The notes: generated from the sequence alone by a model not told the origin. A stretch of 64,000 bases of DNA from Salpingoeca rosetta (GCA_033442325.1 JAWQFM010000005.1:549327-613326); one strand, 5' to 3'. Positions 1 through 64,000 are shown, counted from the first letter of the stretch. Numbers and translations are program-made.

Positions 1-2624
1 CCTGCGCCTGATGACCCTCGATGAACCGTCCAACCTTGCGCGCGTGGACGGTGACATCCTCGTTCGTGACAACACCGTCTTGCTGGACGTGGATGCACTG
101 GCGAGCCTGCAGTCGTACGGTGGCTCGTGGGTGATTGCCAACAACTCGAACCTGTGTTTCATTGGCCCATTCCTGCTGGAGAACATTGCTTCGTTGGAAG
201 TGAACAGCGACAGCGAGGAGTTCCCAGACGTGATGCTGGCTCGTGATGACTGCCCCGCCGAGCGCGCAGACACAGATGGCGATGGAGTGTTTGACGACAA
301 GGACAACTGCCCGCGCGTGTTCAACCCGCAGCAGCGCGACAGCGACAGCAACGGCATCGGCGACGTGTGCGACTGCAACGAGGGCTCGGATGCGTTCTGC
401 GCCAACGGCGGCACGTGCGTGCAGGACGCGCAGGCGCGCCACTACATGTGCGCGTGCCCGGTGGAGTTTGAGGCCCAACCTGCAACATCTCCAGCGTGTA
501 TCCTGTGCCGCAGATGCAGGTCGAGCACTCGGCGCTGTTCCAGCAGCAGCCCGTTCGCGTGTCCTCCGTCGCCTTCACGCAGCCGTACCTGCTGCTGCCA
601 GGCACCAACCCAGAGGTCGTCACCGACAGCGCGACCACTGACACGGTGACGACGCGGCTGAGCGCTGCGTGGGCATCATTGCAAGCGGAGGAAGACGTTG
701 ATGTTCCTCGCCAGCCAGCGCACGACGTGGTGGCGACGCTGCTGTCTGCCAGCACGGTGTGGTTTGACGCTCCGCACGTGCGGGTGCACCTGCAAGCGCG
801 CGACGCCAGCTTCAACATGCGCACTGCTGCCACCACTGTCAGCATCACGCTGAGCGCACGTGTGGACACTGATGGTGACGGCACCAAGAAGGACGTGAGC
901 GTACAGGCGTGGTGTGAGATGAGCGCCGCTTCTTCAGGCTGCATTGCGTGGACGAGTGTGCCTCAGTCATGGTTCCCCCTTGAGAACAGCGACGGCACAC
1001 CGGCTGCCATGCGCGCAGTCACGGTCGCGTACGGCATTGGCGCTTCTCTTTCTGCCTCTGCGTTCATGCAAGAGCTGCATGAGGACATGATACGTGCACT
1101 TGCTTGCTCAGACAGACTACGCATGCACACGCCTTTACTCATGGGGTTTGTCCTTGCGAGCACCAGCGTCACCCATCCCTTCACAGACATGTGCGCACAC
1201 TGACACACGTAACCCCACGCACACGCACACACACGCACACACATACCCCGACGTGCAGTTGATCCTGATGCGCCATCCACACTCAACGTGACATCGGCAG
1301 CACCGACAAGTGCCACCGCTGCGTGGCCGCGGCCCCACGGTAACTTTGCTCCCATCGACTACTACACGCTCGATATCCGCCTGCACAACACCACGGACGC
1401 GTGGCTCCCCGTCACATGTGCCAATACCTCGTTCCCTCCTGGTGACACGCGCACACCGCTCCCGCACAACCAGTGGCGAGTATGTGACAAGAGGCTCAGT
1501 GTGTGTGTGTGTGTGTGTGGTGAAGGGGAGTGTGAGTTTGAGTGTATGTGTATGTGTGGTGAAGGGGAGTGCGAGTTTGAGTGTGCGTTGTGTGTGTATG
1601 TGTGTATGTATATATGCATGTGTGTGTATGTGTGTATGTATATACGCATGTGTGTGTGTGTGTGTGTGAGAGCACGTTCATATCCCATTCGAATCTCAAC
1701 GTTCATGTGTGCACTTCCCGTGTGCGTCATTTCTGCTGCACACATCCACACCAAACATGATCCATGCACACAGTACGCCTCCTTCATCTTTGCTCGCTCT
1801 CTCTCTCTCTCTACTATTGGCCTCACACGCCTCCCTTCCCCCAAAATCACACCCACGCACGCCTCCCCCATGTGCAGTCGCTATCTTGATCACGAGCCCG
1901 CGAGTATGGACGAGCTGGCAACACCGCTGCACGCCACAATCACCGGCCTGCTTCCGTTCACCGCCTACGACGTGCGTGTGCGCGCTGTGCACGGTCGCGG
2001 GGTGAGCGGGTTTACAACAGCAGGTGTTGTGACTGCAGAGGATGTGCCGAGCAGACCCGCCGCTCCGCTGGTGCTGGAGGTGCGGCAGCGCGCTGTGCGG
2101 GTGAACATCAACGCCCCGACCCCCGCCAACGGCCGCATCGTGGCGTATGATGTGCAAATCGTGGAGACGCGCATGGAAACCCCTGGCCGCCGGCCCCTCA
2201 CTCGCATCATCACGCTCCCCACCAACGGCGACACCACCACCACCAACAACAACAACACCACCACCAACGCCACCATCAACACCAACGCCAGGGAATACAC
2301 GAGCAGTGACCTTCGCCCGGCCACGCCGTACAACGTGAGCGTGCGCGGTGTGACGAGTGCAGTAGCCGGACCGTTCAGTGCACCTGCGCTGGTGACGACG
2401 CTGCCGGCTGCCCGGTGACAGCGCTAAATGAGGTGCACGTGCGCGTCAACGCGACGGCCTGCCTGTTTGAGTGGCTGCCGCTCGCCGGGAACGATGCGGT
2501 GTACGCTGTTGTCATGGGTTCTTGTGGCCGTCCGCTGCGTTGTGCGTTGTGCGAGTGCGCGCTGCAGTTGGCGGGCCGTTCAGTGCACCCTGGTTGCCTG
2601 TGTTGTTGTGTAGGCGTGTGTTAA
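1..2624 (+). CDS. Internal part of a large cell-surface protein: receptor L-domain-like segment, thrombospondin type 3 repeats, EGF-like domain, TMEM132-like domain, 2-3 FN3 domains (5' end outside window, 3' end runs toward gap)
   Basis: [34 protein letters not shown] (TSP3); [14 protein letters not shown] (EGF); [13 protein letters not shown] (TMEM132-like); [21 protein letters not shown] and [17 protein letters not shown] (FN3). GT-AG introns ~1094-1258 and ~1481-1877; apparent 1-nt frameshifts at ~472 and ~2412. Confidence 0.8.
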
Positions 2625-2929
2625 ACTTACCGCTACTGCTGCTGCACTGTGGTTCTGCATGTGCCTTGTGTCCTTAGGTCCTTGAGTAAAGATGAAAGGC
2701 AACGTGTTGATGTGACATGATTTGACACACAATGCACAGAAAGCTCAGAATGCTAGAATGGGACACCACAACAATACCTGACAAAGCTCGACAGCTCGAG
2801 CTTTGGCTTTTGTGCAAAAGGCAGTGGCGTACCTCCAACCGAAAGACAGGGTGGTAAAATGTTGGTAAAAAGGGGCGTTGGCTGTGAATGGCGCGTTGGA
2901 CGATAATCTGTCAATGCCGCTCCCGCTTG

Positions 2930-3029
2930 NNNNNNNNNNNNNNNNNNNNNNNNNNNNNNNNNNNNNNNNNNNNNNNNNNNNNNNNNNNNNNNNNNNNNNN
3001 NNNNNNNNNNNNNNNNNNNNNNNNNNNNN
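2930..3029. other. Assembly gap (100 N)
   Basis: N run. Confidence 1.
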
Positions 3030-3520
3030 ACCCCCCCCCCACCACCACACACATGTACATTCGGTCACATGCACATGGACTAAGCCCCCCACACCCTCAC
3101 ACTTTTTTTTCTCTCTCTTAGGTACCAGTCAGTCCCGGAAGTGGACGGCTGACACTCACTTTTTTCCCCTCCTTTTTTTGTTTTGGTGAGTTGGTATGGT
3201 GCCATTTTTGGCGTCCCAACCAACGAGCCATCCTCGCCTCGGCGAGGAAGGTAAGCACCTTGCTACCTTGCAACAACACCAACTCCTCTCACTCAAATGA
3301 TCACACACACACACACACACATGCACATGCACATGCACATGCTTGCACCCACACTTACTCACAGACACACCACGCATGCACATTGGTTCCTCGTTTCTTC
3401 GTTTCTACTTGGACTCTGGATTTGCCGACCGCCACCCTCGCCGACTGCACCTGATCGTGCCCTTCACGCTGCCTCTTGTCTCTTCCCCTGTCGTCTCTGT
3501 CTGCTTGTCTCTCTTTCTCT

Positions 3521-3558
<38 letters not shown>

Positions 3559-3836
3559 CGTGCTTGTCTGTCCCTTTTCTCTTCTTTTGGCGGCTGTTCG
3601 TGGGCCAACAAAAATTTGATTCGATGCACAAAGGAGTGCCCGTCTTGTTGTTGTTGTGGTGTGCTTGCTTCTTGTGTGTTTTTTTTTGTGTGTCGTGCAC
3701 TCTGATGGCGATAAAACGTAACTGATGACTGGCTGCTGCTGGGTGGTGGCGCAAATGCAAACAAAAAATCGCGTGTGGTGTCAGCGCTTTGCTCGCGGCA
3801 GCAAAAACTGCAGTGGAAGGACAGCCCTTGATCGAC

Positions 3837-9073
<5,237 letters not shown>

Positions 9074-9273
9074 CCATCCCGTCCGCATGCACACGGCTGC
9101 TCGTGGTTCATTCTGACCACGTCAGCCATCCGTTAAGCTTGTTCGGTGCATGATGGTCGCACTTTCTCTGCCACCCTGTTAGAAACAACTTCTAGATGAA
9201 ACCGTTCATGTACCACACGCGATGATGTGTGCGTTCGTTTTCAATGGCAGCAACAACACAAGAAACACGCACG

Positions 9274-9313
<40 letters not shown>

Positions 9314-9746
9314 ATATGCATGTTCCCACACGCGAGACATACATCACAGAATGTGGAGCACCAAACACCAAAACACTCAAGACGGGCCGAATGACGGCTG
9401 CAACAGTGCACACGGGACTACTGTACAGCAACGCAGTAGGCACAACTCAACCCAAACACAGCAAAAACACACAAACAGCAATCACGGAAAAGGAGATAAG
9501 AGTGAGGGAAGAAAAGCACATAAGCTCGCGCAACAAGCACGGTGACATCACGACACAAACCCCACCCACCACACGACACCACTGCAAAGAAGACAACAAG
9601 GACAACAGACACCTTTCACACACAAACAAACAAAACCCAAATCACACATGGTTTCTGGTTTCCCAACGACACGCCCTTGTTCTCTTAAACAGGGGAAAAA
9701 ACCATTGTAAAGAATTGGGGTTGACAGTTGCAACACTGAGACAGGC

Positions 9747-10560
9747 TCAGAGCACGTTGAAGATGTCCGTGTCGTCATCGTCCTCGTCGCCCTGGTACCA
9801 GTCGTCCTGCTCGTCGTCGTTGGCGTCGGGCCACGAGTCAAAGGCGCGCCCGCGCCCGTCCTCCTCCAGCACAACGCCGTCGTCGTCGCTCATGGCCAGC
9901 TGGTACTGCTGGTCCAGCACGGCGTCTGTCGAGTCGATCATCGACTGCACGCGCGACTTGAAGTCGGCCGGGTACTGCGGGTCGCTGCAGGTGAGCAGGT
10001 CCAGCCCGCCGTTGACACGCTGCAGCACGTCCTCAAACGTCGTCGTTGGCGAGTGTTGGTGCCCGACAATGCCCTTGATAAACGCGGCAGCGTGCTCCAC
10101 GGGGTTGAGGTCCGGGTACCCCGGCGGCGCAATCACCACCGTGTGGCCCTGGCTCTCGGCAAGGTGCACAAGCTCGGGCTTGACGTTGTCCTGCACCCAG
10201 GCGCGGAGGCGGGCGCGCAGGACGTTTGTGGTCTCGTCGTCGTAGGCGGGGAGGCCGCGCTGGCGCAGCGCCGCAATGATGCCGTCCCGCTTCATGCGCG
10301 TCGGGTTCATGGCGTTGCTGGGGCGGAACATGTGGTGCTTGGCGTCGTCCATGACAATGAGCGACGGCTGCTTCAGGTTGGGCAGCAGCTGCGTTGTCCA
10401 CCACTTCTTGAAGTTGGCCGTGGTGAAGTTCTTGCGGAAGTCGCCCTTGTGCGGGCACTTGGAGTGCGTCTTCTTCGGGGCAAACACCCAGGCAGACCCG
10501 TACACGAGGCCAGCAAGCGATGCGCCGGGCACATTCGGCTGCACGCCGGAATCAGACTGG

Positions 10561-10599
<39 letters not shown>

Positions 10600-12506
10600 C
10601 CTTGTCCTTGGGCAGGCTGTTGCTGTTGCTGAGCAAGGAGCGGGTCCTTGACGTCGGCGGCGGGCGTGTGCTTGGTCTCCTGACCGCTGCCGCTTGCAGC
10701 TGCAGTCTCCTGCTGCGGGGTGGTCGTGGCGGCGGCCGTTGTAGCAGGGGTGGTGGCAGTGTCGGTGGCAGTGGCAGAGGTGCTGCTGCCGGCCGTGTCC
10801 TGTGCTGCCGCTTCTGAGGTTGCCGGCGTGGCTGTTGCTGCGGGGGCGGCTGCGCCCTCCGTTGTGCCTGTTGCAGCAGCAGTAGAAGACGACGCAGAGG
10901 CGGCGGATGTGGCCGGCTGCGCAGGCGTGGCTGGCGTGACTGCGGTGGTGGCGGCAGCGGCAGGGCGCGGCGTGTTTGTGGGGGGCAGGACGTCGCAGCG
11001 CGGGTCTGCGCCTTGGATGGCAATGGCGAAGCAGTAGCGGCGGCCGTCGCGCAGGTTGCGCACCTGCTGCTCCTGCTCGTCGTTGGGGTCCACCAGGCTG
11101 TCTGCGGCGCGGTGGTAGTGCTCGTGCACGTAGCTCTCGCCAATGTACACCTCACGCAGGCGGGAGGCCGGGGGCGCGGCGCGGTTGTCGAGGATGGCCT
11201 TGATGTAGGCGTCGCGCATGCGCAGGTGCTTCTCGTTGGGGGCAATGCTGTGCCAGGTGCCGCGGGTGTAGCCCGCGCGACGCAGGAAGCGCTGCACGGC
11301 GACGGTGGCCGCCTCGTAGTCCTTCTTGTCGTGGTGGCCGAGCTGCGACTTCTTGACGGAGATGACGTCGCGCTCAATCAGGTACTCGAGCACGTTGCCG
11401 GCGGTGACGCGCTTCTGGGCGGCGCGCTGCTCGCGCACGTACTCGCGAACACCAACCAGCGTGGCGTTGGTCACGGGCACGCGCGTGTCCTTCTTGTTGA
11501 AGTTGCCACGCAGGCCGGCCACGGGGACGGTGCTTGGTGGGCCGCCGCCGGCCTCGCGCTTGGCGGCGTTCCAGCGGGCATACGCCTTGCCGACCGTGTT
11601 AGCGGAGAGGCCGAGAAGGTGAGCCACGGTGTTCTGGTAGTTCATCTTGGTCTTTGCACCGCTGCTCTTGGACTGGTCGCTGATCTGCTTCTGCTTGAGG
11701 GCGAGGTAGCAGTGGAGGACGAGGGCGACGCTCTGCTGGTCGAGGGTGGAGCGGCCGCGCAGCTTGCGCAGGGCGGTCATTTCCTGGGCGAGCTCGTCGT
11801 TGGTCTGGTTGCGGCTGGTGCGCGGCGACTGCGTGGCCATGGCGGGTGCGGCGCTGCTGGCGCTGCTTGCGGGTGGGACTTGGCCAACCACGCTCACCTG
11901 CGCCGGGGTTGCGGCAGACACGGCGACGGTGGATGAGGTGGGCACGTTGGAGGGCGGGAGGACGTGCGCCTCTGCCGGCACGGCGAGCTGAGGATGCTGG
12001 GGCTGCTGGGGCTGTTGCGGCTGCTGGTGCTGCTGGTGCTCGTGTGGCTGATGCTCGTGCGGCTGGTGCTCATGCTGCTGGTGCTGTGGGTGAGGCTGGT
12101 GCGGCTGGTGTTGCGGGGGCTGGTGCTGATGCTGGTGTGGCTGGTGTTGCGGGGGCTGGTGCTGATGCTGGTGTTGCTGGTGCTGGGCCTCATGCGGCGG
12201 CGGCTGGTGTGGCTGCTGCTGGTGCTGCTGGTGCTGGTGCTGAGGCGGCAGCTGGTGCTGGGGTGGGTGCTGTGGGTGCTGCGGCGGGTGCTGTGGGGGG
12301 TGCTGGTGCTGGTGCTGATGTTGCTGCTGTTGTGGGACAGCCATGGCGTGTTGCTGGTGGTGCTGGTGCGGCTGGGGCTGTTGCTGGTCGGCCATGGCTT
12401 GTGGGTGATGCACTGCGTGCATTGCGGGCGCGGTGTGCGCTGGGCGCTTTGGTGGTGGCGGAGCACCGCCTTCGTCCACCGAAGGCAAATACACGCGCTC
12501 AGACAT
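9747..12506 (-). CDS. Single-coding-exon IS630-Tc1-mariner transposase-derived protein (DD83E spacing, Sailor/HvSm-like), probably domesticated
   Basis: REVYIGESYVHEHY, GRRYCFAIAI, LIVMDDAKHH, PPGYPDLNPVE; HTH-like TVAHLLGLSANTVGKAY; N-terminal Q/H/P-rich tract and acidic tail; ATG 12506 directly follows a CAG acceptor, suggesting a 5'UTR intron. Confidence 0.8.
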
Positions 12507-13123
12507 CTGGTGGGGTGGGAGAGGAGGGGGGGGGGGGCAAAGCGGTTGTGAGCAAACGGATGTGTGGACGTGGATGGGTTTGTGGATGGGTTTGTGACAG
12601 AGAGACAGAGAGAGACAGAGACAGACAGAGAGAGACAGAGAGACAGAGAGACAGAGAGACAGAGAGAGACAGAGACAGATACAGATACATTCACAGATAC
12701 AGATACAGATACAGATGCGCACAGATACACTCACACAAACACAAACACACACACACACACACACATCCAACAACGGCTCACCAACGTCTCACCGTCTCAC
12801 CTTTGAGCTGAGGGCCTTGAGCTGAAGGCGGGAGCCAAGCGACAACACAAAAACTGCTGGCTGTTGGCTTGCTGTGCGTGTCTCGAAACCGTCGTCGACA
12901 GCACCAAGCGCAGAGGAGGAGGGGGAGTAGAGCAGGGAGAAAAAAATGTGCTGTCTGCGCTGGTGGCTTGCTTGCGCGGCTTGGCTTGTTGCTTGCTTTT
13001 GTGTGCGTTCGCAGAGCAGCCGCCAACGGTCGCATGGGAAGAAATGGCGCGGCAGATATTCCTGGAAGAGCGCAGGGAGTTTTTGTCGAAAGAACGGTGC
13101 CGATTAACGGCGCATCGAATTCA

Positions 13124-13140
13124 TAGCGCCCTTTTTGAAA
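13124..13140 (+). promoter_or_regulatory. CDE/CHR-like element TAGCG-CCCTT-TTTGAA in the divergent promoter upstream of SAE1
   Basis: GCG at 13126-13128, 5-nt spacer, TTTGAA at 13134-13139; same spacing as animal CDE/CHR elements. Confidence 0.35.
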
Positions 13141-13283
13141 GGTGACGCGCCAGTTGCGCAATTGGCAAAGCGGACATTGCAATTCCTGCAAGGAACAGAA
13201 AGGAGGGAAGAACAGTGCAACAGACACCCACCACGTCGCGCATTCAACACTGACACCACACACATACACACAAGCGGTGCAGA

Positions 13284-17647
<4,364 letters not shown>

Positions 17648-18150
17648 CCCGCACAAGACCATGTCATCGATATGGATGGCGCGTTTTTGTCCATCTACAC
17701 CCTCTCTTCTTTGGACAGTGTCTTTGTCTACCCCCCCCTCTTATTCTTTTTTCTGTTGTTCATGAATGATCGCTGCTTTTGTCGTTTGTCGACTGTTGCT
17801 TTTTGTCGTTGGCGTGCTTGTCTCGCATGACTTGTGGCAGTGTAATGTAATCAACGACCATACACGCGCGCCTCCGTTTGGTGTTTGGGCGCTGCAAATG
17901 TAAGAAACCATTGACACACGTACACGCCAACGATGAGGCGCAACAAGCACACGAGCCAGTTATGCACCTGCAATGAAAAAAAAAATCTGCAACTGAAACA
18001 GCAGAAGTGACGATGACCTGGTGCACGCAGGCGAAAACGTTTCGATCATGTAACAGGGAGAAGGATAGGAGTTGTGCAACAGCCATAATGTGTACACAAG
18101 CAAGCAAGGAAAAGATGCATGGCGTTTCTGTCAACAGTATCCATCAATGC

Positions 18151-18202
<52 letters not shown>

Positions 18203-18231
18203 ATGCACACACACACCACATGCACGCAATA

Positions 18232-19326
18232 CTAGTCAAAGCCAAGAAGGTCTGAGAGTGTCGTGGATGGGCTCATGACCATGGTGTAAGGCAGCTCGTC
18301 CTGCTTGCACTTCAACTCAAACAACGGCCCTCTCCTGCTCGACGGCGTCATGACCCCTCGCCACAGCGGCTGCTGCGTCGATGCCGCTGTTGTTCCTGCG
18401 CGGTCGCCGGTGCGCTTGCTCCGTTTCGCCGCCAGCTCACCGTTGTCGCCATCGTCGTCGTCACCACTTGTATCGCCAACGGGGCCGCGTGTGCCGTGCG
18501 CCTCCACGCAGGTCTCCGGCGCAGTGCCCAGTTCGCCTCGCAGCTCAGCCTCCAACTCCGCGCCGGGCACACCCGCGTCTTGCTGAGCGCTTGGAGGCAT
18601 TGAAGGGGTGTGTAACACGGGCAGGTTGCTTGTAACAGCCGCCCTGCTTGCTGCTGCTGCTGCTGCGCCTGGTATCGCTGCAGTTGCGGTTGTTGTTGCT
18701 GCTGTTGCTGATGCCGCTGGGATGCCGAGAAAGTCGTCATCGAGCACAAACCCTTGCACGGTGAACGGGTCAGTGTAACGCGCGCGCACGCAATTGAGGC
18801 CTTGGTCTGCGAGGAAGTTCTCCATGTCGAGGTTGACGGAGAGATGCATGTTGTCCACGGAAGGAATGAAGAAGGACAGGCCGTTGCGCAGCTTGTCGAC
18901 TTGCAGGAGGTCGGAGGCGGAAATGGTGCGGGCAGATGGGTGGTCCTTGAGGGCCTTGAACGCGTTGAGGGACTGTGTGAGGAGATCGTGCAGCTCGCGC
19001 TCCTTCTGTGACAGTGCGCGCACCTCGTCGTTGAGCCGGTTCTTCTTTGAGACAAAGTCTGGATCGGAGGTGTTGGCCACCAGCTGCACGTGGTACACGC
19101 GTGGCTGCACCTGCAGACGCTGGATCACGCCAATGCCCTCCAGGACATTGACCACATCCGACAATCGGCGACGCGAGAAATGAATGCCCAGGTTCTCCAG
19201 GTGCTGCTCGACGTCTGCAACGGACATGCGGCGGTCTGGCTGGTTCTTCAGGATGTGGATGAACTGCCGCGTGATGTTTGTCAGCGATTTGCCCTCCCGC
19301 TTCCCGGGCGTGGACGTCGCGGACAT
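18232..19326 (-). CDS. Divergent E2F-family transcription factor, intronless CDS
   Basis: KSLTNITRQFIHIL...RRRLSDVVNVLEGIGVI winged-helix signature; following coiled coil LNDEVRALSQKERELHDLL; C-terminal Y..M....TLSDLL resembling the E2F pocket-protein-binding motif. Confidence 0.85.
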   Translation of the reverse strand: MSATSTPGKREGKSLTNITRQFIHILKNQPDRRMSVADVEQHLENLGIHFSRRRLSDVVNVLEGIGVIQRLQVQPRVYHVQLVANTSDPDFVSKKNRLNDEVRALSQKERELHDLLTQSLNAFKALKDHPSARTISASDLLQVDKLRNGLSFFIPSVDNMHLSVNLDMENFLADQGLNCVRARYTDPFTVQGFVLDDDFLGIPAASATAATTTATAAIPGAAAAAASRAAVTSNLPVLHTPSMPPSAQQDAGVPGAELEAELRGELGTAPETCVEAHGTRGPVGDTSGDDDDGDNGELAAKRSKRTGDRAGTTAASTQQPLWRGVMTPSSRRGPLFELKCKQDELPYTMVMSPSTTLSDLLGFD

Positions 19327-20033
19327 GATGCCTTCGCAAGATGTGTGTGTGTGTGTGTGCGTGAGTGTGTGTGTGTTGTTGTGTGTGTGTGTGTGTTTGT
19401 GTGTGCGTGTGTGTGAAAGAGTGAGGGAGAGTTAGTGAGTGGGTGAGGGAGAGTTGTTGAGTGAGTGAGTGAGTGAGTGAGTGAGGGAGGGAGGGAGGGA
19501 GAAGAACAAGGAGAAGAACGTTGAGTTTGGGTATCATGCGTGCGTGTGCATGTCTAATCAATACAGAACGCAGGAGCGGCCGTTACACACCAATCGCCAA
19601 AAAGAACAGTCATCCACACACAGACACACTCACGAGTAACGACGAACCTCGTTGGCGTTGTTCGTTCCTTTGTCTCTAGTTCTTTCCCTTGTGGTGAACT
19701 CACGCCTCCCCTTGGGCTGTACCCAAGCAGAAGACAAGACAAGAGATAACTTGACCCTCACGCTCGACCCTCACTCAACTTGGTTCTTTGAACTTGTGGC
19801 GCTCTGGCTAGGGTGCTTCAAAGACCGCGGCGGTGATAATTTGTGGACATCTCACATGAAACCTCGAGCCTGTGAAATTTGTCGGGAATCTTTCGCCAAT
19901 TAACCAAGTGCGCGGCTTGCGTTGACCCCCACCACTGCCACAAGGAAAAGGTCTGATGCTGGAGGAGAGCGTGCCTTGCTTCTTGTGTTGTGCTGTATGC
20001 AGTGCGGGAACAACAGCACATGGAGTGTGAATG

Positions 20034-20096
<63 letters not shown>

Positions 20097-20341
20097 CCTT
20101 GTGTGGATCGTGTGGTCCTGCTTTGCTTGTTGGAAATTTGCAAGTCATTTCGGCTCACGCTCACTGAAATTCGTCCTCCTCCCTGCCTCTGTCCTCCTAC
20201 TCTCCATCAATCCCAACACACCACCTCATTGGTTTTTGTTGACACGCTTGCAGCTCCCTCATCAAGCCCAAACGACAAGAGCATTCGAAGTAGCTTGTGC
20301 CTTGTGTTTCTTCTTTGTTTCCAGAGAAACAGGGAACCACC

Positions 20342-20798
20342 ATGTCGCTTACGTCACTGAACCCGCGCGTGGCGCTCACAACCCGCCCACGCCGCGAAGG
20401 TCAGAGTCAGAGTCATCAAGTGTTCAGTTGCATGAGGGAGATCAACGCACATCCACCACGCAGCTCTCACTGTCTTGTCCTCCATGGGCTGGACTGTACG
20501 CATCAAACGCAATGGCGCTTGGAACACTGTTTTGTTCACACACGTGCACGCTCACACACACACGCACGCACATGCACGCACACGCACATGCACACTCCTA
20601 TCCTTTGCATGAATCTGCACTTCAGGTGAGACGGATGGTATCCACTATCATTTCGTTTCGCGCGACGAGTTTGAGCGCCTCCTTGCCGCCGATGCTTTCA
20701 TGGAGCACGGCGAGTACAAGGGCAACCTGTACGGCACTCTCAAGCGCAGCGCAAGCTCCTATGCTCAGCCCACGTCTCCCACCGCCAACGTGCGTTTC

Positions 20799-20882
<84 letters not shown>

Positions 20883-21312
20883 GTTGCAGCAGCGTATTGC
20901 GAATAGCGTGTGTGCTTCCGAAGAAGGGCGCATTGGAAGCGAACTCGCTGCCACCCTTGCTGCCACTCCGCAGTGTCGCGTCAACGACCTCATGCAACAT
21001 GCTCCCTGCACGCATTCTGACCAACACACGCTCAAACATGTCGGCATGATAGGGTGTTGACCAGAGCCTGTACAAGCTGCAGACGGTGATCCTGCATCGT
21101 GGCGAAAACGGCAGCTTCAACGTCGCCCTCTCCGGTGGTGTGAGCAACAAGCGCCTCATCAGCGTGGCCGGTGTTCTTGACGGCGCCGTTCAGCTCGCCT
21201 ACACCGCTCGTCCTCTCCGCAAGGTGTGTGTGTATGTGTGTTGCTGTGTTTATGCATGTTTACGTGTATATATGCGTATGGGACAGAGAGACAGGGTTTA
21301 TGTATGTGAGTG

Positions 21313-21393
<81 letters not shown>

Positions 21394-21408
21394 TGCTCGC
21401 TCGCTCCG

Positions 21409-21445
<37 letters not shown>

Positions 21446-24175
21446 GTCATCGAGCTTGGATGTTGGCAGCCGCAACGCCTGTGTGCTTGTTGCATTGTTC
21501 ACTGACAAACCCGCCCACTCATGCATGCTGCAACAACCACAATCCCGCCACCAACAACTAGGGCGACTGCATCATTGCCATTGACGGGCAGTCTGTTGGC
21601 GGCGTCCCGCTCGAGGACGTGCAGCAGCTCATGCGCACCGCAGGCCCTGCCGTGGAGCTTCTTGTCTACTGCATGGATGGTGAGGTGGACTCCGACTACA
21701 CCCTGCTCTCAAACTTCCTCCGCAGCAACAGCACAGACTCTGCCGAGCTTGCAGCCGTCAAGGCCGACATCAGGTGCGTTTGCCCTTGCGTTGTTGTTGT
21801 TTTTTTTTTTTTTTTTGGCGCCACTGCAACAGTTGCAGCAGTTGCATGTCTATCATCAACGTGCCATGCTTGATATAGGTCCTCGTGTTACTTGATATCA
21901 GTGCCCTTTCTTTTGCCGCACCTGCGCTTGCCCTTTCCTTGTTGTTCTTTTCGCCATTCTCACTCACACGCACACCCACAAACGCACACCCACACCCACA
22001 AACGCACACCCACACACGCACACAAATACACACACACGCGCACACACACTCTCTGTCTCTCAGGGCGGATGTGTATGGCGCCTCTGTCCCGTACACCACT
22101 CGTGCGCCACGCGAGGGCGAGGTGGAGGGCGTCAACTACCACTTTGTGACGCGCGACGACTTTGAGGCCATGGTCAAGGGCGACCGCTTTGTCGAGTGGG
22201 GCGAGGCCAACGGCGTGATGTACGGCACCCCCAAGCGCAAGCCGGGTGCATCTGTGCGCCGCGTGCCATCGTCAAGCACGGACGGCCCCGCCGACGCCGA
22301 CGTCGCCTCTGGAGAGGACAGCGCCAACGCCCGCCCGTCGCTCCGCCGCTCGCAGGCACACGCGGCCTCTGTCAGGGCCACCAGCCGGCCCCGCGCCATC
22401 ACCATCAAGCACGCCGGGCCATTCTCCTCCATGGGCCTCGAGCTCACGCAGACCCGCGACGGCGTGTTTGTGCTGGATGTGGTTGACGGCTCACCCGCCG
22501 CGGCTGCGGGCCTGTCCAAGGCCATGCAGGTGCTCGCCGTCGACGGGGTCGATGCTTCCGGCAAGGACGCCGCCTTTGTCCGCAACCGCCTTGGCCAGGT
22601 CGCAGACGAGCATGAGCTTGTTGTCCGCTACAACACCCGCGCCTTCTCCTCCGCCGCAGCGGTGAGTCGTGTGTGTGTGTGTGTCTGTGTCTGTGTCTGC
22701 GTCTGTGTCTGTGTGATGTTTGTGTGTATGTGTGTTTGTCTGTGTTGTTTGTCTGTGTGTCTATTTATCCGTGGGTCTCTCCTCCTCTTCTTCTCCACAG
22801 CTGCTCAATTTACTTAACGGCTGTGTTCAATCCCTCCCTCCCTCCCTGACTTCCCCAAACCAAATTGCGCATGCATGCCCTTTCTACATCTGCCAGACGC
22901 TGATTGGCGGCACGAAGAAGGAGCACATCTTCACTGCCGTTCTCGGCCGCAACGGCAGCGGCCGCTGGGGCATCAGCATCGGCGGCGGCGCGGAGCAGGG
23001 CCGCCTCATTGTCTTTGAGAAGCTCGAGGATGTCCACTACATCGCCAAGACGCGCACCATCGCCGAGGGCGACTGCCTGCTGGCTGTTGACGGCGTCTCC
23101 GTTGCCGGCAGCGGCCTCGCGCACGCCGTGGAGCAGATCAAGAAGGCGGACCAGGACATTGAGCTGACTGTGCTCAGCACCGCAGACACGGCCGTGTCCT
23201 CCAACCTCGACGACTTCTTCCTCGCATCCAAGTACGACAGCGCCGCGCTCGCTGCTGCCAAGGCCGACATCCGCGCCAGCGTGTACGACTCCACGGTCGC
23301 CTACACCACGCGCGCGCCACGCGAGGGCGAGAAGGACGGCGTCAACTACCACTTTGTCACGGAGGACACCTTCAAGGACATGATCAACGCGGGCTCCTTC
23401 TTGGAGTGGGGCGAGCGCGACGGCGTGTACTACGGCACGCCAAAGGCCTTCAGCCCGCGCAAGAGCCGCCGCGCGTCGCGTGCCCGCCGCGCCATCTCCA
23501 CCGTCACCACCGCCGTGCAGACGGTCGTCATTGCCCGTCTTTCCGACGGCACGTGGGGCGTGGAGATTGCCGGCGGCCTCAGCCACGGCGTCCTGCCGCA
23601 CGTCTCTGCCGTGTCGGACAACTGCAACATGGTTGCCTTCTCGGAGCGGCCGCTGCTTCCTGGCGACGTCATCCTGGCCGTGCAGGGCGTGAGCATTGCG
23701 GGCTTTGACCTCGGCTACATCAAGCGGCTCATGGACGCGCAGGGCGACGAGGTTGAGCTCACCGTCATGTGCACCAACAGCACCCGCCCCACCAGCTTCC
23801 GCGCCCTCCTCTCCCACAGCAACGGCCAGAACCTGCCCGAGGATCTGCAGACAGTTGTGGAGGATGTCCGCAGCGACATTTACAAGTCCACGGTCCCCTT
23901 CACCACGCGTGCACCGCGTCAGGGGGAGAAGGACGGCGTCGACTACCACTTTGTCACGGAGGAGGAGTTTAGGCGCATGGAGAAGGAGGGCAAGTTCATT
24001 GAGGTTGGCGAGAGCAACGGCGTGCTGTACGGCACAGCTGCCCAGTCCAAGTCCAGCTTCCAGCCGCGTTCCTCCCGCACCCGCCGCCGCCTCAGCACCC
24101 GCTCCCGATTCAGCCGCCCTCGCATGTTTGTCATCCACGCAGACGACAATGAGGTCTGTCCCTGCGCGTTCGCCC

Positions 24176-24214
<39 letters not shown>

Positions 24215-26063
24215 TGTGTGTGGGTGTGTGTGGGTGTGTGCGCGTACTTGCGTGCGTGTGTGCATTTGTATTTGCGCATGTGCCGCGGCGTACTTCTATT
24301 TGGGTGACGCAGCTTCTTCTCCGTGTTCTTCTTGTTTTCTATTGATACATGCACACGTTCACATTTCATTGTGCTCACCGCATTCGCCTCCTTTCTCCGA
24401 CTCCTGCCTTTATAGTCTGTCGGCCTCAGCCTTTCCGCCATTGCGCCTGGTGCTGGCGGCGGTGTTGAGGTGACGACCACCGATGTTGGCAAGCCCGCGC
24501 ACCGCGCTGGCCTCCGTGCAGGCATGAAGCTCCTGACGGTCGAGGGCGAGCCCGTGGAGCAGAAGGACGTCAACGACGTGGCACAGATGCTTCTTGACCC
24601 GTTCAGGCAGAAGGGCAGCGTCAGCCTCACCGCTTGCTACGCCCCAGCCACCAAGCTGGTACGCGCACTGGCACTCAAGTCTTGATTGCTTTCTGGGGCC
24701 CTGGTCTTGCGTTGCGTCAATGTAATTGTTCACATCAATGTAATTGTTTGCACTGTCATCACACTTACCCTCAGTCACTCACGTGTACCCTATGGCTCTT
24801 CCTCCTGCCTCATCCTTCGCACACTACTTCTACGCCTGCCTCTTTCCGCTTTACCCCCTCCCGCTCCCTGCTCCCCTTCGCCGCCGTTGCTCCCATTTCT
24901 GCCACATAGATGGCCAACGTGACCGTGCCTGTGTTTGATGAGCCTGACAACACCACCGCCGACGACGATGAGCAGACACACGTCCACTTCATTGGCTCTG
25001 AGCAGATTGATGACAACAAAGTCCGCATCATTCAGACGTGGGCATGCCCGCGCTCCCTCTCCACAGCGCTCATGTACTCCTTTGCACAACGATCGGACAC
25101 AACAGTGGTGAGTGCATCGTGTGTGTGTGTGTGTGTGCGTGTGTGTCTGTGTGTCTGTGTGTCTGTGTGTCTGTGTGTAACTGTGCTCGCTTGCGTGGTA
25201 TGTATATTTGTGTGCGTGTGTGTGTGTGTGTGTGTGATGCCGTGCGCACTGTGGGGGAATTTACCCCGCAATCGGCACGCAACATCATTGAGTGCCCCTT
25301 CGCTGCATCTTTGTGTCGTGTGCTCACACGTGCCACCGCTGCCTGCTACACCATCGCGACTCCTGTCCCTATCCTTCTCTCGTCCACCACGCTTGTTTTG
25401 CATGTTCCTGGCTGCGTTGACTCGACCACCAGCGTGACGAGCCCTTTTACGGGTCGTTCCTGCACAAGAACCCGCACCTGAACCACCCCATGCAGGACGA
25501 GGTCATTGCGTCGCAGCCAACAAACCCGGCCGAGGTGGTGCAGTCCATTCTCGCACACACATCCACGCAAGTGCTGTACTGCAAGAACCTGGTCAAGCAC
25601 ATGCCAACAGACGTCGACGATGACGACGCCTGGCTCAGCCGCTGCGTGCACATCTTCCAGTTCCGCAACCCTGCCGCCGTTGTGTCCTCGTTCAAGAACT
25701 TTGCCAAGCCAACTGCGGACGAGACGTGCTTCCCGCAGGCACACGCCCTCATGACCAAGCTCAGGGAACGCAACATCCCCTTCTGCGTCGTCGACTCTGA
25801 CGCGCTGACCATCAACCCGGAGGCCGTGCTGCGCCAGCTGTGCCATGGCCTTGGCATCAGCTTTGACGAGGCCATGCTGTCCTGGCCGGCGGGGCCAAAG
25901 GAGTACGATGGCGTCTGGGCGTCTGAGTGGTACAAGACCGTCCATTCCTCCACCGGCTTTATGGTCCGTGATTTCTGTTTTTTTTTTTGTGTGTGTGTGT
26001 ATTTGTATGTGTATGCGTCTGTGTGTGTATGTGTGGTTGTGTGTGTGTGTGTGTATTTGTATT

Positions 26064-26095
<32 letters not shown>

Positions 26096-27544
26096 GCTGT
26101 GTGTAGCTGTGTGTGGCTGTCTGTCTGTGTGTAAGGTCCCATTCAGCTCACATGACCACATCCCATCAATTCCCCTCTCCCCACAAACAGCCGAGCAAGT
26201 CGATGCACACTGTCGATGCCGCGCTGTTGCCTCTGATTCGCGACGCGTATCCGTTCTACCTCGCCCTCTCCCAGCACGCAATCGGCCATGGCATGTCGCC
26301 TTCCATGTCAGTGGCCTTCACACGCACTTGCCTGTTTGTTTTCTTTGCTCTTCACTCACACACCCATTTGAGTTGTCATTTGCTCCGGCTATGCTCGTCG
26401 ACCCGCACCTTACCGACTTACGTCATCGACTCCCCTTCCACATTCCATACACATACGTATTCATGCGCGTGCTCGTGTGGCGCATTAGGCTGAAAAACGC
26501 CAGCACCGACGACCTTGCGGCACCAGAGCTGCCTGACGCGCGCAACGAGAACGTGCTTGTGTGGGTTGGCCGCGGCCTTGTGCCCCGCGCCTTTGCGTCC
26601 CTGTCCGTGTTTGACTCTGCGGTGCAGGGCGGTGACGCCGTGTGGGAGGGCCTGCGCGTGTACAACGGCAAGGCGTTCCGCCTGGACCAGCATGTGCAAC
26701 GCCTCATTGACTCTGCCAAGGCAATGGCCTTTGATGACATTCCATCCCCGGAAGACATCAAGGTCTGTGCATGTATGTGTGTGCCTGTTGTGCGCGCGCG
26801 TGTGTGTCTTTTGTGCGTGTGTGTTTATGTGCCTTTTGTGCGCGTGTGTGTCTTTTTTGCGCTGAGCTGACTGCGGTTCACGTGCACTGTAATTCAGGTG
26901 CGCTGCGATGCTCGCAACACTCGTATTGTCAACGACAACCGTGGTTTGTCACACCCTCTCAACCCCCTTCCCTGTCTCACGCCCCCCTCCCACCCTTTAC
27001 TGCTTCACCTGACCACAGGAGACAATCTTCAAGACGCTGGCTGCCAACAACATGCGCGATGGCGTGCACGTGCGCATCACCCTGTCCCGTGGTGCGAAGG
27101 TCACCTCCAGCATGAACCCGGCCTTCAACCAGTCTGGCTCCGTGCTTGTCGTCCTTCCAGAGTTCAAGGGCGTGCAGGGCGCTGCCACCTACAACAACGT
27201 GGATGGCGTGAAGCTCATCACTGCCGCCAACCGCCGCAACTCGCCCCAGTGCCTCGACTCGAAGATCCACCACTGCAACCTCATCAACAACATCCTGCCC
27301 AAGATCCAGGCCAACGCTGCTGGCGCCGCAGACGCCATTATGCTTGACCTCGACGGCTTTGTTGCCGAGACCAACGCCACCAACCTGTTTGCAGTCAAGG
27401 GCGGCGCCGTCCTCACGCCCTCTGCCGACTACTGCCTGCCCGGTGTCACGCGCGCTGTTGTGATTGAGCTGGCCGAGAAGCTCCAGCTGCCTCTGCAGAT
27501 CCGCCGCGTCTCCCTCGCCGAGTTCCACGCTGCCGACGAGGTAC

Positions 27545-27575
<31 letters not shown>

Positions 27576-27919
27576 CTGTGTACTTGCGTGTGTAAGTGTG
27601 TGTGTGTGGGTGTGTGCGTGCTTGTGCGTTATTTAGTCTGCGCGTCTCTTCTGTGTGTGTGTGTGTGTGTGTATCAGCTGCGTGCATGTGCTCATTTTGG
27701 CATCTCCGTGCCGTCTTTCCTTATGCATCAACATCCCCCCCCCCTGTGCCTTGTCTTCTCCGCTAGGTGTTCACGACTGGCACGATGGGTGAGCTCACCC
27801 CCGTCATTGCCATTGACGGCCGCGCCATTGGCTCTGGTGCCCGCGGGCCGATCACGGAGCGCATCCAGGCCGCTTTCCACGACCTCACAGAGGCCGAGGG
27901 CGAGCAGCTGCCGTTCTAA
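20342..27919 (+). CDS. Multi-exon protein: 4 MAGI-type guanylate-kinase-like segments and 5 PDZ domains, followed (probably in the same transcript) by a sulfotransferase-like P-loop domain and a class IV aminotransferase-like (BCAT-like) domain
   Basis: Four TTR(P/A)(R/P)R.GE...Y.FV...F.E.GE..G..YGT motifs (~20378-20745, 22063-22240, 23262-23445, 23865-24035); PDZ motifs [27 protein letters not shown]; [15 protein letters not shown]; [49 protein letters not shown]; stop TAA 27917-27919. Domain calls are firm, the fusion junction less so. Confidence 0.8.
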
Positions 27920-28455
27920 CTGCAGCGTGGCGCCGCACAAGCCCTCGTCGACGACCCCCTCCATGGTGGTGTCACTGTCGACGTGTTTCGTTCCCTGTTC
28001 TCTAGTGGTTCGTTTTCCTGTCCTGTTGTTTCTTTCTTTGTTCATTCTCCCCTCTCCCTCGCCTTTCCGCTTTCGTTTTGTTCGGCTTACGTTCTCTCTG
28101 CCGCTTACTGCTTTGCTTTACGTGGATGCATTGGCTGCTTACGCGTTTTGTTTTTCCTTCCGCCTTGTTCTTCTTTGCGCTCTCGTCGTGTCTGTGTCTG
28201 CGCAGCTGTTTACCCCTCGTTGTAGCTGTTGTTGCCGCTGTGGCGACCTGCTGTACTGTTTCGCTGGTTGGAGCTCCTTCTTTCGCAGAGGCTGACTCGC
28301 TTGTCGTTCTACCAGCACACAGATACACATACGCATGCTCGCGATCCAATACACTTTCGGCGTCAAGACTGGTGTGTCATACGTGTGATGTTTGTACAAA
28401 CTCTTTCGGTGTTGCAAACCAACCACAATGTAACAAGAGAGATAGACAGAAAGAG

Positions 28456-28487
<32 letters not shown>

Positions 28488-28531
28488 TGTGTGTGTGTGT
28501 GTGTGTGTGTGACGGGTCAAGTGCTGGACAG

Positions 28532-29123
28532 TCACGCAAGCGTGGTTTGGCAAGCGTTGTTTGCAGGGGTGATGGTGAGCGTGAGCGCCGATGTGTCTGG
28601 CTGGATGGGCACAGCTTCCGCCATGAGCATGTACCCGTTTCGTGCATAGAAGGAAGTGTTGAGGTCAATGGTCCAATTGACCTGCTCTGCTAGCGAGTAG
28701 ATGGCGCAAGTTGTGCCGAGTTGTGACACTGCGTCCCCCTTCAGTGCCGCCACGAGCTGGTTCTGCCCATTCACGCCAAACGTCGTGTTTCGCTCGCCTG
28801 TCACATTGACGAGAGCAATCAATGTGAGATGGTGGTTTGCATGTCTGAATGTCTGTCTGCTCATATGTGTGTGTGTGAATATAGGCTGCTGCAAATCGTG
28901 TGGTGGGGCGTCACGGCAGTGAACGAACCATCAAATGCGAAGATGGGGATGCGGATGGAGAGGCCAGCCACATCCTCGCGCACACTCGAGATGATGGTCA
29001 CCTGCACCAACAACATATGGTCGGTCATCAGCAATTGCACGAGGAGTCAGCGACAGACCGCAGACAACCACAACTTGGATGTATGCATGGAGAGACAAGT
29101 GCAAATACACATCTTGAGGAACG

Positions 29124-29158
<35 letters not shown>

Positions 29159-30649
29159 GCACGCACACACACACACACACACACGCATGCACATGTACAC
29201 ACACGCATGCACATGTACACACACACACATACACACATTCACCGCCATCAGCCCCAGAACTCACATTGTCGGGGGTCACGGTGTACTCCTCGTTGACGTG
29301 GAACCGCGATGAGGCGAGATCGGCAGCGACATCATAGTGCACGGTGTAGTGCACGCGGTCAGGCGCGACCGTGTGCTGCTCCAGCTGTGTGCTGCGGGTG
29401 TTCACAAACGAGAAGTTGGCGAGCGAATGCACTTCCGTGCGATTCACGCGGTGCGGCCGCACACCCTTGATGGCAAACGAGTTGAGCCCGCCCCCTTGCG
29501 CAAACAGATAGATGCAGGCACAAGCCACGGCGTTGACGTTGACGTTGACGTTGGCGTTGTGTGTGGGTGGGTGTGTGAGCGAGAGAGAGGGAGAGAGTGT
29601 GTGGGTGTGGGTGTGGGTGAGCGGGTGAGTGTGAAGGCGCTCGCTCACGTATAGGAGCATAAGGAGAACAGCAATTGAGAGCAAAAGCAGTTGTGACAGA
29701 CAATGATACCAACAGTTACCGTGTGCGTGTGAGAAGAACCAGGTCATGCGGTGGCACCTTTTCCGAAGAAGGAGTGAATCCAAACGCGAACGAAACGTGC
29801 GCGCAGCGGGTATTCTGGTGTGAAGGTTTGTGGCGCGACCGTTGTCTTTCCTCTCACGTCTGCAAGGTTACTCTTCACGACATTCTGCCATGTGCTGTTG
29901 TCGTCGTCGTGGGTGCTGTTGCTGACATCGATGGTGAAGGCCTTGGTGCCAAAGTCGTTGTAGTGCGAGTTGTGCGTGTTGGCCACCACAAACGCCTCCA
30001 GGCGTTGTGTTGCACTGCCAAGGTCGAGCACAAACCCGCCCGTCTGCGCATACGGCAGCAGCCACAGGCTCGACTGGTCATCATACGGGTTGTCGCTCCA
30101 CAGAATGTTGGTCACCCTGAAGCGTGACGGATCAAAACTTGACGAAGCGCTGGCGACGCTCGCATTCACAGTCTCCTGTGCAGGAAGGATACGAGGGTTT
30201 GACATCAACCGATAAAACATCGTGGTTGTGCACCACCAAACGGTTACCTCGATTGCAGCACCACAAGCACAGGCACAAGAACATGCACATGCACAAGCAA
30301 AACCACGACAAATTCCTCTTCCGCACATGCAAGCCCCAGATACACCCATATACCAAGCACGCGCTCACGTGTAGCACTATCCCATCATGCCGTGCCACTG
30401 CACTTCCAGTCATCCTCAATAGTAAAACCTGCCTCTGTGTGCGTTGTCCATGCAATGCCGGGTGCGAGTGCGTATCTGTTCTTCGGTGCAGCCTCCATCT
30501 GCAAGGGAGCGCCGGCCGTTGTCGTCACCAGTGGATCAGCAGCGCGGTGGTGCACTCTGCATTGTGTGTGCGTGTGTGCGTGCGTGCGTGTGCGTGTGCG
30601 TGCGTGTATGTGTGTGCGTGCGTGTGCGTGCGTGTAGGTGTGTGCGTGT

Positions 30650-30684
<35 letters not shown>

Positions 30685-31128
30685 AATGTGTGCGTGTGAA
30701 AGAGAGAGAGAGAGAGACATGAGAACAAGTGAGTAACATAGCCACCAAGTTATATCTGTCATACATACACCGACAAACACACACACGTAAACGAATGCAC
30801 GGGAGTGCAATTCAAGTGTCTACCGTGTAAGGCCCGTGCTGTCGTGAACCGGTGCGTCAGCAAAGAGCTCCGTCTCCACATATGTCCCGTTGGCGTTTGC
30901 GATGACTTTGTGAAACCCTTCAGGTTGGAACACGAATCCACCCACCTCCGCAAACGATGGCTGTTCGTCGATGTCATCCACAGCGTACATGTGTGCCGTC
31001 GCCAGCATGGATGCTGGCAGCAGGTTGTACTGGAAGGCAGTGGAGAGGGATGTGCGCGCACGTATGTGAATGTGCGTAGGTGAGTATGTATGTATGTATG
31101 TGAATGTGCGTATGCGTGTGTGTGTGTG

Positions 31129-31204
<76 letters not shown>

Positions 31205-33244
31205 GTGTGTGTCGTGTGTGTGTGTGTGTGTCGTGTAGTGTGTGTGTGTGTACGCGCGGGAGTTGTACTGTGTAAGGGACTAAAGGCAGATCGAAGTAGG
31301 AGTAGCTAGATGATATGATTATTATAGGACTACAAGAGAATAAAGTGAGGGGTACGAGAGAGCGAGGGATAGAAGGTAGATGGTGAAGAGATAGTAATCG
31401 GATAGGTCAGTACCGGAGACGAAGCGCTATCGGCTGTCGTCTAGAGGAGCACATAGCGCGATGGACCATTAGACTAAGCAACATCGAATCGGTCTTAGGT
31501 CAGCTAGCAGGTATGGAGGAGTATGCATCTAAGTTACGTCGCCGAACGTGTTGCNNNNNNNNNNNNNNNNNNNNNNNNNNNNNNNNNNNNNNNNNNNNNN
31601 NNNNNNNNNNNNNNNNNNNNNNNNNNNNNNNNNNNNNNNNNNNNNNNNNNNNNNNNNNNNNNNNNNNNNNNNNNNNNNNNNNNNNNNNNNNNNNNNNNNN
31701 NNNNNNNNNNNNNNNNNNNNNNNNNNNNNNNNNNNNNNNNNNNNNNNNNNNNNNNNNNNNNNNNNNNNNNNNNNNNNNNNNNNNNNNNNNNNNNNNNNNN
31801 NNNNNNNNNNNNNNNNNNNNNNNNNNNNNNNNNNNNNNNNNNNNNNNNNNNNNNNNNNNNNNNNNNNNNNNNNNNNNNNNNNNNNNNNNNNNNNNNNNNN
31901 NNNNNNNNNNNNNNNNNNNNNNNNNNNNNNNNNNNNNNNNNNNNNNNNNNNNNNNNNNNNNNNNNNNNNNNNNNNNNNNNNNNNNNNNNNNNNNNNNNNN
32001 NNNNNNNNNNNNNNNNNNNNNNNNNNNNNNNNNNNNNNNNNNNNNNNNNNNNNNNNNNNNNNNNNNNNNNNNNNNNNNNNNNNNNNNNNNNNNNNNNNNN
32101 NNNNNNNNNNNNNNNNNNNNNNNNNNNNNNNNNNNNNNNNNNNNNNNNNNNNNNNNNNNNNNNNNNNNNNNNNNNNNNNNNNNNNNNNNNNNNNNNNNNN
32201 NNNNNNNNNNNNNNNNNNNNNNNNNNNNNNNNNNNNNNNNNNNNNNNNNNNNNNNNNNNNNNNNNNNNNNNNNNNNNNNNNNNNNNNNNNNNNNNNNNNN
32301 NNNNNNNNNNNNNNNNNNNNNNNNNNNNNNNNNNNNNNNNNNNNNNNNNNNNNNNNNNNNNNNNNNNAACCCCCCCACCCCACACACACACACAATATCC
32401 CCCCCCCCCGGCACTCAACAAAACAAAGCAATACCCAGTTGCCGACGGCGCCGGGCCAGCCCTTGTATGCCTTATGAGGATCGATGCTGCGCGCGAGTGT
32501 ATGCCACTTGTCCATTTGAGACTTGGACACGAGCCCATCCAATGTCTTGAGCGTCAGCATCAGCGGCATGGTGTAGAAGTTGCAGTGCCCCTGTGCGCAG
32601 CCTTGGTCACCGACGGGCTGACCGAAGGCAAGTGCCGTGAGGGCGGCCGTGGTGGCGAGGGCGACGTCGTCCAGCACCTCCGCTGACAGCGTCGAGTTGA
32701 AGTACTCGTTGCGCACTAGCGTTGCTCCAGCAAAGGCAAACGTTGGCGTGCTGTACTGAATCTCCACGCCTGCATACGGGTCGATGATTCGGCCATACTG
32801 CGGACTAAAGGCATCCTAACAGTGAACGTATGTGTGTGTGTGTGTGCGTATGTGTGTGTAGGTTTGTGTGTGTGTGTGCAGTGAGTCACAACATCAGATC
32901 GCCACCGTCCTCGCACACACGCACACGCACACGCACACGCACACGCACACACACGCACACGCACGCACACGCACGCACACGCACGCACACGCACGCACAC
33001 ACGCGCACACACGCGCGCGCCACACCTTGATTTGGAATTGCCGGAAGTGCAGGACAACGGGAGCGATGACATCCAGGTAGGTGTCGCGCGTGAAACCCGT
33101 TGGGTGGAAGTCCTGCTTGTTGAACATCTTGACATTATGCAGGGCGCTGATTACGACTCCTTCGAGCGGAAATGGAGGTAGCTTCGCCGAAGCAAAGCCC
33201 ACAACAGCTCCCACCACAACCACAAGCAGTGCCACCGCTGCCAT
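28532..33244 (-). CDS. Secreted protein of an uncharacterised, bacterial-looking family with an internal F5/8 type C (discoidin)-like domain; spans the assembly gap
   Basis: Signal peptide MAAVALLVVVVGAVVGFASA; GRIIDPYAGVEIQYSTPTFAFA; YNLLPASMLA..FHKVIANANG; discoidin-like FVLDLGS...RARFVRVWIHS (29760-30175); collinear minus-strand exons on both sides of the gap. Confidence 0.65.
31555..32367. other. Assembly gap (813 N)
   Basis: N run. Confidence 1.
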
Positions 33245-33369
33245 GATGCTCCTGAATGTTGTTGTGGGTGCTGGCTGGGTTGGTTGGTGTTTGTATTTGT
33301 GTTGCAGTGGAAAAGTTCTGAAGAGTCGTTGGTGATTTGGCCAGTTTTCGGCAAACAACAACGACGAGG

Positions 33370-33552
33370 ATGAGGAGCGTGTTGCGGCGACTGTCAGCCG
33401 TGCTGTTTGACCTCGATGGCACCCTCGTCCACACCGGTGCGTCAGCCGTGAGTGAGTGTGTGTGTGTGTGTGTGTGTTTGTTTGTTTGTGTGTTTGTGTA
33501 TGTTTGTGTGTGTTTGTGTATGTTTGTGTGTGTTTGTGTGTTTGTGTATGTT

Positions 33553-33589
<37 letters not shown>

Positions 33590-34539
33590 TTGTGTGTGTT
33601 GTGTGTTTGTGTGTTTGTGTATGTTTGTGTGTATGTGTGTGTGTGTGTGTGTGTCATTGTACTTTTGCGTCTGTGTGTGTGCTTGTGTACGTTTGTGTAT
33701 GTTTTGTGTGTGTGTGTGTGTCATTGTACTTTTGCGTCTGTGTGTGTGCTTGTGTACGTTTGTGTATGTTTTGTGTGTCTTTGTCCATGTGCCTGCCTCT
33801 TGTGCCGATGTCTGGCACCATGACCATCACACTGCACCATGGCGGCAACACTAGACCATCTGCACTACCAGGCATGGCAGCACCATGACCATCACACTGC
33901 ACCATGGCGGCAACACTAGACCATCTGCACTACCAGGCATGGCAGCAGATTGGCAAGGAGATTGGGCTTTCCATTTCCAGCGATCAATATGAAGAGACCA
34001 TCTCCGGTCGCCAGAATCCACCCGTGCTTCGAGGTGTATCTGCGTGTATGTATGTATGTATGTGGCTGTCTATGTTTGTGGCTGTGTCTATGTGTCTGTG
34101 GCTGTCGGTGTCTGTCTGTCCATCTATCTGTCTGTGTGCATATGTGTATGTCTGCGTGTGTGTAAGTGTGTGTGTGTGTTTGCTCCTTTTGCCACTTTGC
34201 CATGATATTGCCCCTCTTTCTTCTCCGTGTCCCCTCTTCCAACCTCACCAACATCACCAACATCACCAACATGATCAACATCACCAACATCATCACGCCA
34301 CGCTGCCTTCTGCAGAGCTGAAGCCCGAGCTCCCTGAGCCCGAAGTACAGGAGCTTTCACTCCGCAAAGAGGCCTTGTTCCGGGAGCTGGCAGCGCAGTG
34401 CACAGACCCCGTGGATGGCATTGTCCAGTTCTTGGAGGCGCTGGATGATGCCGGTGTTCCCAAATGCCTCGTCACAAACGCCCCGAGGTATGATGCTTTG
34501 TGAAGACTGAGAGGCTAAGTGTGTACACCTGTGCGTGTG

Positions 34540-34584
<45 letters not shown>

Positions 34585-35265
34585 GGACAGAGAGAGAGAG
34601 AGAAGAGGACAGGTGGTAAGATAATGTGCAACATCCCACTGGCTCTTGTTTGTTTTGTTTTGGTTCTTTGCCTTGGGTTGCACAGCTTTGCTTGCACTGG
34701 CTGTTGTTGTGCCACTCACCCACACGCACGCACACAGGATCAACGTTGACATGATGCTGCAGGGTTCGAAACTGGACCGCTTCTTCCCCACCTCTCACCA
34801 GGTGAGGGCACGGCTTGCCACACACACACAATGCGCACAATGCACACGCTCAACACTCACACACTCGATACTCACACACTCAACACTCACGCACTCAATC
34901 CACACGCGCACTCAATCCACACGCGCACAATACACACACACACACACAATGCACACTCCATCCTCTCACCAACGCTTTTTTTTTTTTTTTTTTGGTGGCA
35001 GATCCTTGGAGACGAGTGCACACACGCCAAGCCGCACCCTGAGCCATACTTGCAGGGGCTGAAGCTGTTGAATGCGCAAGGCAGCCGTGCTGTGGCCTTT
35101 GAGGACTCCATTGCGGGCGCCTCTGCTGCCATCAAAGCCGGCATTCCAACCATCGGTGTGCTCACCACCCTCAACCCAGCGGCCATGACCAAGGCTGGCG
35201 TCGCCGCCACCATCCAGGACTACACCGAACAGTACGTCAACCAACGCTGCTATGTGGGTCGATGA
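33370..35265 (+). CDS. HAD-superfamily hydrolase (C1 cap, sugar phosphatase/CbbY-like), multi-exon
   Basis: Motif I AVLFDLDGTLVHTD, motif II LVTNAPR, motif III KPHPEPY, motif IV AFEDSIAG; exact 3' end uncertain (possible donor GTACGT at 35232). Confidence 0.9.
33816..33945 (+). repeat. Perfect 65-bp tandem duplication spanning an intron/exon boundary of the HAD gene
   Basis: 33816-33880 is identical to 33881-33945. Confidence 0.95.
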
Positions 35266-35357
35266 CCGAACGAAGAACGGGGGGGGGTGATTTGTCTGTC
35301 GGGAAGAAGCAACCAAACGTCACTGAGGGAGTTACATTTGATGTGACATGTGATGTG

Positions 35358-35434
<77 letters not shown>

Positions 35435-35561
35435 ACATTGATTTGGGAACGTTGCTCCATGCTATCTATGCCCACAACAACAGGCACCTCGCACCACAGT
35501 AATGTAACAGCTCCTACGTCCCATCACACTCACGTCGCATTCACTGCACACACACACACAC

Positions 35562-35651
<90 letters not shown>

Positions 35652-36199
35652 CAAAAAAAAAGGTTCCTTCTATCGACACTGAACAGCATAAAATGAAGTA
35701 AACGCTAAATTGTGGAAATTATACTCAATTTTCCGCATTCCTCCCTCCCCCAACACAACACAGTCAGTTTTGTTGGCAAAGGCACAAACAAGCACTCACA
35801 AACAACGACCAGCACACACCACACCCCTCCTCCTCCTCCTTGCACTTACCGTCCTCCCTTTTACTTGAACGTACAACTCCGCTTTGACGTGTGTCACATC
35901 ACTTCACTACCGCTTAGCAAGCACACAGTAGGAACCACCACCCCTCTACTGCATCACAGGCTGCGTTTTCATTGCCTGTCCTCTGCCTCCTCCGCCCCAC
36001 TCCACCTTTCCCTTCTTTCGGCGTTGGCGGAACGCTCGCAGCAGATTTCTACTGCCGATCGATACTTGTGCTCGTCCGGAGCCTTCTCTCCCTCCCTCTT
36101 TCTTTCTTTCTTTGTTTTGTTGCTTGGTTGGCTGGGAGTCCACCCCCCCCCACCCACACACACACACAAACGCTACTTCTCTGTTAGCCGCCCGCCACC

Positions 36200-37414
36200 A
36201 TGTCGTGCGGATCGTCAGAAACAGACAAGCGCAGCAAAAAGATTGACAAGGCCTTAAGAAAGGCCGGTCATCAAAGCAAGGTATGCGAGCATGTCTGTGT
36301 GTGTGTGGGTGTGGGTGGGTGTGTGTGGGTGGGCGCGTGTGCTTGTGTATGTGTACTTGTGGGTGGATGGCTTCTTTGTGTCATTCTACTGACGCTTGCA
36401 AACGGTCCTTCGTCACGCCCCATTCCCAAAACGTGACTATGCACACACACACACACGACACACACACACACACGACACTCATTCTCACCTACTCGCCCTC
36501 GCACATCACGTTGCATTACCCGACTTTAGGGCGTGTTCAAGATCCTGCTGCTGGGCACTGGAGAGTCTGGCAAGTCCACAGTTGTGAAACAGATGAAGAT
36601 CCTGTATTGCGGCGGCTTTGGCGATGAGGAGAGACAACGGTTTCGTATCCTCGTCTTCCGCAACTGCCTTCGCTCCATGAAGGCGCTGGTCGATGCAATG
36701 GACCTGCTAGAGATTGCGTTTGAGAACCAGAGCCTGATTGAGCAAGCATACGACCTGCTCGACATCTCCGAGGCGTCGTTCACAGACCTCGCACCACACA
36801 AGGAGCTCTTCCGAAAACTGTGGGAAGACAAGGGCGTACAAAAGGCATACGCGAGGCGAGACGAGTTCCAGTTGAGCGTCAGCACAGCGTACTTCTTTGA
36901 CAAGTTGAACGACCTGTGCGAGCCGTCGTACATCCCAGACAACGATGACATCCTCAGAGCGCGTGAGGCAACAACAGGCATTCACGAGGTCTCCTTCGAG
37001 GTCGAAAAGGCAACTTTCAGGTGTGTGTGTTTGTGTGTGTGTGTGTGTGTATGTATGTGTGTGTGTCCGTGCGCAGCACATGGCATGCATCCCTCTGTGT
37101 GTGCCCCTGTGCCTGTGACAACGTTTGCGTCTCTACGTCTTGTCTGGCTTGCCGAGGCAGCGTGTGTGCTCTTGCCATGAATGTGCTCACCTTGAATTAT
37201 GAACGGACGTGGATGCATTCACTCGTGCGCCTCAGGATGCTTGATGTCGGTGGGCAGCGGTCGGAGCGGCGAAAATGGATTCACTGTTTTGAGAACATCA
37301 CAAGCATCATCTTCATCTCTGCGGCAAACGAGTACGACCAAGTGCTTGCCGAGGACAGCGAGACAAACCGCATGAAGGAGAGCGTCGCCCTCTTTGCACA
37401 GGTCAGCAGCACTC

Positions 37415-37459
<45 letters not shown>

Positions 37460-38247
37460 GGTGGGTGGGTGTGTGTGGATATACGTGTATGTGTGTGTGT
37501 GTGTGTAACGATGTGCAGCTATGCACAACTGCGGGTGCAACTTTTGCCTGCATCCCCCATGTGTTTATCGATTTGTCCTCCGTGGTCCATGTTTGGCACC
37601 ATCTCACCACCTGTTGATGTTCCTGGCGCAGATTATCGGCTACTGGTGGTTCCGGGAGACGTCCTTTGTTCTGTTCCTGAACAAGCAGGATTTGCTTGAG
37701 GAGAAGGTGAAGCGCTCCTCTCTCAAGAAACACTTTCCAGAGTTCCCGGTACGTGCTACACTCAAGGCGGCCTCGTCACACACACACACACACACGCACA
37801 CACATGCACACACATGCACACAGCACACACACACATGCTCGCAACGTGTGTCACCTCTCATCCACCATCACTCTTTCACTTTGTCGCCCTTCCTTCTGCA
37901 CAACTGCGGTTCCAACTCCTTCACAACTTGCCCACGCCTGCTCCTTTTACTCACGCAACCCCCTCCCCTGCCTCACCTCTCGATTGGCTCGTCTCGCTGC
38001 ACTACCGCGTATGCGCTGTGCACACGTGTGCGTGTGTGTGTGTGTGTGTGTGGTTCAGGGCCCTGACGGCGACTATGAGGCGGCACGCGAGTTTATCCAG
38101 GACCTGTACTTCCGCGAGAAGCCGGAGACGCACCAGCTGTTTGTGCACTTTACAACGGCAACCAACACAGAGAATATCTACCACGTCTTCAACGCAGTTC
38201 GGTCCACGCTCATTCGCTCGCAGCTCAAGAACCTCAACCTCTACTGA
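36200..38247 (+). CDS. Heterotrimeric G-protein alpha subunit, Gq-like, 5 exons
   Basis: [58 protein letters not shown]; Cys3 present, no Gly2. Confidence 0.95.
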
Positions 38248-39383
38248 GCCCACAAGTCAACTAGAAGGCGACAACAACAACAGCAAGCAATCATTGCACT
38301 TGGTTTCAGCTTTGGTTTACTCCTGCCTTTTGTCTTGATCTTTACTGCCCGTCTGTGTGTCTGTGTGCGTGTTGTTTTCTTGCCTTGTTCTTCCTCCCTT
38401 TTTTCTGTTTCCTTGGCGGTGCCAGCAGTGTTGTTGACCATTGCTGCTCTCCAGCACACCATCGTTTGCGTTTGTACATCCCGTTACTCTCCCGTCGTGC
38501 GTGGACGTTTCAATCCCTCGGTTTTCGCCCCCCCCCCTCCCCTCCTTCGTCTCACATGTCGCGGGGCATGCTGTTGTCATTTCACACCACTGGAAGCTTG
38601 CACTCGTTTCTTTTCTTTCTTTCTTTTTTCCGTTGATTTGATATTTTCGTCAGCCAATTCTGCCCCATCCTCCCCCTCCCTTCCTCCTTCACTGTCGGTC
38701 ATCGTTTCCAGTGATGACCTCGTTCAGCCTTTGCGTCCTCTTCTACCGCCACCTCCACCAGGCCCTTTCTTCTTCTCTTCTGCCCTTCTCCCTTTGCTTC
38801 CTTCGCGGGATACGTTCGGTGCTCCTCTTGTGTTCCTTTGCTGCTGTGTTGGTCGTGGTCGTGGTCGTGGTCGTGCAGCCGCGCTTTCCCTTCCCTTTCC
38901 TTGCCTTCTCTTTCCTTTCCTTCTTTTGGTTTTGCTCGTTTCTCTTTCTAGTTTGCACTCGTGTGTTTGCATGTGTTTCGTCATCACCGCACATGCGCAC
39001 GGTGCCACGTAGCCCTCCACCCCCTCATCTCCACCCTCACACCTCTTCCAGCATCGTGCGTTCATATGGTGCTTCTTTGTTTTGTGTTTGCGCATGTGTG
39101 TTGTGTGCCTTTGCAAGTTGGTGTGATCACCATGCGTGCATGCACGCATGCACAAGCACTGCTCTCCCTCACCCCCCCCCCCAACACACACACATTTCCA
39201 CACATGCGCATATGCAATGCAGTTCGCAATTGTGTGTTTGCCTGTAATAAACCTCTTCACAACTCGTTACACGCTCACACATACAGATGCTGGAGAAAAA
39301 CAACTGCCTATTGTTGTTTGGCAGTGTGAGCTATAACCACGGCATGTCTGTGGCGTGGTGATATATTGATTGATAGCAGCCCG

Positions 39384-39493
39384 TTGTTGTTGTTTGTAAG
39401 TTCAAGTTGTTGTTGTTTAAGTTGTTGTTTAAGTTGTTGTTTAAGTTGTTGTTGTTGTTGTTGTTTAAGTTGTTGTTTAAGTTGTTGTTTAAG

Positions 39494-39542
<49 letters not shown>

Positions 39543-39556
39543 AGTTGTTGTTTAAG

Positions 39557-39596
<40 letters not shown>

Positions 39597-39598
39597 AG

Positions 39599-39660
<62 letters not shown>
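39384..39660. repeat. (TTG)n array punctuated by TTTAAG, between the convergent 3' ends of G-alpha and TMEM33
   Basis: Recurrent TTGTTGTTTAAG 12-mer within TTG runs. Confidence 0.95.
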
Positions 39661-39934
39661 CACGGTTGCTGAGACAACTGCGTGCTGGCGTGCCACACGT
39701 TCACACGACGTGTCATGTTTCAATCTAATCGTGGCAGCACCACTTGGGACCACACAACGTGATGTGATGTGACGTGATAACACGAGAACACATTCGCAAA
39801 CTGGCAAGGACAACGGCGCCGACAGTATGTATATAGCACGGCACACAGCGTGCAACACACATCGCATAAAACACATCGCACACAGCGTGCAGCGTGTAGC
39901 AGGTGGCCGTGTCACTGCACGGCATGGTCGCATG

Positions 39935-40356
39935 TCACTCCTGCGGCTTGATCCTGGTGGCATACTGGACTACACGCGTCTTGATGGCATGGTACACGCG
40001 CGCAACAATGGCTGGGCAGTAGCGGTGTGTGCTCGCATGATCTGGTGGGAACAGCAAAGAATGGGGCGGAGAGTAGCAGCATGAGCGCGGAGTGCTGCGT
40101 GCAAGGGACAAGCAAGACGACAAGAAATGCAACCAGCACAAACATAAAGACACACACACACATGCACACATAACATGCACACATGCACACATAACATGCA
40201 CACATGCACACATAACATGCACACATGCACACACATACACATACACATACACAGACACAGACACATACACAGACACATACACAGACACAGACACAGGCAC
40301 ACATCAACACACACAAACACATACACATACACACATCAACATACGCACATACACAT

Positions 40357-40396
<40 letters not shown>

Positions 40397-40983
40397 GCAC
40401 CGAGGACAAAGACGGCCTGGGACCAGAAGATGCGGTTGGTGTTGTTGCGGCGCGAGTAGAAACGGAGCATGTGGAAGAGAGCCATCGTCATAAACGCCAA
40501 CAGCGCGGGAATTGCCAGCCTTTGCACAGCGACACGAAAACACCGAGACAGACGCGGGTTGAGCGGCGGTGGTGGTGGTATGATGGAGAGCGGGTGAATT
40601 GTATGTGAAGGGCAAGTGGCAGATTTGGAAATGCACACACCAACCACTATGACACACATGCGCATTGCAGTACAGGCATGCCGCACGCAGATAACAAGCA
40701 CACATGCACACACGTATCCGACGCACATGCACGCATCACGTGTACCTTGAGGTGACGAGGGTGAAGACGGTGAGAAAGAGGGCTGCAACCTCAAAGTTGC
40801 AGATCATCTGAAAGACCTGTGATCCAACACAGGCAGCAGAGAAAAATGTGTCAGCGGGCGGTGATGTGAGACGATGCTGACAAACAACGTGCAGCATTGA
40901 TTGCGAGTGCACTCACCGACTGCTGCCGTTGCGCGATGAAGTTGATGGGGAACTTCAGCACGGCCGGCTGTCCCGTCTCCTGT

Positions 40984-41063
<80 letters not shown>

Positions 41064-42373
41064 GAGTTGCAGCAAATGGGTTAACTCGTGTGATGTGCAC
41101 TGTGATAGAGATGCGACGCCATGTAACAACCACTGCTATGGTGGGTGTCTCCCTCCAGCCCTGCCCGGTCGACCGACAGAACAAGAGGCAGCTCAGGGCA
41201 GCAGCTCACCCGCAGCATGACGTTGAGGAAGCCGATGACGGCAAGCAAGCTGTTCAAGGTAACTGGCAACAGCAGCACAAGGGATGGCGGAAGACTACGA
41301 CAGCACGCAACCCAGTGTAAGTATGGTCGTAGGTAAATGTGCACAGGTGTGTGTGTGTGTGTGTGCGTGTGCGCATGTTTGCGTGTATGACACAGAAAGC
41401 CAGTGGGAAAACACATACAGAGAGTGTGAGTGTGTGCGTGACACAGACAGCGAGTGGGCAAACACAGAATGTATGTGTGTAAGCAAGCGACCGAGCGAGA
41501 GGGAGAGAAAGGAGAGAACAGTGACACTCACGAACATCGCATGGCAAACAAAGCGGTACTACCCCATCCTTGCCCACGTGCACATGGCATCAACGCCAAG
41601 CACAAGCGCAGGAGGTGCAAGAGCGTTTACAACGAAGGCACACAAACGCACGTACATACATGTCCCGCCACCAACCAACCTGTAGATTGCGAGGCAATAG
41701 AAGACGTAGTGCCCGCTGTCTTCATGCATGGCACGCCGCAACCAGTCCCGAGTCAAGCTCACGCCCTGTTGTGGGTGTGGGGTTGAGGGAACGTGGCAGG
41801 GTTTGAAAAAAACTATGCCGTTTGTTGGCGCAGCCACTCGTTGGTTGATTCAATTACGCACTCACTCACTCACCTACACTCACTCACTCACTCACTCACT
41901 CACACACACACACTTACTCACTCACTCACTCACTCACTCACTCACTCACTCACTCACGCACGCACGCACGCACGCACGCACGTACAGACCTCCAGGCGCT
42001 GCATGACGCGTGCAGCGTACACGCCCGCAAAGACGACAATGGCCAGCCTCATGTGCACAATGGCAAGGATGATGCCCAGTAGCCTGGCACCAGCAAGCAC
42101 GGCATCCTGCCGCTTCCCCTTCAGATACTCCTGTCATGCGCAACGCAAAGCAGGCAATGAACGCCATGAGCCTTGATGACACAACCAACACAAAAACAAA
42201 AGAGAGAGAGAGAGATAACATCACCTCAACACCCACACACACACACATACATACACACACGTCCACTTCTCTGTGCAGCCAGCATCATCACCGTTGTCAC
42301 CAGTGACCATTGCAGCATTGCCACTTTGTCACAACACATTGCCGCGCATCGAACGCACCACCGCAGAAACCAT
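39935..42373 (-). CDS. TMEM33: TMEM33/Pom33-family ER and nuclear-envelope membrane protein, multi-exon
   Basis: AMHEDSGHYVFYCL, LVLLLPVTLNSLL, LRFYSRRN, HRYCPAIVARVY; start inferred as MVSAV-EYLKGK via donor GTGCGT. Confidence 0.75.
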
Positions 42374-42487
42374 ATCCGCCTTGTCCCAACGTGGTTTTCT
42401 AAAAATACGCCACAAAGTGTAGTTGCACACTTTGGCTTTGTGTGCGCACTCAATCATCACTTGGTGGTGGTGGATAGTAAACGCGAA

Positions 42488-42504
42488 CCGCGAAAAATTC
42501 AAAA
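42488..42504 (+). promoter_or_regulatory. E2F/CDE plus CHR composite-like element CCGCG-AAAAA-TTCAAA upstream of the RacGAP1-like gene
   Basis: CGCGAAA (E2F-site-like) overlapping GCG-N5-TTCAAA, 37 bp before ATG 42541, inside a 167-bp divergent promoter. Confidence 0.45.
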
Positions 42505-42540
42505 CCCCCTACAACCAACCAAACAACAACTACCAACGAG

Positions 42541-44366
42541 ATGGACGAGGAACGGCAACAGGGTGGTGGAGGGAGCTTGTTGGCCAGCTTTGATCGGCTG
42601 GCGGAGCAGCAGCTCGCCCTTCTCGATGATGCACACCAACAAGGCCAGCGGTACCACAGAGTGCTCAAGAAGCTCGGCGTAAGTCAACTTCCATGTGTAT
42701 GTGTTTTTGTGTGTGTGTGTCTGTGTGTGTCTGTGTGTGTGTTTGTGTGTGTCTGTGTCTGTCTGGCTGTCTGTCTGCCTGTGTGTGTGTGTGTGTGTCT
42801 GTCTGTCTGTCTGTCTGTCTGCCTGTCTGCCTGCCTGTCTGCCTGTGTGTGTCTCTGTGTGTGTTTGTGTGAGGGATGAAGCTACACTCACCCTTATCCG
42901 CACAAAGGCGAATGCTAATCACAGTCGTTCCTCATCCACACGAAAGCAAACCCAAACTACGCTTACACATGCGCTGATGCTCAATGCAAAACCACATACA
43001 CACACAACATCTCACAACTGCGTAGGTCAACGACCGGAAGACGGTGCCGGAGTTCTTTGAGCAGATTGATGACATGCAGGAAGAGGTGCGGCAGTCAGAA
43101 GGCCGCGTGAACGACCTGGAGCGGGTGGCCGCCGAGCTGCAGGCCGAGGCCGCAGCGCTCATGGAAGGAATCGGGCAGGAGCAGATCAAGCGCCAAACCG
43201 CAGAAGCCGAGTTTGAGGAGGCCTGGGATATCATGCAGGACGTGTATCAGCTCATCTGCGAGAGCGGCGACGACACCATGGCCGTGTCCATCAACCCAGC
43301 AGAGCTGAGCAAGAGTATGCGCAGGCTGTCCGCCACACGGCGCTCCGTCCTGCACCGCCGCGAAACGCTCGATCCCCAGTCGTCCCCGTGCCCAAGGCCA
43401 CCAGAGAGCCCGCTGCCACTGCTCAAGCGGCGCCAGGTCCGCCGCAGCCAGCACGGTACGGAGGTGCGGCTGCCCAAGCTCATCGTGGAAGAGGACAACG
43501 AGGGCGAGGAGGAGCAGCATGCAGAGATGGCCAGCGATTCCGATGTCACGGAGGACGAGGAAGACAGTAGCACAAACACAAGCACCAGCGACGGCACAGA
43601 CACGACTGACATCACGGACACAAGCGTCACCACAGATAGCAGCGACAGTAGCGGCGTGACAGCAGCAACTGCCACGACCGCAACAACCGCAACCACCACA
43701 AGTTCCGCAACCACAAGCAGCAGCAGTGGAAGCAGCAGCAGCGGAAGCAGCCGCACGACTGCCAGCAGCACAGACTTTGAGGACAAGGATGTTCTGTTGG
43801 ACGAGCCATCCCAGCGCATCAAGGCGTGGTTGGAGACAAGCGTCATCATCGAAGATGGATCGCTCTCGGGCTTTGACGAGGATGACGTGGTCACCGACGA
43901 CGACAACGATGATGATGATGATGACGACGATGAAGAAGATGTGGAGGATGTTGTGGACGACGATGATGGTCACGATGGGCACACGAGCGTTTCGACTGGA
44001 TATGACCTCGAGAGCGAGGGTGCGTCCAGCAACGGAGATGGCAAGTACCACCCGGCACCGGGCCCGTCTGCTTCGTCTCGTCGCCGTTCGGACTGGTTTG
44101 ATGTGTACGGCGGCGTTGTGCCGGCACGCGGTCCCCCATCTGCGAGCTCTTCTGAACCCGCTGCGGACGCGAAGCCAAACACAGTTCACTTCCACCCTTC
44201 CACCAAGACCAGCGAGCAAAGCCCGGCCAACACCAAGCCAAAACACCGCACCAGCACTGGCGGTAAAGGTGTGTGTGTATGTGCGTGTGTGTGTGTGTGT
44301 GTGCGTGTGTGTGTGTGTGTGCGTGTGTGTGTGCGTGTGCGTGTGCGTGTGTGCGCTTGTGTGTGT

Positions 44367-44430
<64 letters not shown>

Positions 44431-45602
44431 GTGTGCGTGTGTGTGCGTGTGCATGTGTGTGTGCACCCATCAATTCTATATGCAAATCATCAATGCCCTT
44501 TCCTTCAACACTGGCTCACGTCACCGCTTCTTGTGTTGCGTGGCAGGCAACAAGATGGACGTGAGCGAGGACACGGCTGATCCAGAGAACGTGTCCATTG
44601 AGCTTGGCTCTCCACCGCAGGCATCGGCTGTACAGCGCCGTCACATGCAGCCAGACTGCGTTGAGGATGTGTACAAGGGCAAGACGGGCCGTCGCATCCG
44701 TGAACATGATCTTGACAAGTACTCGAGTGCCACGCGCACGTTTACCTGCAGGCACTGCTCCACCCGCATCCGCCGTGGAGAGAAGCATCAGCGGTGCTGG
44801 CAGTGCACCCAGCACTTTCACGATCGCTGCGCAACCGAAGGCGTGCGTATACCAGCATACGTGTGCGTGTGTGAATGTGTGTATATGTGTGTGATGATGA
44901 TGATGATGCGTGTGCGTACTTGTATTTGTGTGTGTGTGTGTTTGTGTGTGTTTGTGTATGTTTGTGTATACCTGTGTACGTGCTTACGTTTGTGTGTGAG
45001 GGTGTGCGTACTTAAGTTTGTGTATGCCTGTGTGCGTGCTGAAGTTCGTGCGTGCATCTGCTTGCATCTGCGACATGACGTGTTTCTCGAGGCGTTACCA
45101 ACTCACACATGCGCTGCCTTTCACCAAACACACACGTACACACCTGCACCCCATCAGATCCCGGCCATGTGCGAGCCACCACCATTCTTTGCCAGCGACG
45201 GCAAGAAGCGCAAGCCCGTTCGCCCAGGCTTCAACCTGCAGGTATCCGGCTGCACTGCGCAAGGCAATAACTAAGTCTCACTCACATCAGCGGCTGTTGT
45301 TGAGGATTAACGATCAACTTGCACTGTCTTCGAGTGGCGTCGGTACATGCTGGATGCCTGGGGTGAGACTGTGCCGGTGCAACGCATTGTTTGCCTCTCA
45401 TTGTTGCACGCTTTGTGCCCCTGGTTGTGACCTGCCAGAACGACGTGTTCCAAGAGGCTCTCAAGTCCAACTGCTACACCCTTGGTGAGACGCTTTCATT
45501 GCGATATCCCTGCCTTTGCTTCCCTACACGGGCGCATATTGCACATGCAGACACAAAAGAATGCAGACACATAACTACACACACGCACGTACGCACGTAC
45601 AT

Positions 45603-45662
<60 letters not shown>

Positions 45663-46612
45663 GCATACGCCCATGCGCGCTAACTCCCACGCCCTCCTTT
45701 TCTCCCCGCTGCAACCCCCTGCATTTCAGTGCCACGCATTGTTGAGGACTGCGTGCGGCAACTCGACCGTCGTGGGCCCATGTCGCAGGGGATTTATCGC
45801 ATTCCGGGCACAAAGTCAAACGTGGACCGACTGTGGGACGGCTTTTTCAAGGACGAACGCCCGCCATCCCTCTACACACACGCAGACATCAATGACGTAA
45901 GTAAATGCAGTGTTATGTGTGTGTGTGTGAAAAGAGAAAGAGCACTTGTGTGTCTGTGTTTGGGTGTCTGTGTCTGTCTGTCTGTTTGTTTCTTTGTCTC
46001 TTTGTCTGTCTGTCTCTTTGTCTGTCTGTCTGCCTGCCTGTTCTTCTGTGTGTGTGCACACATCCGCCCACGACGGGCTGTTCGTTGTGTCTTATGTCAC
46101 TGACGCATGACCTGCTCTCCCTCTCTCCGAAACGACAATAGGTTGCAAGTTTGTTGAAGCTGTACTTGCGCGGCCTTGACGAGCCGCTGCTGACCTTCGA
46201 CCTCTACCCTGTCTTTGCTGTCGCCGTCAAGGGTACGTCGGTGTATGTGTGTCTCTGTGTGTGTGTCTTTGTCTGTGTGTGTCTGTGTGTGTCTGTGCCT
46301 GTGTCTCTGTCTGTGTGTATACCTGTGTCTGTGTGCCTGTGTGTATCTGTGTCTGGGTGTGCTTGTGTCTGTGTATTCCTGTGCTTGTAAATGTGCTTGG
46401 ATATGCGTGCATCAGCGTTGCTCAAAGTCTTGGGTGTGCAGCAAGTTCACGTTTTTGCTCTTTCACTCTGGCAGATGAGAAAAACCGAAAGAACAAGGTC
46501 ATCTTTGCCGACTTGTGCAAGGTTGTGCAGGAGCTTCCGCCCATCAACTTCTTCACGCTTCACTTTATCATTCGACACCTCAAGCGGTCAGCTGCAAGCA
46601 AGCATGCGTGTG

Positions 46613-46644
<32 letters not shown>

Positions 46645-46673
46645 CGTGCGTGTGCGTGCGTGCGTGTGTGTGC

Positions 46674-46710
<37 letters not shown>

Positions 46711-46727
46711 CGTGTGTGGGTGTGTGT

Positions 46728-46779
<52 letters not shown>

Positions 46780-47625
46780 TCCAATGAATACTCTTCCTGT
46801 GTGTGTCGAACGCAAGCCTTGGAAAGCTCATTCAAACGTTGTCGTGGCTTCCCATCAAATCACACGCTTGGCACAGACTGTCCAAGCATTCTGAACGCAC
46901 GAGCATGACGCTTGAAAACCTTGCTGTCTGCTTTGGCCCGAGCATCATGTGGCCGCGCCAGCAGTCCATTTCGGCCATTGCTGTCAGCAACAAGGTGTGT
47001 GTGTATGTGTATGTGTGCGTGTGTGTGCGGGTATGTATGCATGTGAGTGTGTATGTATGTGTGTGAGTGAATGAATGTGTGTGTGTGCGTGTGTTGTTTA
47101 CGTGTGCCCGCGTGAACGTCGTGTGTCTTGAGCTGTGCTGTGCATTGTGCGCGTTTCATGCCTGCCCTTCAACTTTCGCTCACGACTGTGTTGTGTCGCC
47201 CACTCTCCGTTTTTTTTTCCGCCCTGACATCGCAGGTCGCCGAGTATCTCATCCGCATGCCAAGCAAGAAGTGGGACGCCACCCAGCAGGAGGTAAGCCA
47301 ATCGTACATGTGTGTGCGTGCATGTGATTGGATGGATGGATGGACAACCCCAGATTCCAGCAATGCAAGTGGTTTGTATCACTGGCGTTGCTTTCATCCG
47401 TGTCTGTGTTTCTGCTCACATGCGCCACCCCGTTTTCCTTGTGCTGTTCTTCTCGTACAGTTCCTGCAACGCTCCAACCTGATCACAGACGTGAGTGTGG
47501 ATGGGAAGAAACTGAAGAAGCAGCAGCAGGCGTCCATGAAGAAGAGGAAGAAGGAGGCGAAGAAGAACGTCAGGAACCCAGCCGGCAGCCTGCGCAGTCG
47601 CGGCTCAAGCATCAAGATGCTCTGA
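42541..47625 (+). CDS. Coiled-coil, C1 and RhoGAP protein (RacGAP1/CYK-4-like architecture), multi-exon
   Basis: N-terminal coiled coil; C1 H..TFTCRHC..RCWQC..HDRC; [16 protein letters not shown] arginine finger, [30 protein letters not shown]. Confidence 0.9.
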
Positions 47626-47892
47626 TCAAACCTTGCGCACACACACGCACGCACAATGCTGGTTGTGGACTTCCTTGCGGACTGCCTCTACTGTTCTCTT
47701 GCCTTATGTTATTGTTGATATGTTGAGGTGTGCGTGGAGGAGAGTGGGAGAGGGGACAGACAGCCAGTGAGCCTGCTATAGACGCGCACAAAGAGCAGGC
47801 AAAAGGCCAAAGCCATCACATCACGTGCGTGTCACCATCATCCATCATCATCATGAATCAACAACAACACACAACACAAACAACCCGAAACG

Positions 47893-48257
47893 ATGAGTGA
47901 ACAGCAGCACAACAACGTGCAGCGAGGCAGCAGTGGTGGTGATGGTGATGGTGGTGGACGCAGGGTGGGGAGAAGTGGTGGTGGTGGTGGTGGTGGCGGC
48001 AGTCAGGATCGTGACTTGGTGGTGGTGACGCTGAGCGACCATGACGATGGCAGTGGATGGGAGTCGACGACAGATGACAGCGACCTGCAGCCGCAGCGCA
48101 GCGCACCCGCAGAGATCAACTTCATGCCACCAACCACTGGCAACAGCAATGGCGAAGGCGATGATGACGGCGACGGCGGTGGCGGTAGCCGCGGAGGCGC
48201 CAGCCACAAGCACACCAACAACACAGCTGACGTCTTCAAAGATGCACGCGAGGAGGC

Positions 48258-48305
<48 letters not shown>

Positions 48306-49963
48306 GCAGGGATCACAGAAGCACACGCGAAGGGGTCGGCGCCGTGGCCACTCCGATCGGCAGCGATTACGGCCACAGGCGCGGCCGCAGGGCAGGCGGC
48401 GGATCGAGACCATGCGCAGCCGGGCGCTGCGCGAGCTGCACTCCATGCACCGAGACAAGGGCAGCAGCGGGGAAGAAGACAGTGAAAGTCATCACCACCA
48501 ACAACACCAGAGCAACAGCCCCAGCCGTGATGGTCCCGCAAGCCACGGCCGCAGGCTCGTCCACAGCAGCTCCACGCCGTCTGGCAACGAGGACCCACAC
48601 CGCCAAGCCCCGCACGCTGGTAGCGGTGGGGACGGTGGAACCGGGCGCCCTCGAGCCAACAGCTACACCAGCGCTGTGCATGGCGACGGCGACGCTTCTG
48701 GCACGAGTGAAGGAGACATCCGCATGGACACAAGCATCTCCGCGGAACACCTGACCATCCCAAGCCAGCGCCAGCGCGGTCGCAGGCGGTACCTGAGCCG
48801 CGACGATGCACTGGCTGCATCACAGGACGAACGCGGACGCAGCCGAAGCCGAAGCCGAAGCCGGCGCAGCAGCTCGGGCAGCCAGCGCCTTCCTCCGCGC
48901 AGCCCAGCCACGCGCCGGTCGCAGCTGCTGCGTGCAGCCGGAAACCAGCCAGACTTCAGCCGGCAGAACCTGCACCGCCTCTTCCGCATCTTCGACGCCG
49001 ACAACGACGGCTGCCTGAAGCACTCGGAGTTCAAGTCGGGCCTGCTGGCCATGGGCCTGAAGGAGGCGCGTGACAACATGGCCGTTGGGCGGCTGATCGA
49101 GGCCATTGACGTGGAGGGCGATGGCACCATCCACGAAGACGAGTTCATCACCTTCTTCAGGCAAATCAAGATGGATCAGCTGCAGGACCACCTCACGGAG
49201 TGGCAGGCCGCCATGCCAAGCTCGGTTGAGGTCGTCTCATATAACCCCTACGACAACACGTCCTCGACCACAGACATCCCCGGCAACGGCATCCTTGAGT
49301 GGCTGAAGAGCAGAGACAAGCGCAAGGGGCCACACGCCTTCCAGCGCGACTGGGTCATCATCAAGGGATACAACGATACCATCACGCAGGTGCTTGGCCT
49401 GTACCTGCACATTCACGAGGAGACATACCAAGATGTCGTCACCTTTCAGCGTGACAAGATTGAGATTCTCGAAGCCGAGAACCATGAGGGCTGCATCGCT
49501 CAGGTGCGTGTTTGTGTGATTGTTTGTCCACCTGTCTGTGTCTGTGTCTGTGTCTGTGTCTGTGTCTGTCTTTGTCTGTGTCTGTCTGTCTGTGTGTATG
49601 TTGAAGTCTGATCATGGCTGCTTCCTGTATGTCTGTCCTCTAACCGCCTTCTCTCATATGGACCAACTCACACTACCCTTGCTCCTCCTCACAGATGCTG
49701 ATGAGTGTGTACACACTTGACAACTCGCCCTTTCTCCATGGCCATTCCAAGTACGACCCGGGCCTCAGCCTTCGCCGCGACTACCGACCGGTATAAACAC
49801 TCACTCACACACACACACACACACACACTCACTCACTCACTCACTCACTCACTCACTCACTCACTCACTCACTCACTCACTCACTCACTCACTCACTCAC
49901 TCACTCACTCACTCACTCACTCACTCACTCACTCACTCACTCACTCACTCAATCAATCACTCT

Positions 49964-50048
<85 letters not shown>

Positions 50049-50394
50049 TCTCTCTCTCTCTCACTTACTCACTAACTTATTCACACACACTCACACTCAC
50101 TGTCGCTCTCTCTCACCCCTACTTGCATGGCTGCCTGTCTCAACTGCTCACTGATCACCCATGCGGTGTGCTTGTGCGTGTGCGTGTGCACGTGCGCCGT
50201 GAGCAGGATGCGGCACGTCACACGCGGTCAAACACACATTCTGACAGCCAATCCGGACTGGCTGCCTTCTTCACAAAGAAGTCAGTCATGCCACAAGCAT
50301 ATTGGCCAGCGTGCTTCCTTGCCTTGGACCTGTCCACGCTCTAAACCGCCTATCCTTGCCCGTGTACACACACTTTCACGCATCCACGCCATTT

Positions 50395-50426
<32 letters not shown>

Positions 50427-50805
50427 TGCTGGCTCACGCACCGTTCTTCGTTTGCTTGTCTCCACCCGCGTGTGTCTGCCTGCCCTGTTCACATTGCATG
50501 CACAGCTTCTGGCCCGGTGAGTCACCTCTCGTTAGCAAGCGTCACCTGAGTGAATTCCCGCCTCTCATCAGCTCGCACCCGCTCAGTAACATTATCGTCA
50601 GCGACACCCTCCTCATCACCATTGTTCGGTGGGTGTGCTCCATGATCTTGTGCGGCTGTGCCCGTCTCTTTACATCGCTTTGTCGGCGCCTCTCAGTACC
50701 GCGTGTGAGCGCATCACCTTCACACCACACCTGCTATGCAGCCAGCGCATGAAGACCCGTAAACCCGATGTCCTTCGCCGGCCACAACCATATCTTCTCA
50801 CGGCT

Positions 50806-50861
<56 letters not shown>

Positions 50862-51654
50862 CTGTCCGTCTGTGTCTGTGTGCATGTGTTCAGTGATCCT
50901 GAAAGCGAGGAGCTGGACGAGAATGAGCCACCGGTGCCAAATCCTGTCTATGACGTCTTGGCAGAGGTCCGCGGTCAGATTTTGCAACACTTCTCAGGTC
51001 AGCGCGCTTCCTTCGTCCGTCTGTCTGTCTGTCTGTGCCTGTGTATGTGTATCCGTTGGCCACACTTGTTGCACGCTCCCTACCAACCTCGTTGCCGCTG
51101 TCTTTACCTGCTTGTTGCTGAGTGACCATCGTATCATCGCACACACGTTTCGCTTTGTCAACTGTGTGGAGTGCAGATGTGTTGACTGGCAATGCAAAGT
51201 ATCTCAGCTATCTCATTCTGGAAGCCGTCACAGAGGAGAACTATAACCTCCGCGATGCCCTCAAGGTGAAGCACACCTTGTACATACCTCGCCTCGATTC
51301 AGCTCACATATCGTGTGCTGTCATTCGTGCTTCGCACACTTGAATGCATGTGTGCACGCGTTGCGTACTGCTGCGCTTGTTTGGTGCAACTTTAGAGCTG
51401 ATAATAGGCCATTTGGCTGTGCTTCTTGCCTATTCCTCACTCTTCACTGCAGACATGGCTCGGTGTCATCGATGATGGCATCTCTGACAGACCGCAATCC
51501 ATCTATCGCGCCCACCTGTGTACGTCGCACCGCTGCATTTGCATGTCTGTCACTCTGCCTGTGGCTTTGCCGATGTCTTGCACTTTTGTATGGACGTGTG
51601 TGTGTGCGTGTGTGTTTGAGAGGCACACAGACAGACAGACACACACACACACAC

Positions 51655-51709
<55 letters not shown>

Positions 51710-52907
51710 GGGAGAGAGCGTCAGTTTGCCGTGTGTGTTTGTTAGTGTTAATTTGCCATGTTGGCAACTCATTCCACGCCTGTGCGTGGGGCTTGCGCGA
51801 CATTTACCTGTGCAGTCGATTTTGCCAAGATTGCCACCGCCTACACCCGCGAGATGTCTGCTCTGAAAGAAGTGCTGACGCAAAACCTGTGGGACAATGA
51901 CGACGCCCAGCTCACCCAATATTTTAGCGAACAGGTGAGTGCTGTGCAGGGTGTGGCGAAGCACTGCAATGCTCTCTAATGCTCGTCGCAACACTCAACT
52001 GACTCTTTGCACACGCACAACGTCCACAATCGCTCACACACACATGCACACACACAAACACGCTTGCGACAGGCGGTGTATTTTCGGGATTTGAGCGATC
52101 AACTTGGTTCGATCGTGAGCGAGTTGGAGGAGATGCAAGAAGTCATTCAAAATCTGTTTCAAGTCTATCGTGTAAGCGTTCACCTCCGCCACTCATGTTG
52201 CCGTGTATTGGCTGCCGTGGTGGTGTTTGACCTGCCACAACGAGCGGCTCATTGCCCCCACACTCTACGTCACGCTTTGTCCAAGCGGCACAACTGTTTG
52301 CCCCGTGCCATATGTTCTCACATCCTCGCACGCTCTCCCTTGACAGAGCTACCAAGATGAGAAGATGAACAGCTTCCTCCTTCTCCTCACCATCGTCACC
52401 GCCGTCTTCATTCCGGCACAATTCCTCACGGGCCTGTGGGGCATGAACTTTGATGAGGTCTGTGCATGTGCCGCCATGACAGCGTGTATGAGCGCATGCG
52501 TTGGTTTCTTCGTATGCACGTGTGGATTCATGGTGTGCTGCTTCCCCACTGCTGTGTTTGTGGCTGTGTCTGTGTCTGTGTCTGTGCCTGTGTCCGTGTG
52601 TGCCTGTGTCCCTGTGTGCCTGTGTCCCTGTGTGGCTTGTTGTTTATGTGTGTGACCTGCCTTTACGCCATGCCATCCCCCACTTGGTGTAACTTGTGCT
52701 CGTCCCTTCCAGTTTGACTCGTTCTGTCTGTGATTTGACGCGCGCCCTCACCCGGTCCCTCTTCCTCTTGCTTGTGTGCATCCACAACCTCAGATGCCTG
52801 AGCTGCACTGGAAATATGGCTACCTGATGTTCTGGATGCTGGTTCTTGTCCTGACAACCATCGTTCTTCTCTGGTTCAGAATCAAAGGCCTCTGGCTGCT
52901 TGATTAG
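47893..52907 (+). CDS. CorA-family Mg2+ transporter with an N-terminal disordered region and an EF-hand pair, multi-exon
   Basis: EF loops DADNDGCLKHSE (48994-49029) and DVEGDGTIHEDE (49108-49143); MN..[34 protein letters not shown]; stop TAG 52905-52907. Confidence 0.88.
49826..49950 (+). repeat. (CACT)n tetranucleotide microsatellite in a CorA intron
   Basis: Directly visible; a similar tract lies at ~41860-41955. Confidence 0.95.
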
Positions 52908-53545
52908 TTGCCCATGTAAACGCATGTCCGGGGGGGTGTGTAGATGTGGATGTTTGCACCCCTGTGTCAATCTGGCTGCCTCTCCGCGTGTCTGTCTGCC
53001 TATCTGTCTTTTCTGTCTTTCCGTCTGTCAGTGTCAATGGGTGTCTAGCTGTCTCGTGAATGACCCATACCCATCATGATTGCAGGTTCTTTCTTATGTG
53101 CATGTGTGTGCTGGTGTACAAAGCACGGTTGGTTGTACATGGTGCGATGCTTGCCGTGGTCTTTGTGTGGATTTGGCGCTGTTCATTACACTTGCCTCAA
53201 CGAAACCACTCACTCTCCTTTTAATTCACAAGCAATACATCTCCTTTAGGCATCACATCACATCTTTGGAATTAGGCCAAACAGACACAATTATGCACAG
53301 TACCCCACGTGCACACAGAACGACCATGCACACTCGCTCGCCCACGTGTACACACACACACACACATACACACACACGCACACACACACACACTCTCTCT
53401 CTCTCTCTCTCTCTCAACTCTGACGTTGTCACTCGCATCACACCCAACACCAACAACAACGACAACAACAACAACCACTAACAACAACAACAACAACAAC
53501 TATGCACACACACACACGCACACACTGCATCATCTCTCAACCACA

Positions 53546-56236
53546 TCAAGCATTGCCGGTCGCAGGCTGGTTCACTGCACGCAACTGCTCTTTCACCAGC
53601 TCCACCAACTCTCGCAGCTTCTCGAACGAGGTGCCGTAAGGACAGTAGCTGATCCCCGATTGTTTGATCATGTCATGCGAACGCTCGAGCGTGGCCACGG
53701 CCGAGAGTTTTGGGTGTCTGCGCGAGACATCACACAACACCGCAGCAACAGGCTGTATGCCCACTCTACCCAAGACGAGGAGGGACAAGCTGACACAGCC
53801 TGCGAAGATTTCGCCACCGGTGCCCATGAAGCGCCTCACAATCTTGATAAACGCCTTTATGGGGCGAGTCGCCACGAACTCCAGTGCGTTGGACTCCCCC
53901 CGACCGCCCATGTTCAGCAGACACTCCACAACCATGAGAGTGTTGCCAATCTTCTCGGTGTCATCGCGACCAAGGCTCGCGGCTCGCTCCATCAGCGCGG
54001 TCAGGGTTGTCCTTGACACAGGGACATAGTAGGTCCTGACCTTTCGGGCGTCTTCCTCCGAATCGTCGAGCAACGTGTAAAGGAAGTCAACGGCCACGTC
54101 CAAACACGCGACGCGGTCCTCCTTGAGCCTCTGCATTACATGCAGCACGTCAGCGGGGACTTCGCCAGAGGCTGGGCTTGGTACCTTTTCAAAGGAGAAC
54201 ATGCCGGAGATGTACTCGTCAATCGAGGTTACGCCGAGCTGTCGGAGCGTGGGCAGAGCCACGGACTTCGCCTTTGCATCAGTGATGATGCTGACCAGAG
54301 GCATGAGCGCCTGGTGTCCCGTCGTCAGATGAAACCAGGGATCACTGACGAGGGACAAGAGCGTCGTCAGGCCAAGGCGGGTCTCGGCAATAAGCATACG
54401 TGCGCGTGTGCCCGCTGTGCACAGCGTGGTGAGCACCTGCGTCATGTACCACGCCATGTCGCCACTGGCGCCGTCCCTGCCCCTGGCGTGGCGCCGGAGA
54501 AGTCCAAGCAGCACAGGTATGGCGTCAACCTCCAGCACACTCTCCCAAATGGCTTTGTACGGTACAAGCATTTGCAGTTGCATGGCTGCCGACACCTCCA
54601 AGTCGCCGACGTCCCCGCGCCACTGCATGGCCTGGAGAATCACGCACACCAGGAGATCCGCGTCCGCCTTTGTTGGCGGTTTGACATATACCTTGCCACA
54701 GCCACAGAAGCACATGAGCCCTGGTTGGTCGCGTTCATCTGGGGAGCGGGCACCTGAGGAAGAAGCTGCGTCTGAAGGGCGTGCGTCTGGGGTAGCTGCA
54801 TCTGAAGCGCGTGTGTCTGGGCAAGCTGCGTCTGAGGAAGATGCACCGCAGCCATCACCCACAAGCATCTGGCCGATGAGCGTAAGCCTGGCACACGTCT
54901 CCTCGCTTGGGGCGCTAGTTTCCAGCATCTGCCTGACCTTGGTGATGAGGTGCCGCATCAGATCCCAGCACATTTCAGTCGCCAACGGCACGGTGACGCA
55001 CGTCCCAGACTTTGGGTACCGTTTCAGGAAGCGCCTGGCAGCTGTAGCCAAGTCGTCGATGCAGGAAACCGCCCCGTACTGTCCCCGCCCTCGCTCCGGG
55101 AGCCTGTGTGTGAACAGCATGTTGCTGAGCGCCCGCCAGATTAGCGTCTTCTCGGGCACCGTGTACGTCATGTCTTCGATCGTCGAGATCAACCACTGCC
55201 AGTACTTGGAGGGGATGCAGAACAAGATGATCTTGCCCTGGTAGAGGAGCGTATCCTGCATCAGAAGGGTCCCAAGCAGCACAGCCCTCATCTTCTTCCT
55301 CTGCTTGGTGTCGTCCGCTTCGTCCTGCGCTTCCGCTGGCGCCTCCCAGAACTCATCCACAGCAGCCTTCACCAGCAGCCCTTGGTCAAAAGACAGGGAT
55401 TTCATGTGCTTGTCCATCCAGTTGTATATGTCGTTCCCCAGTGCCATAGCCACCTTCGTGATCACCTCCAGCGCATCCTCCGTCTTGGTGGGGTCACGGT
55501 CGGCGATCATCAGGCGATGGAGCAGCACTGTTGGGAAGGGCTCGGCCAGTGCCTTTGGCGCCACCAGCTCGTGCTGGAGTGCGAGGTGGGCGACATCGGC
55601 GACAAAGTGGACCATAGCTTGTTCGTTGAGCCGCGTCATGGCTGACCGCCCCATCAGCTGCAAGGCAAAGTCGATGTCGGTGAAGCAGGTGCGGAGCACG
55701 TGGTTGGGCACCGCCTCCGCCAAGGTGTACACAAACGCGATGGCCACAGCAAGCACCAGCGGAGAGCCAGAATGGTGAAGCATCGTCTTGAGAAGGATGT
55801 CCTGCAGATCGCAGCCTTGGACCAGGGACTCGCACTGGGCAGCAGTTGAATTCCTGACGCACACCGTCGCCGCAGTGTAGGCTGCCAACATCACGCTCAC
55901 GGAGGACTTGGCCTCGCACGCAGAAGCGGTCAGCACGCGCATCACAATGGGGCGGAAGGTGTCGACACCCCAGTCCTTGGTGACCAGGGCAGTTACGAGC
56001 ATCGCGTAGCCAGCGGGAGGCACGTCCGTGTGTGCATTTTCCACAGGCAGCGCCCTGGTGATAGTGGCGCACAAGTCGTCGGGCCCCAACGCCTTGAAGA
56101 AGGCAATGCGTTCACAGCAGCTGATCCAATGCGTGTATGTGGATTGGAATTGCTCTCGCAGGTCGTCGGTGAGGTGCCTGCCAAAGAGACTCTCCACCGT
56201 GGGCGGCGTACGGCTAGCATCGTCTTTTTCCTCCAT
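53546..56236 (-). CDS. Intronless ~896-aa hypothetical protein, predicted helical (possible ARM-like repeats)
   Basis: Uninterrupted 2.7-kb ORF of high-complexity sequence; VLEVDAIPVLLGLLRRH is ARM-like; no family recognised. Confidence 0.75.
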   Translation of the reverse strand: MEEKDDASRTPPTVESLFGRHLTDDLREQFQSTYTHWISCCERIAFFKALGPDDLCATITRALPVENAHTDVPPAGYAMLVTALVTKDWGVDTFRPIVMRVLTASACEAKSSVSVMLAAYTAATVCVRNSTAAQCESLVQGCDLQDILLKTMLHHSGSPLVLAVAIAFVYTLAEAVPNHVLRTCFTDIDFALQLMGRSAMTRLNEQAMVHFVADVAHLALQHELVAPKALAEPFPTVLLHRLMIADRDPTKTEDALEVITKVAMALGNDIYNWMDKHMKSLSFDQGLLVKAAVDEFWEAPAEAQDEADDTKQRKKMRAVLLGTLLMQDTLLYQGKIILFCIPSKYWQWLISTIEDMTYTVPEKTLIWRALSNMLFTHRLPERGRGQYGAVSCIDDLATAARRFLKRYPKSGTCVTVPLATEMCWDLMRHLITKVRQMLETSAPSEETCARLTLIGQMLVGDGCGASSSDAACPDTRASDAATPDARPSDAASSSGARSPDERDQPGLMCFCGCGKVYVKPPTKADADLLVCVILQAMQWRGDVGDLEVSAAMQLQMLVPYKAIWESVLEVDAIPVLLGLLRRHARGRDGASGDMAWYMTQVLTTLCTAGTRARMLIAETRLGLTTLLSLVSDPWFHLTTGHQALMPLVSIITDAKAKSVALPTLRQLGVTSIDEYISGMFSFEKVPSPASGEVPADVLHVMQRLKEDRVACLDVAVDFLYTLLDDSEEDARKVRTYYVPVSRTTLTALMERAASLGRDDTEKIGNTLMVVECLLNMGGRGESNALEFVATRPIKAFIKIVRRFMGTGGEIFAGCVSLSLLVLGRVGIQPVAAVLCDVSRRHPKLSAVATLERSHDMIKQSGISYCPYGTSFEKLRELVELVKEQLRAVNQPATGNA

Positions 56237-56829
56237 GGCTACAGGAGCGGCGCAGAAAGAGACGAGACTTTGGGAAGGGGCGGGCTCTGCTGGTAGTCGT
56301 GTCGAGGCAAAAGAAAGGGGGGGGGTTGTCGTTGAAGACAGAGCTGACAAAGAAGGGAGCTGAAGAGAGGAGGGGGGTGGGGTGGCAAAGGGACGTGTGT
56401 GTGTGTGCGTTTTGATCGAACGGGTGTCTGTTGTCGACAAGAAGGCACGGAGATGGGACGCTCGACAGCTCGACAGAGCAGAGAAGAGAACGCAGAGAAT
56501 AATGATGAATGAACACAGGGTAGTGTTACGGGTCATCTAATAAGTGTGCTGGCTGAGGAGCGCCAACCACACAGACCCCACACATCACGCTTAGTGAATT
56601 GGGGAGGCGCAAGAGGATGCATGTGTTGGCAACGATGGGTCGTTGCCAACACAGCCTCACAGGAAAGAAGCGCAGAAGCAAAGCCAAGAAAGCTTTCGAC
56701 AGAGTAGCGACAAATTGAGAGCAGGAAAGAACAAGACAGGGTCATCTGTCGAGAGGACATGAGCAAAAAATTTGCAGGGGGTGCACCCACTTTTTGTTAG
56801 CCCTCGTGGGGTTGTACATACGCATGTGG

Positions 56830-56908
<79 letters not shown>

Positions 56909-57230
56909 CGTGTGTGCGTGTGGGCGCGCGCCTTGATTGATCGTCACCCCACCACACCACCGCCGCCAACCACACCCCGTCGTTGTGACCCCTGTGTCGC
57001 TTGCGTGTAATGTGCGCGCATGGCATGGCTCACACCAACGCATCTGCCTTGAGCACCAGCAAACAAAAAGTTCTGTGACAGGCAACACATGTACAAGCAA
57101 GCACACAGGCCAAACACACACAACCTGAGAAACAAAGGCAAGCAATCAAACGAAAAGGGGCATGGAAAGGGATTCAGAGTGACGCAGTGGCGCTGCCGAC
57201 AATGATGGCGCATCACAGCCATGTATGCGC

Positions 57231-60954
<3,724 letters not shown>

Positions 60955-61095
60955 GGCTTGCTTTGCTTCTTCTTTTTTTGCTTTGGAGCAACAACAAACA
61001 GGTGGTTCGATTTATGCTATTCTCAAACCGATTCCATGCTCAAATAAGACCCCAACAACAGCCAAACACCAACACCAACCAAACTGAGCCGGCTG

Positions 61096-61584
61096 CTACG
61101 CAGGCGCCTGCACGTGGGTGATGGATCGCGAGTGCACAGTTCGCCTGTGCGGGTGGAAGGCGCGCCACAGCATCGGCGCCAGCAGCAGCGTCACAGAGGT
61201 GATGCTGAGCAGAAGAAAGTACACCGGCTGCAGGCGTTTGCAATCGCGCATGATGACGGCACGGTGGTTGCGGACATGAGAAGCGTGGTCGATTAAACAA
61301 TCATCGCATGCACACTGCTGTGGCGTGACATCGTGGTGCAAGAGCACCACGCGGCATGGTCTCAAAGATAAGCAAACAGCGGCAGGCATACACGTGATGG
61401 TTGTTGCTGTGGTGGAAAGGGGGAGGGGGAAGGGAGTACCTGAGAAACGATTCGTAATCGTCTTCCACGTCCGGCCAAGACGAGCGCAAACTCGCTCACC
61501 TGCACAGTGGCGGCAGCGGTGGTGATGGTTGGTGAGCCATGGGGGCATGGGTACGGTGAGCAACGGGAGCATGGGTACAACTAA

Positions 61585-61638
<54 letters not shown>

Positions 61639-62119
61639 CTGCTTGGCGGGCAGCAACTGCATGCACCTGGGCCAGGCCAACGCTGATGACGTGGTTGGTC
61701 TGCGCGTCCCCTTCCTTGACAAAGAAGTGTAGAATCTGCCACGGCACAACGCATGCGTGATTCAGTGAGGGAGTGTGTGTATGTGCGCGCGCATGTGTGT
61801 TTGTGTACATATGTGTGTGCGGGTGAAAGCGCGTCTTATCCAAACAACTCTGCAAATCCGTGCACAACGACGAAGCCGCGCACGCGCAGCGTGACTGACA
61901 ATAAACGAGGCTGCGTATTTGACGGCGAGCGTGCAGGCGACAAGCCCAACGAGCAGTAGCGCATTTGTGTACAGAAATGTGGGGTACACGTGCATGCCTG
62001 CAGGAATGGAACGTGTGGCATGCATGATGAGTTGGGGTCATGGGTGTGATCATGATCGTGAGCGAGTGAATGCACCTCTTTCTCACATACGCACGGTTGA
62101 GCGCGTTGACGATAACGCA

Positions 62120-62161
<42 letters not shown>

Positions 62162-62199
62162 GCAAACACGCACGCAAACACACACACACACACGCACGC

Positions 62200-62240
<41 letters not shown>

Positions 62241-62723
62241 GCAAACACGCACACACACACAATCTGTCTTTCTTCTGCGCTCACCAACGGAGGAGAAGAA
62301 GATGGCGAGGAAGAGGTCCTTGACGGGATCGACCAGATGCAGAATACGCGACAGGTTCGACGATACGCCGTCGTGCTGCGTTCATGTATGAGACAGAGAA
62401 AGAGAGTATGCAAGTGTGCATATATGTGCGTCAGCATATGTGCATACGTGTGCATGTGTGTTGAACGTGGTGAGAGGCAGCGTGTGCTATGCATGGAATG
62501 GCAGCCACAGTGCTCCCACAGAACATCCCAATCATCACTCTTCAGCCCACGACAGCCTGCAACACCGCACGACAATGCATGCACCCACCGCATGCTCTGC
62601 TTGAATACGGCCACCGGCAATGCTGAACATCAGGCCCGCAACGAAGCAGCCAAGCTCCATCGACACCTGAACGGGAACACCACGCGTTGTTTGGGGCTCT
62701 CGTGACACACATGGTTCGACGTC

Positions 62724-62761
<38 letters not shown>

Positions 62762-64000
62762 GTACAGATACAAGCGAACACACGCACACAGTGACAAGCA
62801 CCAGCACGCGCAGATGCAACAACACATGTACACTGCAAAGCACCAACCTGCATGAACTCTGTGACTTTGAGCATGAGGATACAGATGGAGATGATGGCGA
62901 GCAGACGCGTTGGGATGTCCAGCGAGTGGAGGTGGTGCATCAGTCGCTCAACCACAAACTGCAGACACACACACACACACACACACATACACACACCATG
63001 TCACAAGCGAGTGTGAGCGGTTGCGTTCACGTGTGCATGAACAATCACAAGCGCATCAACTTGCACGCTGGCTGGTTGTGTGTGTATGTGTATGTGTGTT
63101 TTTGTATGTGTTTGTATGAGTGTGTTTGCTCTGACGATAGCCACGTCTTTGCAACTCATCGTACTTTGCTCAAGATGATGATGATGAGCCCTAGGAGGAT
63201 AAAACTTCCGATGAGACGAAACGTGATCCGCCCAATGTCCATCACATTAATCTGCAGCGAAAAGGCGACCAGTCAACACAGGTGAGTGCATGTGTGTGTG
63301 CGTGTGAGCATGTGCATGTGTGCGTGTGAGCATGTGGGATGTGTGTGTGTGTGCGTGCCACGCAGTGTGTCAAAACACCACAACGCAGGCAGTCTCGGGC
63401 CCATGCATGTACATCAACAGCGACTCCCCACTTCCACCACACGCACGCACACCTCATCGAAGGAGACGAGGAGGGGCAGGACGGCAATGATGACGCCCAA
63501 ATACACGTCTTGCATCAGCAGCACGCCGAGCAGGCCCCGCCCTGCAGGCAGTCGCAGCAAACACACGCGCAACGGGGAATACCGCACGTGCATGCAGGTC
63601 CAGTGAGTGCGAGAGGTGTAGGTGTGAGTGCGTGCATGTGCGTACGTGTGTGTGTGTGTGTCTGTGTCCGTGCGTGCGTGTGTATGTGCATGTGTGTGTG
63701 CATGTGCGTGTCTGTGTGCATGTGTGGAGGCATTCCGTGCGAGTCACGGTATCTGAGTGTGGCTGCAAGAGGTTGAACGCGCACCGTAGGGCTGCTCGTG
63801 GTCTGTTGGTGTGAGGTTGTTGGCGGCGACGGTTGTGCTCGAGAGCGATACAACGATGGCCACAAACAGCCTGGGAAACGAATCCATGTCATGAATACAC
63901 GGATAGACAGGCAGACGCCAGTAGAATCAGTTCAGCAGGCAGACGAGAAGAAACACACACATGCTTGCACGCACAGACACAGACACAGACACACACAGAA
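61096..64000 (-). CDS. TMCO3: 3' part of a TMCO3-like CPA2-family cation/H+ antiporter (5' end outside window)
   Basis: [68 protein letters not shown]. Confidence 0.82.

What the first reader, a model, noticed from the sequence alone, without database searches (positions are those of the whole stretch)
24640..24930. Signalling scaffold apparently spliced in frame onto a sulfotransferase-like/aminotransferase-like enzyme
Seen: the last PDZ exon ends APATKL/GTACGC (donor 24659), followed by a pyrimidine-rich stretch ending TAG/ATGGCC (acceptor 24908-24909), phase 0 on both sides, giving one reading frame from GuK1 to the aminotransferase stop at 27919. Knowledge: the sulfotransferase-like plus class IV aminotransferase pair is known from plant BCAT-like proteins; I know of no fusion to PDZ/GuK repeats. 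Inference: an enzyme tethered to a cortical scaffold. Alternative: two genes 225 bp apart (stop 24685, ATG 24910).
Basis: partly seen in the sequence, partly recalled or inferred. Interest (0 to 1): 0.8.

Follow-up and report, generated by a model that had tools for sequence, protein, structure and literature searches.

The report
Scaffold-enzyme fusion gene, really spliced
RNA reads show that the PDZ/guanylate-kinase-like scaffold and the sulfotransferase-like/aminotransferase-like enzyme are one spliced gene in this choanoflagellate. The 1498-residue product is already the public Salpingoeca rosetta gene model and is conserved in two other choanoflagellates, but nobody seems to have studied it.

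Summary
The exon ends at 24658, GT lies at 24659-60, AG at 24908-09 and ATG at 24910, with phase 0 on both sides.

The 251-nt interval is a true intron.
- Two stranded RNA-seq runs give 29 and 14 junction reads.
- Spliced contigs from two further studies carry the same joint.
- Depth is zero across 24754-24875, and no cluster of molecule starts or ends lies between the stop at 24685 and the ATG.

My 13-exon model (20342-27919) is identical to the public 1498-aa [quoted passage not shown].

Co-linear full-length orthologues exist in Hartaetosiga balthica (1449 aa) and Salpingoeca infusionum (1426 aa). Two metagenomic relatives are also fused. The fused forms group together next to stand-alone enzymes of S. 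urceolata and S. macrocollata.

The N-terminal 900 residues are not a MAGUK. They hold four copies of only the GMP-binding lobe of guanylate kinase, alternating with five PDZ domains.

In the enzyme half, the first domain has a sulfotransferase fold. The second, PLP-type domain has His where the canonical catalytic Lys sits.

The fusion is real and conserved. Its function, and any "cortical" location, remain inferred. Interest is moderate.

The parts
20342..27919 (+). Whole coding region: 13 exons, 1498 codons plus stop. Exons: 20342-20399, 20626-20789, 21053-21223, 21562-21773, 22064-22661, 22897-24153, 24416-24658, 24910-25107, 25433-25963, 26191-26306, 26489-26762, 27019-27540, 27767-27919.
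   Evidence: Model built from the sequence; all introns are GT..AG. The translation is identical over 1498 residues to public protein P0153, 'branched-chain-amino-acid aminotransferase-like protein 2 [Salpingoeca rosetta]'.
24416..24658 (+). Exon 7, which carries most of PDZ5 and ends ...APATKL (residue 901).
   Evidence: Pfam PDZ_6 and PDZ hits. Junction reads at both of its ends.
24659..24909 (+). Intron 7 (251 nt, GTACGC...CACATAG, phase 0): the interval in question. It holds the in-frame TGA at 24683-24685 and a 14-nt direct repeat TCAATGTAATTGTT at 24717-24730 and 24735-24748.
   Evidence: Skipped by 29 (X21) and 14 (X22) reads and by the X8 and X6 contigs. Depth is 0 in 24754-24875. Repeat found.
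24910..25107 (+). Exon 8: a 40-residue acidic linker (MANVTV...DDNKV, residues 902-941), then the start of Sulfotransfer_5 (WACPRSLST motif).
   Evidence: Pfam profile position 3 begins at residue 41 of this exon. M902 is not conserved in the orthologues.
20369..20750 (+). GuK-let 1 (residues 10-61, split by intron 1).
   Evidence: Pfam Guanylate_kin profile 34-85 of 182; motif listing.
22071..22232 (+). GuK-let 2 (residues 205-258), with Pro211 at the s36P site.
23281..23442 (+). GuK-let 3 (residues 530-583).
   Evidence: AF2 model pLDDT is about 87-90 and the fold matches the GMP-binding lobe.
23878..24039 (+). GuK-let 4 (residues 729-782).
   Evidence: Pfam profile 26-84 of 182.
21086..21666 (+). 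PDZ1 (residues 86-166, split by intron 3).
   Evidence: Pfam PDZ profile 2-80 of 81.
22392..22634 (+). PDZ2 (residues about 312-392).
   Evidence: Pfam PDZ_2 and PDZ hits, marginal scores.
22921..23775 (+). PDZ3 (residues 410-494) and PDZ4 (residues 607-694), flanking GuK-let 3.
   Evidence: Pfam. The PDZ4 model matches solved PDZ domains.
25030..26274 (+). Sulfotransfer_5 domain (residues 942-1172, exons 8-10).
   Evidence: Pfam 168 bits, profile 3-224 of 226. AF2 pLDDT 95.7; best fold matches are TPST1/2, the CurM and olefin-synthase ST domains, and 3-OST.
26640..27814 (+). Aminotran_4 (fold-type IV PLP) domain, residues 1234-1464. Lys1356 is encoded at 27262-27264 and His1358 at 27268-27270.
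   Evidence: Pfam 165 bits, profile 2-223 of 223. PDB relatives 7z79 and 5mqz at E 4e-65 to 5e-62. Alignment of the lysine position.

Best explanation
This is one gene of Salpingoeca rosetta, and 24659-24909 is an ordinary, efficiently removed phase-0 intron. The mRNA encodes a single 1498-residue protein.

Shown:
- Residues 1-901 form a modular binding array. Four 'GuK-lets' alternate with five PDZ domains. Each GuK-let is only the roughly 55-residue GMP/phosphopeptide-binding lobe of guanylate kinase, without the P-loop core or the lid.
- Residues 902-941 are a variable acidic linker.
- Residues 942-1498 are a member of the widespread but uncharacterised 'BCAT-like' enzyme family. It has a sulfotransferase-fold domain (Sulfotransfer_5) followed by a fold-type IV PLP-type domain.
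- The fusion arose within one clade of choanoflagellate enzymes and has been kept in at least three cultured species and two uncultured relatives.

Inferred (about 0.4):
- The N-terminal array acts as a multivalent adaptor. The PDZ domains would bind C-terminal peptides.
- The GuK-lets keep the phosphate-binding Arg/Tyr/Glu residues and mostly carry the Pro typical of protein-binding GK domains. They would bind phosphorylated or other anionic ligands.
- The array would therefore either place the enzyme at particular protein complexes or bring substrates to it.
- The chemistry of the enzyme half is unknown. The sulfotransferase domain keeps all family-conserved positions. The PLP-type domain has His at the canonical catalytic Lys position and a conserved Lys two residues earlier, so it may not be a standard transaminase.
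For: Splice:
- 43 junction reads in two stranded RNA runs, plus spliced contigs in two other studies.
- Zero depth in the intron, similar depth on both flanking exons, and no loose ends at the 24910 acceptor.

Gene model:
- The window translation equals the public 1498-aa protein.

Conservation:
- End-to-end co-linear alignment with the H. balthica 1449-aa ORF (43% identity) and the S. infusionum 1426-aa ORF (47% identity). Both are transcriptome ORFs marked 'complete'.
- The metagenomic P0002 has five GuK-lets, then ST5, then the start of AT4.
- P0007 has the end of a GuK-let, then a PDZ-like stretch, then the enzyme.
- In the enzyme tree the three cultured fused forms are a clade (99/91). 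P0002 joins them at 91/82 and P0007 at 85/84. All sit inside a 98/98 clade with the stand-alone S. urceolata and S. macrocollata enzymes.

Domains:
- Pfam results.
- GuK-lets cover only profile positions about 26-85 of 182 and align to residues 27-80 of yeast guanylate kinase. The residues aligning with the yeast GMP-contact residues R38, R41, E44, Y50, E69, Y78 and S80 (recalled from the yeast structure literature) are kept in the four S. rosetta units, with Thr at the S80 position, and in most units of the relatives.
- Pro211 aligns with the Pro of 4f4j, which PMC4718807 identifies as the yeast gk S36P mutant.
- In the AF2 model the GuK-let core has pLDDT 87-90 and superposes on the GK lobe at 0.8-1.0 A over 50-51 columns.
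- The ST5 model has pLDDT 95.7 and matches PAPS sulfotransferases.
Against: - No protein-level data. The 165-kDa product could be cleaved in the linker.
- The laid stretch covered only 23900-25700, so a single molecule from exon 1 to exon 13 is inferred from the contigs, the public model and the orthologues. It was not read directly.
- A few X21 reads in the minor direction reach into 24693-24753. Four X21 reads leave the 24658 donor for a sequence that is not in the window. Rare alternative products therefore cannot be excluded.
- Ligands of the PDZ domains and GuK-lets are unknown, and isolated GK binding lobes have not been shown to bind anything.
- The enzyme family has no characterised member that I could find.
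Confidence: 0.9

Rival explanations
1. Two separate genes: the scaffold gene ends at TGA 24685, and an independent enzyme gene starts at ATG 24910 with its own promoter in the 224-nt gap.
For: The in-frame stop lies 27 nt past the donor, and an ATG sits exactly at the acceptor. Stand-alone enzymes of 555-568 aa exist in other choanoflagellates and start a few residues before the same WxxPRSxST motif.
Against: Depth is zero in 24754-24875. No cluster of starts or ends lies in the gap. There are 43 junction reads and two spliced contigs. M902 is not conserved. Fused ORFs are found in two other species.
Confidence: 0.02
2. The fused mRNA is real, but the protein is a precursor. The acidic linker (residues 902-941) is cut, releasing a free enzyme and a free scaffold, so the fusion only ensures co-expression.
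For: The linker is the least conserved and most length-variable segment of the alignment. Stand-alone enzymes work without an N-terminal array in related species.
Against: No protease site or processing domain was recognised. Three independent kinds of N-terminal fusion to this enzyme exist: GuK-let/PDZ, DSPc phosphatase in P0114, and PF10294 in plants. This suggests that physical linkage itself is useful.
Confidence: 0.08
3. The N-terminal array is not an adaptor for other proteins. It is a sensor or regulatory module for small anionic ligands, such as GMP, other nucleotides, or the PAP/PAPS used by the sulfotransferase domain, which controls or feeds the enzyme half.
For: The residues that align with the GMP-phosphate and guanine contacts of yeast guanylate kinase (recalled from the structure literature) are kept in the four S. 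rosetta units and most others. P0002 keeps five GuK-lets but no PDZ in front of the enzyme, so the GuK-let, not the PDZ, is the constant partner. By sequence the GuK-lets score higher against gk enzymes than against Dlg GK domains.
Against: Most units have Pro (or Ala) at site 36. In full GK domains this abolishes catalysis and favours peptide binding (PMC4718807). Units 3 and 4 also have Ser at the f33S site. In the enzyme, part of the GMP site comes from the core lobe, which is absent here.
Confidence: 0.2

Closest known systems
Plant and algal 'branched-chain-amino-acid aminotransferase-like proteins 1/2' (Sulfotransfer_5 + Aminotran_4, about 555 aa), for example the Nymphaea, Arabidopsis lyrata, Physcomitrium and Ectocarpus entries
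   Same: Same two domains in the same order. The C-terminal domain is 61% identical to Nymphaea, and the 'LDSKIHHxNLxNNILxKI' segment is nearly identical to Nymphaea's.
   Different: These proteins start a few residues before the sulfotransferase motif. The window's protein carries 900 extra N-terminal residues of GuK-lets and PDZ domains.
Orthologous fused ORFs of Hartaetosiga balthica (EP00055_P017504, 1449 aa) and Salpingoeca infusionum (EP00049_P018196, 1426 aa)
   Same: Co-linear over the whole length, with the same order of four GuK-lets, the PDZ domains, ST5 and AT4.
   Different: 43-47% identity. The linker at the fusion point differs in length and has no Met. H. balthica has Lys at the canonical catalytic position and a very long branch.
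MAGUK scaffolds (Dlg/PSD-95, MPP, MAGI) and their GK protein-interaction domain
   Same: They combine PDZ domains with guanylate-kinase-derived, catalytically dead binding modules. They have Pro at site 36 and conserved phosphate-binding Arg/Tyr.
   Different: No SH3. No complete GK domain, since only the binding lobe is present, repeated four times. An enzyme sits at the C-terminus.
Fold-type IV protein 7z79 ('Aminotransferase, class 4') and the archaeal BCATs 5mqz and 5e25
   Same: Best solved relatives of the C-terminal domain (E 4e-65 to 2e-60), aligned over the whole length.
   Different: The archaeal BCATs have the Schiff-base Lys (IKSLNYL) where the window's protein has His1358. 7z79 has Asn there, and 9j32 differs from it only by Lys at that place.
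PAPS-dependent sulfotransferases (TPST1/2, CurM and olefin-synthase ST domains, heparan sulfate 3-OST)
   Same: Best structural matches of the ST5 model (Foldseek E 1e-8 to 1e-4, TM about 0.55-0.61).
   Different: 12-19% identity, and no significant sequence match to any solved structure. Substrate unknown.

Membership tests
BCAT-like protein family (Sulfotransfer_5 + Aminotran_4) | Full-length Sulfotransfer_5 domain | tested here: met
   Residues 942-1172, profile 3-224 of 226, 168 bits against a cut-off of 23.2. All 13 columns invariant across 54 family members (for example D, E, P and Y of DEPFY, and the Asp, Gly and both Trp of 'DGVWASEW') are kept in the reference sequence.
BCAT-like protein family (Sulfotransfer_5 + Aminotran_4) | Full-length Aminotran_4 domain C-terminal to it in the same polypeptide | tested here: met
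   Residues 1234-1464, profile 2-223 of 223, 165 bits. It nests among family members in the tree.
Canonical fold-type IV transaminase (BCAT / D-AAT) | Schiff-base lysine at the conserved position | tested here: not met
   The Lys of IKSLNYL in 5mqz and 5e25 aligns with His1358. Lys1356 lies two residues upstream. The same 'DSKIHH' is found in S. infusionum, Nymphaea, P0007 and P0118. Whether Lys1356 can take over could not be tested.
Canonical fold-type IV transaminase (BCAT / D-AAT) | Conserved Glu of the 'G-x-V-x-E' segment, which contacts the PLP ring nitrogen in BCATs (role from general knowledge) | tested here: met
   Query '[12 protein letters not shown]' aligns Glu with the Glu of 'GYVSEGSGDNIF' in 5mqz.
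PAPS-dependent sulfotransferase | Sulfotransferase fold | tested here: met
   AF2 model with pLDDT 95.7. The top 26 PDB matches are all PAPS-dependent sulfotransferases, the best being TPST1/2 and the CurM and olefin-synthase ST domains.
PAPS-dependent sulfotransferase | 5'-phosphosulfate loop and 3'-phosphate motif contacting PAPS | tested here: inconclusive
   The family-conserved 'PRxxST' (CPRSLST here) and 'RxP...S' ([10 protein letters not shown] here) are present. Their equivalence to the PAPS-binding motifs is my inference from sequence pattern and was not checked on coordinates.
MAGUK | PDZ + SH3 + complete GK domain | tested here: not met
   No SH3 hit. Each of the four Guanylate_kin stretches covers only profile positions about 26-85 of 182.
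GK protein-interaction domain (GK-PID) | Pro at site 36 (historical substitution s36P) with retained phosphate-binding residues | tested here: met
   Units 2 and 4 have VPYTTR and VPFTTR. Units 1 and 3 have Ala there. Pro211 aligns with the Pro of 4f4j, the S36P mutant.
GK protein-interaction domain (GK-PID) | Two-lobed GK fold (core and lid lobes present) | tested here: not met
   Only about 50 residues superpose on GK structures: 3ney at rmsd 1.0 over 50 columns and 9j8l at 0.8 over 51. The units are flanked by a helix and a basic linker, not by core strands.
PDZ domain | PDZ profile match and fold | tested here: met
   Five regions hit PDZ-clan profiles; PDZ2 is below the curated cut-offs, and PDZ4 and PDZ5 pass only the PDZ_6 cut-off. 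The PDZ4 model matches solved PDZ domains with TM up to 0.78 relative to the target.

The most novel reading that the evidence does not exclude
The GuK-let, the isolated GMP/phosphopeptide-binding lobe of guanylate kinase, is an independently folding, repeatable ligand-binding module. It forms arrays of four to seven copies in choanoflagellates and uncultured relatives. In this gene it couples phospho-signalling to a sulfotransferase/PLP enzyme of unknown chemistry, possibly one that acts on proteins or peptides, given that its nearest structural matches are tyrosylprotein sulfotransferases. That would be a second, non-MAGUK route by which the GK binding surface was recruited for protein interaction near the origin of animals.
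Probability: 0.25. Interest if true: 0.65.

Novelty: new variant of a known kind. Interest (0 to 1): 0.4.

Why it matters
The splice itself is not a discovery, because it is already the public gene model. What remains unexplored is the protein. It is a conserved choanoflagellate fusion of a peptide/phospho-ligand-binding array to a member of a very widespread enzyme family (plants, algae, protists, bacteria), none of whose members has, as far as I could find, a known reaction.

Two things follow:
- The fusion partners give a functional hint for that orphan family: regulation or targeting through signalling-type modules. A dual-specificity phosphatase domain is fused at the same place in another organism.
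- The lobe-only GuK repeats bear on how the guanylate-kinase binding surface became a protein-interaction module in the lineage leading to animals.

S. rosetta is genetically tractable, so these ideas can be tested.

Tried and rejected
- **Two-gene model.** Rejected by the laid reads.
- **Minor isoform leaving the 24658 donor.** Four X21 reads continue with ATGCCCAAAGGAAGAGGCCGAG. This sequence is absent from the 64-kb window at up to 3 mismatches, and it shares only chance 10-mers with it. It is left unexplained.
- **Alternative acceptor for exon 6** (22801 instead of 22897, also in frame). Rejected because the orthologues lack the extra 32 residues and the public protein uses 22897.
- **Bacterial promoter/terminator scan of the interval.** It found nothing and is not appropriate for a eukaryote.
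- **Earlier findings of the scan.** None at this place.
- **Literature.** No paper holds choanoflagellate + guanylate kinase + PDZ + aminotransferase. Papers that mention Sulfotransfer_5 or PF19798 only list the family. No paper was found on 7z79, and none on a fold-type IV protein lacking the catalytic lysine.
- **Sequence search of the ST5 domain against solved structures.** Only non-significant hits; the fold search was needed.
- **The window's own protein in the representative search.** It did not appear and was found only through the S. infusionum orthologue. Absence from that list is therefore not evidence of absence; for example, nothing can be said about Monosiga brevicollis.

Full report

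- The frame of exon 24416-24658 ends ...GCC ACC AAG CTG (APATKL) at 24658.
- GTACGC follows at 24659.
- If the frame is read on, it stops at TGA 24683-24685.
- A C/T-rich tract ends in CACATAG at 24909, and ATG GCC AAC begins at 24910.
- Both sides are phase 0, and the intron would be 251 nt.

Pfam confirms the domain content on both sides. Upstream there are Guanylate_kin fragments and PDZ domains. Downstream, the Sulfotransfer_5 profile starts at position 3, at residue 41 after the ATG, and Aminotran_4 follows.

**2. Intron or intergenic spacer?**

I laid two raw, stranded RNA-seq runs of 2026 (X21, X22) and the assembled contigs of two older runs (X8 from 2011, X6 from 2024) on 23900-25700. 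These come from three studies.
- The joint 24658^24910 (skips 251 nt, GT..AG) is seen in 29 reads at 19 start places in X21 and in 14 reads at 7 start places in X22.
- The same joint is in the single contig of each older run. Those contigs also lack introns 24154-24415 and 25108-25432, so they are cDNA.
- The upstream neighbour intron has 7 and 10 junction reads in the same runs, so the questioned intron is spliced at least as efficiently.
- Depth is 0 in 24754-24875 in all runs, and 0 in the main direction in 24693-24753.
- Depth is similar on the two flanking exons: 16-22 against 16-29 in X21, and 10-15 against 9-16 in X22.
- No cluster of molecule starts or ends lies in 24685-24910, and no loose ends are reported at the 24910 acceptor.

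Minor residue remains. A few X21 reads in the minor direction extend to about 24750. Four X21 reads leave the donor for a 22-nt sequence that is not in the window.

**3. The whole gene**

Linking the open stretches through GT..AG introns gives 13 exons from ATG 20342 to TAA 27919, encoding 1498 residues. This translation is identical, residue for residue, to a public protein named 'branched-chain-amino-acid aminotransferase-like protein 2 [Salpingoeca rosetta]', held by NCBI, UniRef and EukProt.

So the window is S. rosetta, and the fused model is already the reference annotation. I found no paper that describes the architecture.

**4. Conservation**

An exhaustive HMMER search with the sulfotransferase exon gave, as its best hit, a 1449-aa protein with the domain at 934-1106. 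This is a 'complete' transcriptome ORF of Hartaetosiga balthica. A 1426-aa 'complete' ORF of Salpingoeca infusionum followed. Both align co-linearly with the window's protein from the first GuK-let to the C-terminus, at 43% and 47% identity. The linker at the fusion point is the most variable part, and Met902 is not conserved.

Two metagenomic relatives are also fused.
- P0002 has five GuK-lets, no PDZ, then ST5 and the start of AT4. Its contig has CA-repeat intron-like sequence.
- P0007 is partial: the end of a GuK-let, a PDZ-like stretch, then the enzyme.

Stand-alone 555-568-aa enzymes exist in Diaphanoeca grandis, S. urceolata and S. macrocollata, and very widely in plants, algae and other protists, with compact 539-aa forms on long metagenomic contigs.

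I built a maximum-likelihood tree of the enzyme part from 31 rows chosen from about 600 hits. It is midpoint-rooted for drawing only.
- The three cultured fused forms are a clade (99/91).
- P0002 joins them at 91/82, and then P0007 at 85/84.
- All of these sit within a 98/98 clade that also holds the stand-alone S. urceolata and S. macrocollata proteins.
- The H. balthica branch is very long (2.05), so its exact place is unsure.

The simplest reading is one fusion event inside craspedid choanoflagellates, with the GuK-let as the constant partner.

**5. The N-terminal half**

It is not a MAGUK. There is no SH3, and each of the four Guanylate_kin matches covers only profile positions about 26-85 of 182.

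These 'GuK-lets' align to residues 27-80 of yeast guanylate kinase. The residues that align with the yeast GMP-contact residues R38, R41, E44, Y50, E69, Y78 and S80 are kept in the four S. rosetta units, with Thr at the S80 position, and in most units of the four organisms. The identity of those contact residues is my recollection of the yeast structure literature.

The best solved match is 4f4j. Anderson et al. (PMC4718807) identify this entry as the yeast S36P mutant, and Pro211 of unit 2 aligns with that Pro. Units 2 and 4 have Pro and units 1 and 3 have Ala at this site. Units 3 and 4 also have Ser at the f33S site. In full GK domains these changes abolish catalysis and confer peptide binding (PMC4718807).

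An AF2 model of residues 500-700 gives the GuK-let core a pLDDT of 87-90 as a beta-beta-alpha-beta-beta unit. It superposes on the GK binding lobe at 0.8-1.0 A over 50-51 columns. The following PDZ4 matches solved PDZ domains.

Five PDZ regions are detected; PDZ2 scores below the curated cut-offs, and PDZ4 and PDZ5 pass only the PDZ_6 cut-off. Four of the five have a hydrophobic-Gly-hydrophobic carboxylate-binding loop (MGLEL, WGISI, WGVEI, VGLSL), read directly from the sequence.

Proteins of 1200-1400 aa with five to seven tandem GuK-lets and no other recognised domain occur in metagenomes.

**6. The enzyme half**

The ST5 domain keeps all 13 columns that are invariant across 54 family members, and the family's highly conserved motifs. 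Its AF2 model (pLDDT 95.7) matches PAPS-dependent sulfotransferases best: TPST1/2, then the CurM and olefin-synthase ST domains, then 3-OST. No significant sequence match to a solved structure exists.

The C-terminal domain is a full-length fold-type IV domain (E 4e-65 to 7z79, 5e-62 to 5mqz). However, the Schiff-base Lys of the archaeal BCATs (IKSLNYL) aligns with His1358, and Lys1356 lies two residues earlier.
- The same 'DSKIHH' occurs in S. infusionum, Nymphaea and two metagenomic members, so it is a family trait under strong conservation and not local decay.
- H. balthica has Lys at the canonical place.
- More distant members, and 7z79, have Asn.

The name 'aminotransferase' is therefore unproven for this family.

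**7. Mechanism**

Shown: one mRNA, one open reading frame, a conserved architecture, and folds as described above.

Inferred: the array of PDZ domains and GuK-lets acts as a multivalent adaptor that positions the enzyme or recruits its substrates. I give this about 0.4. The rivals are a small-ligand sensing role for the GuK-lets (0.2) and post-translational separation of the two halves (0.08).

Other organisms fuse a dual-specificity phosphatase domain (P0114) or a PF10294 methyltransferase-like domain (plants) to the same enzyme. This suggests that N-terminal regulatory or targeting add-ons are a recurring theme for this family. Nothing supports a specifically cortical location.

**8. Verdict**

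The splice is already annotated, so the new content is descriptive:
- a conserved, unstudied fusion;
- lobe-only GK repeats;
- a non-canonical lysine position in an orphan enzyme family.

Interest is moderate (0.4).

Noticed in passing
window 27262-27270 (Lys1356, Ile1357, His1358): In the PLP-type domain, the position of the canonical catalytic lysine of fold-type IV enzymes is His, with a Lys two residues upstream. The motif DSKIHH is shared with S. infusionum, a water-lily BCAT-like protein and metagenomic members. H. balthica has Lys at the canonical place, and 7z79 has Asn.
   Followed up: partly
proteins P0154-P0159 (metagenomic, 1195-1403 aa): A wider family of proteins built of five to seven tandem lobe-only guanylate-kinase fragments at a period of about 130 residues, with no other Pfam domain detected. 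Their organisms are unknown.
   Followed up: partly
L001:333-2873 (protein P0002, ENA metagenome contig): A relative with five GuK-lets directly in front of the sulfotransferase-like domain and no PDZ. The called N-terminus reads through CA-repeat sequence, so the gene call probably starts inside an intron.
   Followed up: partly
proteins P0114, P0152, P0204, P0292: Other N-terminal additions to the same two-domain enzyme: a dual-specificity phosphatase domain in a metagenomic protein, and a PF10294 domain in several plant entries of 920-1007 aa.
   Followed up: no
window 24658 (donor), run X21: Four reads continue after the donor with ATGCCCAAAGGAAGAGGCCGAG, which is not in the 64-kb window. 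This could be a rare alternative or chimeric product.
   Followed up: partly
window 24717-24748: An exact 14-nt direct repeat TCAATGTAATTGTT, 18 nt apart, inside intron 7. A few minor-direction X21 reads end in this neighbourhood.
   Followed up: no
window 20035-20100, 20800-20880, 21310-21445, 24169-24248, 25112-25243, 25975-26130, 27548-27675: Many introns of this gene and its 5' leader carry long (TG)n or (CT)n microsatellites. The read tool skipped two of them as repeats.
   Followed up: no
window 18300-19400: A GC-rich (0.65-0.70) stretch upstream of the gene whose plus-strand frames look like the antisense of coding sequence. This is probably a divergently transcribed neighbour on the minus strand.
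   Followed up: no
protein P0001 (H. balthica), enzyme part: A very long terminal branch (2.05 changes per column against a median of 0.42) in the enzyme tree, together with a different lysine motif. The enzyme half may be evolving under different constraints in that species.
   Followed up: no
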